Shown piece by piece: positions 1-64,000 of a DNA stretch of 64,000 bases. Within the stretch, counting starts at the first letter, position 1. Each line of letters starts with the position of its first letter. The notes under the pieces were generated by a model. It saw only the letters and a list, made by a program, of their open reading frames with translations. It was not told the origin of the DNA and did no database searches. The translations under genes were made by a program, and so were the position numbers. The DNA is taken from contig CBDETK010000013.1 in NCBI GenBank assembly GCA_965242865.1, positions 160,001-224,000 of the forward strand. The letters are read 5' to 3'. This DNA is from Candidatus Latescibacterota bacterium. GTDB lineage: Bacteria; Latescibacterota; UBA2968; UBA8231.

Positions 1-1380
1 AAGCTGCAAAACCTCGACTTTGAATACCGGACGAGACTAGCAAAAAAATTCAATCGTTATGCTAATGGGAATTTCAGTTTAGCCCTTCTTTTTTTAATCG
101 CTGGGCATAGACTGCTCAGGCCGCAAGGATGCTTGGCCGTGATTACCCAAAACAATCTATATACTTCTTTCGCAGGTAGTGGCGTTAGATTCTACTTACA
201 GAATCAGCAGTGCATACGGCGGATCGTTGACTTTGGTCATTACAGAGTTTTTAAGCAAGCTAACGCATATACTTGCTTAGTCTTTCTTGGGACCGAGAAG
301 AAGGCTTGTTTTGAATTTGTTAGAATAGAGGGAGCTTGCGTCGATAGTCTCAGAAACGCAACGTTCTCAGAAATTCTTTTTTCAGACTTGCGGGCCGACA
401 AATGGCGTCTAGCAAAAAGCAATCACTTAAGGAATCTTGAAATAATTGAATCGACTGGAAAACCTCTTGGGACCATAGCCTCTATCAAGGTTGGATTTGC
501 AACGCTAAAAGATTCGGTTTTCTTAGTCCGCATAAGGGACGATCAGTACTGTACTGCAAATCCGATGAATCAAGAAACTCACCTAGTAGAAATCGGTCTC
601 ACTCGTCCCGCCGTTAAAGTTGCAAACCTAAATAGAGCGGAAGACATAGAAAAAAATGACTTGCGAATCATCTTTCCTTATAAAAGGATAGAAGAGAAAT
701 ACCGTCTAATGTCAGAGGAGGATATAAAGAATCGATTTCCGCAGGGGTATTCCTATCTGCGGAAATACCGCGATTTCTTAGAGAGCCGAGACAAGGGAAA
801 GAAACGCTACGAAGGATGGTACGCTTGGGGGCGAACGCAAGGAATGGAAGCGAAGGGGCCTAAGCTGCTGACCAAGACATTTAGTAGATTCCCACAGTTT
901 ATGCTCGACAGGAGCGATCAACTTTTTTGTAATGGCTATTCGGTAACTATAAAAGACGATTCTCTATTTAGGGATAAACTTACCATCGAAGTCCTTGAGA
1001 AAATCACCAACAGCAGGATTATGTATTACTACGCGAAACTGACTAGTTTCCAAATTGAAGGTAATTATCAGTGCTATCAGAAGAACTTTATCGAGCGAAT
1101 CGGTATTGTCAATATGACGGAAAGAGAAATGACAACGTTTATAGAACTGCCGAAACTCGAAGCAGACGAATACTTGGAAGGTCTCTATGGGATCAAAAGT
1201 AAAGAAATTGAGGAGATCTGTGGTTCAGCTTTATCGAGCACTAGCACCGTCACTAATCGATCTTGTGCGGATAACTCCGCTCCCACCCCGCCGCCCCGAA
1301 CGCTTTATCGGACCACAGCGAGCCACTCTCCGAGGCATATACCAAGTTGTAATCGTGTGAGGTCTGTACGGAGCGCATGA
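1..1380 (+). CDS. N6-adenine DNA methyltransferase (Eco57I/TaqI-like), 5'-truncated by window edge
   Basis: Frame is open from base 1 (KLQNLDFEYR...). Contains LAVITQNN, IVDFGHYRVFKQANAYTCLVFL and a TaqI-like C-terminal region (WYAWGRTQG...YQKNFIERIGI). AT-richer than the flank. Confidence 0.75.
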   Translation, partial: KLQNLDFEYRTRLAKKFNRYANGNFSLALLFLIAGHRLLRPQGCLAVITQNNLYTSFAGSGVRFYLQNQQCIRRIVDFGHYRVFKQANAYTCLVFLGTEKKACFEFVRIEGACVDSLRNATFSEILFSDLRADKWRLAKSNHLRNLEIIESTGKPLGTIASIKVGFATLKDSVFLVRIRDDQYCTANPMNQETHLVEIGLTRPAVKVANLNRAEDIEKNDLRIIFPYKRIEEKYRLMSEEDIKNRFPQGYSYLRKYRDFLESRDKGKKRYEGWYAWGRTQGMEAKGPKLLTKTFSRFPQFMLDRSDQLFCNGYSVTIKDDSLFRDKLTIEVLEKITNSRIMYYYAKLTSFQIEGNYQCYQKNFIERIGIVNMTEREMTTFIELPKLEADEYLEGLYGIKSKEIEEICGSALSSTSTVTNRSCADNSAPTPPPRTLYRTTASHSPRHIPSCNRVRSVRSA

Positions 1381-2719
1381 TCTCGCGCCAGAGCGCGGCG
1401 TCCAAGCGCCGGTATTCGGCTGCGTGCGCCGCGGATTCGGCGAGGTTGTGCTGCTCTTGGGGATCTTCCTGCACATCGAAAAGCCCGGCCGCGCCATTGC
1501 CGTATTTGACCAGCTTGTACCGTCCGTCGTAGGCCATCCAGCCGGACTGCAAGCCGCCGACTAGCAGGTTGCGCGGCGCATCGCCAGCCAAGCCCAAGCC
1601 GGGCAGGGGCCTAGCATCCATGTACTCGGGAACGCCGTGGCCAGACGAGGCGAGCAGGGTGGCGGTGACGTCCGTGAGGCAAACCAAATCGTCGCACACC
1701 GTGCCAGTGGCCCCGCTCGGCTGGCGAACCAGCATGGGCACGTGACAACTGCCTTCGTAGAAGTTGCCCTTGGCATTTACGCCGTGATCGCCCACTAGGT
1801 CGCCGTGGTCTGAGGAAAAAATGACGAGGGTGTTGTCGAGACGACCGCTTTCCTCCAAGGCCGCGAGGATGCGGCCCACTTGGTGGTCTATCTGCAAGAT
1901 GAGGGCCGAATAGTGGGCGCGCACCTTGCGCTTTTGTTCCTCGGTGTAGGGGCCTTGGGTCTCTGGAGTCCATATCGGCACGCCGGGCCGACGCGGCGGA
2001 TGGATGCCCTCGCGGACATCGCGGTGAATGGGGTCGCCCGGGGCGGGCGCGGGAATTTTATCTACATCGACTTGGGCCAAAAACTCTGGCGTGGGGTCGT
2101 ATGGGTCGTGCGGGCCGGGAAAGCCGACCATGCAGGCGAAGGGCCGTTCGTCGTCGTACTCGCGGATGAAGCGAGCCGCCTCCTCGCCGACGAAGTAATC
2201 CCAATAGCAGTCCCAAGGCAGAAGCGACACGCAAGCACCGCGCTGTTCGTCGTAGCCTACGTGCTCCTTGCCCATGTACTTGCGGTGGCCGCGCTGTTGC
2301 AAGTAGTGCCAGTAGTCGTCTTGGATGTTGACCCACACCTTGTCTTCGCAGGCGATGCGGTGTTGGAAGCCAAAAGAGGCGTCCCAAGGGTAGAAGTGCA
2401 TCTTGCCGATGGCCGAGGTGAGGTAGCCGGCGTCGGTCAACATCTCCGCCCAAGTGCGGATGCCGCATGCGGCACGGTCCGGGCGCAGGTAATTGCCGTT
2501 GGTCAGCACGTGGGTGCGCCAAGCGTTGAGGCCGGTAAGCAGGGAACAACGCGCCGGCACACAGACCGGGTGCAAGCTATACGCGCGATCGTAGCGGATG
2601 CCCTCGGCGGCAATGCGGTCGATGTGGGGCGTGGAAATGTGGGGGGCACCGTAACAACTGAGAAAGTCGTGGCGCAGCTGATCGGGCATGATGAACAATA
2701 GGTTGGGTCGGTCGGGCAT
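1253..2719 (-). CDS. sulfatase-like hydrolase
   Basis: RPNLLFIMPDQLR, CVPARCSLLTG (CxPxR), GKMH, SDHG; start trimmed to MPDRPN. Confidence 0.9.
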   Translation of the reverse strand: MPDRPNLLFIMPDQLRHDFLSCYGAPHISTPHIDRIAAEGIRYDRAYSLHPVCVPARCSLLTGLNAWRTHVLTNGNYLRPDRAACGIRTWAEMLTDAGYLTSAIGKMHFYPWDASFGFQHRIACEDKVWVNIQDDYWHYLQQRGHRKYMGKEHVGYDEQRGACVSLLPWDCYWDYFVGEEAARFIREYDDERPFACMVGFPGPHDPYDPTPEFLAQVDVDKIPAPAPGDPIHRDVREGIHPPRRPGVPIWTPETQGPYTEEQKRKVRAHYSALILQIDHQVGRILAALEESGRLDNTLVIFSSDHGDLVGDHGVNAKGNFYEGSCHVPMLVRQPSGATGTVCDDLVCLTDVTATLLASSGHGVPEYMDARPLPGLGLAGDAPRNLLVGGLQSGWMAYDGRYKLVKYGNGAAGLFDVQEDPQEQHNLAESAAHAAEYRRLDAALWREIMRSVQTSHDYNLVYASESGSLWSDKAFGAAGWERSYPHKID

Positions 2720-2768
2720 GGTCTCATTCCGTTGGTTGGGGTGTTTTCGCGGCCTTGGTGCGCTCATA

Positions 2769-4169
2769 CTAATCTCCTCGGCCAAGACCAGCAAGTACCA
2801 GCCGTTTGAACAGGTCGCCGCGCTCGGCGTAACTGGCAAACTGATCGAAGCTGGCGCAGGCCGGCGAAAGCAGCACCACGTCGCCGGTTCGCGCCCAGCG
2901 CCGAGCGAGGGCGAGGGCTTGAGATAGGTCGCGGCAAAAATGGGCGATCTCGCCCGCGCCCGCCCGCTGTATGGCCGCGGCAATGCGGGGGGCCTCTTGG
3001 CCGATCAGCAGCGCGGCGCGCACCCGGCCCGCGGCAATCGCAGTGCCCAAGGCACTGAAGTCGGCCCCTTTTGTCGCGCCGCCCGCAATCAGCAGCAGGG
3101 GCGCGTCAAAGGCGCGCAGGGCCGCACAGGCCGCATCAACCGTCGTGGCCAGTGAGTCGTTGTAATAGGTGACGCCGGCGCACTCGGCCACGTATTCGAG
3201 GCGGTGGGGCAGGCTCGTAAAGGCGCGTAGGGCCTCGGCAAAGCGGGTCGGCGACGCCCCAAAAGCCAAAGCACCGGCGACAGCCGCGGCGGCATTGGTC
3301 CAATTGTGTTGGCCCCGCAGGGGCAAGTCGGCCACCGGACAGAGGGCGGAGGGCTGCGCCCCGGGGCGAGCGGCCCACAACTGGTCGTTGGCAATCCACG
3401 CGCCCGGCGCGCTCGGGGCGGTGGGGCTAAAGCCCCACAGGGCGGCCGAACTCTCGGCGGCAAAGGCCCGGGCCGTGGGGCAATCCCGCTGGACGATGAG
3501 GATGTCGCCGGGCGTTTGGTAGCGGCACACGGGCTTTTTAGCGGCCACGTATTCGGCGAGATCGGCGTGGTAGTCGAGGTGGTCCTCGGCGATGGAGAGC
3601 ACCACGGCGATGTAGGGGCTTTGGTCGAGGTCTTGCAGTTGAAAGCTGGACAGCTCTAGGACCACGCGGTCGGTCGGCTGCACCTCGTCGAGGAAGTCGA
3701 GCGGCGGCCGGCCGATGTTGCCGCCGCTAAACACCCGGATTGCGGGGTCGGTCGCCAAGAGCGCGTGCAGCAGCGCGGTCGTGGTGCCTTTGCCCTTGGT
3801 GCCGGTGACGCCGAGGACGGGCGCGGGGCACAGCTGTAAAAAGAGCCGAGTCTGGCTCGACACTTCGACGCCGCACCCGCGCGCCGCCTGTAGGCGCGGG
3901 TGTAGCGCTGGCAGGCCCGGGGTGCGGAACAGCAGGTCGAAGTCGGTCAGGTCGTCGAGATAGTGCTCGCCAACGCGCCATTGTTGTACGCCCTCCACCG
4001 GCGTGGCCGGGGCGCGTACATCGCACACAGAAAAGGAAATCTGATGCGCGTGGAGAAAGCGGGCTAGGGCGCGGTTTTCCACGCCGAGGCCGAGGAGGGC
4101 AATGCGCCGCTGGTGCAGGGGTTGGACCGCGCTTGACGCTCGGGGGCTTGGAGATTTTTTTAGCATCAT
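2769..4169 (-). CDS. murD: UDP-N-acetylmuramoyl-L-alanine--D-glutamate ligase
   Basis: GVTGTKGKGTTT, VLELSSFQL, DHLDYH, HRLE, NDSLAT, LLSPACASFDQF. Confidence 0.95.
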   Translation of the reverse strand: MMLKKSPSPRASSAVQPLHQRRIALLGLGVENRALARFLHAHQISFSVCDVRAPATPVEGVQQWRVGEHYLDDLTDFDLLFRTPGLPALHPRLQAARGCGVEVSSQTRLFLQLCPAPVLGVTGTKGKGTTTALLHALLATDPAIRVFSGGNIGRPPLDFLDEVQPTDRVVLELSSFQLQDLDQSPYIAVVLSIAEDHLDYHADLAEYVAAKKPVCRYQTPGDILIVQRDCPTARAFAAESSAALWGFSPTAPSAPGAWIANDQLWAARPGAQPSALCPVADLPLRGQHNWTNAAAAVAGALAFGASPTRFAEALRAFTSLPHRLEYVAECAGVTYYNDSLATTVDAACAALRAFDAPLLLIAGGATKGADFSALGTAIAAGRVRAALLIGQEAPRIAAAIQRAGAGEIAHFCRDLSQALALARRWARTGDVVLLSPACASFDQFASYAERGDLFKRLVLAGLGRGD

Positions 4170-4229
4170 TGAAATCGCAATCCGCGCTTTGATTATAACC
4201 AGCGAGAAGGTGCTGTGGCTGTAACAATT

Positions 4230-4592
4230 ATGCGTACGGTGCGGCCTAGTCCGCAATGGCAAGACAGCTTGATCCGGCTAGCGCCCGGCCAACGGGTCGT
4301 GGTGGATGCCGAAGAAACTTGGTCGCCGGACATGCGCAATCAAATCGCTTGGTGCGGCGCCGATGGCGTGTACAACCTGCCCGCAGAATCGGGCTACCTA
4401 TTACCGGGCGCCAATGTCGGCGCCCTCTTGGGCCGCATTGGCGACGCTGGGCCGGTTTTTGCCCTGGGCAGCCGCTGCGACTTTATCGCCGACCGCGCCG
4501 GCATCCTGCATTTGGCCATGAACGAAAACCCGAGCTTCAACAGCCAAGCCGGCAAAATCGTCGCCCAAATCATCGTCTTTAGCGCACCATGA
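4230..4592 (+). CDS. LecA/PA-IL-like lectin-fold protein (putative)
   Basis: 120 aa beta-rich ORF with GALLGRIG...G.LHLAMNE...N..G pattern; stop overlaps next start. Confidence 0.55.
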   Translation: MRTVRPSPQWQDSLIRLAPGQRVVVDAEETWSPDMRNQIAWCGADGVYNLPAESGYLLPGANVGALLGRIGDAGPVFALGSRCDFIADRAGILHLAMNENPSFNSQAGKIVAQIIVFSAP

Positions 4593-5581
4593 GCCTCGCC
4601 CGCAGTGCGATCGCGCCGCTGGCCGAAGGAGTCTGGCGCGTTGAGGACGCGGCCGGCCGCGATGTCGTGGTCAAGCACCAGCTCTTTGGGCGGCTGACCC
4701 GCGGCCGGGCCTACGATCTGCTCGAAGTGGAGCGCGAAGTGCTCGACATCCTGCGCACAGCCAACTGTCCGGTGCCCGCCTGCCTCGGCGTGGACCCAGA
4801 CGCCCAGTGCATCTTCTTGCAATGGGTGGGCGATCGCCTGCTCGACGACGCCATTCAGGACGGCGACCCAGAGCCGACGATGCAGGCCATTCGCGGGTTG
4901 TGCGCCATTGAGCGCGCCTGCGCCCAACGCGCCGACCGGCTAGTCCCCCGGGTCGTGCCGAGCGCCAGCCGCGCGGCCCTTGCCACCGCTTGGGACGAGG
5001 CCGGAGCGCGGGCCTACGCGGGCATGGAGCAGTTGTGCGGCCGGCTCCAGCGGCCTTTGGACGCCGGACTGCGACCGCTGCTCAAAGCCATGCACGGCTG
5101 GCTAGCGGCGCGGCCGGCCGCGCTGGGCAGCGTTGATTACAACGCGCGCAACGCCGTGGTCGAGCCGGGGGGCACGCGCGTTTACTTCCTCGAATTTGCC
5201 AAAATCGGTTGGGACTGGACGGAACGACGCTTGACGCAGTATGTTACTAGTATGGGCAGCGGCCGGCCGGATGGGCGAATGTGCTCGCTGCTAGACGCGC
5301 CGGCCGCGCGGTTGTACGCCGAGGTATCCGGGCGCAGCGACGGAGCGCGGGCACTCGATTATCACCGAATTTTTTTTCTCCTCAATAGCGCGGCCCTGTT
5401 GGGCGCGGCCCTCGATGGCGAGCCGTACGCGCTGGCCCTGCGCCAGCACTGGAAAAGGCCCCGGGCGCGGCTGCGGCAATGCGCGACCATGCTGGCCGAG
5501 GGCCTGAGCACGGACCCGAGCGCGGCCGAGTTCAGAAGCCGGTTGCAGTTTTGTTTATCACCACGCGGAGGTACTCTATGA
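4589..5581 (+). CDS. protein-kinase-like/phosphotransferase-fold protein
   Basis: VVVKH (catalytic Lys), E-helix, DYNARN (DxxxxN loop), FLEFAKIG (DFG equivalent). Confidence 0.6.
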   Translation: MSLARSAIAPLAEGVWRVEDAAGRDVVVKHQLFGRLTRGRAYDLLEVEREVLDILRTANCPVPACLGVDPDAQCIFLQWVGDRLLDDAIQDGDPEPTMQAIRGLCAIERACAQRADRLVPRVVPSASRAALATAWDEAGARAYAGMEQLCGRLQRPLDAGLRPLLKAMHGWLAARPAALGSVDYNARNAVVEPGGTRVYFLEFAKIGWDWTERRLTQYVTSMGSGRPDGRMCSLLDAPAARLYAEVSGRSDGARALDYHRIFFLLNSAALLGAALDGEPYALALRQHWKRPRARLRQCATMLAEGLSTDPSAAEFRSRLQFCLSPRGGTL

Positions 5582-5844
5582 GCGAGTGGAACACGCTCGA
5601 TTTCAAGCCCCGGGCCCGGGGCATCATCATCGGCGATATTCCTTGGCTGGCGCGGATAGCCGACAAGGCGCGGGCGCACCAGCAACAGCGCATCGGCGAC
5701 TATGTATTTCCCTGACCGGCCGACCAGCGCTTCCTGGAGGAAGTGGAGTTGACAGCCGGAGCATTTGAGGAGATGGTGGCCGCGTCCGACGACGACGATG
5801 CCCTGATCCAAAAGATGAAAGCGCACTTGGCCAGAAAGCCCTAG
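5578..5844 (+). CDS. DUF5069-like small protein with in-frame UGA (5713-5715), candidate selenoprotein
   Basis: GGAGG RBS then ATG 5578; WLARIADKARA...GDYVFP-UGA-PADQRFLEEV... continues in frame to TAG 5842-5844, 1 nt before the next ATG. Confidence 0.75.
5716..5759 (+). promoter_or_regulatory. candidate bacterial SECIS hairpin
   Basis: CCGGC/GCCGG basal stem directly after UGA, CGAC/GTTG middle stem, CGCTTCC-TGGA-GGAAGTG apical stem-loop with loop 19 nt from UGA. Confidence 0.6.
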
Positions 5845-5845
5845 C

Positions 5846-6733
5846 ATGAGCACCCCAACGCGCCCCGCGCGCACACCCAAGCGGAGAGTTCGGGAGCTGG
5901 AGGTGGTCGTCGTCCAAGCGCGCCGCGACACCCCAGACACCACCACGCTCTTTATGTCGGCTGGCGACGAGCCGCCCGCCTACGAGGCCGGCCACTTCTG
6001 CACCATTGATCCGCATCAGTTCGGCGAGTTGGAGCACTTCACCGCCTATTTAGAAGATCAAAAGGGGCAGCGGGAAAAGCCGCGGGCCTATTCCATGGCT
6101 TCTGCACCGCACGAGCAGCATCTGGCCATCACGATCAAAGAGGAACGCTACGAGAGCGGCCAGACCCCGTACCCCCCGCTGCTGTCGCCGCTTTTGACGT
6201 ACTACGTCCAAGCGGGTCGGCGGCTGGTCATCAGCGGTTTTACCGGGGCATACACCTTTCCCCCTGATGTCTGCGACCGCACCGGTCACATTCTCCACGT
6301 GTGTGCTGGCAGCGGCATTGTGCCCAACCGGAGCTTGATCAAGGAAAGCCTGCACCGCGGCGACCCCCTCCGGCACACCTTGCTGTTTAGCAACAAGACG
6401 CGCCGCGACATCATTTACTACGAAGAGTTTGAAGCGCTGCGGGCGCAGTATCCCAGCCAGCTCGACGTGATTCACTGCATCACCCGCGAAGATCCCGTCG
6501 GCATCCGCGGGGCCCGCAACGAGCGCATCTCCGGGGACCTCTTGCGCGAAGTCGCGCCCGACCCTTCGGCGGTGCTGGCCTATAGCTGCGGCCCGGGCAT
6601 CACGCCCTACGAGCGTCGGGCGGCCCGGGCCCAAGGCGAGGAGCCGGAGCCGCGCTTCGTCGAAAACATGGTCGCCCTGTTGCGCGCCCACGGGTTGGAC
6701 AAAGGGCAGATCCGGCAGGAAAGCTGGGGCTGA
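5846..6733 (+). CDS. ferredoxin-NADP reductase-like FAD/NAD(P)-binding oxidoreductase
   Basis: RAYSMAS (FAD), CAGSGIVP (NAD), YSCGPG, C-terminal ESWG. Confidence 0.85.
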   Translation: MSTPTRPARTPKRRVRELEVVVVQARRDTPDTTTLFMSAGDEPPAYEAGHFCTIDPHQFGELEHFTAYLEDQKGQREKPRAYSMASAPHEQHLAITIKEERYESGQTPYPPLLSPLLTYYVQAGRRLVISGFTGAYTFPPDVCDRTGHILHVCAGSGIVPNRSLIKESLHRGDPLRHTLLFSNKTRRDIIYYEEFEALRAQYPSQLDVIHCITREDPVGIRGARNERISGDLLREVAPDPSAVLAYSCGPGITPYERRAARAQGEEPEPRFVENMVALLRAHGLDKGQIRQESWG

Positions 6734-7690
6734 ATGAAGTTGATCGTGCAGATTCCCTGCTTTGACGAAGAGCAGACCCTGCCCGCTGTACTGCGCGACA
6801 TCCCGCGCCAAGTGCCCGGCATCGACCAAGTCGAAATTTTGGTCATCGACGACGGCTCCAGCGACCTCACCAGCGAGGTGGCCCGCGAGTGCGGCGCCGA
6901 TCACGTACTGCGCTTCCCGCGCAACCGGGGGCTAGGGCAAGCCTTTAAGGCCGGTTTTGACGCTTGTCTGCGGCTGGGCGCCGACATCATCGTCAACACC
7001 GACGGCGACAACCAGTACTTCGGCGGCGACATCGGCAAATTAGTCGCGCCGATCCTCTGCGGTCAGGCCGACATGGTCATCGGCGACCGGCAGACGCAGG
7101 GCATTGCCCAATTCTCCGCCCTCAAGCGCTACCTACAGAGCTTGGGCAGCCGAGTGATAAGCCGCCTCGCCGGCGTACCGGTGCCGGATGTGGCCAGCGG
7201 CTTTCGCGCCTACAGCCGCGATTGCGCGCTCCAGCTTTCGACCCTTACCGATTTCGACCACACGGCCGAGCACGTGGTCGAGGCCGGGTACAAGAATTTG
7301 GCCGTTGCTTCGGTCGCGGTCCGCACCAATCCCAAGACGCGCGAGTCGCGCCTCTTTTCCAACATCGGCCAGTTCGTCTTCAAATCCGGGGAAATCAGTT
7401 TGCGGACCTACACGCGCTATACCGCACTCAAAATATTTGTGGCATGCGGCACTTTGACCTTTGTCGCTGGCTTTTGCCTCGGGGTGCGCTTTCTCTACTT
7501 CTTCTTTTTTACCGACCAAGGAGGGCTGCACATGCAGTCGCTGATTTTGGCGGCGATTCTGCTGTTGGCCGGGTTTCAGATGGTTCTCACCGGGGTCCTA
7601 GCCGATTTGATCGCGACCAATAGGCACTTGCTCGAAGACGCCCTGCAGCGGATCAAGAAGTTGGAATTGCGCGGCACGAGCCAAAAGTAA
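6734..7690 (+). CDS. glycosyltransferase family 2 (DPM1-like, C-terminal TM helices)
   Basis: IPCFDEE, IDDGSSD, TDGDNQY, SGFRAYSR, two hydrophobic C-terminal helices. Confidence 0.9.
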   Translation: MKLIVQIPCFDEEQTLPAVLRDIPRQVPGIDQVEILVIDDGSSDLTSEVARECGADHVLRFPRNRGLGQAFKAGFDACLRLGADIIVNTDGDNQYFGGDIGKLVAPILCGQADMVIGDRQTQGIAQFSALKRYLQSLGSRVISRLAGVPVPDVASGFRAYSRDCALQLSTLTDFDHTAEHVVEAGYKNLAVASVAVRTNPKTRESRLFSNIGQFVFKSGEISLRTYTRYTALKIFVACGTLTFVAGFCLGVRFLYFFFFTDQGGLHMQSLILAAILLLAGFQMVLTGVLADLIATNRHLLEDALQRIKKLELRGTSQK

Positions 7691-7694
7691 CTTC

Positions 7695-8642
7695 ATGCCG
7701 AAACCTGCGATTTACATAGACGGCCAAGAGGGGACGACCGGGCTGCGGATTCGCCAGATGCTAGCCGGGCGCGAGGATGTGGAGGTGTTGCTCATTCCAC
7801 CGGCTCATCGCCGCGATCGGGGGGCGCGGGCCGAGTTTCTCAACCGAGCGGATTTGAGCGTGCTCTGCCTGCCCGACGACGCGGCCGCCGAGGCCCTCGC
7901 CTTGCTCGAAAACCCCCAGACCAAGGTCATCGACACGAGCACGGCGCGCCGGGTCCACCCCGAGTGGACCTACGGGCTGCCCGAGATTTCACCCGCGCAC
8001 AAGGAACAAATTCGCCGGGCGCGGCGAGTCGCCAACTGCGGTTGTTATCCCGTCGGCTTCATCCTCGCGGTGCGGCCCCTCATCGAGCAAGGGCTGCTTT
8101 TGCCCACCGCGCCGCTGGCCATCCACGCGGTGTCCGGCTATTCCGGCGGCGGACGCAAAATGATCGCCGAATACGAGGGAGCCGGCGACCGCAAGCCCTT
8201 TTGTCTGTACGGCCTCGATGGCACCCACAAGCACTTGCCCGAGCTATGGAAATTCAGCGGGTGCGAAAAACGGCCGCTCTTTGTGCCGTCCGTGGATCAT
8301 TCGTTCTGCGGCATGGTCGTCAGCACGCCCGTGCCCGCGGAGTTTTTCGCCCGTCCCCCCGTCACGTGCGAAGCCGTACACGAGGTCTGGCGCGAGTGCT
8401 ACAAAGACTGTCCCTTTGTGAAGTTGGTCGCGCCGCAAGCCCCTGTCCTGCGCGACGACAAGTTCCTCGACCTAACCGGATTGAGCCAGACGAATTTCGT
8501 CGAGCTATCGGTTTGGGGCGACCCGCACCAAGGGTTGGTTTTGGTCGGGCGGCTCGACAACCTCGGCAAAGGGGCTGCGGGCAATGCCGTGCAGTGCCTC
8601 AACTTGATGCTCGGTGGCGATGAAACCGCAGGGCTGTGCTAG
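7695..8642 (+). CDS. argC: N-acetyl-gamma-glutamyl-phosphate reductase (type 2)
   Basis: IDGQEGTTGL, ANCGCY, SGYSGGG, DNLGKGAAGNAVQ. Confidence 0.93.
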   Translation: MPKPAIYIDGQEGTTGLRIRQMLAGREDVEVLLIPPAHRRDRGARAEFLNRADLSVLCLPDDAAAEALALLENPQTKVIDTSTARRVHPEWTYGLPEISPAHKEQIRRARRVANCGCYPVGFILAVRPLIEQGLLLPTAPLAIHAVSGYSGGGRKMIAEYEGAGDRKPFCLYGLDGTHKHLPELWKFSGCEKRPLFVPSVDHSFCGMVVSTPVPAEFFARPPVTCEAVHEVWRECYKDCPFVKLVAPQAPVLRDDKFLDLTGLSQTNFVELSVWGDPHQGLVLVGRLDNLGKGAAGNAVQCLNLMLGGDETAGLC

Positions 8643-9392
8643 ATGCTCGTCGATAGCCACTGCCACCTTGACCAATTTGCCGATGCGGACGCCATCCTCG
8701 CCGCGGCCGCTGAAGCCGGGGTGGGGCAGGTCGTCGCCGTCAGCGAAAGCACCCACTCCATGCGTGCGGTGCGCGCCCTCAAGCAGCGCTACCCACGCCA
8801 AGTGCTGGCCGGGCTGGGCTTGCATCCCGCCTGGGTCACCCAAGTCACAGCCGCCGAACTGGCCGATGGGCTCGCCTATCTGGCCGCGCACTTGCCCGAG
8901 GCCGATGTCCTCGGCGAGGTCGGCCTCGACTACAAGTGCGCGGTTAGCCCAGCGCAGCAGGCCCATCAGCAGGATGTCCTCGCGCAGCAGCTCGATCTAG
9001 CGGCTCAATGCGGCAAGCCGATCAACCTGCACTCGCGCCGCGCCCAGCGGCCCACCTTGGAACGGGCTGTAGAGTTTCGCCGCCGCACCCAGCTCAACGC
9101 CCAGCTACACTGGTTCACCCAATCCAAAAAGCTCGTGCGGATATGTCGGGCGGAGGGCATTTACGTCTCCGTCGGCCCGTCGGTGCTGGCCGACCCGCAG
9201 ACCCAAGCCGTGGTCGCGGAGTTGGACCGCGCGTTGCTGCTGTTGGAAACGGACGCGCCCGTGCCCATCGGCGGGGCCGTGGGCCATCCGGCGCGGGTGG
9301 CCGCCGTGGCCGCAAAACTGGCCGAGCTCATCGGGTTCACCGCAGAGGAGGCCGCGGCCAACTGGGCGCGTTATTTGGGCGAGCGGCCGTGA
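8643..9392 (+). CDS. TatD family hydrolase
   Basis: DSHCHL, GLHP, GEVGLD, LHSR, LHWF, ETDAP. Confidence 0.9.
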   Translation: MLVDSHCHLDQFADADAILAAAAEAGVGQVVAVSESTHSMRAVRALKQRYPRQVLAGLGLHPAWVTQVTAAELADGLAYLAAHLPEADVLGEVGLDYKCAVSPAQQAHQQDVLAQQLDLAAQCGKPINLHSRRAQRPTLERAVEFRRRTQLNAQLHWFTQSKKLVRICRAEGIYVSVGPSVLADPQTQAVVAELDRALLLLETDAPVPIGGAVGHPARVAAVAAKLAELIGFTAEEAAANWARYLGERP

Positions 9393-9437
9393 AAACGCTA
9401 GACATTATTGGAAATAGCTAGGTAAACAGGAGGAACC

Positions 9438-11180
9438 ATGCCAACGAGCATTTTTGCCCTTGCTTGCGCCCTCGTCTTTGGCGGGCTATCCGGGCCAGCA
9501 AGCGCCCAACAGGGCCTAGGAAACTTGGAAAATCTGATCGATCTGGGCGGCGGAGACGCCAGATTACAGGCCCTTTCCGCAGCCGACCTACCCGACCTCA
9601 ATCAGGATTTGACTTCCGGCAAGGCGCGCCTGCCCGGCAGCTTGAACGTAGATAAGACGCGCATCAGCCAAGATCGCGACGTAAATCCAGACGCGTACAT
9701 CGTCGGCCCCAACGACGTATTGCAGCTTTACATCTGGGGAGAATTCGACCAACCCTACACGCTGCAAATCGATCCAGAGGGCAATGTCCTCATCCCCACG
9801 GTCGGTTCGTTTCACATTTCGGGCCGGTCCCTGACCGAGGCTAAAGAACGCCTCGCAACCGCAGTCCAAAACAAGTATCCCAACGTGAAAATCAGCATTT
9901 CGCTCGTGAGCATGCGCTTCTTTACGGCGTACGTCACCGGCGCGGTGATGAACGAGGGCAGCTTCACCATTCATCCGACCACGCGGGTGGCGGATATAAT
10001 CAAGCAGGCCGGCGGCTTTAGGGATCGGTCACGGGGCCAAGGCGCTGAAGATCCGACCCGCCGCACCAACCGCGCCACCGGCCGGCGCTCCATTGAGGTG
10101 TTCCACCGCGACGGCACGGTCGAGCGCGTGGACCTCGACATGTTCCTCGCCACCGGCAACCTCGCGCACAATCCCTACGTGCGCATGGGCGACGTGGTCC
10201 ACGTGGCGTTCCGCGACCATGCGGTGTACATCTTCGGCGCGGTCAACCAAGAGGGCGAATACGAGTTTTTACCCGGGGACACCCTCGGCGACCTAGTGAC
10301 CTTGGCCCAGGGCTTGCGCCGCGCCAAGCCCCTGATCAGCGCCGAGCTCTGGCGCTTTCAGGAGGGGACTGAGCAGGCCGAACTCATCGAGCTGAGCGGC
10401 GACAAAGGGACGCTGGCAGAGCTGGATTACGAAAAAATCCGCCACCTCGAGCTGCGCCCCAACGACGCGGTCTTCATCCGAGCGCAGTCCCTGTGGCAAT
10501 CTACGCACACGGTCTCGGTCTCGGGCGAGGTCCGGTTCCAAGGTCGCTACCGCATCGAACCCGGGGTCACCCGCATCAAGGATGTGGTAGCCGCGGCCGG
10601 CGGCCTAACCGACGAGGCGTCGCTCATTGGCGCCCGCGTGATTCGCACGCGGGTCCGCGCCGAGAGCGACCCCCAGCTAGAGCAGCTGCAAAGACAGAGC
10701 GAGGTGGCGGGCCTCACGTACATGAACATTGAGGATCGGGCTTATCTCAAGACCAAAACCCGCGAGGAAAAGGGGCGGGTCGCGGTCGATTTTGAGCGGT
10801 TGTTTATCGATGGCGACGAGGGGCAAAACATCCTACTGGCCAGCGGCGACGTGATCTTTTTTCCCCTGCAGCGGCACACCGTCAGCGTCAGCGGCCAAGT
10901 GGAGCGAGCCGGGCTTATTGACTACGAGATCGGCCGCGACGTGCGCTACTACATAACCAAGGCCGGCGGGTACTTGTACGACGCGGACAAGCGCAATGCC
11001 CGCCTAGTCCGGGCGCGCACGGGCGTCCGCGAGAAACTCAAGGGCGACCTAATCGTCGAAGTTGGCGATGAAATATGGGTGCCCCAGAAGGAACGCATCA
11101 ACTACTGGGCACTCACCCAAGAGACCATTCGCACCGCCGCCAGCATCCTCGCCCTCGTCCTTGCGGTGCGGTCTCTTTAG
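9438..11180 (+). CDS. polysaccharide export protein with SLBB domains (Wza-like)
   Basis: Signal peptide, YIVGPNDVL...IDPEGNVLIPTVG poly-export domain, repeated V.G.V...G.Y SLBB units. Confidence 0.85.
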   Translation: MPTSIFALACALVFGGLSGPASAQQGLGNLENLIDLGGGDARLQALSAADLPDLNQDLTSGKARLPGSLNVDKTRISQDRDVNPDAYIVGPNDVLQLYIWGEFDQPYTLQIDPEGNVLIPTVGSFHISGRSLTEAKERLATAVQNKYPNVKISISLVSMRFFTAYVTGAVMNEGSFTIHPTTRVADIIKQAGGFRDRSRGQGAEDPTRRTNRATGRRSIEVFHRDGTVERVDLDMFLATGNLAHNPYVRMGDVVHVAFRDHAVYIFGAVNQEGEYEFLPGDTLGDLVTLAQGLRRAKPLISAELWRFQEGTEQAELIELSGDKGTLAELDYEKIRHLELRPNDAVFIRAQSLWQSTHTVSVSGEVRFQGRYRIEPGVTRIKDVVAAAGGLTDEASLIGARVIRTRVRAESDPQLEQLQRQSEVAGLTYMNIEDRAYLKTKTREEKGRVAVDFERLFIDGDEGQNILLASGDVIFFPLQRHTVSVSGQVERAGLIDYEIGRDVRYYITKAGGYLYDADKRNARLVRARTGVREKLKGDLIVEVGDEIWVPQKERINYWALTQETIRTAASILALVLAVRSL

Positions 11181-11206
11181 ACAAAAACCCCAAGGAGCGC
11201 GACTGA

Positions 11207-12400
11207 ATGAATTCCCCGAAAAAAGAAATCGACATCCTCGACTTGCTAACGGCGCTGCACGCGGGCCGATGGCCCATCATCGGCGGCACCTTGGCGATCT
11301 GCGTCTTGGCCGGGGGCCTCAGCTTCCTCCTGCCAAAGGAATACGAGGCCACCGTGCAAATTCTGCCGCCCCGAGAAGAGAAGCAGAGTTTTGGTTTTTC
11401 CAGCCTGCTGTCGTCCTTACCCATACCGACGCTGCGCCTCGGGGAACGGGGCACGCCGGCCGACATTTCGCTCGCGACCATCCGCAGCGAGACGACGCGG
11501 CGGCGGATGATCCAGCAATTCGACTTGATGCGGCACTACGAAGCGCGCACCCTGACCGACGCGCTCGAAACCCTCGCCGACAAAACCACGGCCGACATGA
11601 CCGAAGAGGGCATGCTTTCGGTTTCAGTACTCGCCCCAGAGCCGCAGATGGCCGCGGACATGGCCAATTACTACATCGTCCTGCTCGATAGCACCAACAA
11701 GCGGTTCTCGCACAAGACCGCCTCCGAGCGCTTGAGTTTTATCCGCGGGCTTTTGCAAGAAGAGGATCAAAAGCTAGAGGACAAAATGAAGCGGCTGGAG
11801 GAGTTCCAAGCCGAGCACAACGCCATCTCGATCGCGGACCAAGCCCGCGCCGTGATCCTGACTGCCACCTCCATGCGGACCGCCGTGCTGGAGCTCGAAA
11901 TTGAGCGCCAACGGCTCATTCAATCCGGGCTGGGTTTTGACCACGACAAGGTCAAAAAGCTCGAGCGCGAAATTCAACTGCGGAATGTGACCATGGATTT
12001 CTTGCGCGATGGCCTGCCGACCAACAACGGCGTCCTGCAAAACAAGGCGTTACAACTCGATCTGGAGGAAGACTTCTTTCTGCCGCTCAAGCAGATCCCG
12101 GGCGTGGCCCAAGAGTACGCGACCCTCGAAAAGGATGTTCTCGTGCAGACCTCCCTTTTGCTGGTCCTGCTGCAACAGGAGGCCCAAGCCCTGATTGAGG
12201 CCAAGGACGCCACTTCAACCGTGCAGGTGCTCGATCCGGCCACGCCGCCCGAGATCAAGGCAAAACCCCAGCGCGTGATGATCGTATTTATCGCCGGCCT
12301 ACTCAGCCTTTTTGCCTCAATAGCTTATGTGCTGGGGGCGGTGTACATGCGGGATATTCAGCAGCGCTGGCGCACGCGGCGCGAGGCGCTGGCGGTCTGA
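11207..12400 (+). CDS. Wzz/GumC-like polysaccharide chain-length determinant
   Basis: EIDILDLL N-terminus, TM helix, coiled coil, [12 protein letters not shown] followed by C-terminal TM. Confidence 0.85.
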
Positions 12401-12840
12401 TGGCTATTCAAGTGAAGGTGGTCAACAAAGGCGGCCAGCCGCTGCCGACCTACGAGACCGCCGCCAGCGCGGGCCTTGATTTGCGCGCCGCGCTATCCGC
12501 AGCCGTCGTCTTAGCCCCCGGCGAGCGCGGCCTCATTCCCACGGGCCTGTTCCTCGAAATCCCCCCGGGCTACGAGGCCCAGGTCAGGCCGCGCAGTGGC
12601 TTGGCCCTCAAGCGCGGTCTGACCCTGCTCAACGCCCCGGGCACCATCGACGCCGACTACCGAGGCGAAGTGGGCGTCATCGCGATCAACCTTTCGGCCC
12701 AAGCGCAGCGCATCGCCCCAGGCGACCGCATTGCCCAGCTCGTTTTCGCGCCGGTGACGCGCGGCGAGTGGGTCGAGGTGGAGACGCTCGCCGAAACCGA
12801 GCGCGGGCGCGGCGGCTTTGGCTCGACCGGGACGCACTGA
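12400..12840 (+). CDS. dut: dUTP diphosphatase
   Basis: [37 protein letters not shown]. Confidence 0.97.
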
Positions 12841-12931
12841 AGATCCTTGGACCGGCAGTAGTGACAAGCGGCGATGGTTGTCGCTGGAATACCGCACCGC
12901 TGACTTTAGGCGCGAATAGAAGGATTCAGGA

Positions 12932-13468
12932 GTGGAAATTGGGTGTACCTATCGCGTAAAAGTAAACTGGGTTATTGACGGTGATACTGTGGACGTCCTG
13001 TGGCAGGGCAATAAATATCGCGTACGGATTTACGGTATTGACGCTCCAGAATTAGAGCAGGCATACGGTCCAGAAGCTGCCGAGGCTTTGCACAGGATGC
13101 TGGGCGGTAACGAAGTACTTCTAGAAGTGACGAACGTGGACAGGTATGGCCGTGTGGTGGGGCTTATTTACTATGCGGACAGACATCGCCAAAATTCAAT
13201 CAACCTGCGTATGGTGCGAGATGGTCATGCCTATGCGTACATCCGCTATGGGGGTGCGGAGTTGGGCTTTACCAATGCGGAAGGTGATGCTCGGCATGGG
13301 CGGCGTGGCGTCTGGCGGCAATCAAGGCAGGGCGGTGAGCGCCCTTGGGACTTCCGTCGTCAGCAGCGCAGCAAGGCTCCGGTAGATAGTGGCGGCTGTC
13401 TGTTGTGGTTTTGCTTTCTGACTATTGCAGTAATTTTTCTTTTCTGGCTCGTGCGAGGAATTTGGTAG
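12932..13468 (+). CDS. thermonuclease (SNase) family protein with C-terminal TM helix
   Basis: VIDGDTV, RIYGIDAPE, DRYGR, ARHGRRGVW; AT-richer than neighbours. Confidence 0.85.
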   Translation: MEIGCTYRVKVNWVIDGDTVDVLWQGNKYRVRIYGIDAPELEQAYGPEAAEALHRMLGGNEVLLEVTNVDRYGRVVGLIYYADRHRQNSINLRMVRDGHAYAYIRYGGAELGFTNAEGDARHGRRGVWRQSRQGGERPWDFRRQQRSKAPVDSGGCLLWFCFLTIAVIFLFWLVRGIW

Positions 13469-13489
13469 TTGGAGTATGGATAACGCGGT

Positions 13490-13759
13490 TTAACGCGCGC
13501 CTCCGGCCAATGCCGGCAGAAAATGCACCTCGCTTTGCGGCCCCACCTTCGCCCTAAGCCCGGCCGCGACGACTTCGCCATCTACCGCCACGGCAATCTC
13601 GGTCTTGATGCGGTCGCCATCGAGAATCCGCTCCTTGAACGCAGGGTAGCGGGCGTCGAGTGCGACAATGACCTCGCGCACGGTCGCGCCCTCTACCTCT
13701 ACTTGCTGCTGGCCGTCGGTCAGCTTCTGCATCAGCGAAGGAATCCAAACCACCGGCAT
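13490..13759 (-). CDS. MoaD/ThiS family ubiquitin-like protein
   Basis: About 89 aa, GATVREVI..LD..YP, ends LPALAGGAR. Confidence 0.8.
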   Translation of the reverse strand: MPVVWIPSLMQKLTDGQQQVEVEGATVREVIVALDARYPAFKERILDGDRIKTEIAVAVDGEVVAAGLRAKVGPQSEVHFLPALAGGAR

Positions 13760-13763
13760 GGCC

Positions 13764-16019
13764 TTAGCTACTCCCGGCCAATGCGGCCACAATCCGGTCG
13801 GGCTTCATGGGCAATTCCCGCGGACGCACACCCACGGCATCCTCAATGGCAGCGGCGATGGCGGCGGGCGGCGGGGCGATGTTGGCCTCGCCGACGCCGC
13901 GCACCCCGTAGGGATGGCCCGGATTGGGCACCTCGACGATGATGGTCTCGATCATCGGCAGGTCGAGGCTGGTCGGGATCCGGTAGTCGAGATAGCTGGA
14001 GTTGTCGAGGTGGCCGTCTCGGTTGTAGAAGTACTCCTCGTTGAGTGCCCAACCAATGCCTTGCGCCGAGCCGCCCTGCATCTGGCCCTCAACGTACGCC
14101 GGGTGAATCGCCCGGCCAGCGTCTTGGACCACCGTAAAGCGCAGGATATCGACCTTGCCGGTATCGGGATCTACCCTGACATCGGCGATATTGGCCGCAA
14201 AGGAGCCGCCGACGCCCGAATCGGGGTCCACGGTGGCGCGGCCAATGACCGGGCCGCCGGTCTCCTCGACTCGGCCAGCGAGTTCCTTAAAGGTCATGGC
14301 CTTATCGCCGGAGCGGAAGACGCCGTCGTCAAACTCGACTTGGCTCGCCTCGACCTCCCAGAGTTGGGCCGCGCGCTCGCAGAGCTGATCCCGCACATCG
14401 AGGGCGGCCTTGTACGCGGCCCAGCCCGTGGCGTACGTCACGCGGCTACCGCCGGTTACGTCCGTGTGGCCGATTGAGTCGGTGTCGCCCACTTGCGGTT
14501 TGACGTCTTCGGCCCGCAGGCCCAAGGTCTCGGCAAACTGCATGGCAACCGACGTGCGCGTACCGCCGATGTCGGTCGAACCCTCGACCAAGCTGACCGT
14601 GCCGTCTGCGTTGACGCTGGCTGTGCAGGAGGATTTAAGCCCGACGTTGAACCAATAGCCGACCGAGATGCCGCGCCCGCCGTTGGGGGCTGCCGGTGCT
14701 GGACTCTGGTAGTGGTCCGAGTGGGCGATGGCTTCCAACACCTCCTTGCAGCCCATCTTGGGATACACCACGCCGTCAATGCGGCGGGTGCCGGTTGTCG
14801 CGCTGTTTTTGAGCCGGATCACCAGCGGCTCCATCCCCAATTCGGCGGCCAGCAAATCGACCACGTGCTCGGTGGCGAAAGCCACTTGCGTCGAACCCGG
14901 GGCGCGATACGCAAAGCTCCGCGGCTTGTTGACCACTACGTCGTAGCAGTCGATTCGGCCATCGGGGATGTCGTAGCACGAAAACACGCACATCGCAGCC
15001 GCGCCGACTAAGCCGCCGGGGTACGCCCCGGACTCAAAGGCGATGTAAGCGTCGGCGGCCACGATCTTGCCGCTCTTGTCCGCGCCCATCTTGATCTTGA
15101 TGTACGACCCCGGCGTCGGGCCGGTGCTCTCGAAGACAGCGGGCCGGGTCATAACCAGCTTGACGGGTTGGCCGCTCGCCTTGGAGAGCAGGGCGGCGAT
15201 CGGCTCCAAGTAAATCGGGATTTTGCCGCCAAAGCCGCCGCCGATTTCTTGGGGCACGACCTTGATCTTGGAAATGGGCATGTCTAATACCGCGCCGATT
15301 TGGGCGCGAGCGGTGAACGACCCTTGGGTGCTAGTCCAAATCGTCAGTTGGCCGTCGGCGTTCCAACTCGCGGTGGCGTTGTGCGGCTCGATGTACCCTT
15401 GATGCACGGTGGCGGTCTGAAACTCGCGCTCCACAATCACGTCGGCCTCGGCAAAGGCCCGGCCGGGGTCGCCGAGCCGGTGTTCAAAGTGGGTGGCGAG
15501 GTTGCTCTTGCGGCCGGTGTCTTCGCCAAACTCTTGGGTCGTCATGTCGTCGTGGAGCTGGGGGGCGTCCTCCTGCATGGCCTCGCGCACATCGAGCACT
15601 GGCTCTAGGACCTCGTACTCGACCTCGATCAGGCTGAGGGACTCTTCGGCAATGTGGACGCTGGTAGCAGCAACCGCGGCGACCGGATGCCCGCTGTACA
15701 GGGCTTTGTCGGTAGCCAGCACATTGTCGCGCAGGTACTTGAGCCGGGCCGGGCCTTCGCCGAGATCGACGATCTGGTCGCCGGCATCGGGCAGATCAGC
15801 CCCGGTGAGAATGGCCTTGACCCCCGGTAGGGCCGCGGCTTTAGCAGTGTCTAGGGACTTGATGCGCGCATGGGCGTGGGGCGAGCGCAGGACCTGTCCG
15901 TAGAGCAAGCCGGCCAATCGGGTGTCGGCCCCGTACAGGGCGCGCCCGGTGACCTTGTCGACGCCGTCGTGGCGAATGGGACGGGTGCCGATGACTTTGT
16001 AGCCGTTGGTAGCAGACAT
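13764..16019 (-). CDS. xanthine dehydrogenase family molybdopterin-binding (large) subunit
   Basis: KVTGRALY, LRSPHAHARI, GGGFGGK, AYRAPG, GQMQGG, RGVGE. Confidence 0.92.
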   Translation of the reverse strand: MSATNGYKVIGTRPIRHDGVDKVTGRALYGADTRLAGLLYGQVLRSPHAHARIKSLDTAKAAALPGVKAILTGADLPDAGDQIVDLGEGPARLKYLRDNVLATDKALYSGHPVAAVAATSVHIAEESLSLIEVEYEVLEPVLDVREAMQEDAPQLHDDMTTQEFGEDTGRKSNLATHFEHRLGDPGRAFAEADVIVEREFQTATVHQGYIEPHNATASWNADGQLTIWTSTQGSFTARAQIGAVLDMPISKIKVVPQEIGGGFGGKIPIYLEPIAALLSKASGQPVKLVMTRPAVFESTGPTPGSYIKIKMGADKSGKIVAADAYIAFESGAYPGGLVGAAAMCVFSCYDIPDGRIDCYDVVVNKPRSFAYRAPGSTQVAFATEHVVDLLAAELGMEPLVIRLKNSATTGTRRIDGVVYPKMGCKEVLEAIAHSDHYQSPAPAAPNGGRGISVGYWFNVGLKSSCTASVNADGTVSLVEGSTDIGGTRTSVAMQFAETLGLRAEDVKPQVGDTDSIGHTDVTGGSRVTYATGWAAYKAALDVRDQLCERAAQLWEVEASQVEFDDGVFRSGDKAMTFKELAGRVEETGGPVIGRATVDPDSGVGGSFAANIADVRVDPDTGKVDILRFTVVQDAGRAIHPAYVEGQMQGGSAQGIGWALNEEYFYNRDGHLDNSSYLDYRIPTSLDLPMIETIIVEVPNPGHPYGVRGVGEANIAPPPAAIAAAIEDAVGVRPRELPMKPDRIVAALAGSS

Positions 16020-16039
16020 GGCGTTCCTCCTCTTCCGGT

Positions 16040-16519
16040 TTAGGCACTTTGGCGCACTTCCTCCGCGGCGTCGAGGACCGCGCGGATGATTTTGTCGTAG
16101 CCCGTGCAGCGGCACAAGTTGCCGGCCAGCCAGTGCCGCACTTCGTGCTCCGAAGGGTTGGGGTTGTGATCGAGCAGTGCCTTGGCGGCCACCAAAAAGC
16201 CCGGGGTGCAGATGCCGCATTGGAGCGCGGCGTGTTCGAGGAACTTCTGCTGCACCGGGTGCAGGCTATCCGGGCTGGCAAGGCCCTCGACCGTTTCGAC
16301 CGCCTTGCCCTCGGCCTCGACGGCCAGCATGAGACAAGAATCGACGAGGATGCCATCGACTGCGACCGAGCACGCGCCGCAGTTGCCGTCGTTGCAGCCC
16401 TCTTTGGTGCCGGTGAAGCCGAGCGTCTCGCGCAATACTTCGAGCAGGCTCTGGCGCGGCTCGCAGAGAAATTCAGTCGGCTCTCCGTTGATCGTGGTTT
16501 GGACGTGTGTTTTGCTCAT
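16040..16519 (-). CDS. xanthine dehydrogenase family 2Fe-2S (small) subunit
   Basis: GCNDGNCGAC, QCGICTPG, NLCRCTGY. Confidence 0.95.
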   Translation of the reverse strand: MSKTHVQTTINGEPTEFLCEPRQSLLEVLRETLGFTGTKEGCNDGNCGACSVAVDGILVDSCLMLAVEAEGKAVETVEGLASPDSLHPVQQKFLEHAALQCGICTPGFLVAAKALLDHNPNPSEHEVRHWLAGNLCRCTGYDKIIRAVLDAAEEVRQSA

Positions 16520-16564
16520 TACCTTAACTCCGAATTTGGGCCGCCTGTTGCGGCGAGTGAAGAG

Positions 16565-17473
16565 TTAGCCGGCCGCTTCCTGCACGGCGTTGGCGACGAA
16601 CTGGCCGCGGGCCCGAGTGATAGCACCCGCAAGGGTGCGCTTGACCAGCACTCCGACGAGGTGGGTGCGGAACTCGGCCGGGCCGCGCATGTCGGAAATT
16701 GGCCGAGCCGCGCTTTGAGCGGCGGCCGCCGCGGCCGCGATGGCCTCGTCGGAGACGGCTCGACCGGCTAGGCTGTCGCCGGCCTCGCGGGCGAAAATCG
16801 GCGTGGGGCCGACCGCCCCGAGCGCGATGCGCGCGGCCTTAAACTCCTTGCCGCGATTGGCCAAGACAACGTGCGAGGACACGCCGACGACGGCAATATC
16901 CATCTCATTGCGCGGAATGAAGCGCTGGTAGTGAGAGCCGGTGTTCTTCTTGGCAATCGGGAGCTGGAGAGCAACCAAGAGCTCCCCGGGCGCGAGCACA
17001 TTGCGGCCCGGGCCGGTGCAAAAGTCCTCTACCGCGACTTGGCGCTTGCCGTCCGGCCCGGCGATGTGGCACACGGCCGAGTGAGTAATCAGGCTGGGGG
17101 TCGCGTCCGCGCTGGGCGAGGCGTTGCACAAATTGCCGCCAAACGTGGCGCGGCCTTGGATTTGGATGCCGCCGATAATGGCGGCCGAATCCACGAGCCC
17201 GGGGTAGCGCTCGACGATTTCGGGGTCGTTGTAGATGCGCCAGCAGGGCACGGCCGCGCCAATGACCAAACCCCGGCGCGGACCGTAGGAAAGCTCATTG
17301 ACCTCGGGGACGTTCTTGATGTCGAGGATGCAGTCGGGCTCAAAACGCTTGCCGCGCAATTGGACGATCAAGTCGGTGCCGCCGGCAAGGACGCGGGCGG
17401 CCTCGCCTTTTTCGGCCTTGAGGGCCACGGCCTCGCGCAACGTGCTAGGGGCGCAGTATGCAAAATTTTTCAA
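16565..17473 (-). CDS. xanthine dehydrogenase family FAD-binding (medium) subunit
   Basis: LAGGTDL, ATFGGNLCNASPSAD; TTG start with GAGGAGG RBS. Confidence 0.92.
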   Translation of the reverse strand: MKNFAYCAPSTLREAVALKAEKGEAARVLAGGTDLIVQLRGKRFEPDCILDIKNVPEVNELSYGPRRGLVIGAAVPCWRIYNDPEIVERYPGLVDSAAIIGGIQIQGRATFGGNLCNASPSADATPSLITHSAVCHIAGPDGKRQVAVEDFCTGPGRNVLAPGELLVALQLPIAKKNTGSHYQRFIPRNEMDIAVVGVSSHVVLANRGKEFKAARIALGAVGPTPIFAREAGDSLAGRAVSDEAIAAAAAAAQSAARPISDMRGPAEFRTHLVGVLVKRTLAGAITRARGQFVANAVQEAAG

Positions 17474-17517
17474 GGAAAAGCCTCCTCGCTTGTAAGTGGT
17501 CGCTGCGTTCGCGCCTA

Positions 17518-17546
17518 ATTATGGAATGCTCCATCCGCGCTGTCAA
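17518..17546 (-). promoter_or_regulatory. sigma70-type promoter of XDH-family operon
   Basis: TTGACA-17 nt-CATAAT on minus strand upstream of the FAD subunit gene. Confidence 0.7.
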
Positions 17547-17587
17547 GAGCGGTACAAGGGGCGGCGCAATGGGCTGGAAGCTGGAGT

Positions 17588-17613
17588 TGGATTCCCGTTT
17601 TCACGGGAATGAC
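17588..17613. repeat. REP/dRS3-like palindrome ATTCCC-N8-GGGAAT
   Basis: TGGATTCCCGTTTTCACGGGAATGAC, intergenic. Confidence 0.65.
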
Positions 17614-17677
17614 GGAGCCCGGCTCTACGGCTTGTTCAACACGACCCAAAGGGGATTTTCAGACCGCCTACAGCCTC

Positions 17678-19507
17678 TTAGGGGAGCTTGGTCATCTTCT
17701 TGGTTTCTACTCGCCCATCCACTGCGGCCCGATAGAAATACACGCCAGCGGCCACATCCCTACCCACCGCATCGCGGCCGTTCCAAGTAAAGCGATGAGC
17801 GCCCGCCGGCAGTGCCCCTTGCCATAGCTGTCGCACCCGACGACCGAGCGCGTCGTACACGGTCAAGGACGCCTGCGTCGCGTCCGTCGCCAAGTCGAGG
17901 GGGATCACGACAGCCGGGTTGAACGGATTGGGATAGCTGTCGCCCAGCCGATGTTGCGCGGGCCGAGCCCCCGCCGCGGTCGTCACCGCCGTCGGCAGGC
18001 CAGCCCCCGAATTCTCGAGCACATACATACCGCCCAAGGCCGGGTCCAACACCACCAAGTCTAGGTCGCCGTCGTCATCGACATCGCCGGGCAGCACGCT
18101 GACCCCATCGCCGGCCAAGCGATGCGTCTCTGTTTCTTGGGTCGGGTTCAAGCCTCCACCCCACTCGACAAACACCCCAAGGCCCGACGCCCGGTTGCCG
18201 CCGACAAACACCCAATCATCGACCCCGTCGGCGTTAAAATCGCGCACCACCACCTCTGAGCGCAGAAACAGTTGTCCGTCGTACAGCACTTGCTCGTTAT
18301 ATATCACCTCTTCTGCGGAAAGCCCTTGCACGACGAGGCCCATGTTCCCCTCAAAGGGGTTGCGTTGGAGTTCCGCGAGCCACTCCCACTGCCCATCGCC
18401 ATCAAAATCGCCCCCTGGAATATCCCAGAGGCGTTCCACCAAATCCAAGAGGTCGAGATCATTCGGATTCATAGTGAGTACCTCTTCTTGGAGATCCGGC
18501 CCAATAGACCAAACCTCAATTTCGTCTCTTTTTCCTATCACGATCTCGTCTTGGCCATCGCCATCTACATCGTGGGCGAATGGCTGCCAAGGGCCCATGT
18601 CTTGGCTGTACTTGAGGCGTGCGAATTCAAAGGCCCCGCGGCCATCATTGAGTGCCATGACCCAAGCCCAAGAGGGCCGCCAGCCGGCGGGGGGATCGCC
18701 CTCATAAGGGGCATGCCGAGCAGAGAAAAGGTCTAAGTCGCCATCGCCATCTAAGTCGGTCAAGACGCCGCCCCATATATGCCCTAAACCCGGGGTAATC
18801 GGATAAAACACTGGCGGCGCGAAAAGACCGGGGCGATCAAAGTGGAAATACGCTACGGGCGGCGGGGCCAATTCGCCCTGCGAGCGCTCTTCAGGGCCGG
18901 TCAACTCGATCCAGTCGATCTCAAGGTGCCCGACCAACTCGTCCACGGACTGGAGCTCCGCCGCTTCGTTCCGAGCAAAGAAAAAAGCCAGCCGAATATC
19001 TCGTAAAAGCCCTTCCCACACGATCTCATCTCGGCCGGAGAGGGTAAACTCTGCTTCCTTCCACTCGGTGGTAGTGTAAGCGGAACCGTCCGTGGAGCGG
19101 ATCGTAAACCGGCTTTTTGACGGCCTTTCTGGGTCGAGCCCTGGGGCCGCGAGATTGTGCTCATTCGTCCAAGCAAACCAAACGAGGCTTGCCGTAGGGC
19201 GATGGTGTGCGGTGCGGAACCGAACTCGCACCCGGTCGAACAGGTGCGAATCGTAGCCTATGGTAGAAGAAATCAAGGCCACATTCGGAGAAGGATACCT
19301 TTTCCCAGCTACCGAGGGCGAGACATTGACCTTCCACACGCCGTCTTCAACTTCCCCCGGAAACAGATGAAATTCACTTGACCCGCCCCAAGCAGTTGCT
19401 GTTTTGGCGGCCCACCCTTGCGTCGTTCCGTCGTCGAAATCCCACTTGACGGCCTCGGCGAGGCTGCTCCACAGCACTACGCAGGTAAAAACGGCGAACT
19501 TCAACAT
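17678..19507 (-). CDS. secreted FG-GAP repeat protein with C-terminal FlgD-Ig/T9SS-like sorting domain
   Basis: GGAGG RBS, signal peptide MLKFAVF...AEA, DLDGDGDLDL-type repeats, YPNPFNP...YDALGRRVR...WNGRD...GVYFY. Confidence 0.8.
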   Translation of the reverse strand: MLKFAVFTCVVLWSSLAEAVKWDFDDGTTQGWAAKTATAWGGSSEFHLFPGEVEDGVWKVNVSPSVAGKRYPSPNVALISSTIGYDSHLFDRVRVRFRTAHHRPTASLVWFAWTNEHNLAAPGLDPERPSKSRFTIRSTDGSAYTTTEWKEAEFTLSGRDEIVWEGLLRDIRLAFFFARNEAAELQSVDELVGHLEIDWIELTGPEERSQGELAPPPVAYFHFDRPGLFAPPVFYPITPGLGHIWGGVLTDLDGDGDLDLFSARHAPYEGDPPAGWRPSWAWVMALNDGRGAFEFARLKYSQDMGPWQPFAHDVDGDGQDEIVIGKRDEIEVWSIGPDLQEEVLTMNPNDLDLLDLVERLWDIPGGDFDGDGQWEWLAELQRNPFEGNMGLVVQGLSAEEVIYNEQVLYDGQLFLRSEVVVRDFNADGVDDWVFVGGNRASGLGVFVEWGGGLNPTQETETHRLAGDGVSVLPGDVDDDGDLDLVVLDPALGGMYVLENSGAGLPTAVTTAAGARPAQHRLGDSYPNPFNPAVVIPLDLATDATQASLTVYDALGRRVRQLWQGALPAGAHRFTWNGRDAVGRDVAAGVYFYRAAVDGRVETKKMTKLP

Positions 19508-19581
19508 GACGATACCTCCATAGAAATTTCCGCAAGATGGCGTGACGAACAATCGAATTATATGGCCAGCGACTGGCCGCA

Positions 19582-19908
19582 TCAATCGCTCTTTTCCTCC
19601 GCTTCCAAGCTCCAATAGATCGTTTCGATCCAGCGCGGCGTTGGTACGAAAGCCCAGTCCCACGACGCCCATTGCGGATCGAGCCCCTCTGCGCGGATTT
19701 GGTCGAGGGACATGCCCGCGTGCCGGCGCGTCCGCACGCTGGCCGTGGTTTCCACCAACATGCGATGGTAGGTCTTTAGGTCGTTGAGGGTGGCGACCGG
19801 ACCGTGGCCGGGGATGATTTTGGCGTCTGCGGGAAGCTGGTCGATGAGCGTGGCGATGTGCTGCGTCAGGGTCTCGACATCGCCGCCGTACTCTAAATCG
19901 ACAAAGGG
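19582..19908 (-). pseudogene. 3' fragment of MBL-fold metallo-hydrolase
   Basis: Manual translation PFVDLEYGGDV...KIIPGHGPVATLNDLKTYHRML...WIETIYWSLEAEEKSD*; no start codon, cut off by the duplicated block. Confidence 0.7.
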
Positions 19909-19995
19909 GCTCCACGGCAGGCGAATCTTCGCCGGGCGATCAGCACGGCCTATTACGCTCTATTCCATTGCTTGGCCAGATGTTGCGCCGACATG

Positions 19996-20655
19996 CTAGC
20001 GGCTCAGTGCCCAGACCGCGATGTTGGTGCCCATTTTGAGGGCGTCGAGGCGCTTGCTCTCCGGGTCGTTGTGGACGCCGGGGTCCTCCCAGCCGTCGCC
20101 TAAATCCGCTTCGTACGTGTACAGTACGGCGAGGCGGTCGCCGGCGAACAGCGCGAGGGCTTGCGGTCGTTTGCCGTCGTGCTCGTGGACTTTGGGCAGG
20201 CCGGCTGGCAACTCAAAGTGACAGCGGAACAGGGGATGTTCGGGCGGCAGCTCGATCCACTCGGCGTTGGGAAAGACTGGGCGCATGGCGCGGCGGAAGC
20301 TCTCGTCCATGCCGTAGTTGTCGTCCGCGTGGAGAAAACCGCCGCTCTCCAAGTAGTGCCTAAGCCGCGCCACTTCCTCAGCGGAAAACGCGACATTGCC
20401 GTGCCCGGTCATGTAGATGTACGGATAGGAAAACAATTCCTCGTCCATGATTTGCACCCGTGCCTCGGCTTCGGCCGCGTCGATTTGGGTATGCTCCCGC
20501 AAAAAGCGGAGCAGGTTGGGCAGGGAAGAGAGATCGCTGTACCAGTCGCCGCCGCCGCCGTACTGCAGTCGCGCAATGGTAAATAGGGGCTGGGCCGGGC
20601 TGTCCACCGCAAGGAGCGCGACGGCAACCGCAGCGTAGAGGGCGCGGACGCGCAT
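19996..20655 (-). CDS. DUF4159 domain protein (duplicate copy)
   Basis: YGGGGDWY, YMTGHG, GGFLHADDNYG, DLGDGWED; a few substitutions relative to 24346-25005. Confidence 0.85.
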   Translation of the reverse strand: MRVRALYAAVAVALLAVDSPAQPLFTIARLQYGGGGDWYSDLSSLPNLLRFLREHTQIDAAEAEARVQIMDEELFSYPYIYMTGHGNVAFSAEEVARLRHYLESGGFLHADDNYGMDESFRRAMRPVFPNAEWIELPPEHPLFRCHFELPAGLPKVHEHDGKRPQALALFAGDRLAVLYTYEADLGDGWEDPGVHNDPESKRLDALKMGTNIAVWALSR

Positions 20656-20656
20656 G

Positions 20657-21874
20657 TCAGGGATTGTTGATCACGGCGAATTTGCCGCGCACGGGATCGC
20701 CGATTTCTGCCTGCGCGACAAAGTAGTAAATGCCCGACCCCGCGAGAAAGCCGGCCGCGCTCTGGCCGTTCCAAATGACCGCGCCCTCGCCGGCCGCCGT
20801 GAAAATGCGGACGCCGGCCCCAAGCGGCAGATCGGCAAAGGTCAGGGATGCGCCGCGGCCGCCGATGTGAAAGGGGTTGGGGTACGCGTACGCCCGCGGT
20901 CCAACGGCTGTCCCCGAGCCGCCGAGTTGCAGGCGGCTCATGCCGGCGAGCGTACCAATCCACAACGCGCCGTTTTCCCGGTCGAAGTGGAGCGAGTTGA
21001 CGCGATTGTTGACGAGGCCGTCGCTGGTGTCGAGCGCGAACTCAACTTGGCCCTCGGTGTTGATGCGGGCCAAGCCGCCTTCGGTGCCGACCCACATTCG
21101 CCCCCAGTCGTCTTCGGCCAGCGCCGTGGTCGCGGTGGATGGCAGGCCGTTGTCGGTGCTGTACACCCGCCAACTCGCGACAGCAAAATCCGCATTGGCG
21201 CGCGAATAGGTGCCGCGCACGGCATTGAGGCCGTTGTTCGTGGCGACCCACACCCGCCCCGACCGATCGACGTGAATGTCGCTGATGGTATCGCTCGTCA
21301 GGTCGGGGTATGCGGCCGTGTCAAAGGCCAAGCCGAGCTCGTCGCCGATTGCAAAAGGAGTGCCGCCATCGTCGAAGCTGTTGAGCGCGGCCCGTTGGGG
21401 CGGCCACCCATCCATGACGACGAGTCCATTGCGGACGTTGGCGATCCACAGCAAGCCGTTGGCGTCGCGGTCAATGTCGCTGATGGCGACAAAGGCATCG
21501 CCGTCAATGCCGGCGAGCGCCGAGTTGGTGGCGTTGAGGTTGTGCCACTGGCCAGCGGCGTCGCGCACGTCAATGCCCCAACCCCAACTTCCGACCCACA
21601 GCAAGCCCTCGGCGTCGGTCTCTACGGCCGAGACTTTTTCGGACGACAGGTTGGTCCGGCTGGTGTGGGTGGTCCAGCCTTGGCCGTCGAACTCGTACAG
21701 GCCAAAAGCGGGCAGATTGTCCTTGGGCACGGAGGCGACCCATAGATGACCGTCGGCGGTCTGAGCCATGTCGAAGAAGAAATTGCCTACAGGATCGCGG
21801 GGGGGCCGCGGCGGGTCGGCACCGATGACGCGCAGGCCGCTCGCGCTGGCTACCCACAGCGGGCCACCGGTATC
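20657..21874 (-). pseudogene. 5'-truncated, internally deleted copy of the PorZ-like propeller gene
   Basis: Matches the 3' part of 25007-27211; lacks the signal peptide and N-terminal blades; two in-frame deletions. Confidence 0.8.
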
Positions 21875-21875
21875 A

Positions 21876-22415
21876 TTCGTGGCCAACGGGCACGTGTATC
21901 CCCAAATCGAACGCCCGGGCAGCGGCGCGACCTACGCGCAAGCCAACCACTTGTTCGCCAATGACGCCGGTCACTTCCGCCTCGTTGAGCTGGCCCCGAG
22001 CGAGAAGCGGGCGGTCAGTCGCGGCGCGGTGGCCGGGGACTTTGACGACGATGGCCGCTTAGACCTGTTCGTCACTAACCTCAACGACCGCCCCTCCCTG
22101 CTGCACAACCAGACGACCGCTGACCACCATTGGCTCGGCCTGCGCCTTGTGGGCGCGGGAAAAAACCGCGAGGCCGTTGGCGCGAAGGCCGTATTGTGGA
22201 GTGGCGGTCAAAAGCAGCGGCGGGACGTGCTCTGCGGCGAGAGCTTCTTGGGCAGCGGCGACCGGCGCGTGCATTTTGGCTTGGGCGCAACGGGCCGAGC
22301 GGATTCGCTGCACATCTATTGGCCGAGCGGGGTGCTGCAACGGCTAATTGGCTTGCCGATTGATGGGTATGTGAGGGTTGAGGAGGGAGTTGATGGCGGC
22401 GTTGGAGTCTGGTAG
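21876..22415 (+). pseudogene. 3' fragment of CRTAC1/ASPIC-UnbV (FG-GAP) family gene
   Basis: FVANGHVYPQI, SRGAVAGDFDDDGRLDL, NREAVGAK, RVHFGLG, WPSG; begins abruptly at the duplication junction. Confidence 0.78.
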
Positions 22416-22510
22416 GTTATCCGTCGATAGCACTGAATGGCGGTATAGTTGAGGATGGTAGGGCCGCTGTTCCGACACACCTAGGAAGGTACATAGCTGG
22501 AGACTCAATC

Positions 22511-22894
22511 ATGCAGAGCTACCCCTATCCAGAATACGATGGCGTAAGAAGTATTGTGCTCGGAGTCGTCGTCAGCATTTTGACGTGCGGGATTTACTAT
22601 TTCTATTGGCAATACAAACAGATGGAAACGCTCAATGCGTGGTTGGGCCGAGAGGAGTACAACTTCTGGCTTTGGATCGTACTCTTTATTCTGACGTGCG
22701 GCATATTTGAGATTTACTACGAATACAAGATGGCGAAGGGCATCAACGAGATTCAGGAGGACAATAGTCTGCGGGCAAACAAAGACTTAGCATTGATCTG
22801 CGTCCTGATTTCTGTTTTTACCTTCGGATTGGCCGCTACTGCCATCCAGCAGTGGGAAATCAACAAGTTCTACGGTGAAAACGCCGACAGTTAG
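22511..22894 (+). CDS. DUF4234-like membrane protein
   Basis: Repeated S/F-ILTCGI-Y/F...Y motif, C-terminal AIQQWEIN. Confidence 0.7.
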   Translation: MQSYPYPEYDGVRSIVLGVVVSILTCGIYYFYWQYKQMETLNAWLGREEYNFWLWIVLFILTCGIFEIYYEYKMAKGINEIQEDNSLRANKDLALICVLISVFTFGLAATAIQQWEINKFYGENADS

Positions 22895-23264
22895 TCCTGT
22901 TCACCTCGCACGAGTTTTCCTCGTTGGGCTGGCCCTCGTCGCTGCATTCTCGGCGTGGTTTAGCCCAGTGTTCGGCATGGCTTGGCCGATCCTGTGCCCC
23001 TTCCGCTTCCTCGCCCATCTACCCTGCCCAGGCTGCGGCATGGCACGCGCCTGCATAGCCCTCGCCCAAGGCGACTTCGCCGGAGCTTGGTACTACCATC
23101 CCTTCGCGTTCTTCCTCGTCTCATTAGCCCTCGCTCTCGCGTGCTCTCCGAGTCGGCTCGGCCGCGCTTGGCTCGTGCTGTCTCCGCCCCTCCGCGAGGT
23201 ACTCGCTGGAGGCGTACTGGCTCTCGTGCTAGCGTTGTGGATATATCGCGTGTTGCCCTGCTAG
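22875..23264 (+). CDS. DUF2752 membrane protein
   Basis: CPFR..AHLPCPGCGMARA...GDF.GAW.YHP. Confidence 0.8.
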   Translation: MKTPTVSPVHLARVFLVGLALVAAFSAWFSPVFGMAWPILCPFRFLAHLPCPGCGMARACIALAQGDFAGAWYYHPFAFFLVSLALALACSPSRLGRAWLVLSPPLREVLAGGVLALVLALWIYRVLPC

Positions 23265-23445
23265 CGGCTCAGTACCCCAGCGTGGACGCCCAGGCAGTGG
23301 CGCGACCTAGGTGCAAGCGAATCATTATGTTCGCCAATTTCTCCTGCTCTCTGTTGAACCATCCGAGAAATACGTCGGCATCGCAATAGACGTTCCGCAT
23401 ATAGGTTTACTCAGATGGCAATTCGTTTTTGGGGCGCATAAGAGC

Positions 23446-23517
23446 CTCGCTGGGGGTGTGCTGGCTCTCGTGTTGATGCTTTGGTTGTATCGCTTGCGGC
23501 GTTGCGAGGGCTGTTGA
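23446..23517 (+). pseudogene. diverged remnant of DUF2752 3' end
   Basis: LAGGVLALVLMLWLYR versus LAGGVLALVLALWIYR at the end of 22875-23264. Confidence 0.6.
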
Positions 23518-23571
23518 CCGCGACAGGACCATCGGACATGTTAAGACAGAACGCAGACGCGGAGGACGACA

Positions 23572-23889
23572 ATGCCAGAAGTCACACAGCAGCAATTGAA
23601 TGACGCGAAGCATGTGGTCGAAACCACGTTGGGAGAGCAATTCGACGATATTGACTTCGTGATGGTCTCCGTCTTGCCCGATGTAGAAGAGTGGGACGAC
23701 GACGACGACGAATTTATTGAAGTCAAGGCGATCTACGACGGAGTTGCCGGGCAATTGCGCGGCGAGCGAATGGTCGGGGTGATTCCTCTGCTGCGGCGAC
23801 GCCTACTAGAATCGGGCGTCACCGCGTTCCCGGTCATGCGCTACATCGCAAAATCCGACTGGGACGAGCGTCCAAGTGACGCCGCATGA
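23572..23889 (+). CDS. small acidic hypothetical protein, putative antitoxin partner of HEPN gene
   Basis: GGAGG RBS; 105 aa; overlaps the downstream HEPN gene by 14 bp. Confidence 0.6.
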   Translation: MPEVTQQQLNDAKHVVETTLGEQFDDIDFVMVSVLPDVEEWDDDDDEFIEVKAIYDGVAGQLRGERMVGVIPLLRRRLLESGVTAFPVMRYIAKSDWDERPSDAA

Positions 23890-24349
23890 CCTCATTTCTG
23901 CCGCGCAAGACTTAGTCGGCGACGGCAAAGGAGCTCCACGGCAGGCGAATCTTCGCCGGGCGATCAGCACGGCCTATTACGCTCTATTCCATTGCTTGGC
24001 CGGATGTTGCGCCGACGCGCTAGTAGGAACTGCCAGAGCCAATCGAAGCGAACCTGCATGGCGTCAAGCCTATCGCGCCCTAGAACACCGCGACGCTGCT
24101 AAGCGGTGCGAACAGAACCAAATTCAGCGGTTCCCGCCAGAAATTCAGGAATTTGCCGGGGCGTTCGTGGACATGCAGCGAAAACGCCATCGAGCGGATT
24201 ACGCATCTGAAGGGCATTGGCTGAAGTCCGAAGTAGCGGACGATATAGCCCAAGCGGCCGCGGCAATCGCGCTACTTGAACATGCGCCGCTAAAGGATCG
24301 TCGCGCATTCGCTGTCTATGTCTTGCTTAGGCTCAGACCGACGCGCTAG
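23876..24349 (+). CDS. HEPN domain protein
   Basis: RRAISTAYYALFH and R-x4-Y motif (RHRADY). Confidence 0.78.
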   Translation: MTPHDLISAAQDLVGDGKGAPRQANLRRAISTAYYALFHCLAGCCADALVGTARANRSEPAWRQAYRALEHRDAAKRCEQNQIQRFPPEIQEFAGAFVDMQRKRHRADYASEGHWLKSEVADDIAQAAAAIALLEHAPLKDRRAFAVYVLLRLRPTR

Positions 24350-25005
24350 CGGCTCAGTGCCCAGACCGCGATGTTGGCGCCCATTTTGAGGGCGTCGAGG
24401 CGCTTGCTCTCCGGGTCGTTGTGGACGCCGGGGTCCTCCCAGCCGTCGCCTAGATCCGCTTCGTACGTGTACAGCACGGCGAGGCGGTCGCCGGCGAACA
24501 GCGCGAGGGCTTGCGGTCGTTTGCCGTCGTGCTCGTGGACTTTGGGCAGGCCGGCTGGCAACTCAAAGTGACAGCGGAACAGGGGATGTTCGGGCGGCAG
24601 CTCGATCCACTCGGCGTTGGGAAAGACTGGGCGCATGGCGCGGCGGAAGCTCTCGTCCATGCCGTAGTTGTCGTCCGCGTGGAGAAAACCGCCGCTCTCC
24701 AAGTAGTGCCTAAGCCGCGCCACTTCCTCGGCGGAAAAAGCGACATTGCCGTGCCCCGTCATGTAGATGTACGGATAGGAAAACAACTCCTCGTCCATGA
24801 TTTGCACCCGTGCCTCGGCTTCGGCCGCGTCGATTTGGGTATGCTCCCGCAAGAAGCGGAGCAGGTTGGGCAGGGAAGAGGGGTCGCTGTACCAGTCGCC
24901 GCCGCCGCCGTACTGCAGCCGCGCAATGGTAAATAGGGGCTGGGCCGGGCTGTCCACCGCAAGGAGCGCGACGGCAACCGCAGCGCAGAGGGTGCGGACG
25001 CGCAT
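24346..25005 (-). CDS. DUF4159 domain protein
   Basis: Signal peptide, YGGGGDWYSDP, GGFLHADDNYG, DLGDGWED. Confidence 0.85.
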   Translation of the reverse strand: MRVRTLCAAVAVALLAVDSPAQPLFTIARLQYGGGGDWYSDPSSLPNLLRFLREHTQIDAAEAEARVQIMDEELFSYPYIYMTGHGNVAFSAEEVARLRHYLESGGFLHADDNYGMDESFRRAMRPVFPNAEWIELPPEHPLFRCHFELPAGLPKVHEHDGKRPQALALFAGDRLAVLYTYEADLGDGWEDPGVHNDPESKRLDALKMGANIAVWALSR

Positions 25006-25006
25006 G

Positions 25007-27211
25007 TCAGGGGTTGTTGATCACGGCGAATTTGCCGCGCACGGGATCGCCGATTTCTGCCTGCGCGACAAAGTAGTAAATGCCCGACCCCGCGAGAAAG
25101 CCGGTCGCGCTCTGCCCGTTCCAAATGACCGCGCCCTCGCCGGCCGCGCCCTCGAGGACGCGGACGAGTTCGCCGGCCGCCGTGAAAATGCGAACGCCGG
25201 CCCCAAGCGGCAGGTCGGCAAAGGTTAGGGATGCGCCACGGACGCCGATGTGAAAGGGGTTGGGGTACGCGTACGCCCGCGGTCCAACGGCCGTCCCCGA
25301 GCCGCCGAGTTGCAGGCGGCTCATGCCGGCGAGCGTACCAATCCACAACGCGCCGTTTTCCCGGTCGAAGTGGAGCGAGTTGACGCGATTGTTGACGAGG
25401 CCGTCGCTGGTGTCGAGCGCGAACTCAACTTGGCCCTCGGTGTTGATGCGGGCCAAGCCGCCTTCGGTGCCGACCCACATTCGCCCCCAGTCGTCTTCGG
25501 CCAGCGCCGTGGTCGCGGTGGATGGCAGGCCGTTGTCGGTGCTGTACACCCGCCAACTTGCGACAGCAAAATCCGCATTGGCGCGCGAGTAGGTGCCGCG
25601 CACGGCATTGAGGCCGTTGTTCGTGGCGACCCACACCCGCCCCGACCGATCGACGTGAATGTCGCTGATGGTATCGCTCGTCAGGTCGGGGTATGCGGCC
25701 GTGTCAAAGGCCAAGCCGAGCTCGTCGCCGATTGCAAAAGGAGTGCCGCCATCGTCGAAGAGGAAGAAACCGTCGAGCGCCGTCCCGACCCACTTTAGGC
25801 CGTCGGGTCCCACGGCGATTTTGGTCATGTCGCGGCCTAGGGACATGCCAAAGTCCAACTGGCTGTTGAGCGCGGCCCGTTGGGGCGGCCACCCATCCAT
25901 GACGACGAGTCCATTGCGGACGTTGGCGATCCACAGCAAGCCGTTGGCGTCGCGGTCAATGTCGCTGATGGCGACAAAGGCATCGCCGTCAATGCCGGCG
26001 AGCGCCGAGTTGGTGGCGTTGAGGTTGTGCCACTGGCCAGCGGCGTCGCGCACGTCAATGCCCCAACCCCAACTTCCGACCCACAGCAAGCCCTCGGCGT
26101 CGGTCTCTACGGCCGAGACTTTTTCGGACGACAGGTTGGTCCGGCTGGTGTGGGTGGTCCAGCCTTGGCCGTCGAACTCGTACAGGCCAAAAGCGGGCAG
26201 ATTGTCCTTGGGCACGGAGGCGACCCATAGATGACCGTCGGCGGTCTGAGCCATGTCGAAGAAGAAATTGCCTACAGGATCGCGGGGGGGCCGCGGCGGG
26301 TCGGCACCGATGACGCGCAGGCCGCTCGCGCTGGCTACCCACAGCGGGCCACCGGTATCCGATAGGTCGGCGGCGCTGCTGATACCGCTCGCGCTGAGCG
26401 GTTGCCAGCGGTTGCCCTGCCGCAGGGTTAGGAGGCCATCAGCCGTCGCCCTGACGATGCGCCCCTCAAAGAGGCCGAGGGTGACGATGCGGGTCGTGGG
26501 GTACGCGAGCACGGGCGGGTCGAGCGCGGGATGGACGCGCCAGATGCCGTCCACGGCTGAGACGAAGAGCGTGTCTTGATGGACTAGCATGTCGCGCACC
26601 TCGCCTCTTATGGGCGCGGTCTGCCAACTGCTGGGGTCTTGGAGGTTGGGTTGGTCCAAATCCGCCGACGCTAGGCCGTGGACGGTCCCGGCCCATAGCT
26701 GACCGGCAAATAGTGCTAGGCTGGTCACCTCGGTGTCTTTGGCCAAACTTCCCAAGCGGCGATAGGTTTCCTTGACCTCCTCCTTGCTGATGATAAACGC
26801 ACTGACGCCGCGCTCGCTGCCGACGTAGAGGACGTCCCCATGCGGCTTGAGGGCGTTGATGCGGAGGTTTTGGAAGTCGAGAAACGGCGGGTCAAAGCGG
26901 TCTTGCGCCGGCCGATAGCGGCTCAAGCCCTCGGAGTGCGTACCAAACCACAAGTGGCCGTTGGCATCTGCGGCGAGGCTCAAGATGAGGTTGCCCGGCA
27001 GGCCGTCGCGGCGGGTGAAGCGCGTATAGGCTTGGGTCTGCTGGTCGTAGCGCAGGACGCCGCCGTGCGTGCCGGCCCAGACGGCGTTTTGGTGGACGAG
27101 GACCCGATTGATTTGGCGCATACTGGTATAGGCTTCCCATTGGGTGCCGGCGAGCTGGGCGCGGACGGGTAGAGCCAAAAGCAGCAGCGAAGCAAGGTGG
27201 AGCCAGAGCAT
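25007..27211 (-). CDS. PorZ-like two-component-regulator propeller protein with C-terminal Ig-like sorting domain
   Basis: Signal peptide, many D..G.LW.GT..GL blades, C-terminal YPNPF...IFT..GELVR...WNG...GIYYF. Confidence 0.8.
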   Translation of the reverse strand: MLWLHLASLLLLALPVRAQLAGTQWEAYTSMRQINRVLVHQNAVWAGTHGGVLRYDQQTQAYTRFTRRDGLPGNLILSLAADANGHLWFGTHSEGLSRYRPAQDRFDPPFLDFQNLRINALKPHGDVLYVGSERGVSAFIISKEEVKETYRRLGSLAKDTEVTSLALFAGQLWAGTVHGLASADLDQPNLQDPSSWQTAPIRGEVRDMLVHQDTLFVSAVDGIWRVHPALDPPVLAYPTTRIVTLGLFEGRIVRATADGLLTLRQGNRWQPLSASGISSAADLSDTGGPLWVASASGLRVIGADPPRPPRDPVGNFFFDMAQTADGHLWVASVPKDNLPAFGLYEFDGQGWTTHTSRTNLSSEKVSAVETDAEGLLWVGSWGWGIDVRDAAGQWHNLNATNSALAGIDGDAFVAISDIDRDANGLLWIANVRNGLVVMDGWPPQRAALNSQLDFGMSLGRDMTKIAVGPDGLKWVGTALDGFFLFDDGGTPFAIGDELGLAFDTAAYPDLTSDTISDIHVDRSGRVWVATNNGLNAVRGTYSRANADFAVASWRVYSTDNGLPSTATTALAEDDWGRMWVGTEGGLARINTEGQVEFALDTSDGLVNNRVNSLHFDRENGALWIGTLAGMSRLQLGGSGTAVGPRAYAYPNPFHIGVRGASLTFADLPLGAGVRIFTAAGELVRVLEGAAGEGAVIWNGQSATGFLAGSGIYYFVAQAEIGDPVRGKFAVINNP

Positions 27212-27220
27212 GGAAGCGGC

Positions 27221-29671
27221 CTACATCATAGTTAGAGGGTCGATGTTGATGGAAAAGTGGAGGGCGTGCTCTTTGGCGGCCGCGCGCATGGCCGGCAGAG
27301 CGCTGAGGGTGGTTGTGCGCAAGCAGCGCACCGAGGGGCCGCGCAACAGGGCTTGCCAGCGGTAGTGCCCGCGCAGGCGCGCCAGCGGGGCTGGGGCCGG
27401 CCCGAGTACGAGCGCGGCCGCGTCGAGCCCCTGGCGCAGGGCGGCTACGCCCCGTTGGGCGCCGGTTTCAACGGCTCGCTCGCAGGGGCCGCGCCAGCGG
27501 AAGACGATTAGGCGGCCAAAAGGGGGGAATCCCGCCTGCTGCCGCTGGGCCAACTCGCTGTGGGCAAAGGTCGCGTAGTTTTGGCTGGCGGCCGCACGCA
27601 GGGCGTCGTCGTCGGGTAGCAGCGTCTGGATGACGACCTCGCCGGCCGTGGGGCCGCGCCCTGAGCGGCCGGCCACTTGCGTCAGGAGCTGGAAGCTCCG
27701 CTCGGCCGCGCGGAAGTCCGGCAGGTGCAGGCCGGTGTCCGCGGAAATTACGCCGACGAGCGTAACTTCGGGCAGGTCGAGGCCCTTGGCGATCATTTGG
27801 GTGCCGAGCAGCACATCGGCCTCGCCCCGGCGGAAGCGCTCGACGAGCGCGTCGTGCGCACCCTTCCACGCGGTGGTATCTACATCCATGCGGATGACGC
27901 GGATGCCCGGGAACTGGGCCAAGAGGGCCTCTTCAACTCGTTGAGTGCCCACCCCGTCGAAGCGCAATTCCGCGCTGCCGCAGGACGGGCACACTGGCGG
28001 CGGCGGGGTCGCATAGTCGCAGTAGTGACAGCGGGTCTCGGAGGCCGCGGGGCGCCGGTGATAGGTCAGGGAGACTCGGCAACTGGGGCACTGGACCGGC
28101 TCGCCGCAGGTGGCGCAGCTAACAAAGGGCGCGAAGCCCCGGCGATTTTGCAACAGGATGATTTTCTCGCCGCGGTCGAGGCGGTCTTGCATCTTGCCCC
28201 GCAGTTCGCGCGAGAAGATGGTTCGCTGCTTCCTTTGGAAAGGCTCCTCCTTCATATCGACGACCCCCACTCGGGGCAAGGGCCGGTCGTCGATGCGGCG
28301 GGGCAAGGTGTAGCGCTGGTACTTGCCCGTGGTGGCATTCCAGTGCGACTCCAGGCTGGGCGTGGCCGAGCCGAGGACGACGACTGCGTTGCCGTGCTGC
28401 CCGCGCACTAAGGCGAGGTCGCGACCGTTGTACGTGAGGGGATGGCTGCTGTCTAGGTCTTCTTGCTTGTACGAGGAGTCGTGCTCTTCGTCCACGACGA
28501 TCAGCCCCAAATTTTCTACGGGCGCGAGAATGGCCGAGCGAGCGCCGATGAGCAGGCGTTGCTCGCGCCGGCGCAAGCGACGCCACGTGTCGTAGCGCTC
28601 GCCGGCCGAGAGCTGGCTGTGGAGGACGGCCACGGCCTCGCCAAAGTGCTCCTTGAAGCGCCGCACCATCTGCCAAGCGAGGGCAATTTCTGGCACCAAG
28701 ACGATCGCCCCGCGCCCGGCCGCCAACGCTTGCGCCGCGAGTTGGACGTACACCAAGGTCTTGCCCGAGCCGGTGACGCCGTGCAGCAGAGCCGGATGGA
28801 ACTTCCGGGCGTCGAGCGCGGCCAACAGGGCGTTGAGCACTTGTTGCTGGTCCGGGGTTGGGACGAGGTCCGGGGGCGCGCCGCTGACGATGTGGGCGAG
28901 GGGATCGCGAACTTTTTCCTCGGCCGTTGACTCGATTAAGCCGCGGTCTTCAAGGGCCTTGAGGACAGCTGCGGAAAAGCCGGCCGCGCGCAGTTCGCTG
29001 GCCGCGGCGGCGGGGTGGTCGAGCAAGTAGCGCAGACAGGCCGCTTGTCGCGGGGCGCGCTTTTCAATGGCGGCGATGGCGGTGGGTGCGGCCGGTTCGT
29101 CGCGCAAGCGGAAGCGGCGTTGGCTCAGGGGGCGGGGCCGCCGGTCTTCGAGCACGGGCGCGATTTCAATGCGGCCGCTGCGGCGCAGGGTACGCATCCC
29201 CTGTTCCAAGCCTTGGCGGCCGAGTCGGCGCTGGAGGGTGCTCACCTTGAGCGAGCCGTTGCGCTGGAGCTCGCCGAGGATGCGCGCCTCAATGCCGGTG
29301 TGGTGGCCGGTGGGCGCGCCGCGCAATTGCACGAGGCGGTTGGAACTGAGTTTGACGCCGGGGGGCAGCGCGGCCATCAGCGCACTGCCGAGGGGGGCCA
29401 TGTAGTAGGAAGCCATCCAGCGGCAGAGCGCGACGATCTCGGGGCTGAGGAGCGAGGTGTCGAGAATTTGTTCAATCGGGCGGATTTTGCTCGGGGGGAT
29501 GTCGCCGGGTGTGGCCGGCCCCAAGACGATACCGGTGAGCCGGCGCTGCACGACCGGCACCAACACCAAGGCTCCCGGCTTTGCTTCCGCGGCGAATTCA
29601 GCAGGTACGCCATAGGTCAACTCGCGCGCTACGGGGGGCGGCAGGGCGACCTCTACGTAGCCTTGGGTCAT
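27221..29671 (-). CDS. priA: primosomal protein N'
   Basis: GVTGSGKT, LVPEIAL, DEEH, SATPS, two CxxC pairs, GTQMIAKGLD, QVAGRSGR. Confidence 0.97.
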   Translation of the reverse strand: MTQGYVEVALPPPVARELTYGVPAEFAAEAKPGALVLVPVVQRRLTGIVLGPATPGDIPPSKIRPIEQILDTSLLSPEIVALCRWMASYYMAPLGSALMAALPPGVKLSSNRLVQLRGAPTGHHTGIEARILGELQRNGSLKVSTLQRRLGRQGLEQGMRTLRRSGRIEIAPVLEDRRPRPLSQRRFRLRDEPAAPTAIAAIEKRAPRQAACLRYLLDHPAAAASELRAAGFSAAVLKALEDRGLIESTAEEKVRDPLAHIVSGAPPDLVPTPDQQQVLNALLAALDARKFHPALLHGVTGSGKTLVYVQLAAQALAAGRGAIVLVPEIALAWQMVRRFKEHFGEAVAVLHSQLSAGERYDTWRRLRRREQRLLIGARSAILAPVENLGLIVVDEEHDSSYKQEDLDSSHPLTYNGRDLALVRGQHGNAVVVLGSATPSLESHWNATTGKYQRYTLPRRIDDRPLPRVGVVDMKEEPFQRKQRTIFSRELRGKMQDRLDRGEKIILLQNRRGFAPFVSCATCGEPVQCPSCRVSLTYHRRPAASETRCHYCDYATPPPPVCPSCGSAELRFDGVGTQRVEEALLAQFPGIRVIRMDVDTTAWKGAHDALVERFRRGEADVLLGTQMIAKGLDLPEVTLVGVISADTGLHLPDFRAAERSFQLLTQVAGRSGRGPTAGEVVIQTLLPDDDALRAAASQNYATFAHSELAQRQQAGFPPFGRLIVFRWRGPCERAVETGAQRGVAALRQGLDAAALVLGPAPAPLARLRGHYRWQALLRGPSVRCLRTTTLSALPAMRAAAKEHALHFSINIDPLTMM

Positions 29672-30531
29672 GGTTGGGCGTCGGGGGCCTCTTCTGTGAG
29701 GGGCAGCAAGGTTATGCCGGCGGCTGTGGCGCGGAAGCGCAGCACTTTATCGGGGTCGCCAAGCTGGCCGTCGCCGAGGAGTTGGCCATCCAACCAATAC
29801 TTCAGGCCGTGGGGACGGGTCGAGAGCACGACGAAGTGGTCGCGGGCCTCAAAGCGGTGGTGCTGGCCGGGCGGGACAATGGCCTCAAAATTTTCGGCCG
29901 CGTCATCCCAGTGGATTTGCACCCAAGTAGAGTCGCGGGCCTCTAGTTCGAGGATGACCGGAGAGGCTACGGTGGCTTGCGGCGCGGGCGCAGGGGCCGG
30001 GGTGATGGCGGGCGCGTCGAGCACCGGCTCGATGCTCGCCGGCGGGGCTGCGGGGGGGGGAGAAGCTGCTGGCTCGGGCTCGGGCGGCGTGGAGACCGTT
30101 TGCGGCGGGGCCGCTAGGGGGGCGGACTCCTCGTCGCCAGCGCCCAAGTAGTAATAGGCCCCGACGAGCAGGCAGCAAGCGCCGATTACCAAGCTAATGA
30201 CGATCAGCGGGGTCTGAGAGCGGTGCTTGGACTTGGACTTGGGCTGCGATGGCAAGACCACAGGGCGGGGGCGAGGCTGGAAGGCCCGACCTTGCTGTTG
30301 GTCGAAGCGGGTCAGGAACGGCTCCGGGTCGAGCCCGAGGTATTCGGCATACGCTTGCAGGGCTAAGCGGGCGAAAACCGGCTCGACCACATCAAACCGG
30401 CCGTCTTCTATGCCCTGCAAGACCGCCAAACTAATGCCGCTCTGCCGATGGACTTCTTCGAGGTCGAGGCCGCGCGCTTGGCGGGCGGCCAACAATTCTT
30501 CTGCGATGGTTCGTTGTTTTTCTTCGCTCAT
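29668..30531 (-). CDS. RodZ-like HTH membrane protein (DUF4115)
   Basis: N-terminal HTH (YAEYLGLD), TM helix, Pro-rich linker, STWVQI C-terminal domain. Confidence 0.75.
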   Translation of the reverse strand: MSEEKQRTIAEELLAARQARGLDLEEVHRQSGISLAVLQGIEDGRFDVVEPVFARLALQAYAEYLGLDPEPFLTRFDQQQGRAFQPRPRPVVLPSQPKSKSKHRSQTPLIVISLVIGACCLLVGAYYYLGAGDEESAPLAAPPQTVSTPPEPEPAASPPPAAPPASIEPVLDAPAITPAPAPAPQATVASPVILELEARDSTWVQIHWDDAAENFEAIVPPGQHHRFEARDHFVVLSTRPHGLKYWLDGQLLGDGQLGDPDKVLRFRATAAGITLLPLTEEAPDAQP

Positions 30532-31115
30532 TTTGGGCCCTGATCGTTTAGGTCGTACCCCACCGCGCTCAAGAGGACGCAAAGACGAGCTAGCGGCAGA
30601 CCAACTACATTATAATAACAACCGGCGATGCGTTCAATAAAGCGCGCCCCGAGTCCCTGTATGCCATAGCCACCGGCTTTGTCGAGCGGTTCGCCGCTGG
30701 CAACGTAAGCGGCAATGTCGGCCGCGGTCAAGGGCCGCATCTCGACTTGGGTGCAAGCGACTTCCCGCAGGAGCTGCTCGCCGCTGTGGATGGCTAGCCC
30801 GGTATAGACCTGATGGACCCGACCCGAAAGGTGCCCGAGCATGGAGGCCGCATGGGCTGCGTCGGCCGGCTTGCCCCAGATCGCGCCGTTGCTGCAGACG
30901 ATGGTGTCGGCCGCGATGACAGTGGCGTCGGCCGCCACCGCCCGAGCCACTGCGCGGGCTTTGGCCTCGGCCGATGCGAGTGCATAGTCGGCCGGAATGG
31001 ACGTGGCCGGCACTGGCTCGGCCACCGGACTGGGCACGACCGTAAAGGGCAGCGCGAGTTGGCGCAACAGCGCGGCGCGCCGGGGCGAAGCCGAGCCGAG
31101 GACGAGCGGCTTCAC
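30528..31115 (-). CDS. maf: Maf family nucleoside triphosphate pyrophosphatase
   Basis: LGSASPRR, IAADTIV, DKAGGYGIQG, NVVGLP. Confidence 0.93.
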   Translation of the reverse strand: MKPLVLGSASPRRAALLRQLALPFTVVPSPVAEPVPATSIPADYALASAEAKARAVARAVAADATVIAADTIVCSNGAIWGKPADAAHAASMLGHLSGRVHQVYTGLAIHSGEQLLREVACTQVEMRPLTAADIAAYVASGEPLDKAGGYGIQGLGARFIERIAGCYYNVVGLPLARLCVLLSAVGYDLNDQGPK

Positions 31116-31555
31116 GTGGGGGACTCCACCATCAAGGTGACCGGGCCGTCGTTGTGAATCTCAACCTGCATGTACGCGCCGAAGACGCCGCGTTGGGGCG
31201 GCAAGCCTTGGTCGGCGAGCAGTTCGAGAAAGCGCTCGTAGAGGCGTTGGGCCACCGGAGGCGGGGCGGCGTGGACGAAGCTGGGGCGGCGGCCCTTGCG
31301 ACAATCCCCGTACAGGGTAAACTGCGAGATGGCGAGCACGCGGCCGCCCACATCGAGAACCGAGCGATTCATCTTGCCTTGGTCGTCGGCGAAGATGCGC
31401 AGGTGAGCGCATTTTTCAGCGCAGAAGCGCAGGGCGCGCTCGTCGTCGCCCGGGCCGAAGCCGACGAGCAGGACCAGCCCGTGGCCGATTTGGCCGCAGA
31501 GCAGGCCATCGACGCGGACGCTAGCGCGGCTGACGCGCTGGACGAGGACTTTCAC
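31112..31555 (-). CDS. dtd: D-aminoacyl-tRNA deacylase
   Basis: VQRVSRASV, SQFTL, KGRRPSF, NDGPVT; GTG start. Confidence 0.95.
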   Translation of the reverse strand: MKVLVQRVSRASVRVDGLLCGQIGHGLVLLVGFGPGDDERALRFCAEKCAHLRIFADDQGKMNRSVLDVGGRVLAISQFTLYGDCRKGRRPSFVHAAPPPVAQRLYERFLELLADQGLPPQRGVFGAYMQVEIHNDGPVTLMVESPT

Positions 31556-31605
31556 GGGAGGGGTCAGGGGGTTGGTTGGAGAAATCGGCCATAGAATTGG
31601 CTGTA

Positions 31606-31633
31606 AATGTATCCCCCGACCTATTGCTGTCAA
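31606..31633 (-). promoter_or_regulatory. putative sigma70 promoter for dtd-maf-rodZ-priA
   Basis: TTGACA-16 nt-TACATT. Confidence 0.5.
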
Positions 31634-31639
31634 CCAATC

Positions 31640-33964
31640 CTAAAAGCGCCGCTGGCCGCGCTCGAGTTTGAGCTGGGGAATGTCTTTTAATTGGACCTTC
31701 AAAAAGAACGCCCGGTTTTTGTGGAAGGTGCTCGGTTGCACGTTGAGGGTCGTGGTCCAATCGTGGAACTCCTTTTGTAGGGACAACAACTCAGAGGTGA
31801 TGCGCTTGGTGGCCAACAGCCGCGTCCCCGGGGCCCGCAGATTGTAGTTGAGCGAGTAGTTGCAATGCCAGCTCGCCCTCGGGCTCAAGCCGACCGAGGC
31901 CCGCACCCAAGAGCGGCTGGTACTGGCGCGGCGGTGCGAGAAGTAGTGGCTGAGCTGGAAGCGGCTGCCGCGCCGACGGGTGTCGATGTCGCGCATGAGG
32001 CCGCTTTCAAAGCCAAAGGATTCTCGGCCGGAGCGGCGGGTTGGGTCGGCAGTCGCCTGCCGCGACCAACTCGCCGAGGTCCGCACTTCGAGCTGCTCGC
32101 GGCGCGGCGTCCACAGGTGCAATCGGTTCTGCTCGTCGTAGAACTGGTGGCGCAAGGTCAACCGCGAGTTTAGGTAGCGACCCACTTCAACGCTGAGGGT
32201 CGTTTGCAGGTCGTCTAGCCGGTTCTCTTTTCTTTCAAAGTCATAGCCCGTAGAGAAATTGAGCTGGACTAGGCGCGTTTTGTGCTCTTGCTCGTCGCGC
32301 AGCATTTTGGCCCAGAAGGTGTTGTCGAGGCGGAAGTTCAAGCGCCGGCGGTGCTGGAGCTGGCTGCCATCGCCGCCAAAGCCCAAGACGCCGCCGGTGT
32401 CCGCGCGGGAGGCCTGATAGCTAAACGCGACGCTCGGTTTGAGCACGTGGCGCAGTGCTTGGAGCGGGCCGATGGACGGGTTGAAGAGGCCGTAGAAGGT
32501 CTGGCTCAAGGTCGCGCGGGTCGAGAAGCGGTCGCGCCGCTGGCTGCGGACCGCACTATCGCGCAGGTCTTGGTCTTGCCAGTCTTGGTTGAGGGACGGG
32601 CTGAGATTGAGCCAAGAGAAGGGGCGGTACTGGGTGCTGACGCGCCAGCTTACTTGGGCGCGGGTTTGACTCGTCGTATCTGTGCGCGTGCCGCGCCGCG
32701 TGTTGCGCAGGCTGGCGTTGCCGTCGTAGTAAATGCGACTGTACCAAGGGAGGCTTTGGCGACTTTGGCCCTTGGGAGCTCCGCCCCAAATTGGCTTGCG
32801 GCCCTTGCGCAGGCTGAGTTCGGGCAAAATGGTGGAAAACGTCTCGGTGTCGAGGTTTTTGGTCTGGCTCGCTTTCAGGCTAAAGCTATTGCCCGAGCCA
32901 CGCCAACGCCGCGAGTAGCTGAGGTTGGAGCGCAGGAGGCGGTTGAGGCGGTCTTGGAGGCTCGCGCTGTTGTCTTGGGCAAAGGTGCTGTTGCTCTGGA
33001 AGGTGCCGTTGGCCCGCAGGCTGGCGTCGCGGCCGAGCTCTTGGCTGTGCGTAAATTCCACTCGCCAGTTGCGCGCGGCCGTGCGGCCGTCTTGGCGATT
33101 TTCAAACTGGGTGCTGACGCGCCCTCGGAAGCGGTAGCGCGCCGCGTAGTTTAGGCGGGCGCGCCCTAGCCAGCCCGAGCGCTGCCGTAGGTCGGCCGCG
33201 AGGGACAAGTCCCAATAGTCATTGGGCGCGAGGTAGTAGCCCAAGTTCCGCAGTTCCCACTCGCTTTGACGCGCCCCAAATCGAAGGGAGCGTTGCCCAA
33301 AACTCGGCGTCAACAGCCCGGACTGGCGGTCTTCGCGTAGCGAAAATACGTAAAAGGGAATCCACAACAGCCGCCGCTTTTTGATGCGGAAATACACCGG
33401 GCGCGCGATGGCTATGTCGCCGGCTAGGACCTTGATCCGCGGGCTGTAGAAGTCAAAGTGAGGGGGGTCGTCGTCGCACGTGGTGTACGAGCCTTGGTGG
33501 ACGTGGAACTCGGCGTCGCTGTGGGTCTGGATCAAGCGTCCGGCGTAAAATCCCTTGTCGCGGTGGATCTTGCCTTTGAGGATGGTTCCCTGCTCGGTGG
33601 ATAGGTCGTAGAGGATGCGCTCGCCGCGCAACGTTTGGTTGCCTTGGCGCAACACCGGGTGGCCAATGACGCGCCCCAGTGAATCGAGGGCTGCGCGCGC
33701 TTCGACTTGGTTGAGGGCGCGGCGAAAGACGATCTCGGCGGCCTCTAGCTGTGCGCCCTTGTACAAGACGCGGGCCTCCCCCTGCAACAGGAGCGAGTCG
33801 CCGACCTCGTAGTAGCGCATATAGGTGGCTTGGTAGGCAAAGCTCTGGTCTTTGGCTTGGCCCGTGGCCAGCAAGGCGCGGGCCTGTTGCAGGGGAGTCT
33901 CAGCCGCCTCGCTGCCTTGCAAAGGGGCGATGACTAGGCCGAGGACCAGCAGGGCGAAGATCAT
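31640..33964 (-). CDS. lptD: putative LPS assembly protein LptD
   Basis: Signal peptide, YTTCD..PPHF, RQSGLLTPSFG, GYYLAPNDYWD, beta-barrel C-terminal region. Confidence 0.8.
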   Translation of the reverse strand: MIFALLVLGLVIAPLQGSEAAETPLQQARALLATGQAKDQSFAYQATYMRYYEVGDSLLLQGEARVLYKGAQLEAAEIVFRRALNQVEARAALDSLGRVIGHPVLRQGNQTLRGERILYDLSTEQGTILKGKIHRDKGFYAGRLIQTHSDAEFHVHQGSYTTCDDDPPHFDFYSPRIKVLAGDIAIARPVYFRIKKRRLLWIPFYVFSLREDRQSGLLTPSFGQRSLRFGARQSEWELRNLGYYLAPNDYWDLSLAADLRQRSGWLGRARLNYAARYRFRGRVSTQFENRQDGRTAARNWRVEFTHSQELGRDASLRANGTFQSNSTFAQDNSASLQDRLNRLLRSNLSYSRRWRGSGNSFSLKASQTKNLDTETFSTILPELSLRKGRKPIWGGAPKGQSRQSLPWYSRIYYDGNASLRNTRRGTRTDTTSQTRAQVSWRVSTQYRPFSWLNLSPSLNQDWQDQDLRDSAVRSQRRDRFSTRATLSQTFYGLFNPSIGPLQALRHVLKPSVAFSYQASRADTGGVLGFGGDGSQLQHRRRLNFRLDNTFWAKMLRDEQEHKTRLVQLNFSTGYDFERKENRLDDLQTTLSVEVGRYLNSRLTLRHQFYDEQNRLHLWTPRREQLEVRTSASWSRQATADPTRRSGRESFGFESGLMRDIDTRRRGSRFQLSHYFSHRRASTSRSWVRASVGLSPRASWHCNYSLNYNLRAPGTRLLATKRITSELLSLQKEFHDWTTTLNVQPSTFHKNRAFFLKVQLKDIPQLKLERGQRRF

Positions 33965-34692
33965 GGCTGACGCTGACGCAGCACTTCGTACAGGGCAATG
34001 CCCGCGGCCACCGAGGCGTTGAGCGAGCCGCTGGTGGGAATGTGCAAGAGGGCGTCGCAACGCTTTTGCACCAGGCGCCGCAGCCCTTTGCCCTCGCTGC
34101 CGATGACTAGGGCGCAAGGCTGGGCAAAGTCCGCGGCCGCCAAGGGCTGCTCGCCTTGGGCGTCGAGTCCGGCGATGAAAAGTCCGCAATCCGCGGCTTT
34201 TTGCAGGGCCTTTTGCAAGTTGTCAACCCGACAGACAGGTACGTGCTGGGCCGCCCCGGCCGCGGCCTTGAGCGCGGCCGCGGAGAGTCCCGCGGCAGTG
34301 CGGGACGGCACGACGACGCCTTGGGCGCCGAGCGCGTGGGCGCTGCGGATTATGGCCCCGAGGTTGTGGGGGTCTTGTATTTGGTCGAGAAAGAGGAGGA
34401 GGGCTAGTGCCGGCAGGTGGGCGAGCACGCGGTCGAAGTCGGCGTACGCCGCCGCGGCCGCATAGGCGACGACGCTTTGGTGGTAAGGCCCGGCGAGGCG
34501 GTCGAGCTGGGCTCGGTCGCGCAGATCGTATGGAATGTGCGCCTGCCGGGCGCGGGCGAAAATTTCGTCGATGACCGGGCCGTGCGCGCCTTGGGCGACG
34601 AGCAGGCGACGCAGGGGGCGGTTGGCGCGCAGGGCTTCGAGCACCGGGCGGCGGCCCCAAATTAGGTCGTCGGATGGCTGTTTATCAGACAT
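33961..34692 (-). CDS. rlmB: 23S rRNA (guanosine-2'-O)-methyltransferase
   Basis: WGRRPVLEAL, DPHNLGAIIRSA, GSEGKG, SLNASVA. Confidence 0.92.
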   Translation of the reverse strand: MSDKQPSDDLIWGRRPVLEALRANRPLRRLLVAQGAHGPVIDEIFARARQAHIPYDLRDRAQLDRLAGPYHQSVVAYAAAAAYADFDRVLAHLPALALLLFLDQIQDPHNLGAIIRSAHALGAQGVVVPSRTAAGLSAAALKAAAGAAQHVPVCRVDNLQKALQKAADCGLFIAGLDAQGEQPLAAADFAQPCALVIGSEGKGLRRLVQKRCDALLHIPTSGSLNASVAAGIALYEVLRQRQP

Positions 34693-34763
34693 ATAGGGAT
34701 GGAGCGTAGTGGTCGCTGAGATCGGCTCATTGTGAGTGTTGAGGCAGCCAATTGAAAGTTTCC

Positions 34764-35273
34764 CTAAAGCAGCTTCGCTAGATGTCTTATGCGACGCCTG
34801 ACTTCGTCGCCCGGCAGAAACACCAGCGGGTCATTGTGCAATAGCCGCAGCGCGTCGTACAATTTGCGCGGGGACGCGATCCGGTGCGATGCCAGTTCAT
34901 CTATTATCCATAAAATGCCGTGGGTCTCGATTTCATTGTGTGCGGCGACCGTCCTCAATGCGCTGTCGCCAGTGAGCAGAATACTGTCGTCAATGTCTTG
35001 CGCCAGGGCGAGAGCGAAGCAGTCGTTGAGCGTGAGACGCTTGTGTAGATTGAAATGCGCCGCCGCCCGGATTACGATTGCTGCCGGCAGTCCGCGAACC
35101 TCCAATCCGCTGTTCTTCAGCATTTTCTTATCGCTCGCGGAAAGCCCCAGCCATTCTTCCTCGAACAGTGCGTCGGGCATCGCGAAGGTGTAAGGAAGCG
35201 CGAGGACTGCATTCAGGAGTGTAGCCTTCTCCAGATCGATCATGCAGGACGTGTCACTTACGATAATCCGCAT
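34764..35273 (-). CDS. PIN domain protein (DUF3368-like)
   Basis: IIVSDTSCMIDL, DCFALALA, LLTGD..LR, HGILW. Confidence 0.8.
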   Translation of the reverse strand: MRIIVSDTSCMIDLEKATLLNAVLALPYTFAMPDALFEEEWLGLSASDKKMLKNSGLEVRGLPAAIVIRAAAHFNLHKRLTLNDCFALALAQDIDDSILLTGDSALRTVAAHNEIETHGILWIIDELASHRIASPRKLYDALRLLHNDPLVFLPGDEVRRRIRHLAKLL

Positions 35274-36348
35274 CGATCTCAGCCGGCCCCCTCAATCCCT
35301 GTTCGATCCGACTGCGAGGCTGCTGAAGCAACTCACCGGCCTTACTCGGTGAAATGAGGCCCTCGGCTAGTGCCCAGTAGCAAAGCCGTTCAAACCGACG
35401 CGGCTCCTCGTGCTGCCCTTCCTCGCCTCTTCCCTCCAGCGGTTCTGGCTCAGTGGAGCGCCAGCCGCGGGCAAAGGTCTGGAACGCATAAGCCAGCGTT
35501 GATTCATTGATCACGCCTACCTGTTTGAAGCGCACCAGTAGCGTTGCCGCACTAACCCGGTACATCCGCTTGAGTTGGATCAGTTCTTGGTAGCCGGTAG
35601 CCTTGCGGGCCTCGCCAATTTCCCGGACGAGGTGACCCCGCGGGATGAGAAAAGCACCGGCAAAGACGTTCGATGCTTTTTCGTGATTGACTGGAGAGTT
35701 TGGGTCAATTAGCCGGTGTGCTAGCTCGTGGGCCAGCGTAAATCGCCGTCGTTCAAGCGTGGCTTTTCGGTTTACGACAATCACCGGGACTTGCTCCTCT
35801 TGGCGTTGTCTGCGGACTAGGCAGGTCAAGCCCGACACGCGCTCCGGCAATTCGATCACCAAGACCTTGATTCCCCAGTCCTCAAGTAGGGCGGTCATGT
35901 TCGGGATGGGATCGATACCGAGTTGCCATTCTTTACGCATGTTCTCGGCGACGGTCTCGCCTTCGTCTTCTCGATTGAGGAAGCGATTCGCCCACTGCGG
36001 CGTCCGCCATACCCCGCTATCTAGGCCTAGGATTTCCTCAATCGTCAGATAGCGTTGCAGACAGTCGATCACTTCGGCCGACACCCGCGCTCTTTCGCCA
36101 ACCAACGTGCCGGAACGTTTGCGAAATTCTACCGCCTCCAGCTCCTCGACCTGTTCGCTCAGCAGGTATTCAAGGGACACGCCGAGGATTTTGGCTAGCC
36201 GAATTAGGACGCCGGAGCTCGGCATCATCGCGCCCCGCTCGTATTTTCCGAGGGCTTGGGCGGTGACGTGGCCATCCAACGCGTCCGACAATCCGCGCAG
36301 CGAATAACCGGCCTTTTTTCTGGCAAGTTTTAGGCGATCTCCAAACAT
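35254..36348 (-). CDS. XRE HTH fused to ImmA/IrrE metallo-endopeptidase
   Basis: N-terminal HTH (RLKLARKKAGYSL), RRRFTLAHELAH (HExxH), EKASNVFAGAFLIP. Confidence 0.9.
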   Translation of the reverse strand: MFGDRLKLARKKAGYSLRGLSDALDGHVTAQALGKYERGAMMPSSGVLIRLAKILGVSLEYLLSEQVEELEAVEFRKRSGTLVGERARVSAEVIDCLQRYLTIEEILGLDSGVWRTPQWANRFLNREDEGETVAENMRKEWQLGIDPIPNMTALLEDWGIKVLVIELPERVSGLTCLVRRQRQEEQVPVIVVNRKATLERRRFTLAHELAHRLIDPNSPVNHEKASNVFAGAFLIPRGHLVREIGEARKATGYQELIQLKRMYRVSAATLLVRFKQVGVINESTLAYAFQTFARGWRSTEPEPLEGRGEEGQHEEPRRFERLCYWALAEGLISPSKAGELLQQPRSRIEQGLRGPAEIDADYRK

Positions 36349-36449
36349 CGGGCTCCTCTATTCCGTAGGTCGAGGGGCTACTGTGTCAAGTTCGGTATGA
36401 GTATATCTCCGTATTGCAGCGATGAGACGATAATGTGTCACAAATTTGG

Positions 36450-36744
36450 TCGTTTGGTTCAAAATACGCATGAAGCAATTGCTGCCGCTCGGCCTGTGTC
36501 TTGGCTAGTTCATTGAGAAGGATAGAGTAATCTGCGTCGCTTTTGAATTTCTCTCGATACCAGTGTTCTGGGTCGAGTCGATTGTCTCGTTGCGGAGCTT
36601 TGCTAGCTTGTGAATCAGATCGAGCGTTATCTCCCAACCCGTGGGAATTTTTGCTGCCCGCGATACGCCCGAGCCGATAAGGACAGCGTAAACGCCGCGG
36701 TTGGCCTGAATCGAGAATGCAAGCGAGTGGACCGGATCAATCAT
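36450..36744 (-). pseudogene. SIR2-family protein N-terminal fragment, frameshifted and truncated
   Basis: YAVLIGSGVSRAAKIPTGWEI, then in another frame DPEHWYREKF...YS.LL.EL...AERQQLL..YFEP; frameshift at about 36575. Confidence 0.75.
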
Positions 36745-38015
36745 GGTGATGTCGTCTCCAATTGCGTTACTCGCAACTTGCCGGACACTAGTTTGGGAAG
36801 CAAGGTGTCGCGCAGGGCGGCGAGGGTGCGGGATTCTGTTACGTTTGACCGGATCCGCCTATCAAATTGTAGAGCAAACATTCCGAACGCATCAACTACG
36901 TCTGAGGTAGGCTCTATCGTTGGCATTTCTTCAAACTGCTGCTTGTTAATGGCTCCGAATACTGTTCCCGTATGCTCGTATTGCTGAATCGCTCTTTGTA
37001 AAGCCCCGGCTGCGTAGTACGTGAACGAACTAGACCCCAACTTGTGCCGGAGGGCTGCGACCCCTCGGCCAATGCAGCATTGCTCCCAAGCCATGTTGAT
37101 GTCGCCGACAGGGGCTCGGACACTGACTAGCGTATCCTCGGGCTGGGCAATCCGAGCTGGGGCCGTGCAGAACTTTCGATTTTCAGGATACCGGAAGCCA
37201 AAATCGGTTCGACCTTGAAAGAATGGCAAGCCCTCACCGTGTTCATTGTACGTACTGCTTGGAGGTGATTGTCCCATCGTCAGATAGAAGCACTCCCCCA
37301 CCGTCTCAACCTCCCACCCCTCCGGCACCTCCCCCAATTCCGATTCCACCAGCCGGTCAGGGAACAACGCCGCGACCTCCGTCGGCAACCCGGTATCCCG
37401 CCCCTCCATCTTCGCCCGCGTCGGCCCGAAATCGACGAACCAGTCCTTGAAAATGGCTCGCGCCATCTCCTCCAGCGTCTCGTTCATGCGCCGGTTGAGT
37501 TCAATTTTGTCATCCAGTGTGCCGAGGATGTGGGCGATGGCGCGTTGTTCGGATAGGGGCGGCAGGTCCAGCTTTAACTGTCCGATGTCTGCTGGCCTGA
37601 TCGATGGATAGGCCGTCGTGCTGTGCTCGGCGATGGTGTGAAGTTGCTCGACAATGTGGTCCTGCGCCAAGAACCAATACAGGAAGTCCGTATGTGCGAG
37701 ACCGTCCTTTCCTCTTATAACCGAAAAGCCCGTCGAAGCCAGAAAGTTCGCCGGCACCTCTTTCAGTAAACCGAAATGCCTTTGATTGGGTCGAACCGTT
37801 GAATACACGATGTCGCCCGGCTGAACTTTTCGCCGTGCCCGGCTCGGTATCTTGTCTCTATTGACGATCAGATGCTGAATTTCCTCAATTCTATTCTCCT
37901 TTATATTGCCTGTGTCGAGATAATTGATGAATGGCCATGCCTCTGTTGGCGCATACGTGGAATCATTTATTTCAACGCAATCGCCAAAGGCCACCGTCAG
38001 CCACTCGTCGCCCAT
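36741..38015 (-). CDS. hsdS: type I restriction-modification specificity subunit (orphan)
   Basis: Two TRDs separated by LPPLSEQRAIAHILGTLDDKIELNRRMN...VPEGW; ends LRDTLLPKLVSG; AAGGAG RBS. Confidence 0.93.
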   Translation of the reverse strand: MGDEWLTVAFGDCVEINDSTYAPTEAWPFINYLDTGNIKENRIEEIQHLIVNRDKIPSRARRKVQPGDIVYSTVRPNQRHFGLLKEVPANFLASTGFSVIRGKDGLAHTDFLYWFLAQDHIVEQLHTIAEHSTTAYPSIRPADIGQLKLDLPPLSEQRAIAHILGTLDDKIELNRRMNETLEEMARAIFKDWFVDFGPTRAKMEGRDTGLPTEVAALFPDRLVESELGEVPEGWEVETVGECFYLTMGQSPPSSTYNEHGEGLPFFQGRTDFGFRYPENRKFCTAPARIAQPEDTLVSVRAPVGDINMAWEQCCIGRGVAALRHKLGSSSFTYYAAGALQRAIQQYEHTGTVFGAINKQQFEEMPTIEPTSDVVDAFGMFALQFDRRIRSNVTESRTLAALRDTLLPKLVSGKLRVTQLETTSP

Positions 38016-38101
38016 GCCTTGCTCCTTCCGCTTCAATCGGATGCTCGCCTGTTGAGCTGCCCAAGGTAGCTCGTTCTTTTCTCAACTACAGAAACGCAGT
38101 C

Positions 38102-40726
38102 TCATTCTCCGCTTTTAATTTGCTCTTTCCATTCGTTCAGCTTGAGCAACGCTTGGAGCGGCGTGACTTGGCTGAGGTCCAGGTCCTGTAGCTCCGCCAC
38201 CCACGGCGCGTCGGCCGGCGCGGGGAAGAGGTCGAGTTGGGGCCGGTGGGCTGGCGGGGGCGCGTCCGGGCGGTGAATGTCTTGGGTGTCGATCTGGTCC
38301 TTTTCGAGGCGGGCGAGAATTTCTTGGGCGCGTCCTACGACTTGGGCTGGCATCCCGGCCATTTGCGCGACGTTGATGCCGTAGCTTTGGTCGGCCGCTC
38401 CCGGGGCCAAGCGGTGGAGGAACACCACGCGGTCGCCTTCTTCGCGCACCTGCACGTTGAAGTTGACGACGCGCTCTAGGTGGCTTTCGAGTTCGGTCAT
38501 CTCGTGGTAATGCGTGGCAAAGAGGGTGCGCGGGTGAACTGCCGGGTGCTGGTGCAAGTATTCGACGATGGCATAGGCAATGCTCAGGCCGTCGAAGGTG
38601 CTCGTGCCGCGCCCCAACTCGTCGATGAGGAGCAAGCTGCGGCCAGTGGCGTTGTTGAGGATATTGGCGGCCTCGTGCATCTCCACCATAAAGGTGCTCT
38701 CGCCCCCGGCGAGGTTGTCGGACGCGCCCACGCGGGTGAAGATGCGATCGACAATGCCGATGGTGGCTTGGCGCGCGGGGACGAAGCTGCCCATCTGCGC
38801 CATCAGCGCGATGAGCCCCACTTGGCGGATGATGGTGCTCTTGCCGGCCATGTTCGGGCCGGTGATGAGCATGATCTGGGCTCCGTCGGCGTCGAGGCGC
38901 ACGTCGTTGGGCACGAAGCGGCCGGTGCGGAGCTGACGCTCGACGACCGGGTGGCGGCCGTCGCGGATGTCGATGCGCGGGCCGTCGTTGACTTGGGGCC
39001 GGGTGTAGGATTCGCGCTCGGCCACTTCGGCGAGGGAATACAGCGCGTCAATGCGGGCGATGGCGCGGGCGATCTGCTGGACTTGGGGCGCCCAGCGGAC
39101 CGCGCGGGCGCGCAGGGCCAAGAACAACTCGTTTTCCAGCTCTTTGAGCCGATCCTCAGCCCCCAAGACCTTTTCCTCGTACTCCTTTAGCTCGGGCGTG
39201 ATGAAGCGCTCGGCGTTGGTCAAAGTCTGTTTGCGATGGTACTCTGTGGGCGTTTTGTCGAGGTTGGCCTTGCTGATTTCAATGTAGTAGCCAAAGACTT
39301 GGGTGTAGCCGATCTTGAGCGAGGCAATGCCGGTGCGCTTGCGCTCGATGGCCTGCAAGCGGGCGATGTAGGACTTGCCGCCGCGGGCGATCTGCCGCAG
39401 TTGGTCGACGTCTGGGTGATGACCGTCGCGGATTAGGCCGCCTTCGGTCAGGGCCACCGGAGGCGCGTCAACTAAGGCATTGAGGATTTCGGCGACCAAT
39501 TCGCGGACGTCGGGCAGCCCCTTGGCGCATAGCTCTTGCAGGAGCTCGCTCTGGGCCGAGGCCAGCGCGGTGCCAATGGCCGGCGCGATGTCGAGCGAGC
39601 GGGCGAGGGCCACCATGTCGCGGGCGTTGGCGCGCAGACAGCAAATCCGGGCGATCAGCCGCTCTAAGTCGCCGACCTGCTCTAGGCATTGGCCGAGGGT
39701 GCGGCGGTCGTCGCGCAGGTGCAACAGCCGGTCAACCGCCGCTAGGCGGGCCTCGATGGCAGCCGCTTTCTTGAGGGGTTGTGCAATCCACTGGCGCATC
39801 AGGCGAGCGCCCATGGGGGTGCGGGTGCGGTCGAGGATTTCGAGGAGGGTGTTGGTGCGGCCCCCATCTTGGAGGTTGGCTAGCAGCTCTAGGTTGCGCT
39901 GGGCCGCGGCATTGACGAGCGCGAAGTCCTCGCGGCGCTTGCGCTGGAGGCGGTTGACGTGCTCGACTGCGCCGCGCTGGTTGTCGCGCAAATAGGCGAC
40001 TGCGGCCCCGCCGGCGCAGATGGCGGCCTTCATGTCCTCGCAGCCAAAGCCTTTGAGGGTCTGCACCCGGAGCTGGTCGGTGAGGGTGTCGTACGCGGTG
40101 TCGGCGGCAAAGTGCCAGTCTTCGACGTGGCTGATGGCCACCCGCGGCAAGGCGGTCTGCAGCGTCTGCACCCACTCGGCGTCCGAGCCGGCGGCGATGA
40201 GCAGCTCGGCCGGGGCGAGGCTCTCCAGCTCGTCGGAGAGGTCGCTGGCCGGGAGCTCGTCGAGCGCGAAGTCCCCGGTTGACAGATCGACGCTGGCCAA
40301 GCCGACGCAGTCCGCACGGGGGCAGAGGCCGACGAGGAAGTTGTTGCGCTGCTGGTCGAGCAAGGCGTCGGAAAGGGCCGTGCCCGGGGATACGACTTGC
40401 ACCACATCGCGCTTGACGACGCCCTTGGCCTTTTTGGGGTCTTCGATCTGCTCGCAGATGGCGACCTTGCGGCCGAGTTGGATGAGCTTGGCGAGATAGC
40501 CCTCCATGGCGTGATGCGGCACGCCGGCTAAGGGCACATCGCCGGCCGCCTTGCCGTGGTTGCGCGCCGTCAAGGTGAGGCCCAAAAGCCGGGCGGCCTC
40601 TTTGGCGTCGTCGAAGAACATCTCGTAGAAGTCGCCCATGCGGAAGAAGAGGATCGCGTCTGGGTGCTGGCGCTTAAAGTGGGCGTACTGCTCCATCGCT
40701 GGGGTGAGTTTGGTTCTCGGGGACAT
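38102..40726 (-). CDS. mutS: DNA mismatch repair protein MutS
   Basis: FRMGDFYEMF, TGPNMAGKST, STFMVEM, DELGRGTS, FATHYHE. Confidence 0.98.
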   Translation of the reverse strand: MSPRTKLTPAMEQYAHFKRQHPDAILFFRMGDFYEMFFDDAKEAARLLGLTLTARNHGKAAGDVPLAGVPHHAMEGYLAKLIQLGRKVAICEQIEDPKKAKGVVKRDVVQVVSPGTALSDALLDQQRNNFLVGLCPRADCVGLASVDLSTGDFALDELPASDLSDELESLAPAELLIAAGSDAEWVQTLQTALPRVAISHVEDWHFAADTAYDTLTDQLRVQTLKGFGCEDMKAAICAGGAAVAYLRDNQRGAVEHVNRLQRKRREDFALVNAAAQRNLELLANLQDGGRTNTLLEILDRTRTPMGARLMRQWIAQPLKKAAAIEARLAAVDRLLHLRDDRRTLGQCLEQVGDLERLIARICCLRANARDMVALARSLDIAPAIGTALASAQSELLQELCAKGLPDVRELVAEILNALVDAPPVALTEGGLIRDGHHPDVDQLRQIARGGKSYIARLQAIERKRTGIASLKIGYTQVFGYYIEISKANLDKTPTEYHRKQTLTNAERFITPELKEYEEKVLGAEDRLKELENELFLALRARAVRWAPQVQQIARAIARIDALYSLAEVAERESYTRPQVNDGPRIDIRDGRHPVVERQLRTGRFVPNDVRLDADGAQIMLITGPNMAGKSTIIRQVGLIALMAQMGSFVPARQATIGIVDRIFTRVGASDNLAGGESTFMVEMHEAANILNNATGRSLLLIDELGRGTSTFDGLSIAYAIVEYLHQHPAVHPRTLFATHYHEMTELESHLERVVNFNVQVREEGDRVVFLHRLAPGAADQSYGINVAQMAGMPAQVVGRAQEILARLEKDQIDTQDIHRPDAPPPAHRPQLDLFPAPADAPWVAELQDLDLSQVTPLQALLKLNEWKEQIKSGE

Positions 40727-40755
40727 GGTTGGGGAGAGTCGCGGGTTGGGGTGGG

Positions 40756-40800
40756 GAAAAATAAAAGCGCGGTGGAACGATCGCTCGTCCCACCGCGCTC
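40756..40800 (-). terminator. intrinsic terminator after rpsA
   Basis: AGCGCGGTGGGACGA-GCGA-TCGTTCCACCGCGCT followed by a T-rich tract. Confidence 0.85.
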
Positions 40801-40817
40801 GCTCATGGCTGCGGGGC

Positions 40818-42626
40818 TTACGACTCGTCCTGCTCGTCGTGGGCGTCGCCCCAGCTTTCCATCTCGTCGTCCTTGTCGGCGTCGGCGTCGGCGTCGGCCT
40901 CATCGGCGACCTCTTGCGCTTGGACGGGGTGCTCGGCCAAGTAGGCTTCGTACTCGGCTTGGTCTTTGTCCTTGAAGTACTCGCGCACGCTGAGGACGAT
41001 CTTTTTCTGGTTCTTGTCGAACTCAATGACCTCTAGCGGCAGGTCCTGCCCTTCGGCAAAGCTCTGGCCCGGGGCTTGCAGCCCGTCGATAGCCAACTGC
41101 GACAGCGGCACAAACCCATCGACTTCGTCGGCGAGCGAGACGACGATGCCGCGCTTGAGGATCCGCGAGATCGCGCCCTGGATCTCGACGCCCACGGCGT
41201 ACTGATCGGCGAAGCGGGGCCAAGGATTTTCCACGGTCTCCTTGTGGCTGAGCGAGATGCGGCGGCGCTTGATGTCGATTTCGGAGACGACTACGGGGAT
41301 CACGTCGCCCTTTTTGAACATTTCGCTGGCTTGGCGGATGCGCTTGGTCCACGACATATCCGAAATGTGGACTAGGCCATCGATGTTGTCCTCAATCTCG
41401 ACGAAGGCTCCGAAGTTGGTCAGGCTGCACACCGTGCCTTGGATCTGGGTGCCGGGGGGGTACTTGGCGTCGAGCGTATCCCACGGATCCTCCTCGGTTT
41501 GCTTCATGCCGAGCGAGATTTTCTGGTTCTCACTGTCGATCTTGAGCACCTTCACGTCGACGATGTCGCTGATGGCAACCAACTTGGAAGGGTGGCGCAC
41601 GTGCTGCGTCCACGACATCTCGGAGATGTGGACCAGGCCCTCAATGCCCTCCTCCAGCTCGACGAAGGCCCCGTAGTCGGTGATGGAGACCACCTTGCCT
41701 CGCACTTGGCTTTCGAGTGGGTACTTCTTGTCGATGTTCTCCCACGGATGGGGGGTTAGCTGCTTGAGGCCCAAGGAGATGCGCTCGCGTGTGCGGTCGT
41801 AGCTGAGCACCTTGACCTTGATGCGGTCGCCGATGGAGACCAACTCCGAGGGGTGGTTGACCCGCCCCCACGACATGTCGGTAATGTGGAGGAGGCCATC
41901 GACGCCGCCCAAGTCGATGAAGGCTCCAAAGTCGGTGATGTTTTTGACGACGCCCTCGCGGATCTGGCCTTCCTCCAACACCTTGACGATCTCGTCGCGC
42001 ATCCGCGCCCGCTCTTCTTCTAGCACGGCGCGGCGCGAGACCACGATGTTGCGCCGCGTCTTGTTGAGCTTGATGATCTTGAAGGGGAACTCGTGGCCGA
42101 TGAACTGGTCGAAGTTCTTGACTTGGCGGATGTCGATCTGCGAGCCGGGCAAAAAGGCCTCGACGCCGAACAGGCTGACGACGATGCCGCCCTTGATGCG
42201 CCGCATTAGCTGGCCCTCGACCGTGGTGCCGGCGTCGTAGGCATCCCGGATCGAATCCCAGACGCGCATGAAATCGGCCTTTTGCTTGGAGAGCACGGCT
42301 TGGCCCTCTTGGTCTTCGATGTTCTCCAAGAAGACCTCGATTTTTTGGCCCTGCTCAATGGACGCCGGGTCGGCAAACTCCTTGATCGGCACCGCGCCCT
42401 CGGACTTGAAGCCGATGTCGACCATCACCTCGCTGGGGCCGATGGAGACGACTTCGCCCTCGACGATCTGGCCCTCCTTAATGCCGGAGATGCTCTCGTC
42501 GTACAGGGCCATGAGCTCGGCGTATTGGTCTGGGTCGTACTCGGGCTTTTCCAGCTCTTCGACGCTGATGTTGCCGTACACGGGCTTTGCTGGCTGCTCT
42601 AGTGTTGCTGTGGTTTCCTCGGTCAT
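40818..42626 (-). CDS. rpsA: 30S ribosomal protein S1
   Basis: Six S1 domains (DIGFKSEG, AFLPGSQID, DGLLHITDMSW, EGLVHISEMSW). Confidence 0.97.
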   Translation of the reverse strand: MTEETTATLEQPAKPVYGNISVEELEKPEYDPDQYAELMALYDESISGIKEGQIVEGEVVSIGPSEVMVDIGFKSEGAVPIKEFADPASIEQGQKIEVFLENIEDQEGQAVLSKQKADFMRVWDSIRDAYDAGTTVEGQLMRRIKGGIVVSLFGVEAFLPGSQIDIRQVKNFDQFIGHEFPFKIIKLNKTRRNIVVSRRAVLEEERARMRDEIVKVLEEGQIREGVVKNITDFGAFIDLGGVDGLLHITDMSWGRVNHPSELVSIGDRIKVKVLSYDRTRERISLGLKQLTPHPWENIDKKYPLESQVRGKVVSITDYGAFVELEEGIEGLVHISEMSWTQHVRHPSKLVAISDIVDVKVLKIDSENQKISLGMKQTEEDPWDTLDAKYPPGTQIQGTVCSLTNFGAFVEIEDNIDGLVHISDMSWTKRIRQASEMFKKGDVIPVVVSEIDIKRRRISLSHKETVENPWPRFADQYAVGVEIQGAISRILKRGIVVSLADEVDGFVPLSQLAIDGLQAPGQSFAEGQDLPLEVIEFDKNQKKIVLSVREYFKDKDQAEYEAYLAEHPVQAQEVADEADADADADKDDEMESWGDAHDEQDES

Positions 42627-42707
42627 GTCGTGCAAATCCTCAAAACGGTTAAGGCGAAGCGGGTACTTCGCGTTGGGTGATACCGGCGCGGGCTCTCCGC
42701 GCCGGCG

Positions 42708-43379
42708 TTAGGCGCCGCGTTGGCGGGCCAATGCGACGACGCATTCTACTTGCTCTGCCAAGGTCATGCGCGTCGTGTCGATCTCGACGATTTCGGCCGC
42801 GGCGCTCGTGCCTCCGTAGTCGCGGGCCGCGTCTTCCCGGTCGCGCGTTTGGATGTCGGAGCGGACTTGCTCCAAGGTGATGCCTACTCCGCTGGCGGTC
42901 AATTCTCGGTGTCGCCGGCGAGCGCGCTCTGAAAAGTCGGCCACCAAGGCGATTTTTAGCTCGGCGTCGGGAAAGACTACCGCAGCAATGTCGCGCCCTT
43001 CGGCCACTACGCCGCCCCCTTGGCCCCACCGCTGCTGCTGGGCGACTAGGGCGCGGCGCACCAAAGGCACGTCTGCGTACGCACTCACTCGACGGGTGAT
43101 TGCGGGCTGGCGAATCGCGTCGCTTATGTCCTGTCCGTTGAGCAGGACGCGCCCCCGGCCCGAGTCCAAATCTAGGGTTGAGGTGGCCAATAGGTCCTCC
43201 AGCGCGGCTGTGTCCTCGGGCGAAACCCCCCGGCGGGTGGCCGCCAAGGCCACGGCTCGGTACATGGCGCCGGTGTCGAGGTGGCGGTAGCCCAGCCGCT
43301 CGGCCACCTGCCGCGCCGTGGTCGTCTTGCCGGTGCCGATGGTGCCGTTGATGGCGATGACGATCCCGCGCCGCTTCAC
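42708..43379 (-). CDS. cmk: cytidylate kinase
   Basis: GTIGTGKTT, LDTGAMYRA, VAEGRDI...VFPDA; GTG start. Confidence 0.92.
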   Translation of the reverse strand: MKRRGIVIAINGTIGTGKTTTARQVAERLGYRHLDTGAMYRAVALAATRRGVSPEDTAALEDLLATSTLDLDSGRGRVLLNGQDISDAIRQPAITRRVSAYADVPLVRRALVAQQQRWGQGGGVVAEGRDIAAVVFPDAELKIALVADFSERARRRHRELTASGVGITLEQVRSDIQTRDREDAARDYGGTSAAAEIVEIDTTRMTLAEQVECVVALARQRGA

Positions 43380-44125
43380 AAGCCCACCTCGGCTTTGAGC
43401 TGGCGGATTTCCCCGGGGCTGAGGCGGCGGTGCTGGCCGGCGGCGAGCGCGCCGAGGGTCAGCCCGGCAAATTCGACCCGCGTCAAGTGCCGAACCGGAT
43501 AGCCGACGGCGCGGAGCATGCGGCGGACTTGCCGCTTGCGCCCCTCGTGAATGCAAAGGCTCAGCCGGGCCTGCTCGGCCCAACCGCTTCGCCAGCGCTC
43601 CTCTACTCGGACCTGAGCCGGCGCCGTAAGCCCGTCGCCGAGCGCAATGCCGGCGCGCAGCCGATCGAGCTGGTCCTCGCACGGATCGCCGCTGACGACT
43701 GCCTCGTAGCGCTTGGCGACGACAAAGCGCGGGTGCAGCAGCCGATGGCCGAGGGCCCCGTCGTCGGTCAGCAGCAAAAGCCCGGTGGTGTCGAGGTCGA
43801 GACGGCCTACGGGCACGGTCCCCGGATGGAGGTCCGGCAAGAGGTCGAAGACCGTGGGCCGGTCGCGTGGGTCGCGGCGGGTTACTAGATAGCCGGCCGG
43901 TTTGTGCAAAAGCACGTATTCGTACTGGCTGGTCAGGGTGAGGACCCGGCCGCGGCACTCGACGCGGTCGGCATGGACTGCGACTGTTCGGCCCGGCTCG
44001 GCGACGACCTCGCCGTTGACGCAAACCGCGCCGCTTTGGATCAGGGCATCGCTGTGGCGGCGCGAGGCCACCCCGCAGCGGGCCAAGAAGCGATTGAGGC
44101 GCATTTGCGGCTCAGGAGCGTTCAC
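43376..44125 (-). CDS. rluB: rRNA pseudouridine synthase (RluB/RsuA family)
   Basis: S4 domain, HKPAG, VGRLDLDTTGLLLLTDDG, EGRKRQVRRM. Confidence 0.85.
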   Translation of the reverse strand: MNAPEPQMRLNRFLARCGVASRRHSDALIQSGAVCVNGEVVAEPGRTVAVHADRVECRGRVLTLTSQYEYVLLHKPAGYLVTRRDPRDRPTVFDLLPDLHPGTVPVGRLDLDTTGLLLLTDDGALGHRLLHPRFVVAKRYEAVVSGDPCEDQLDRLRAGIALGDGLTAPAQVRVEERWRSGWAEQARLSLCIHEGRKRQVRRMLRAVGYPVRHLTRVEFAGLTLGALAAGQHRRLSPGEIRQLKAEVGL

Positions 44126-44768
44126 CGTGGTCCCCTTCCTCGGCCTGCTTTTGCAGCTCGTCTAGCTCGGAGGCGAGCTGGCGGGCGGCCGCTGGCGGCG
44201 GGCCCTCGGCGAGTAGCTCTTCTAATTCCTTGGGCTTGGGCAACTCGCCTAGCCCCCGCAACCCAAAGTGGAGCAAAAATTCTCGGGTGGTGCCAAAGAG
44301 CATGGGTTTGCCAATGCCCTCGGAGCGACCGGCGAGGCGGACCATGTTGAGCTCCATCAGGGTGTGCAAGGCACCGGCCGAGCTCACGCCGCGGATGTTG
44401 TCGATTTCAACGCGGGTGACCGGCTGCTTGAAGGCGACGATGGCGAGGACTTCGAGACCTGCCGGCGAGAGGCGCACTTGGCGCACGGTCTTGTGGTACT
44501 TGCGCAGCCACGGGCCGCAGGCTTGGCGCGAGGCGAGCTGATAGCCCCCCGCCAGCTCGACGACTTCGATCCCGTGCCCGGCCGCTTCGTACTGGGCGTT
44601 GAGCGCGTCGATGACCTCGCGAATGTCGCGGCCGTTGTACCCGGCGAGCAAATTGACGAGGCGACCCGGGGTCACCGGCTCGGTGGCCGTCAGCAGAATG
44701 GCCTCGATGATCGCCCGCGCCCGCGCCGGGGCGACGTCGCGCGCGGCGGCTGTGGATTCATGGCTCAC
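44112..44768 (-). CDS. scpB: SMC-Scp complex subunit ScpB
   Basis: IEAILL, LEVLAIVAFKQPVTRVEIDNIRGV, GTTREFLLHFGL. Confidence 0.95.
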   Translation of the reverse strand: MSHESTAAARDVAPARARAIIEAILLTATEPVTPGRLVNLLAGYNGRDIREVIDALNAQYEAAGHGIEVVELAGGYQLASRQACGPWLRKYHKTVRQVRLSPAGLEVLAIVAFKQPVTRVEIDNIRGVSSAGALHTLMELNMVRLAGRSEGIGKPMLFGTTREFLLHFGLRGLGELPKPKELEELLAEGPPPAAARQLASELDELQKQAEEGDHGERS

Positions 44769-45532
44769 GGCACGGCGGTCAGTTGGGGTGGGGATGGCTC
44801 GATCCAGATCGCGTCGAAGGGGCGCGCCTGCTGGACGCGGACGCGCTGCGACTTGAGCAGCTCTAGGACGCCGACAAAGGTGGCGATTAGGGCGCGGCGG
44901 TCGCGGCCTTGGAGCAGGTCCATGAAGCGGATGCGCTCGCACTGCTCTAGCACTGCCAACAGATAGTCGATGCACTCGGCGACCGACACCTCTTCTTCGG
45001 CGATCTGGTGTACTAGGTTTGCCGGGATCGTGTCGAGCACGTGCTTGTACACGACCAAGAGGTCGAACAGGGATACGGGCTGCAACTGGGCCGCCTCGTC
45101 AACGCTGGCGCCCAGTCCTTGGCGGCGCAGGTACACGTCGCGCCGCTCGTTTTTGCGCACGCCCAGCCAGTCGGCAATGTCCTTGAACTGCTGGTACTCT
45201 AACAGGCGGCGGACCAACTCGGCCTTTAGGTCCTCCTCGCCTTCGCCCTCGCCGTCGAGCCCGAGTTCGTCGCGGGGCAGCATCATCTGCGACTTGATCC
45301 GCAGCAGGGTGGCCGCCATGAGGATGAAGTCGCTGGCCTGTTCGATGTCGAGCTGGTGGAGGTGTTGCAAGAAGCCCAAGTACTGGGTGGTGATGTGGGC
45401 GATGGGAATGTCGTAGATGTCCAACTCGTCTTTGCGGATCAGGTAGAGCAACAGGTCCATGGGGCCTTCAAAGACGTCGAGCTTGACTTCGTAGAGAGCC
45501 GATTCTTCTTGTTCGATCGCGTCGCGTTCCAC
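44765..45532 (-). CDS. scpA: segregation/condensation protein A
   Basis: FEGPMDLLLYLI, MAATLLRIKS, F.GVLEL.K. Confidence 0.95.
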   Translation of the reverse strand: MERDAIEQEESALYEVKLDVFEGPMDLLLYLIRKDELDIYDIPIAHITTQYLGFLQHLHQLDIEQASDFILMAATLLRIKSQMMLPRDELGLDGEGEGEEDLKAELVRRLLEYQQFKDIADWLGVRKNERRDVYLRRQGLGASVDEAAQLQPVSLFDLLVVYKHVLDTIPANLVHQIAEEEVSVAECIDYLLAVLEQCERIRFMDLLQGRDRRALIATFVGVLELLKSQRVRVQQARPFDAIWIEPSPPQLTAVP

Positions 45533-45545
45533 GAGAGCACCTGCC

Positions 45546-46049
45546 TCAGTCGATAAAAAGATAGGGTTTCCAGCGCTGATCGTCGATGCCGACGAAGTTG
45601 CGGATGAAGCTCACATTGTTGGGGCGCTTGGGTTTGGTGCGCAGCACGAGGCCGACCTGCTCGGGCCGGTGTTCGCCTTTCTTGTTGTTGCACAGGGCGC
45701 AGGCGCAGACGAGGTTTTCCCAAGTCCCTTGGCCCCCCTTGGTGCGCGGCACGATGTGGTCCACCGTGAGCTTGCCGTCTTTGCGACCGCAGTACTGGCA
45801 CTGGTGGTTGTCGCGCTTGAGGATATTGCGCTTGGAAAGCACGACCCGCCGGCGCGGGGCGCGGATGTAGCGCCCGAGGCGGACGACGCTGGGCACTGGA
45901 TAGTCTTGCGAGACCGAATGGATCACCTCATTCATCTTTTCGACCGCTTCGGCCTTTCCGCGCAAAACCAGCAGCAAGGCCCGGCGGACGCTGCATACGC
46001 TCAGGGGCTCGTAGTTTTGGTTGAGGACGAGTACTGTTCTTTCCAGCAA
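45546..46049 (-). CDS. HNH endonuclease (McrA-like)
   Basis: VLVLNQNYEPL, RD..CQYCG, TVDHIVP...GG..TWENLVCAC..CN..K. Confidence 0.9.
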   Translation of the reverse strand: MLERTVLVLNQNYEPLSVCSVRRALLLVLRGKAEAVEKMNEVIHSVSQDYPVPSVVRLGRYIRAPRRRVVLSKRNILKRDNHQCQYCGRKDGKLTVDHIVPRTKGGQGTWENLVCACALCNNKKGEHRPEQVGLVLRTKPKRPNNVSFIRNFVGIDDQRWKPYLFID

Positions 46050-46163
46050 GGGTCTATCCCCGGTATAGGGCTGATTGACAGATGGTACGCACGTAAAGTT
46101 AAGCCTTTACGCTGCTTTTAGCATGTTCCACCTGGGGACTGATTATAACGAACAAATGCAAGG

Positions 46164-46556
46164 TCAGAGGTTGGCGAGCCGGTCGGCGTAATCTTGGGCG
46201 CTGAGCAAGTGCTCCAAGTCCGCAGCGTCGTCAATGCGGAGCTTGAGCAACCAGCCGCTGCCATAAGGGTCTTCGTTGATCGGTTCGGCCCCTTCTGCGA
46301 GGTCGTCGTTGATGGCTAGGACCTCGCCGGAAACCGGGGCGATCAGGTCGGCCACCGTCTTAACCGCCTCAATCGTGCCAAAGGTTTCGCCCCTTTCGAC
46401 GTGTTCGCCCACTTCGGGCAACTCGGCGAATACGATGTCTCCCAATTCGGTTTGCGCGAAATCCGTAATGCCGACGGTGGCGCTGTCGCTTTCTAGCAGA
46501 AGCCATTCGTGGCTTTCCGAATAGAGCAAGTGGTCGGGGATTTGGGTCTGGCTCAT
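46164..46556 (-). CDS. gcvH: glycine cleavage system H protein
   Basis: YSESHEW, GITDFAQ.ELGD, IEAVKTV (lipoyl Lys), DPYGSGWL. Confidence 0.95.
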   Translation of the reverse strand: MSQTQIPDHLLYSESHEWLLLESDSATVGITDFAQTELGDIVFAELPEVGEHVERGETFGTIEAVKTVADLIAPVSGEVLAINDDLAEGAEPINEDPYGSGWLLKLRIDDAADLEHLLSAQDYADRLANL

Positions 46557-46576
46557 AATCGCCTCGTTCCCGTTTG

Positions 46577-47923
46577 CTAAGACGCCTGCTCCGCGTTGGC
46601 CACGTAGTTGGTGTCGAACTGCCCGGCGATAAAGTCGGGGTTGGTGAGCAGGGTTTGGTGAAAGGGGATGGTGGTGGCCACGCCTTCTATGGTGCATTCG
46701 CCCAAGACTCGCCGCATCCGCGCTAGGGCCCCTTGGCGATTGGGGCCGTAGGTGATGATTTTGGCCAACAGGGAGTCGTAGTACGGGGGAATCTCGTAGC
46801 CTTGGTAGATGTGGCTGTCGATGCGGACGCCGGGGCCGCCCGGCAGGTGGAGGACCTCGATGATGCCCGACGAGGGGATGAAGTTGTGCGCGGGGTCTTC
46901 GGCGTTGATCCGGCATTCAATGGCATGCCCGGTGAGCTGGACGTCCTCTTGGCTCAGGCGGAGGGCTTCGCCGGTCGCGATGCGAATTTGTTCCTCAACT
47001 AAGTTGATGCCGGTGACCATTTCGGTGACCGGGTGTTCAACTTGGATGCGGGTATTCATCTCCATGAAGTAGAAGTTGTGGTCTGAATCGACGAGAAACT
47101 CAATGGTGCCCGCGCTGTAGTAGCCAACGGCCGCGGCCCCGGCGAGCGCGGCTTCCCCGAGCCGCTGGCGCAAGCTGGCGTCGACGACTGGCGAGGGGCT
47201 TTCTTCTAAGAGCTTCTGGTTCCGCCGCTGAATGGAACACTCGCGCTCGCCGAGATGGACCAGGTGCCCGTGCTGGTCGCCGAGGACTTGGATTTCGATG
47301 TGGCGCGCCGCTTCAATGGAGCGCTCCATATACACGGCGTCGCTGGTAAAGGCGGTGCGGGCTTCGCGGCGCGCCATCTGATAGGCTTCCTCCAATTCAT
47401 CCATGGCGCGGACGACCCGCATCCCGCGCCCGCCGCCGCCGGCCGCGGCCTTGAGCCGCAGGGGGAAGCCGACCTGTTCCGCCCATTGCCGAGCGTCGTC
47501 TAGCGATTCAAGGGATCCTTCGCTGCCCGGCACTACGGGCACCCCGGCTTGCTGCATGGTGTGGCGCGCGACGGCCTTGTCGCCCATGCTGCGAATGGCC
47601 GCGGTTGGCGGGCCGATGAACGCGATGCCGCAATCGGCGCAGATTGCGGAGAAGTCCGCGTCTTCGGCCAAGGGGCCGTAGCCGGGGTGAATTGCGTCGG
47701 CGTTGGTCAGCTCGGCCGCGCTGATGATGTTGACGATGTTGCGGTAGCTGTCCTTGCCGGCGGCCGGCCCGATGCAGACGTCCTCGTCGGCAAAAGACAC
47801 GTGCAGGGAGCGGGTGTCGGCTTGGGAGTGGACGGCCACGGTCGCGATGCCCAGCTCTTGGCAAGCGCGGATGACGCGCAGCGCGATTTCGCCGCGGTCG
47901 GCAATGAGGATTTTCTCGAACAC
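46577..47923 (-). CDS. accC: acetyl-CoA carboxylase biotin carboxylase subunit
   Basis: ADRGEIALR, HPGYG, GGGGRGM, FMEMNTRIQVEH, ECRINAED. Confidence 0.95.
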   Translation of the reverse strand: MFEKILIADRGEIALRVIRACQELGIATVAVHSQADTRSLHVSFADEDVCIGPAAGKDSYRNIVNIISAAELTNADAIHPGYGPLAEDADFSAICADCGIAFIGPPTAAIRSMGDKAVARHTMQQAGVPVVPGSEGSLESLDDARQWAEQVGFPLRLKAAAGGGGRGMRVVRAMDELEEAYQMARREARTAFTSDAVYMERSIEAARHIEIQVLGDQHGHLVHLGERECSIQRRNQKLLEESPSPVVDASLRQRLGEAALAGAAAVGYYSAGTIEFLVDSDHNFYFMEMNTRIQVEHPVTEMVTGINLVEEQIRIATGEALRLSQEDVQLTGHAIECRINAEDPAHNFIPSSGIIEVLHLPGGPGVRIDSHIYQGYEIPPYYDSLLAKIITYGPNRQGALARMRRVLGECTIEGVATTIPFHQTLLTNPDFIAGQFDTNYVANAEQAS

Positions 47924-47929
47924 AGCCGC

Positions 47930-48382
47930 TTAGCTAGGGCGAATTTTGAGCAGCACTTGGTTGTATTCAACCGGCTGGCCGTCGCCGACCAAGATCTCGA
48001 CTACTTCGCCTTGGATATCCGCTGGAATCTCGTTTAGGATCTTCATGGCTTCGATGATGCAGAGGGTCTGGCCGCTTTCGATGCGATCTCCCTTGCGCAC
48101 AAAGGGATCGGCTTCGGGCGAGGGGGCCTGATAAAAGGTGCCGACCATGGGCGAGAGCACCTCGTGGAGGCCGTCGTCGGTCGCTTCGGCCGGGGTGGGC
48201 GCGGCCGGTGCGGGTGCGGTGGGCGCGATGGGCATGGGCGCAGCCGGGGCCACTGGTGCGGGCGCGCGGTTGCGAGTCAGGCGGATGCGCGTACCATGCC
48301 AAAAGCTGTGTTGGATCTCTAACTCGTCGATGTCGCTATCGTGGAAAAGCTCTAGCAGTTTGCGGAGCTTGCCTTCGTTCAC
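47930..48382 (-). CDS. accB: biotin carboxyl carrier protein
   Basis: SPMVGTFY, IIEAMK, Ala/Pro linker. Confidence 0.95.
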   Translation of the reverse strand: MNEGKLRKLLELFHDSDIDELEIQHSFWHGTRIRLTRNRAPAPVAPAAPMPIAPTAPAPAAPTPAEATDDGLHEVLSPMVGTFYQAPSPEADPFVRKGDRIESGQTLCIIEAMKILNEIPADIQGEVVEILVGDGQPVEYNQVLLKIRPS

Positions 48383-48400
48383 AGGAGGTGTCGTCCTTTC

Positions 48401-48958
48401 TCAAACGCGCTCTACGTATTCGCCGGTGCGGGTATCGACCTTGAGCCGGTCGCCCTTATTGACAAAGAGCGGCACTTGGACCACGTAGCCGGTCTCTAAG
48501 GTCGCTGGCTTGACCGCGCCGGTGGCGGTGTCGCCCTTGACCCCCGGTTCGGTGTGGGTGACGGCTAGGGAGACGAAGTTGGGTAGGTCAACGGCCACGA
48601 CCTCTTCGCCCGCTATGAGGAGGAAGGCGTTCTCGCTTTCTTTGAGGAGGTTGCTCGCCTCGCCGACGATCGCGGCGGACACCGGGATCTGATCGTAGGT
48701 GTCCAAGTTCATGAAGTAGTACAGCCCCTGATCGGAATACAGGTATTGCATCTGGTGCTTTTCGAGCCGGACTTGCTCGACTTTGTCCCCCGAACGGAAC
48801 GTGCGGTCGAGCACGGCCCCGGTCTTGGTATTCTTGAGTTTAGTGCGCACAAAGGCACTGCCCTTGCCCGGCTTGACGTGCTGAAACTCGACGATGGAGA
48901 AGATTTCGCCGTTGAGGTACATGGTAAAGCCGTTTCTAAAATCCGTGGTATCTGCCAT
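48401..48958 (-). CDS. efp: elongation factor P
   Basis: HVKPGKGSAFVR, PGVKGDT, DTRTGEYVER. Confidence 0.97.
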   Translation of the reverse strand: MADTTDFRNGFTMYLNGEIFSIVEFQHVKPGKGSAFVRTKLKNTKTGAVLDRTFRSGDKVEQVRLEKHQMQYLYSDQGLYYFMNLDTYDQIPVSAAIVGEASNLLKESENAFLLIAGEEVVAVDLPNFVSLAVTHTEPGVKGDTATGAVKPATLETGYVVQVPLFVNKGDRLKVDTRTGEYVERV

Positions 48959-48968
48959 ATCACTCCCG

Positions 48969-49841
48969 TTAGTGCGCTTTGCTGCCTCGTTCTAGCGAAG
49001 CCAGCTTGCTGCGAATGATGGGATTCGTCGGCTCCTGTTGGAGGAGCTCGCGGTACGTTTCAATCGCCTTCTGGGTCAGGCCCTGCGTGGTGTAGATTTC
49101 GGCCAGCGTCATGGTGGCGATGCGATTGTTTTTCGGTGTACTCGGCGTGCTGTCGGCCGCGGTGAGGGGCTCGCTAAGTGCCGGCGTCGGCTCGGTGGCT
49201 TTGTCCTCTTCAATAGCCTGCAAGAGGCGGCTCAATTCGCTGCCATTGGTGTCGCCGTACAGGTCCTCGCGGTCTTTTGGCGGCGGAGCGGGGGCCTTGG
49301 GCCCCGCGCTATCGGCGGGTTCTTCGGGTGTGGGCGCGGCTGGGGCAGAGTGCTCAAAGGTGTTGCCCGCTTCGGGTGTGGGCGCGGCTGGGGCGGCGGG
49401 ACGCCCTGAGTTGCCCGCTTCGGATTTGGGCGCGGCTCGGTCGGCTTGGCTAGCCAAGCGGTCGATCTGCTCGGCTAGGGAAGCGTCGAATGGGTCGAGG
49501 GCTGCGGCTTGGCGCAGGCTTTGCAAGACTCGGGGGGTGAGGCCGAGCCGCTCAAAGAGGTAAGCGAGGCGTTTGTGCCCGCTGGGGTTTTCCGGGTCGA
49601 GCCGCAGGGCTTGCTCCATGGCCTCGTGCGCTCCTTTTAGATCCCCCCGTTTCTCATGGCACTTGCTGAGGACAATAAAGCCGGTGGCGTAATCGGGAAA
49701 ACTCGCACAGCCCTTTTGGCAGAGCGCGAGGGCTTGCTCCACGCGCCCGCGCTTGAGGTAGAGATCGGCGAGGCGCGCAAAATGCGGGAAGCCCGGGTCG
49801 AGTCGGAATGCCTTTTCTAATTTGGTTATGGGATCGGCCAT
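48969..49841 (-). CDS. tetratricopeptide repeat protein
   Basis: N-terminal TPRs, low-complexity linker, C-terminal TMTLAEIY..QG...KAIE.Y. Confidence 0.8.
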   Translation of the reverse strand: MADPITKLEKAFRLDPGFPHFARLADLYLKRGRVEQALALCQKGCASFPDYATGFIVLSKCHEKRGDLKGAHEAMEQALRLDPENPSGHKRLAYLFERLGLTPRVLQSLRQAAALDPFDASLAEQIDRLASQADRAAPKSEAGNSGRPAAPAAPTPEAGNTFEHSAPAAPTPEEPADSAGPKAPAPPPKDREDLYGDTNGSELSRLLQAIEEDKATEPTPALSEPLTAADSTPSTPKNNRIATMTLAEIYTTQGLTQKAIETYRELLQQEPTNPIIRSKLASLERGSKAH

Positions 49842-49889
49842 TGGGAATGGGCGGTGCTGGCGGTGCTAAGGCGGCTGAAAAGAGAGGCT

Positions 49890-49918
49890 ATTTTATGCTT
49901 TGAACTGGGAAATGTCAA
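49890..49918 (-). promoter_or_regulatory. sigma70 promoter for TPR-efp-accB-accC-gcvH
   Basis: TTGACA-17 nt-TAAAAT. Confidence 0.72.
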
Positions 49919-49998
49919 GGATGGGGCCGGGCGATGGACAGGGGCTAATTTATAGAAAAGGGATGCGGAAGCAGGAAGCAGCGTCCGCACCCCAAAGA

Positions 49999-50074
<76 letters not shown>

Positions 50075-50105
50075 GCAGAAAATATCTGCACGAGTGGGCT
50101 GGCCG

Positions 50106-50918
50106 TCAATGCCGCGCCAATTCTGGGAATAGCTCGTCGTGGACTTCGGCGCATTGGCGCAAGTGGACCAGGCGCGCTGGGCTGGCGGTGTCGAGCATGG
50201 TGGGATAGAACATGCCGCCGCCGGTGACGACTTGGTAGCCGCCGGGCGAGTGCTGGCGGAGATAGTCCTTGAGGGTGGCCCGGTCGGCAGCGTTGGTGCA
50301 GGAGCGGGTGAGGTTCATGGTGAACATGCGCCGCCGTTGGTTACCGCCAAAGGAGGCGTGGTACAGGTCGTGATTGAAGATGACGAGGTCGCCCGGGGCC
50401 GTCTCGAGCGCGAGGTTGCCGGGAAAATCGCGCGGCTCCACGCCGAACAATTCCATGGATCTATTGAGATCAAGGCCCTCGGCGCGGACGAAGTGGTTGG
50501 GGTGGTGGCTGCCGGGGAGCAGGCGCAGACAGCCGGTGTCGCGGGTCAGCTCATCTAGATAGAAGGCGATTTTGACCGAGAAAAGCTGGCCCCAGTTGCC
50601 ATCGGGGTGCCAGCCGGTATCGCCGCTGTAGTAATTGCCGTCGCCGCTGGCGTAGTTGAAGTTCGCGCCGAGGACGCCGGTGCAAATTCCGCGGATGCGC
50701 TCGTCGTCTAGGAGGGCGCAAAGCCGCTCGCGGTGCTCAATGGGGCCGCCAAACATGGTGCGCTGGGTGCCGTCGTGTTGTGCGCCGTTGCCATGAGCTT
50801 GGATGGACTGCTCAAACTCAGCGGCGATCCAAGCGATCTCGCTGGGGGCAAAAAGCCGCGGGAAGTAGAGATAGCCAAAGGTCTTGAAGAAGCGAATCTG
50901 CGCGGGCGAAAGCTCCAT
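50106..50918 (-). CDS. phytanoyl-CoA dioxygenase family protein
   Basis: FFKTFGYL, WHPD (HxD), GCLRLLPGSH, GDLVIF...YHAS. Confidence 0.88.
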   Translation of the reverse strand: MELSPAQIRFFKTFGYLYFPRLFAPSEIAWIAAEFEQSIQAHGNGAQHDGTQRTMFGGPIEHRERLCALLDDERIRGICTGVLGANFNYASGDGNYYSGDTGWHPDGNWGQLFSVKIAFYLDELTRDTGCLRLLPGSHHPNHFVRAEGLDLNRSMELFGVEPRDFPGNLALETAPGDLVIFNHDLYHASFGGNQRRRMFTMNLTRSCTNAADRATLKDYLRQHSPGGYQVVTGGGMFYPTMLDTASPARLVHLRQCAEVHDELFPELARH

Positions 50919-50959
50919 GGTGAATCGTCTCCGGGTTCAACGCGCTGCGGGAACGCAGG

Positions 50960-51205
50960 TCAGCGGACTTCGGTGGAGGTGAGCTCCATGACGCCCAGGT
51001 ACTCGCAGAGGGCGCGGCCGTCTAAAGGCAGGTCGAGCACGTCGGAAAAGGGCCACATGTCCCCCTTGAGGAAGTCGATCGCCATCTGCCGTTCCTGATT
51101 GCAATCTGCGGTCTGCACGTCTTTGACGGCTTGGATGATGACGGCCGCGGCGAGCCGTCGGTGGCCGTCAAACCGGGCGCGATATGTGGTCTTTTTTCTG
51201 CTCAT
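50960..51205 (-). CDS. small hypothetical protein
   Basis: 81 aa ORF filling an intergenic gap; RRLAAAVIIQAVKD...AIDFL motif. Confidence 0.6.
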   Translation of the reverse strand: MSRKKTTYRARFDGHRRLAAAVIIQAVKDVQTADCNQERQMAIDFLKGDMWPFSDVLDLPLDGRALCEYLGVMELTSTEVR

Positions 51206-51256
51206 CTGCTTTCACTTCATTCCGCTAGAGTATGACGCCCTAAGTGCCCCTGAGTT

Positions 51257-52513
51257 TCACAGGTATAGCCCAATCACGCAGCCGGTGGCCATGGTCGCGA
51301 GCGTTCCGCCCACGAGCGAGCGCAGCCCTAGGCGCGCCAAGTCGCCGCGCCGCTCGGGTGCGATGCTGCCGATGCCGCCGATTATAATGGCCACGGAACC
51401 GAAATTGGCAAAGCCGCAGAGGGCGTACGTGGCAATGATGAACGAGCGCGTGCTCAAGGCGGCGTTGCCTTCCATCTGCTGGGCGAGCGCTAGGTACGCG
51501 ACAAATTCGTTGAGAATGGTCTTGAGGCCCATGATTTCGCCGACGAGCCGCGCTTCGCCCCAAGGAATCCCCATCAACCACGTCAGGGGGTGGAAGAGGA
51601 CCCCCGCTATGGTTTGTAAGCTCCAGCCGCTTGGGGTGCTATTGAACAGGGCGTCGAGGTAGCTCAGACCATAGTTGACTAGGGCGACGAGCCCGAGAAA
51701 GGCGACGAGCATGGCGAGGACGTTGAGCACCAAGTGCATGCCTTCGGCCGCGCCGCGGGCGGCCGCGTCGAGCCCATTGAGGGTGTCTTTGGGGGGCAGA
51801 GCGACCTTCTCTCGCGCTGTTTCCGCGGATTCCGTTTCTGGAATCATGAGCTTGGATACGGCGATGGCGGCCGGCGCGCTGATCAGCGAAGCGACCAAGA
51901 GGTGCCCGGCAATATCCGGGTGGACCGCCCCGAGCATGGTCGCATAAATGGTCATCACGGTGCCGGCGATGGTGGCCATGCCGCCGATCATCAGGCACAA
52001 CAACTCGCTTTCGGTGAGGCGGGCCACGTAAGGGCGAATAAGGAGCGGGGCTTCGGTCATGCCGAGAAAAATATTGGCGGTCATGCCGACGCTCTCGGCC
52101 GAGCTGATGCCCATGGACCGCTGCATGAAGCGGCTGAGCCGGGCGATGATCCAAGGCAGGAGCCGATAGTGGTAGAGCACCCTCGAAAGCGAGGCCACAA
52201 AGATGAGGATCGCCGCGATTTCGAGGGCGACGACCGGCCCGTGCTCGCGGACAAACGACTCCGCGCTCACGCCGCTAAACAGCAGCGACTCATTGGCGGT
52301 AAGCGCGGTTTTTTTGAGCAGGGTCGTCAAATCGCTGGCGAGGCCAAACACCAGCGGACGGATGGCCGGTTGCAGCAGAAGGGCCGCCAGTAGGAGCTGG
52401 AGCACCGTGGCCACGCCGAGGGTTTTCCAAGAAATGGAGCGGGTGCGGCGGCCGCTGAGGTAGGCAATGGCGAGGAGAACGCAGTAGCCTAAGGCACTGT
52501 GGACAATTAACAT
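51257..52513 (-). CDS. NupC/CNT family nucleoside transporter
   Basis: NIFLGMTEAPLLIRPY, GGMATIAG, NEFVAY, YALCGFANFGS. Confidence 0.93.
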   Translation of the reverse strand: MLIVHSALGYCVLLAIAYLSGRRTRSISWKTLGVATVLQLLLAALLLQPAIRPLVFGLASDLTTLLKKTALTANESLLFSGVSAESFVREHGPVVALEIAAILIFVASLSRVLYHYRLLPWIIARLSRFMQRSMGISSAESVGMTANIFLGMTEAPLLIRPYVARLTESELLCLMIGGMATIAGTVMTIYATMLGAVHPDIAGHLLVASLISAPAAIAVSKLMIPETESAETAREKVALPPKDTLNGLDAAARGAAEGMHLVLNVLAMLVAFLGLVALVNYGLSYLDALFNSTPSGWSLQTIAGVLFHPLTWLMGIPWGEARLVGEIMGLKTILNEFVAYLALAQQMEGNAALSTRSFIIATYALCGFANFGSVAIIIGGIGSIAPERRGDLARLGLRSLVGGTLATMATGCVIGLYL

Positions 52514-52595
52514 AACATCCTAAAAAATAAAGGGTAAAACCGAAAAAAGTCAATCGCAGCACCCGCGGCGTCACGCCTTCGGTTGAGGGCGTTGA

Positions 52596-53330
52596 TCACG
52601 GCGAAGGTGCGCCGCGGTCTTGGGGTGCCCAGCCGACGAGTTCCTTGGCGTTGGCGAGGTCCCACTTTTTGTCCGCGCCGAGTGAAACGCCGTAGAAGAT
52701 GCCGAATTGGGGCCGGGGGGCCTCGATGCAGCAAGCGGTCAGCTCGGAGACATCGCGGGCACTGAGCCAGCGGTTTTCGCCGGGGGGATAGGCGCTGTTG
52801 ACCTCTTCGGTGTCGGGATAGTTGGCGATGCGGAGGCAGTACGCGGAGATGCCGTATTGGTCGTAGTAGAAGCGGCCGAGGGCTTCGCCAAAAGCCTTGC
52901 TGACGCCGTACATGCTGTCCGGGCGAATCGGCATGTCCGGGGTGGTGTAGATGCCTTCTTGCTCGTAAAAGCCCGTCACGTGATTGGTGCTGGCAAAGAC
53001 GACGACCGGGACCTTGTTGATGCGGGCGGCCTCAAAGATGTTGTAGGTCCCTTGGATGTTGGTCTCCATGATCATCTGGTTGTAGCGCGTACGCGGATAG
53101 CCCCGCTGGGTAATCGCGATGCCGAGGTGGACGATGGTGTCGATGCCTTCGCAGGCCTCGACCATGTTCTCGAAATTGGCGAGGTCGGACACCACGATCT
53201 CGTCGTTGGGTTCCACCGAGGGGATGTTGCGGTGGAACAGCAGGCGAAAGTCGTAGCGGTCTTTGAGGTGGCGGCGCAGGCCGGACCCAACTTTGCCGGC
53301 CGCGCCGGTGATGAAAAGTTTCTTTTTCAT
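52596..53330 (-). CDS. NAD(P)-dependent oxidoreductase (uronate dehydrogenase-like SDR)
   Basis: ITGAAGKVG, FASTNHVTG, YGVSKAFGE, WLSARD. Confidence 0.85.
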   Translation of the reverse strand: MKKKLFITGAAGKVGSGLRRHLKDRYDFRLLFHRNIPSVEPNDEIVVSDLANFENMVEACEGIDTIVHLGIAITQRGYPRTRYNQMIMETNIQGTYNIFEAARINKVPVVVFASTNHVTGFYEQEGIYTTPDMPIRPDSMYGVSKAFGEALGRFYYDQYGISAYCLRIANYPDTEEVNSAYPPGENRWLSARDVSELTACCIEAPRPQFGIFYGVSLGADKKWDLANAKELVGWAPQDRGAPSP

Positions 53331-53385
53331 GGCTCTTTCCTGTGGTTGCTATGGGTGGTAGATGGCGGAGACTTATGTGCTCCGC

Positions 53386-55956
53386 TTAAAAAGAAACAGT
53401 CGCGGTCATTGAAACCGTCCGCGGCGCGCCGAGCCAAGCCGCGTTCTCGGTGATGGAGGACAGGTAAGCCCGGTCGAGCAGGTTGTTCGCCACCATCGAG
53501 AACTCCGTTGATCGGAGCAAGGCCCCCAGGGCCTCGCCTGAAAAACCGAAATAAGCGTCCACCAGCCAATAGGCGTCCGCGTACCAGTCGGCCAGCAGGC
53601 TGACGCGCCGCGCCGCAGTGTACTTGGCCGTCAATCCCGTGCGGACCGGCCCGGTCCGGTCGAGCGAGACGACCCACAGCTCGTCCGGGATGCCGGCGAC
53701 GTCACTCCCCGCCACGATATTCTGCTCGGCATCGACGAGGGGATCGCCGCTCCCAATGTACTCCGAGTTGTTGAAGGTGTAGGCCGTGTACAAGGATAGC
53801 AGCTGCGGCAGCCGCACCGTGGCTGAGAACTCAAAGCCGTTGGTGCGGATGCCGCCGGCATTGAAGTAAGCCCCGCCGCCCGGAATGAGGTAGTTGGGAC
53901 CGGCTGTCGTTTGCGGCCCGAGGTAGAAAATCCGGTTCTGAAAATCGACGATGTAGCCCGTGGCGCCGAGGGCCACCCAATCGCCGGCGTACTGGAGTCC
54001 GACATCAATGTTTGCGGAGGTTTCCGGTTCGAGCGCGTCGAGGCTCCGGCCCGGGACCTCGAGGAGGGTGCTGCTGATCGCCTTGAAATTTTCAACATAC
54101 CCGCCGAAAAGGTGCAGGCCCTCGATCGGCGTCTCGTACGTGACGCCGCCGGAAAAGAGCAGGTTTGAATCGGAATCGGCCCCGAGCTCCGGGTCAATGC
54201 CAAACGAGTCCTCGCGCGACACCCGCACCAAGAACTGCTTGACGCCGCCGCTTAGGGTAAACGGGGCGGCGTAGAGCGTCTCCTCGGCGTACCACTTGAA
54301 CACGCGCTGCGGGAAATCCCACTCGTACTGGTGCCAGTAGGCCCGCTCGTTCCACTCGAAGCTGAGCGCCGGATCCAGCACCTGATGCCAGTCTCGGCCC
54401 AAGTCCCGCCGCGAGTTTTCGTACCAGATGCCGGCGCGCAGGGTGCTGCCGGCCGCGCCGACGGTGGTGAACCACTCCCCGTCGAGGGTCGCGCCGCGGC
54501 GGTCTTTCCCGTAGTGGCTGTGGCGGTACGACTGCACCGCAGTAGCATCCGGGTGGCACGCCGGATCGACCTCCGGGCCGCCTGCTCCATAGTAGTTGAA
54601 GATGTAGGACGACGTGCAGCCGGGCGTCGGTCCGACTGCGACGCCATCCCGGTCCACGAAACGGATCGGCCCGTGTGCTGTGCCGCCGCGCACTGGGCCT
54701 CGGCCCAGCAACTCCGATTCCGGGCCGAGGCCATCGTCGGTGACATCGGCGATGAAGGGAGGCAGCCAATCGCCGCGGCCCCGATTGCGATGAACATAGA
54801 GGCCGCCGCTCAGCGAGGTGACGTCGTCGAGCGACCAGTCCGCCTTCAGGTAGGCGAACGCGTTGTTTCGCTGGGTCTGCCAGCCGGGCCGGTAGAACTG
54901 GTTCAGGTACGGGACGCCGGGCCAGTCGCCGACGAGGCGGTCCCAACGCGGGTTGGCCGAGAAGTCGGCCTCGCTGTAGAGCCGCTGGTACACGTCTTCA
55001 TGGATGCTGTCGTACGAGATATGGCTGGTCAGTTCGAGGCGTCCGTGCGCTGAGACCAGCTTGGCGGCCGCGTGTTCCCGTTCGTTCCGCGCCGAACCCT
55101 GCACCCAGTCGGTCGCCTCCTGTCGGACCGCGGCGAGCCACGCACGGGTCTCGCGGCCAAACAGCGGGCCGGTGTCGAGGCGCAGGTAGAACCGCTTGCC
55201 GTTGTGCTCGCCGATGGTGGTAGACGCTGTGTAAGTCCGCTCGGCCGCTGGATCGTCCGTCAGGTAATTGAAGGTGCCGCCCAGTGCTTCGACCGACCGG
55301 GAGGCGATGTCGGCCGTGCCTTGGGACACCTCGACGTCCCCGAGGTTCATCGGGTCGATGAACCGATTCGCCTTGGCGCCGCTGAAGTAATCGGATGTAC
55401 CGTTCGGGAACCCATCGATGGTCGTGCCGATCTGCGCCTCGCTGATGGTCACTTGGAAGCCGCGCATGGCGACGTTGCTCGACCAGTCGTCAAAGCCGTA
55501 TGCATCGCCCTCTTGGATGGATACTCCGGGCAGGTTGTCGACCACCGACGTCACGCTGGTGATGTTCGATTGCTGCCGCAGCATCGGCTCGGCCACGACA
55601 TTGCGCGCGAAGATCCGGGGCTGCTCGGCCACGACGCTGATTCCCTCGAGTCCTAAGACGCTCGGTTCCAACCGCACGTCGAGCGTGGTGACGCCCGGGC
55701 TTATCGTCCGTCGCTTTGGGTGGAATCCCAAAGAGGAAAAAATTAGAACGTCCTCCACAGACCTAAGCTCAATCGAATAGGCTCCATCCTCGTCCGTCGC
55801 CGTCCCGATGAATGTGCCCTCAATGACAACCGTTCCGCCCGGTAGGGCCTCGCCGGTATCATCCGAAACCACGGTCCCTGAAACCGTAATCTGCCCTTGG
55901 GCCTCTTGGGCTAGCGGCACAACGAATGCGACGACAAGGATGCGGACGAATTTCAT
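53386..55956 (-). CDS. TonB-dependent receptor with N-terminal carboxypeptidase-like domain
   Basis: Signal peptide, plug domain (NLPGV), LEPETSANIDVG, NLLDRAY...GAPRT, terminal Phe. Confidence 0.9.
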   Translation of the reverse strand: MKFVRILVVAFVVPLAQEAQGQITVSGTVVSDDTGEALPGGTVVIEGTFIGTATDEDGAYSIELRSVEDVLIFSSLGFHPKRRTISPGVTTLDVRLEPSVLGLEGISVVAEQPRIFARNVVAEPMLRQQSNITSVTSVVDNLPGVSIQEGDAYGFDDWSSNVAMRGFQVTISEAQIGTTIDGFPNGTSDYFSGAKANRFIDPMNLGDVEVSQGTADIASRSVEALGGTFNYLTDDPAAERTYTASTTIGEHNGKRFYLRLDTGPLFGRETRAWLAAVRQEATDWVQGSARNEREHAAAKLVSAHGRLELTSHISYDSIHEDVYQRLYSEADFSANPRWDRLVGDWPGVPYLNQFYRPGWQTQRNNAFAYLKADWSLDDVTSLSGGLYVHRNRGRGDWLPPFIADVTDDGLGPESELLGRGPVRGGTAHGPIRFVDRDGVAVGPTPGCTSSYIFNYYGAGGPEVDPACHPDATAVQSYRHSHYGKDRRGATLDGEWFTTVGAAGSTLRAGIWYENSRRDLGRDWHQVLDPALSFEWNERAYWHQYEWDFPQRVFKWYAEETLYAAPFTLSGGVKQFLVRVSREDSFGIDPELGADSDSNLLFSGGVTYETPIEGLHLFGGYVENFKAISSTLLEVPGRSLDALEPETSANIDVGLQYAGDWVALGATGYIVDFQNRIFYLGPQTTAGPNYLIPGGGAYFNAGGIRTNGFEFSATVRLPQLLSLYTAYTFNNSEYIGSGDPLVDAEQNIVAGSDVAGIPDELWVVSLDRTGPVRTGLTAKYTAARRVSLLADWYADAYWLVDAYFGFSGEALGALLRSTEFSMVANNLLDRAYLSSITENAAWLGAPRTVSMTATVSF

Positions 55957-55991
55957 GTGACCTCCTGCGATTGGGTGCAAACCCTAATTTA

Positions 55992-56285
55992 ACGTGAGTT
56001 CGGGTTAAGGTGAGGGTCTCCTTTTTGGCTAAACCCGAGCCAACATGAAAAAGCACCCCCTGTCCCGCGCAGACCAACACCTGCTGCGTAAACGAACCTT
56101 GATCGAAACCATCACCGGTCAACTTAAAAATATCGCCCAGATTGAGCACACCAGACACCGAAGCCCAATCAATTTTATGGTCCATCTCATCAGCGGATTA
56201 GTCGCCTACGCTCACCAACCCAAAAAACCCACCCTAAAAACCAACAGGCCCAGCCAATCAGAGGCCGGTTAACCCGAACTCACGT
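55992..56285 (+). mobile_element. IS982-family internally deleted element (MITE-like)
   Basis: Perfect 17-bp terminal inverted repeats ACGTGAGTTCGGGTTAA (55992-56008) and TTAACCCGAACTCACGT (56269-56285) enclosing a transposase C-terminus. Confidence 0.8.
56045..56272 (+). pseudogene. IS982-family transposase C-terminal fragment
   Basis: [41 protein letters not shown]...PKKP. Confidence 0.8.
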
Positions 56286-56406
56286 GTTGCTTACCTTGCC
56301 GCCGGCCGTTCTTAACGGCATCTTGATGACTACAGCGTGGACAGGGCATCATGAGCAGAATATACCAACGCCGAATTTCGCCCACACAATCCAGAAACGA
56401 AAGACG

Positions 56407-57207
56407 ATGCAAAGCGATTCCGCATTCTCAGAATTAGTTGCTATCATGGCGCGTCTGCGCGGCCCCGACGGCTGCCCTTGGGACCGCAAGCAGACGCACG
56501 CCACGCTCAGGCCCTACCTGTTGGAGGAGGCGTACGAGGCCCTCGAAGCCATTGACTCAGAAGACGATGCCGAGCTGTGCAAGGAACTCGGCGATGTGTT
56601 GCTGCAAGTGGTGTTCCACGCCCAGATCGCGGCCGAGGAGGGCCGCTTCGACATCGAGGCGGTCGGCCAAGCCATCGTCGATAAGCTGATTCGCCGCCAT
56701 CCCCACGTCTTCGGCGATGCGAGCGTAGAAGGGGCTGACGAGGTTTTGCGCCGCTGGGAGCAGATCAAAAAACAGGAGCGTCGGGAGCAGGGGGAAGCCG
56801 CCCCTTCATTGCTGGAGGGCATTCCCAAGCCCCTCCCGGCCCTAATGCGCGCCCAGCGGGTCCAAGCGCGCGTTGCCCAGCAGGGGTTTGACTGGGACGA
56901 CGCGGCTGGAGCACTCGCCAAGGTCGAAGAGGAATTCGCCGAAGTGCGCCAGGCTTGGGAGCAGGGGAAAGCCGCGGCCATTGAAGAGGAGTTTGGCGAC
57001 TTGCTCTTTTCGTTGGTCAACGCCAGCCGCTTCCTCAAGGTAGAGCCCGAGCAGGCCCTTCGACGGGCCGTCGCCAAGTTCGAGCGCCGCTTCCGCGCCC
57101 TAGAGGAGGCCGTGCATGCGCGCGGCGAGGAAGTGGCCGCGCTCTCGCTGGCCGCTCTAGACGAGATATGGGACGAGGTAAAAGCGCGCGAAAGGGCTGA
57201 AGCATAG
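56407..57207 (+). CDS. mazG: nucleoside triphosphate pyrophosphohydrolase
   Basis: LRGPDGCPWD.KQT, LLEEAYE, ELGDVLLQVVFH, EEFGDLLF. Confidence 0.95.
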   Translation: MQSDSAFSELVAIMARLRGPDGCPWDRKQTHATLRPYLLEEAYEALEAIDSEDDAELCKELGDVLLQVVFHAQIAAEEGRFDIEAVGQAIVDKLIRRHPHVFGDASVEGADEVLRRWEQIKKQERREQGEAAPSLLEGIPKPLPALMRAQRVQARVAQQGFDWDDAAGALAKVEEEFAEVRQAWEQGKAAAIEEEFGDLLFSLVNASRFLKVEPEQALRRAVAKFERRFRALEEAVHARGEEVAALSLAALDEIWDEVKARERAEA

Positions 57208-57215
57208 GAGGCGTC

Positions 57216-57884
57216 ATGGAGGTTCCCCTGCGCGTTGACGTGCTCTTTTTCGCCGCGGTCTTGGGCGTCTTGGTGCTTGCGGTGTTGGCCGTGCGTGCGG
57301 CCGCCCAGCGCGCCGGCCACCCCAGCGACCTGTGGACGATGCGGGCCGCTATTGGAGTGGGGATCTGGTTGGCCGCGACCGGACTGGCCGCGCTGTCGGG
57401 CGCGGTGCGCGGCTTTTCGCTGCCCCTGTTCACCGCCTTGATGCTCCTAACGGGTGGCGCGGCCTTTTCGCGGGTGGGGGCCGCGCTGGTGGCGGCCGTT
57501 GGCCCGGTTGGGCTGATAGGCTTCCAGTTTTTCCGCGTGCCGGTGGCCCTGTTCTTGCGAGGCATGCATCAGGCCGGGCAGGTGCCGGTTCAGGTGACCT
57601 ACGAAGGGCTCAACTTCGACATCTTCGTCGGCTTGACCGCGCCGGCCATGGCGTGGCTGGTCTGGCGCGGCAAGGCGCGGCAAGGCGCGATATGGGTGTG
57701 GAATGGGTTTGGACTGGTGCTACTGGTCGAGGGGCTCGCCATCGCGGCTCTGGCCATGCCGGAGCCAGCCAGCGCGTTCTCGACTCCCTACGTCTGGCTG
57801 CCCACGGTCTTGGCCCCAGCCGCCCTAGGCGGTCATTTGTTGGTAGTGCGCTGGCTGTGGTCGAGTTGCTCTCGGTCGAGGTAA
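57216..57884 (+). CDS. hypothetical integral membrane protein
   Basis: GGAGG RBS; about 7 hydrophobic segments; FQFFRVPV, NFDIFVGLTA, YVWLPTVLAP. Confidence 0.7.
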   Translation: MEVPLRVDVLFFAAVLGVLVLAVLAVRAAAQRAGHPSDLWTMRAAIGVGIWLAATGLAALSGAVRGFSLPLFTALMLLTGGAAFSRVGAALVAAVGPVGLIGFQFFRVPVALFLRGMHQAGQVPVQVTYEGLNFDIFVGLTAPAMAWLVWRGKARQGAIWVWNGFGLVLLVEGLAIAALAMPEPASAFSTPYVWLPTVLAPAALGGHLLVVRWLWSSCSRSR

Positions 57885-59365
57885 TCCATGGCCGGATCGA
57901 GCTTCCAGCGGCATTGGTCCGGGGGCTGTACAGCGCGGCCCCATGCGGCGAGGATGGAGCGGTCGGCGCGGAGCACGGCCAGGCGCACGGCGATCTGCGC
58001 TGGGTCCCACCCGTCTAGGACTTCGGCTTTGAGCGCGGCCAGCGTCTCTTGGTGGGCCGGGTCGGCCGCTAGGTCGCAACGCTCGTGCGGGTCGGCTTGG
58101 AGGTTAAAAAGCTGGCAGGGCTGCCCGTGGTAATAGTTGAGCTTCCACGGCCCGCGCCGAATCATGCGCTGAAAAATGCCCTCGGCTGGGAAGGGGCCGC
58201 CAGCCCCGGCCGCGTCTTGGCAAAACTCGGAGAAGGCGACGTCGTCCCACGCGGCGTTTTGCGGATCCGCCAGCAGGGGCAGGACGCTACGGCCCCGTGC
58301 GTTGGGCAGGACCGGGCAGCCCAAGGCGTCGAGCAGGGTCGCGTTGAGGTCGAGGGAGGAAATTACCCGGTCGCAACGAGTGCCGGCCGGCAAGTGCCCG
58401 GGCCAAGCGAGAATGGCCGGCACCTTAACCGAGGCTTCGTAAAAGGTCTGCTTCCACCACAACCCGTGCTCGCCGACCTGCTCGCCGTGGTCCGACGTAT
58501 AGAGGATGAGGGTGTTTTCCTCCAAATCGTTTTCCCGCAGCGCGGCTACGATCTGGCCGATCAGGGCGTCCATGCGGTGGACTAGCGCCCAATAGGCCGC
58601 GCGGGCGCGGCGGGTCTCTTCCGCGCTGACTTCCTCGATGTCGCAGGCTTGACGCCAGCGCTTGAGGTGGGGGTGCAGGTGGTCGCCAAAGGGTTCCGGG
58701 GTTTGCGGCGGCGCGATGTTTTCGTAGTAGTAGCGATAGTCTTGCAGGCGGGCGACAAAAGGCTGGTGCGGCAGCATGAAACCGACCGAGAGCGAAAACG
58801 GCTCGGCCGCTTGGCCGGCGCGCTGGGCCACCCCGAGGCGATTGAGGTAGTCAACGGTCGCGGCCGCGACGTCTTCGTCGTGGACCTGATAGGCGCTTTG
58901 ACCGTGGCCGGACAGGCGCAGGCTGACGCGGCTCGGCCCGGCCGTGCCCGCGAGTGGGCCGTGGTCCACGCCTCGGCCCCCGGGCTGGTTGGGGCCGTGG
59001 TCGCCGACGAGCCGCTCCGCGTACCCGTGCAGTTGGTCCGGCCCCACCGAGTGCATGCGGCCGATGAGAACCGGGCGGTAGCCGCCGGCGCCCATGGCGT
59101 GGGCGAGGGTGGGGATGCCGGAGTCGAGGATGTGGCTGTTGGTCCAAACTTGGTTGTCGCAGGGGTAGCGACCCGACAGCATGGACATCCGCGAGGGGAC
59201 GCAAATGGGCGAGGGGCAATAGGTGTTGTCGAACGCTACGCCGCGCGCTGCGAGGGCGTCGAGGTGGGGGGTTTGGACTAAGGGGTCGCCATAGCAGCCG
59301 GCGACGTAAGGGCTGTGTTGGTCGGAGTGGATGTAAAGCAGGTTGGGGCGGGAGTCGCGGCTCAT
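57833..59365 (-). CDS. sulfatase (choline-sulfatase-like)
   Basis: RPNLLYIHSDQH, CPSPICVPSRMS (CxPxR), TSDHGE, WWKQTFYE. Confidence 0.9.
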   Translation of the reverse strand: MSRDSRPNLLYIHSDQHSPYVAGCYGDPLVQTPHLDALAARGVAFDNTYCPSPICVPSRMSMLSGRYPCDNQVWTNSHILDSGIPTLAHAMGAGGYRPVLIGRMHSVGPDQLHGYAERLVGDHGPNQPGGRGVDHGPLAGTAGPSRVSLRLSGHGQSAYQVHDEDVAAATVDYLNRLGVAQRAGQAAEPFSLSVGFMLPHQPFVARLQDYRYYYENIAPPQTPEPFGDHLHPHLKRWRQACDIEEVSAEETRRARAAYWALVHRMDALIGQIVAALRENDLEENTLILYTSDHGEQVGEHGLWWKQTFYEASVKVPAILAWPGHLPAGTRCDRVISSLDLNATLLDALGCPVLPNARGRSVLPLLADPQNAAWDDVAFSEFCQDAAGAGGPFPAEGIFQRMIRRGPWKLNYYHGQPCQLFNLQADPHERCDLAADPAHQETLAALKAEVLDGWDPAQIAVRLAVLRADRSILAAWGRAVQPPDQCRWKLDPAMDYLDREQLDHSQRTTNK

Positions 59366-59511
59366 AATACCTCGTGGGTTGGGTGGTCTGCGCGACAAGG
59401 TACGCGGCCGGTCGCGGCCGAGCAAGACGGGGCTGCGTGGGTTTTCTCGCACGGCTGCATTGCGTACGTTTTTTTGTTCTGAACGGCGAACCGCAAGCGA
59501 TGGAGATTGGA

Positions 59512-60363
59512 ATGTCCAAGAAGAAAGCCGCCAAACCGGCCAAGACGAAGCGCGAATTGTTGCCCAAGAAGAAAGCCGCCCAGCCGGCCAAAATGAAGCG
59601 CAAAGACTACGAGCGCGAATTGGCCAAGTTGCACCACGAGCTGGTCAAGTTGCAGCACTGGATCAAGGACCAGGGCCTGCGGGTCGTGATCCTCTTTGAG
59701 GGGCGCGACACGGCCGGCAAGGGCGGGATCATCAAGCGCATCACCGCGCCGCTCAATCCGCGCGGCGCCCGCGTGGTGGCCTTGGGGACGCCCTCGGACC
59801 GCGAGCGCACCCAGTGGTACTTCCAGCGCTACGTGGCCCACCTGCCGGCGGCGGGCGAGATCGTGATCTTCGACCGCAGCTGGTACAACCGCAGCGGCGT
59901 TGAGCGGGTCTTTGGCTTTTGCACCGAGGAGGAGTATTGGGAGTTTCTCCACTCGTGCCCGGAGTTTGAGCGCATGTTGGTGCGCTCGGGGATCGTCCTG
60001 CTGAAGTACTGGCTGTCGGTGAGTGCGGAGGAGCAAGAAAGCCGCTTTCAGGAGCGCGCCCGGAATCCGCTCAAGCGCTGGAAGCTCAGCGACATAGACC
60101 TGGAGTCGCGGAACAGATGGGTCGAGTACTCCAAGGCCAAGGACGAGGCGTTTTTCTACACGGACATTCCCGAAGCGCCTTGGTACACGGTCGAAGCCGA
60201 CTACAAGCGCCGGGCGCGTCTCAACTGCATCGCGCACCTCCTCAACCAACTGCCCTACGAGGACGTGATGCCGCAAAAGATGGACCTGCCGCCGCGCCCG
60301 CCCCACGGCGAGTACCAGCGCCCGCCCCACAGCAAGTTGCACTTTGTCGATGAGAAGTACTGA
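59512..60363 (+). CDS. ppk2: polyphosphate kinase 2
   Basis: FEGRDTAGKGG, WYFQRY, FDRSWYNR, KRWKLS. Confidence 0.95.
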   Translation: MSKKKAAKPAKTKRELLPKKKAAQPAKMKRKDYERELAKLHHELVKLQHWIKDQGLRVVILFEGRDTAGKGGIIKRITAPLNPRGARVVALGTPSDRERTQWYFQRYVAHLPAAGEIVIFDRSWYNRSGVERVFGFCTEEEYWEFLHSCPEFERMLVRSGIVLLKYWLSVSAEEQESRFQERARNPLKRWKLSDIDLESRNRWVEYSKAKDEAFFYTDIPEAPWYTVEADYKRRARLNCIAHLLNQLPYEDVMPQKMDLPPRPPHGEYQRPPHSKLHFVDEKY

Positions 60364-60381
60364 GCAGACGGCGCGCGCCCG

Positions 60382-61950
60382 ATGACGGCTGGCCCCCCAA
60401 AGTCCGAGCCGCAGCTTCCATTATTAAATGGGCCTCGGGCGTCCCTCTTTATCGTTGCGGCGACCTTGCTCTTGGGGGTCTGGACCTTCGATCCCAAACT
60501 TTCCCTCAGCGGCGACAACGCCGAATTCATCACGCTGGCTCGCAGTCTGGCCCAAGGCGAGGGGCTTTTGCACATCAACTCGCCCGATCCGCAGCCGGCG
60601 ACCAAGTACCCCTTTGGCTTTCCCCTGTTGCTGGCCCCGTTGGCGTGGGCCTTCCCCGGCGATTGGGTGCCGATGAAGGCGTGGGTGCTGGTGCTCTTTG
60701 CGCTGGGCATGGGCGTGCTCTACCAACTGGCCCAAGAGCGGGTGGGCGTCTTGCCCGGCTTGGCGGTGGTGCTGCTGAGCCTGATGGCCGGCCAGAGCTA
60801 CCTGACCCACGGCCCGACCGGCGCATCCTACGGCCCGCTGCTGTTGCACTACGCGCACCAAGTCATGTCCGAAGTGCCCTACCTGACCTTTTCGCTGTTG
60901 GCGCTGTGGCTCGTCGATCGGGGCGTCGGGCGGGCGGGCCTCAAGGGAAACGGGTGGCTCATCGGCGGGTTCGCCTGCACCCTCTGGGCACCTTACATCC
61001 GCACGGCTGGGGTCGCGCTCGTGGCGGCTGTGGTGGTCTATTTGTTGCTCCGGCGCGAGCTCCGGCGGGCTTTGCTCTTTGGCGGCGCGGCAATTGTCTG
61101 CTATGTGCCGTGGATCTGGCGCAACCGAGCGGTGGGCCGCGGCGGCGTCTATCTCGAGCAGCTCTTCATGGTCAATCCCTATCACCCGGAGCGGGGCCTG
61201 CTCGACGTGGGCGGCTTTGTCGAGCGCTTTATCGGCAATACGCACCGCTATCTGACCGGGGAATTGCCCCAAACCCTCGTGCCTTTTTTCACCGGCACGG
61301 AGACGATTTTTCACCCCGCGCCTTTGTTGCTGATCGCGCTCGCCGGTGCCGCGACCGTGCTTTGCATCAAGCGCGGCCAACACCTCCTGCTCCTGCTCTA
61401 CGCGGCCTTCTTTTTAGCGATGGTGTTGCTCTGGCCTTGGCCGGGCGATCGCTTTTTAGTGCCCATTGTGCCGGTGCTGGTCTTGTTGGGGGTCTGGGCT
61501 GTCTTGCAAATCCGCGCTAGACTGGGCTATCTGGGCAAGTTTGTGGTGTGGGGTTGCTTGCTCGCCTGCGTCGTCGGCTGGGTCGGCGGCGTCAAACGCC
61601 TAGCCGACTACGCTACAGCCGACTATCCCCCGCCTTGGCGGCGCTACTATCAGGCCGGTCAATGGCTCAAGGCCAACGCGCAGGAAGACGACATCGTGCT
61701 GTGCCGCAAGGGATATTGGATGTACATCGTCTCGGGCCGGCGCTGCGTCGGCTTTCCCTTTGCCGAGCCGGCCCAAGTGCTGGCCCATATCGAGCGCGAA
61801 AAGGTCGAGTACGTCGTGCTGGAAAGCCTCGGTTTTCCACAGACTGGGCGGTATTTGCTTCCGGCCATCGAGGAGTACGCGAGCCGCTTTGAGGTGGTGT
61901 GGCACGACCCAGTAGTGCCGACCTATGTGCTGCGCTTTCTCCGGCCCTAG
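60382..61950 (+). CDS. GT-C fold (ArnT/PMT-like) membrane glycosyltransferase
   Basis: GDNAEFITLARSLAQG, YPFGFPLLL, MSEVPY, RFLVPIVP, multiple TM helices. Confidence 0.75.
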   Translation: MTAGPPKSEPQLPLLNGPRASLFIVAATLLLGVWTFDPKLSLSGDNAEFITLARSLAQGEGLLHINSPDPQPATKYPFGFPLLLAPLAWAFPGDWVPMKAWVLVLFALGMGVLYQLAQERVGVLPGLAVVLLSLMAGQSYLTHGPTGASYGPLLLHYAHQVMSEVPYLTFSLLALWLVDRGVGRAGLKGNGWLIGGFACTLWAPYIRTAGVALVAAVVVYLLLRRELRRALLFGGAAIVCYVPWIWRNRAVGRGGVYLEQLFMVNPYHPERGLLDVGGFVERFIGNTHRYLTGELPQTLVPFFTGTETIFHPAPLLLIALAGAATVLCIKRGQHLLLLLYAAFFLAMVLLWPWPGDRFLVPIVPVLVLLGVWAVLQIRARLGYLGKFVVWGCLLACVVGWVGGVKRLADYATADYPPPWRRYYQAGQWLKANAQEDDIVLCRKGYWMYIVSGRRCVGFPFAEPAQVLAHIEREKVEYVVLESLGFPQTGRYLLPAIEEYASRFEVVWHDPVVPTYVLRFLRP

Positions 61951-61957
61951 CCTTGGC

Positions 61958-62941
61958 TCACGGCAGCGGAGCGTCGGGGTGGACTAAGCCCTCGGCGCGG
62001 AGTTCGGCCCAAAACGAGGCGGGAATTTCCTGAGTGAGCAAGTCGAAGTTCTCTTGTACTCGCTCGGGCTGCCGCGTCCCGGGGATGATGCAGGTGATGG
62101 CCGGATGGGCGAAGACGAATTGCGAGGCTGCTGCGCGCAGATCGACTTGGTGGCGAGCGGCCACGGCCTCTAGAGACTGAGCCTTCGCGGCGATTTCGGG
62201 CGGAGCCTCTTGGTAGTTGTACGTCGCGCCCGGGCGCGCACCTTTGGCCAAGATGCCGCTGTTGTACGTGCCGCCAGCTAAGATGCCGATGTTCTTTTCC
62301 ACGCACAGGGGCAAGAGCTCGTCGAGCGCGCTCTGGTCGAGCAAGCTGTAGCGTCCGGCGAGGAGGAAGCAGTCGAAATCGCCCTCGCGGGCAAAGCGGG
62401 CCAGCATTTCCCATTGGTTCATGCCCGCACTGACGGCGCGGATGACGCCGGCGCCGCGCAGCTCGTCGAGCGCGGGATAGGCCCCGTCAATGGCCTCCTG
62501 CCAGTGGTTGTCCGGGTCGTGAATGTGGAGGATGTCGATGCGATCGACGCCGAGGCGCTTGAGGCTAGCTTCAAAGGAGCGCATGACGCCGTCGTGGCTG
62601 AAGTCGAACACGGGTTGGTACGGAGCCGGGTCGTCGAATGCGCCCACCTGTGGGTCGCGTTGGGTTGGGACTAAGACGCGCCCCACTTTGGACGAGAGCA
62701 CATAGCTGTCGTGCGGCACGCCCGCGAGGGCCTGTCCGAGGCGGAGTTCGCTTTTGCCCGACCCGTACAGGGGTGCGGTGTCTAAGAGGTTGAGACCCAA
62801 GGACAGGGCGCGGCGCACGACCGCGACAGCTTGGTCGTCGGGTATGTCGCCGTATAGACCGCCGATGGCGGCGCAGCCCAAGCCGAGGCGGGTGACGGAC
62901 AGGCCGCTGCGGCCGAGGGGGACTTTTTCGAGTGGATTCAT
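61958..62941 (-). CDS. aldo/keto reductase (D-threo-aldose 1-dehydrogenase-like)
   Basis: DTAPLYGSGKSE, SSKVGR, IDILHIHDPD, LLAGRYSLL. Confidence 0.92.
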   Translation of the reverse strand: MNPLEKVPLGRSGLSVTRLGLGCAAIGGLYGDIPDDQAVAVVRRALSLGLNLLDTAPLYGSGKSELRLGQALAGVPHDSYVLSSKVGRVLVPTQRDPQVGAFDDPAPYQPVFDFSHDGVMRSFEASLKRLGVDRIDILHIHDPDNHWQEAIDGAYPALDELRGAGVIRAVSAGMNQWEMLARFAREGDFDCFLLAGRYSLLDQSALDELLPLCVEKNIGILAGGTYNSGILAKGARPGATYNYQEAPPEIAAKAQSLEAVAARHQVDLRAAASQFVFAHPAITCIIPGTRQPERVQENFDLLTQEIPASFWAELRAEGLVHPDAPLP

Positions 62942-63075
62942 GATGAGCTCCTTAGTTAGATGGCTTGCGTTGCCGTTGCGTCCGGGGTCGAGCCGCTGGT
63001 ATCGTGTAGTAAAGGCGCGTAGTAAAAACATAGGCCAAACCACCCGGCGCAAAAAGCCCACCCCTTGGGAGTTGC

Positions 63076-63104
63076 TTGACGCTCACCGGGGCATGCAGTA
63101 CATT
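63076..63104 (+). promoter_or_regulatory. sigma70 promoter
   Basis: TTGACG-17 nt-TACATT upstream of ATG 63150. Confidence 0.65.
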
Positions 63105-63149
63105 AACCGGCCTTTGCAAATAGTTCGGAACTCATTGAATATAAAAGAG

Positions 63150-64000
63150 ATGTGTCAATTTAAGGCCAAGCTGCTGCTGCTGCTGTGGGCCGGGTGCGCC
63201 GTTCCCGAAGAGCCGCGGCCGGAAGCGGCCCGCAGTGATCTCCCCACCTTAGCCGAATGGCAGTGGACCGACGGCGAGCTGCCTTGGGCGGCTTGGGACG
63301 AGTCCTTGTTCGCCCGCGCTCAACGCGCCGACAAGCCCATATTGGTCTATTTGGCCGCCCCGGGATACGAGGGCCTGTTTCCCGCACCCACGCCGGCGTT
63401 GCGCCAACTCGTGGCCGAGCAATTCGTCGGCGTGCAGGTCGATCCGTTCAAGCAACCGGATGTTGCGCGGCACTACGAAAGCGGCGGTTGGCCCGCCCTC
63501 GTGGTGGCCCTGCCAGACGGGCGGGTTTTTGCGCGGGCCGTAGATATTCCGCCCGCCAACGTCGAGCCTTACCTGCGCCGGCTGCGCTCGGCTTACGAGG
63601 AAAAGCGGGCCGTGCTCGTCGCCAAGGTGCAGCGCGCGGCCGCTCCCGAAGTTGAGCAACCCTTTGCCATAGATGCGGTTTATCGCGCCTGTGCGGCCGA
63701 CTTTGACTCGACCTACGGCGGCTTTGGCGGCCCGACCAAGTTCCTCGAGACCTCGGTATTGCGCTTCCTGCTCGTCTATGCCGAGGTGCGGGGGGCCGCG
63801 CCGGCGCGGCAGATGGCCTTGGCCAGCTTGGACGCGGTGCTCGCCTCGCCGCTCAACGACCAAGGCGGTTTTCGCCCGTACTCGTACGCGCCCGATTGGA
63901 GCACACCCGCCAGCGAGCGCGACGCCCTCGATCAGGCGGCCATGCTGCATCTGCTGCTCGAAGCCGACCCCCCCCGCTACGTCGCGGCGGCCCGCGCCCT
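63150..64000 (+). CDS. DUF255/YyaL-like thioredoxin-domain lipoprotein, runs off window end (absent from ORF track)
   Basis: Manual translation: MCQFKAKLLLLLWAGC..., LPWAAWDESLFARAQRADKPILVYL, VQVDPFKQPDVARHY..GGWP, DSTYGGFGGPTKF. Confidence 0.78.
   Translation, partial: MCQFKAKLLLLLWAGCAVPEEPRPEAARSDLPTLAEWQWTDGELPWAAWDESLFARAQRADKPILVYLAAPGYEGLFPAPTPALRQLVAEQFVGVQVDPFKQPDVARHYESGGWPALVVALPDGRVFARAVDIPPANVEPYLRRLRSAYEEKRAVLVAKVQRAAAPEVEQPFAIDAVYRACAADFDSTYGGFGGPTKFLETSVLRFLLVYAEVRGAAPARQMALASLDAVLASPLNDQGGFRPYSYAPDWSTPASERDALDQAAMLHLLLEADPPRYVAAARA

Follow-up and report, generated by a model that had tools for sequence, protein, structure and literature searches.

The gene at positions 5578-5844 (forward strand) of the DNA analysed here, a window of 64,000 nucleotides from a Candidatus Latescibacterota bacterium, is very probably a real selenoprotein gene, in which selenocysteine (Sec) would be placed at residue 46 under the direction of SelB and an mRNA hairpin, and in which this residue would be the functional centre, most likely as a redox-active or nucleophilic selenol. 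Judging from the sequence and its relatives, the in-frame UGA of this gene, a member of the DUF5069 family, is almost certainly read as Sec. A Sec-containing DUF5069 protein had been predicted in an initial annotation made from the letters of the window, and the prediction is borne out by the pairing of Sec with Cys, the conserved UGA, the covarying hairpin, and the Sec machinery of the genome.

The gene opens with an ATG at 5578-5580, which overlaps the TGA stop (5579-5581) of the upstream open reading frame at 4589-5581, and a Shine-Dalgarno-like GGAGG can be read directly on the same strand at 5567-5571, 6 nt ahead of the ATG. From there, the frame passes through the UGA of codon 46 (5713-5715) and closes with a TAG at 5842-5844; the ATG of the next gene follows at 5846. 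These coordinates agree with what the initial annotation had described, namely a ribosome-binding site with an ATG overlapping the upstream stop, and a read-through translation that fills the gap to 1 nt before the next ATG. The read-through protein, a short form of DUF5069, has 88 residues, of which position 46 is the sole Cys-like one, with no Cys elsewhere. A same-frame ATG at 5479 was considered as the start and rejected, since the homologues all open with an N-terminus of the MSEW type and the GGAGG stands ahead of 5578. A promoter and terminator scan of 4200-9500 returned nothing above the shuffle expectation.

The assignment to DUF5069 is based on a Pfam match (PF16798) of 49.4 bits against a cut-off of 27 (E 6.5e-13), which extends over residues 11-86 and spans the TGA; in a six-frame search of the genome the DUF5069 score was 45.4 bits. 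Used as a query against a large protein collection, the read-through product obtained 59 matches, comprising 58 complete Cys-form proteins and one frameshifted fragment (P0059). The Cys-form homologues, of metagenomic origin, are mostly 87 to 102 residues long (a few go down to 81 or up to 121) and share 49-72% identity with the query, 72% being the value of the best full-length match. In their alignment, the UGA falls on the near-invariant Cys of the family, as the initial annotation had stated: the position is Cys in at least 90% of the aligned homologues, within the motif Y-P-C-P-A-D, and the corresponding Sec/Cys motif of the product is F/Y-P-U-P/G/A-x-D. The invariant residues of the homologue alignment are mainly basic or structural (K10, P11, R12, R14, G19, P22, L24-R26, D29, K30, and P45). 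None of the 59 database matches is the read-through product of a close relative, so public gene calls seem to miss the Sec form. The same genome also encodes more distant DUF5069 paralogues: one has 444 residues in three repeats, of which repeats 1 and 2 lack the Cys, and two others retain a Y-P-x-C motif.

The UGA is widely conserved among the relatives. With a threshold of E up to 1e-12, an orthologue was detected in 119 of the 168 genomes of the phylum, in 104 cases with one in-frame TGA and in 15 with none. By family, and excluding the genome under study, orthologues occur in 67 of 75 genomes (f1), 29 of 31 (f2), 2 of 3 (f3), and 20 of 22 (f4); none was found in 36 genomes of ten other families of the phylum, and within the 168 genomes the gene is confined to one class. 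Six-frame searches of 60 relatives recovered single-TGA orthologues in most genomes of the genus and also in three further families, and in every extracted locus the TGA lies at the same codon, with Cys there in the others. A scan of species-representative genomes added loci titled Latescibacterota, Gemmatimonadota/-etes, Planctomycetota (one), Handelsmanbacteria (one, in the Cys form), and Poribacteria. Among these 80 scan loci the codon is TGA in 65 and TGC or TGT in 15, counts which overlap the 168-genome survey and are not independent of it. For the loci titled Poribacteria, TGA is present in 21 of 22.

The coding capacity beyond the UGA is maintained as well. Variability at the first, second, and third codon positions is 0.168, 0.118, and 0.428 upstream of the UGA and 0.229, 0.201, and 0.386 downstream of it, the third position being the highest on both sides; by this measure, the downstream frame is under purifying selection. 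Moreover, a 12,196-nt contig from an independent assembly in another study covers positions 4589-6733 with 34 substitutions and no indels, and none of the differences listed lies at the TGA. The window's own locus is present in sequencing runs labelled sponge metagenome. Two metatranscriptome runs contain short contigs of relatives (about 90% identity) over 5499-5652 and over parts of the downstream FNR-like gene, for which DNA carry-over is possible; among the metatranscriptome contigs, none that belongs to the window's own strain bridged the TGA.

These data bear on the objection that a nonsense mutation, decay to a pseudogene or an assembly error accounts for the TGA, so that the locus would be non-functional or its product would end after 45 residues. 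Gene callers treat the TGA as a stop, and the lack of a read-through product among the 59 matches is what this explanation would expect. It is nevertheless extremely improbable: the same-codon TGA recurs in orthologues of four families and in the Poribacteria-titled loci, the downstream frame is under selection, and the independent assembly has no difference at the TGA among those listed. The initial annotation had pointed to TGC or TGT in all close relatives as the sign of a recent nonsense mutation or a sequencing error; relatives both close and distant carry the UGA instead, and because of this conservation, the coding constraint, and the independent contig both causes are excluded.

Immediately after the UGA lies a hairpin of the kind that directs Sec insertion. 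The fold of 5713-5775 consists of the stems CCGGC/GCCGG, CGAC/GUUG, and CGCUUCC-UGGA-GGAAGUG, with a free energy of -22.5 kcal/mol and a z of -2.24; since 7 of 200 shuffled versions are equally or more stable, it is modest as a single-sequence fold. The extended hairpin of the source genome (5716-5759, forward strand) is thus as the initial annotation had drawn it, although across the relatives one part of it is conserved and another is not. What persists is a 7-bp apical stem-loop at 5728-5745, made up of a 5′ arm (5728-5734), the loop UGGA (5735-5738), and a 3′ arm (5739-5745). The two lower stems (5716-5724 with 5748-5751 and 5755-5759) are paired in 59.7% and 57.7% of cells and are regarded for this reason as lineage-specific. 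The stem starts 12 nt past the UGA, and 19 nt (5716-5734) separate the UGA from the loop, in which G occupies bases 2 and 3, so that the apical-loop G was correctly located from the window. Rules for the geometry of bacterial SECIS elements have been published, and the distances to stem and loop, as well as the loop G residues, fit them. An Rfam scan of 5500-5900 with E up to 10 found no SECIS family, and gave only chance-level miRNA and snoRNA matches.

The comparison of relatives is more informative than the fold. For this analysis, 66 nt around the codon were taken from all loci and reduced to distinct sequences, which left 79 Sec forms and 15 Cys forms; one Sec form, shortened by a contig end, was omitted from the alignment, which comprises 78. 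In these 78 Sec forms, the apical helix is paired in 94.3% of cells, and its covariation reaches 0.367, against 0.117 in shuffles (none of 500 attains the observed value) and at most 0.144 in slid controls, so the covarying hairpin sought in related genomes does exist. The pair 5730/5743 is CG in 42 sequences and GC in 36, and is never unpaired, while 5729/5744 is AU in 31, GU in 21, UA in 16, GC in 7, and unpaired in 3; the outermost pair, 5728/5745, is formed in 51. The four codons that the stem-loop covers are all but fixed among the 79 Sec forms (TTC in 78, CTG in 79, GAG in 78, and GAA in 74). In the 15 Cys forms the same codons vary, with TTC in 8 and TTT in 7, and with six different codons at the first Glu; here the helix is 74.3% paired, its covariation is at the shuffle level (200 of 500), and the pair 5730/5743 is unpaired in 9. 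As Cys-form codons vary and their covariation does not exceed that of shuffles, the constraint on the hairpin is tied to the UGA and not to the F-L-E-E peptide alone, although part of the conservation does reflect the protein, given that the hairpin overlies these conserved residues. A further sign of constraint, already suspected in the initial annotation, is the CCUGG at 5733-5737. CCWGG is depleted in the genome (2428 observed vs 12652 expected, ratio 0.19) and CTTGG/CCAAG is favoured (ratio 1.27); despite this, CCUGG is retained in all 78 aligned Sec forms (alignment columns 27-31). It is important to note that the finding rises above chance because of the conserved TGA and the compensatory changes in the hairpin, not because of the single-sequence fold.

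The genome is also equipped to decode UGA as Sec, the presence of the machinery having been a point on which the initial annotation could have failed. The genes selA, selB, and selD score 556, 349, and 381 bits, respectively, in each case above the curated cut-off, and ARAGORN reports one tRNA-Sec (selC) with anticodon tca. The selD gene has its own in-frame TGA near the N-terminus, followed by a hairpin. The gene selA is also found in the Poribacteria genome G061. Among genomes with the Cys form, G036 (93% complete) has no selA above the cut-off, and G037 and G053 keep it. A general reassignment of UGA was considered and rejected: of the 60 frames in the window that stay open for at least 250 codons, 29 terminate in UGA, which is otherwise an ordinary stop.

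In accordance with bacterial practice, the ribosome would reach the UGA at 5713-5715, the mRNA hairpin at 5728-5745 would recruit SelB carrying Sec-tRNA(Sec), Sec would be incorporated at residue 46, where the homologues have Cys, and translation would continue to the TAG at 5842, yielding the short-form DUF5069 protein. A different outcome, and a very unlikely one, is decoding of the UGA by a suppressor or by a near-cognate tRNA for Trp, Cys or Arg, with the hairpin only slowing the ribosome or simply serving the protein code. Rfam offers no SECIS match, and the hairpin covers the conserved F-L-E-E, its pairing in Cys forms being still 74.3%, all of which would suit such read-through. On the other hand, it does not account for a UGA that replaces Cys specifically, for the full Sec machinery including a Sec-containing SelD, or for synonymous sites that are frozen in Sec forms only and pairs that change in a compensatory manner. 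The absence of selA above the cut-off in the Cys-form G036 also agrees with Sec decoding, yet the Cys-form G037 and G053 keep the gene.

The surroundings of the gene differ between lineages. Upstream, at 4589-5581 on the forward strand, lies a kinase-like (APH-type) gene of 330 residues whose stop codon overlaps with the start codon of the Sec gene, and which is its most persistent neighbour in the family-level lineage. Its product looks like an active APH-type kinase: an APH match was obtained for 4 of 35 homologues, the best with E 7.2e-10, and the residues K29, E48, D183, N188, and D209 are invariant. In the window's family it adjoins Sec and Cys forms alike, down to 36-47% identity, and an FNR-like or GT2 gene lies downstream. 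In the window itself this is the FNR-like oxidoreductase (NAD_binding_1) at 5846-6733 on the forward strand, which starts 1 nt past the stop and is adjacent in some lineages only. The neighbours are ABC-transporter genes in family f2, RsmD-like and glyS genes in f4, and UPF0182 (upstream) and pheA (downstream) in Poribacteria-titled loci, two of which have a glutaredoxin-fused disulfide oxidoreductase directly upstream. No neighbour is common to the window's family, f2, f4, and the Poribacteria-titled loci, and no consistent functional clue emerged from them.

With regard to structure, an AlphaFold model built on a 60-sequence alignment (pLDDT 84.5) begins with a short hairpin and continues as four helices; residue 46 is located directly ahead of the helix at 47-55. 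The start of a helix is the usual place for a reactive thiol or selenol, and in nature Sec is substituted mainly where Cys is chemically active. Among solved structures, the only relative of the model is 3OMD, a DUF5069 protein from Leptospirillum rubarum that has 145 residues and is itself uncharacterised: the homologue profile matches 3omd_A with E 4e-12 and aligns its Cys to the Sec, and Foldseek superposes the model with a TMq of 0.78, a probability of 1.00, and an rmsd of 2.0 over 76 columns, with an E-value of only 3.4e-3. The superposition takes in half of 3OMD (TMt 0.49). A PDB fold search with the model found nothing besides 3OMD and no thioredoxin-fold match, and a search of the ESM Atlas with the homologue P0022 gave no usable match after the DUF5069 clusters were set aside. 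A CxxU or UxxC motif is absent from the Sec protein.

We infer that Sec46 is the functional or reactive centre of the protein. Its likeliest role is that of a selenol with redox or nucleophilic activity, such as a one-Cys-type oxidoreductase or a carrier of sulfur, selenium or a metalloid would have. We infer the redox role from the use of Sec in other proteins, because the neighbours vary, the fold is uncharacterised, CxxU/UxxC is missing, and some paralogous repeats have no Cys. The chief alternative to a redox or nucleophilic selenol is a role in metal or chalcogen carriage, in which the protein would be a true selenoprotein whose Sec is structural or binds a metal or metalloid (such as Hg, As or Cu), or carries selenide or persulfide, and is not catalytic. 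This is rather unlikely, but several features are consistent with it: the single Sec has no partner Cys, many of the invariant residues are basic (K10, R12, R14, R26, and K30), the fold is not thioredoxin-like, and several metal-binding selenoprotein families appear in the table of a 2026 review (PMC13188914). Against it, metal-handling genes are not adjacent in any lineage examined, a lone ligand rarely forms a metal site, and the pyridine nucleotide-disulfide oxidoreductase fused to glutaredoxin, upstream in the two Poribacteria-titled loci, is a hint of thiol redox chemistry. The redox-active or nucleophilic selenol is preferred here.

The history of the Sec and Cys forms was approached with a quick maximum-likelihood tree of 78 Sec-form and 72 Cys-form proteins, all of them distinct (150 in total), from which duplicates and rows of less than 70 residues had been dropped and in which the Sec/Cys column was masked. 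The tree requires at least 6 changes between Sec and Cys, 3 of them forced by well-supported branches, and many of its forks are poorly determined because the protein is short. Two groups of Sec forms can be distinguished. The first is a clade of 44 from the window's family, nested among Cys forms, and the second joins families f2-f4 with Poribacteria-titled sequences. The same 12-nt SECIS core occurs in both groups, and its presence in both phyla would mean a single origin of the Sec form. A joint reading of these results, a little short of probable, is that the short-form DUF5069 proteins make up an undescribed family of selenoproteins, with Sec as their normal state (in the 104 TGA-bearing orthologues among 119, and in nearly all sampled Poribacteria-titled genomes). 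Sec would have arisen once, reverted repeatedly to Cys, and possibly passed laterally between phyla; its position would be that of the active site in a new redox enzyme of non-thioredoxin fold, which in the window's lineage may work in concert with the kinase-like neighbour to which it is coupled in translation.

The finding has several implications. It provides a first functional handle on DUF5069, for which there is a solved structure (3OMD) and no role assigned, and position 46, the Cys of YPCPxD, becomes the residue of choice for functional study because Sec mainly replaces chemically active Cys. Annotation is affected in more than a hundred genomes, and public protein sets appear to contain Cys forms or fragments only. 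The prokaryotic selenoproteome is enlarged by a family whose members are concentrated in two phyla without cultured representatives. In addition, the SECIS motif combines shortness with a sharp definition and clear compensatory pairs, and could serve for training or testing SECIS predictors and for studies of SelB recognition in these lineages.

DUF5069 is apparently a new, uncatalogued selenoprotein family, and its recoding mechanism is the standard bacterial one. The initial annotation did not place DUF5069 among the standard selenoproteins, and the comparison with known families points the same way. NCBIfam models searched with E up to 0.01 give no matching family, including those that the 2026 review assigns to GOS_B, GOS_C, DG, DW, and DF; neither DUF5069 nor PF16798 is mentioned in the searchable literature; and, as far as the accessible part of the 2026 review of prokaryotic selenoproteomes extends, PF16798 is not in its family table and DUF5069 is not among the DUF names given there (PMC13188914). 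Judging from the listings, literature that combines selenoproteins or selenocysteine with Poribacteria or Latescibacteria contained nothing relevant. Sec/Cys pairing in metagenomes and genomes has also revealed other selenoprotein families of unknown function, namely the hypothetical proteins GOS_A, GOS_B, and GOS_C of the 2008 GOS study (PMC2398784) and DG, DW, and DF (PMC12013277). The evidence for them is of the same kind as for the present family: a TGA at a position where others have Cys, homologues that carry the TGA, and a hairpin resembling a SECIS. The DUF5069 Sec protein differs from GOS_B, GOS_C, DG, DW, and DF in matching none of their NCBIfam models, but it may be GOS_A, for which no model or domain is listed (PMC2398784).

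With the thioredoxin-fold selenoproteins (SelW-like, Prx-like, and DsbA-like), the family has in common a Sec that stands for a conserved Cys at the start of a helix; unlike those of UxxC or CxxU type, it has no second Cys, its model is mainly helical, and a thioredoxin-fold match in the PDB was not obtained. It also departs from 3OMD, as Sec replaces the Cys and the short form, of about 89 residues, spans positions 4-79 of the 133 in the profile, 3OMD having 145 residues. At the level of decoding, the E. coli fdhF is the textbook SelB-dependent gene with a SECIS directly after the UGA. The DUF5069 gene is of this type in its in-frame UGA, its stem-loop inside the coding sequence at a short fixed distance downstream, its loop G, and the selA-selD set of its genome. 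It differs from the known genes of this type in that its stem-loop has a 4-nt loop, no bulged base in the conserved part, and no Rfam model, in that it belongs to the DUF5069 family, and in that it has a stem-loop core of its own, UUCCUGGAGGAA, which is nearly invariant in the 79 Sec forms.

In genus g8, two species (genomes G037, locus L048, and G053, locus L047) carry TGC in place of the TGA of the DUF5069 gene, while the remaining members have the Sec form. Both genomes retain selA, and in both loci the hairpin that corresponds to the former SECIS element has started losing pairs. The selD gene of the genome from which the window derives (G000, contig C13, 4179924-4180847, minus strand, outside the window) encodes a selenoprotein too: it has an in-frame TGA close to the N-terminus, followed on the 3′ side by a strong hairpin (-29.4 kcal/mol across 66 nt). 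The same contig holds, also outside the window, a 444-residue DUF5069 paralogue (2664998-2666332, plus strand) comprising three tandem repeats of the domain, with scores of 96, 87, and 75 bits. Repeats 1 and 2 have Gly at the position occupied by Sec or Cys in the short form. Proteins resembling this paralogue, of about 450 residues, are found in many relatives.

The gene immediately upstream of the Sec-form DUF5069 gene (window 4589-5581, plus strand) belongs to an uncharacterised kinase-like family. Its product has no Pfam match itself; the family is conserved, with 77 homologues, includes a few members that match APH, and shows the kinase-like invariant residues K29, E48, D183, N188, and D209. 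A few genes 3′ of the DUF5069 gene lies a polysaccharide export pair (within 9438-12400, plus strand), formed by a Poly_export/SLBB (Wza-like) gene (9438-11180) and a Wzz/GNVR gene (11207-12400), and preceded by GT2, a semialdehyde dehydrogenase-like gene, and TatD. In two loci titled as Poribacteria (L128 and L140), the gene immediately 5′ of the Sec-form DUF5069 gene encodes a pyridine nucleotide-disulfide oxidoreductase with a fused glutaredoxin domain (L128, 2743-3966).

Among genomes placed by the genome collection in the window's own genus, the taxon labels given by submitters disagree: besides Latescibacterota, record titles name Gemmatimonadetes or Alphaproteobacteria (loci L069, L087, L088, and others). 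Loci L087 and L033 are one contig. The public product P0059, of 76 residues, matches the N-terminal third at 93% identity and is out of frame thereafter; it is the gene of a close relative called with a frameshift, and exemplifies the mis-calling of Sec-form DUF5069.

The CCWGG-type site at window 5733-5737, in the SECIS hairpin, can be set against the genome-wide count, in which CCWGG is about fivefold under-represented (2428 observed vs 12652 expected, ratio 0.19) and CTTGG/CCAAG has a ratio of 1.27. Within the window, CTTGG/CCAAG occurs 342 times, whereas CCWGG occurs 27 times. The scarcity of CCWGG in this genome suggests CCWGG-directed restriction or a pressure of the Dcm/Vsr type.
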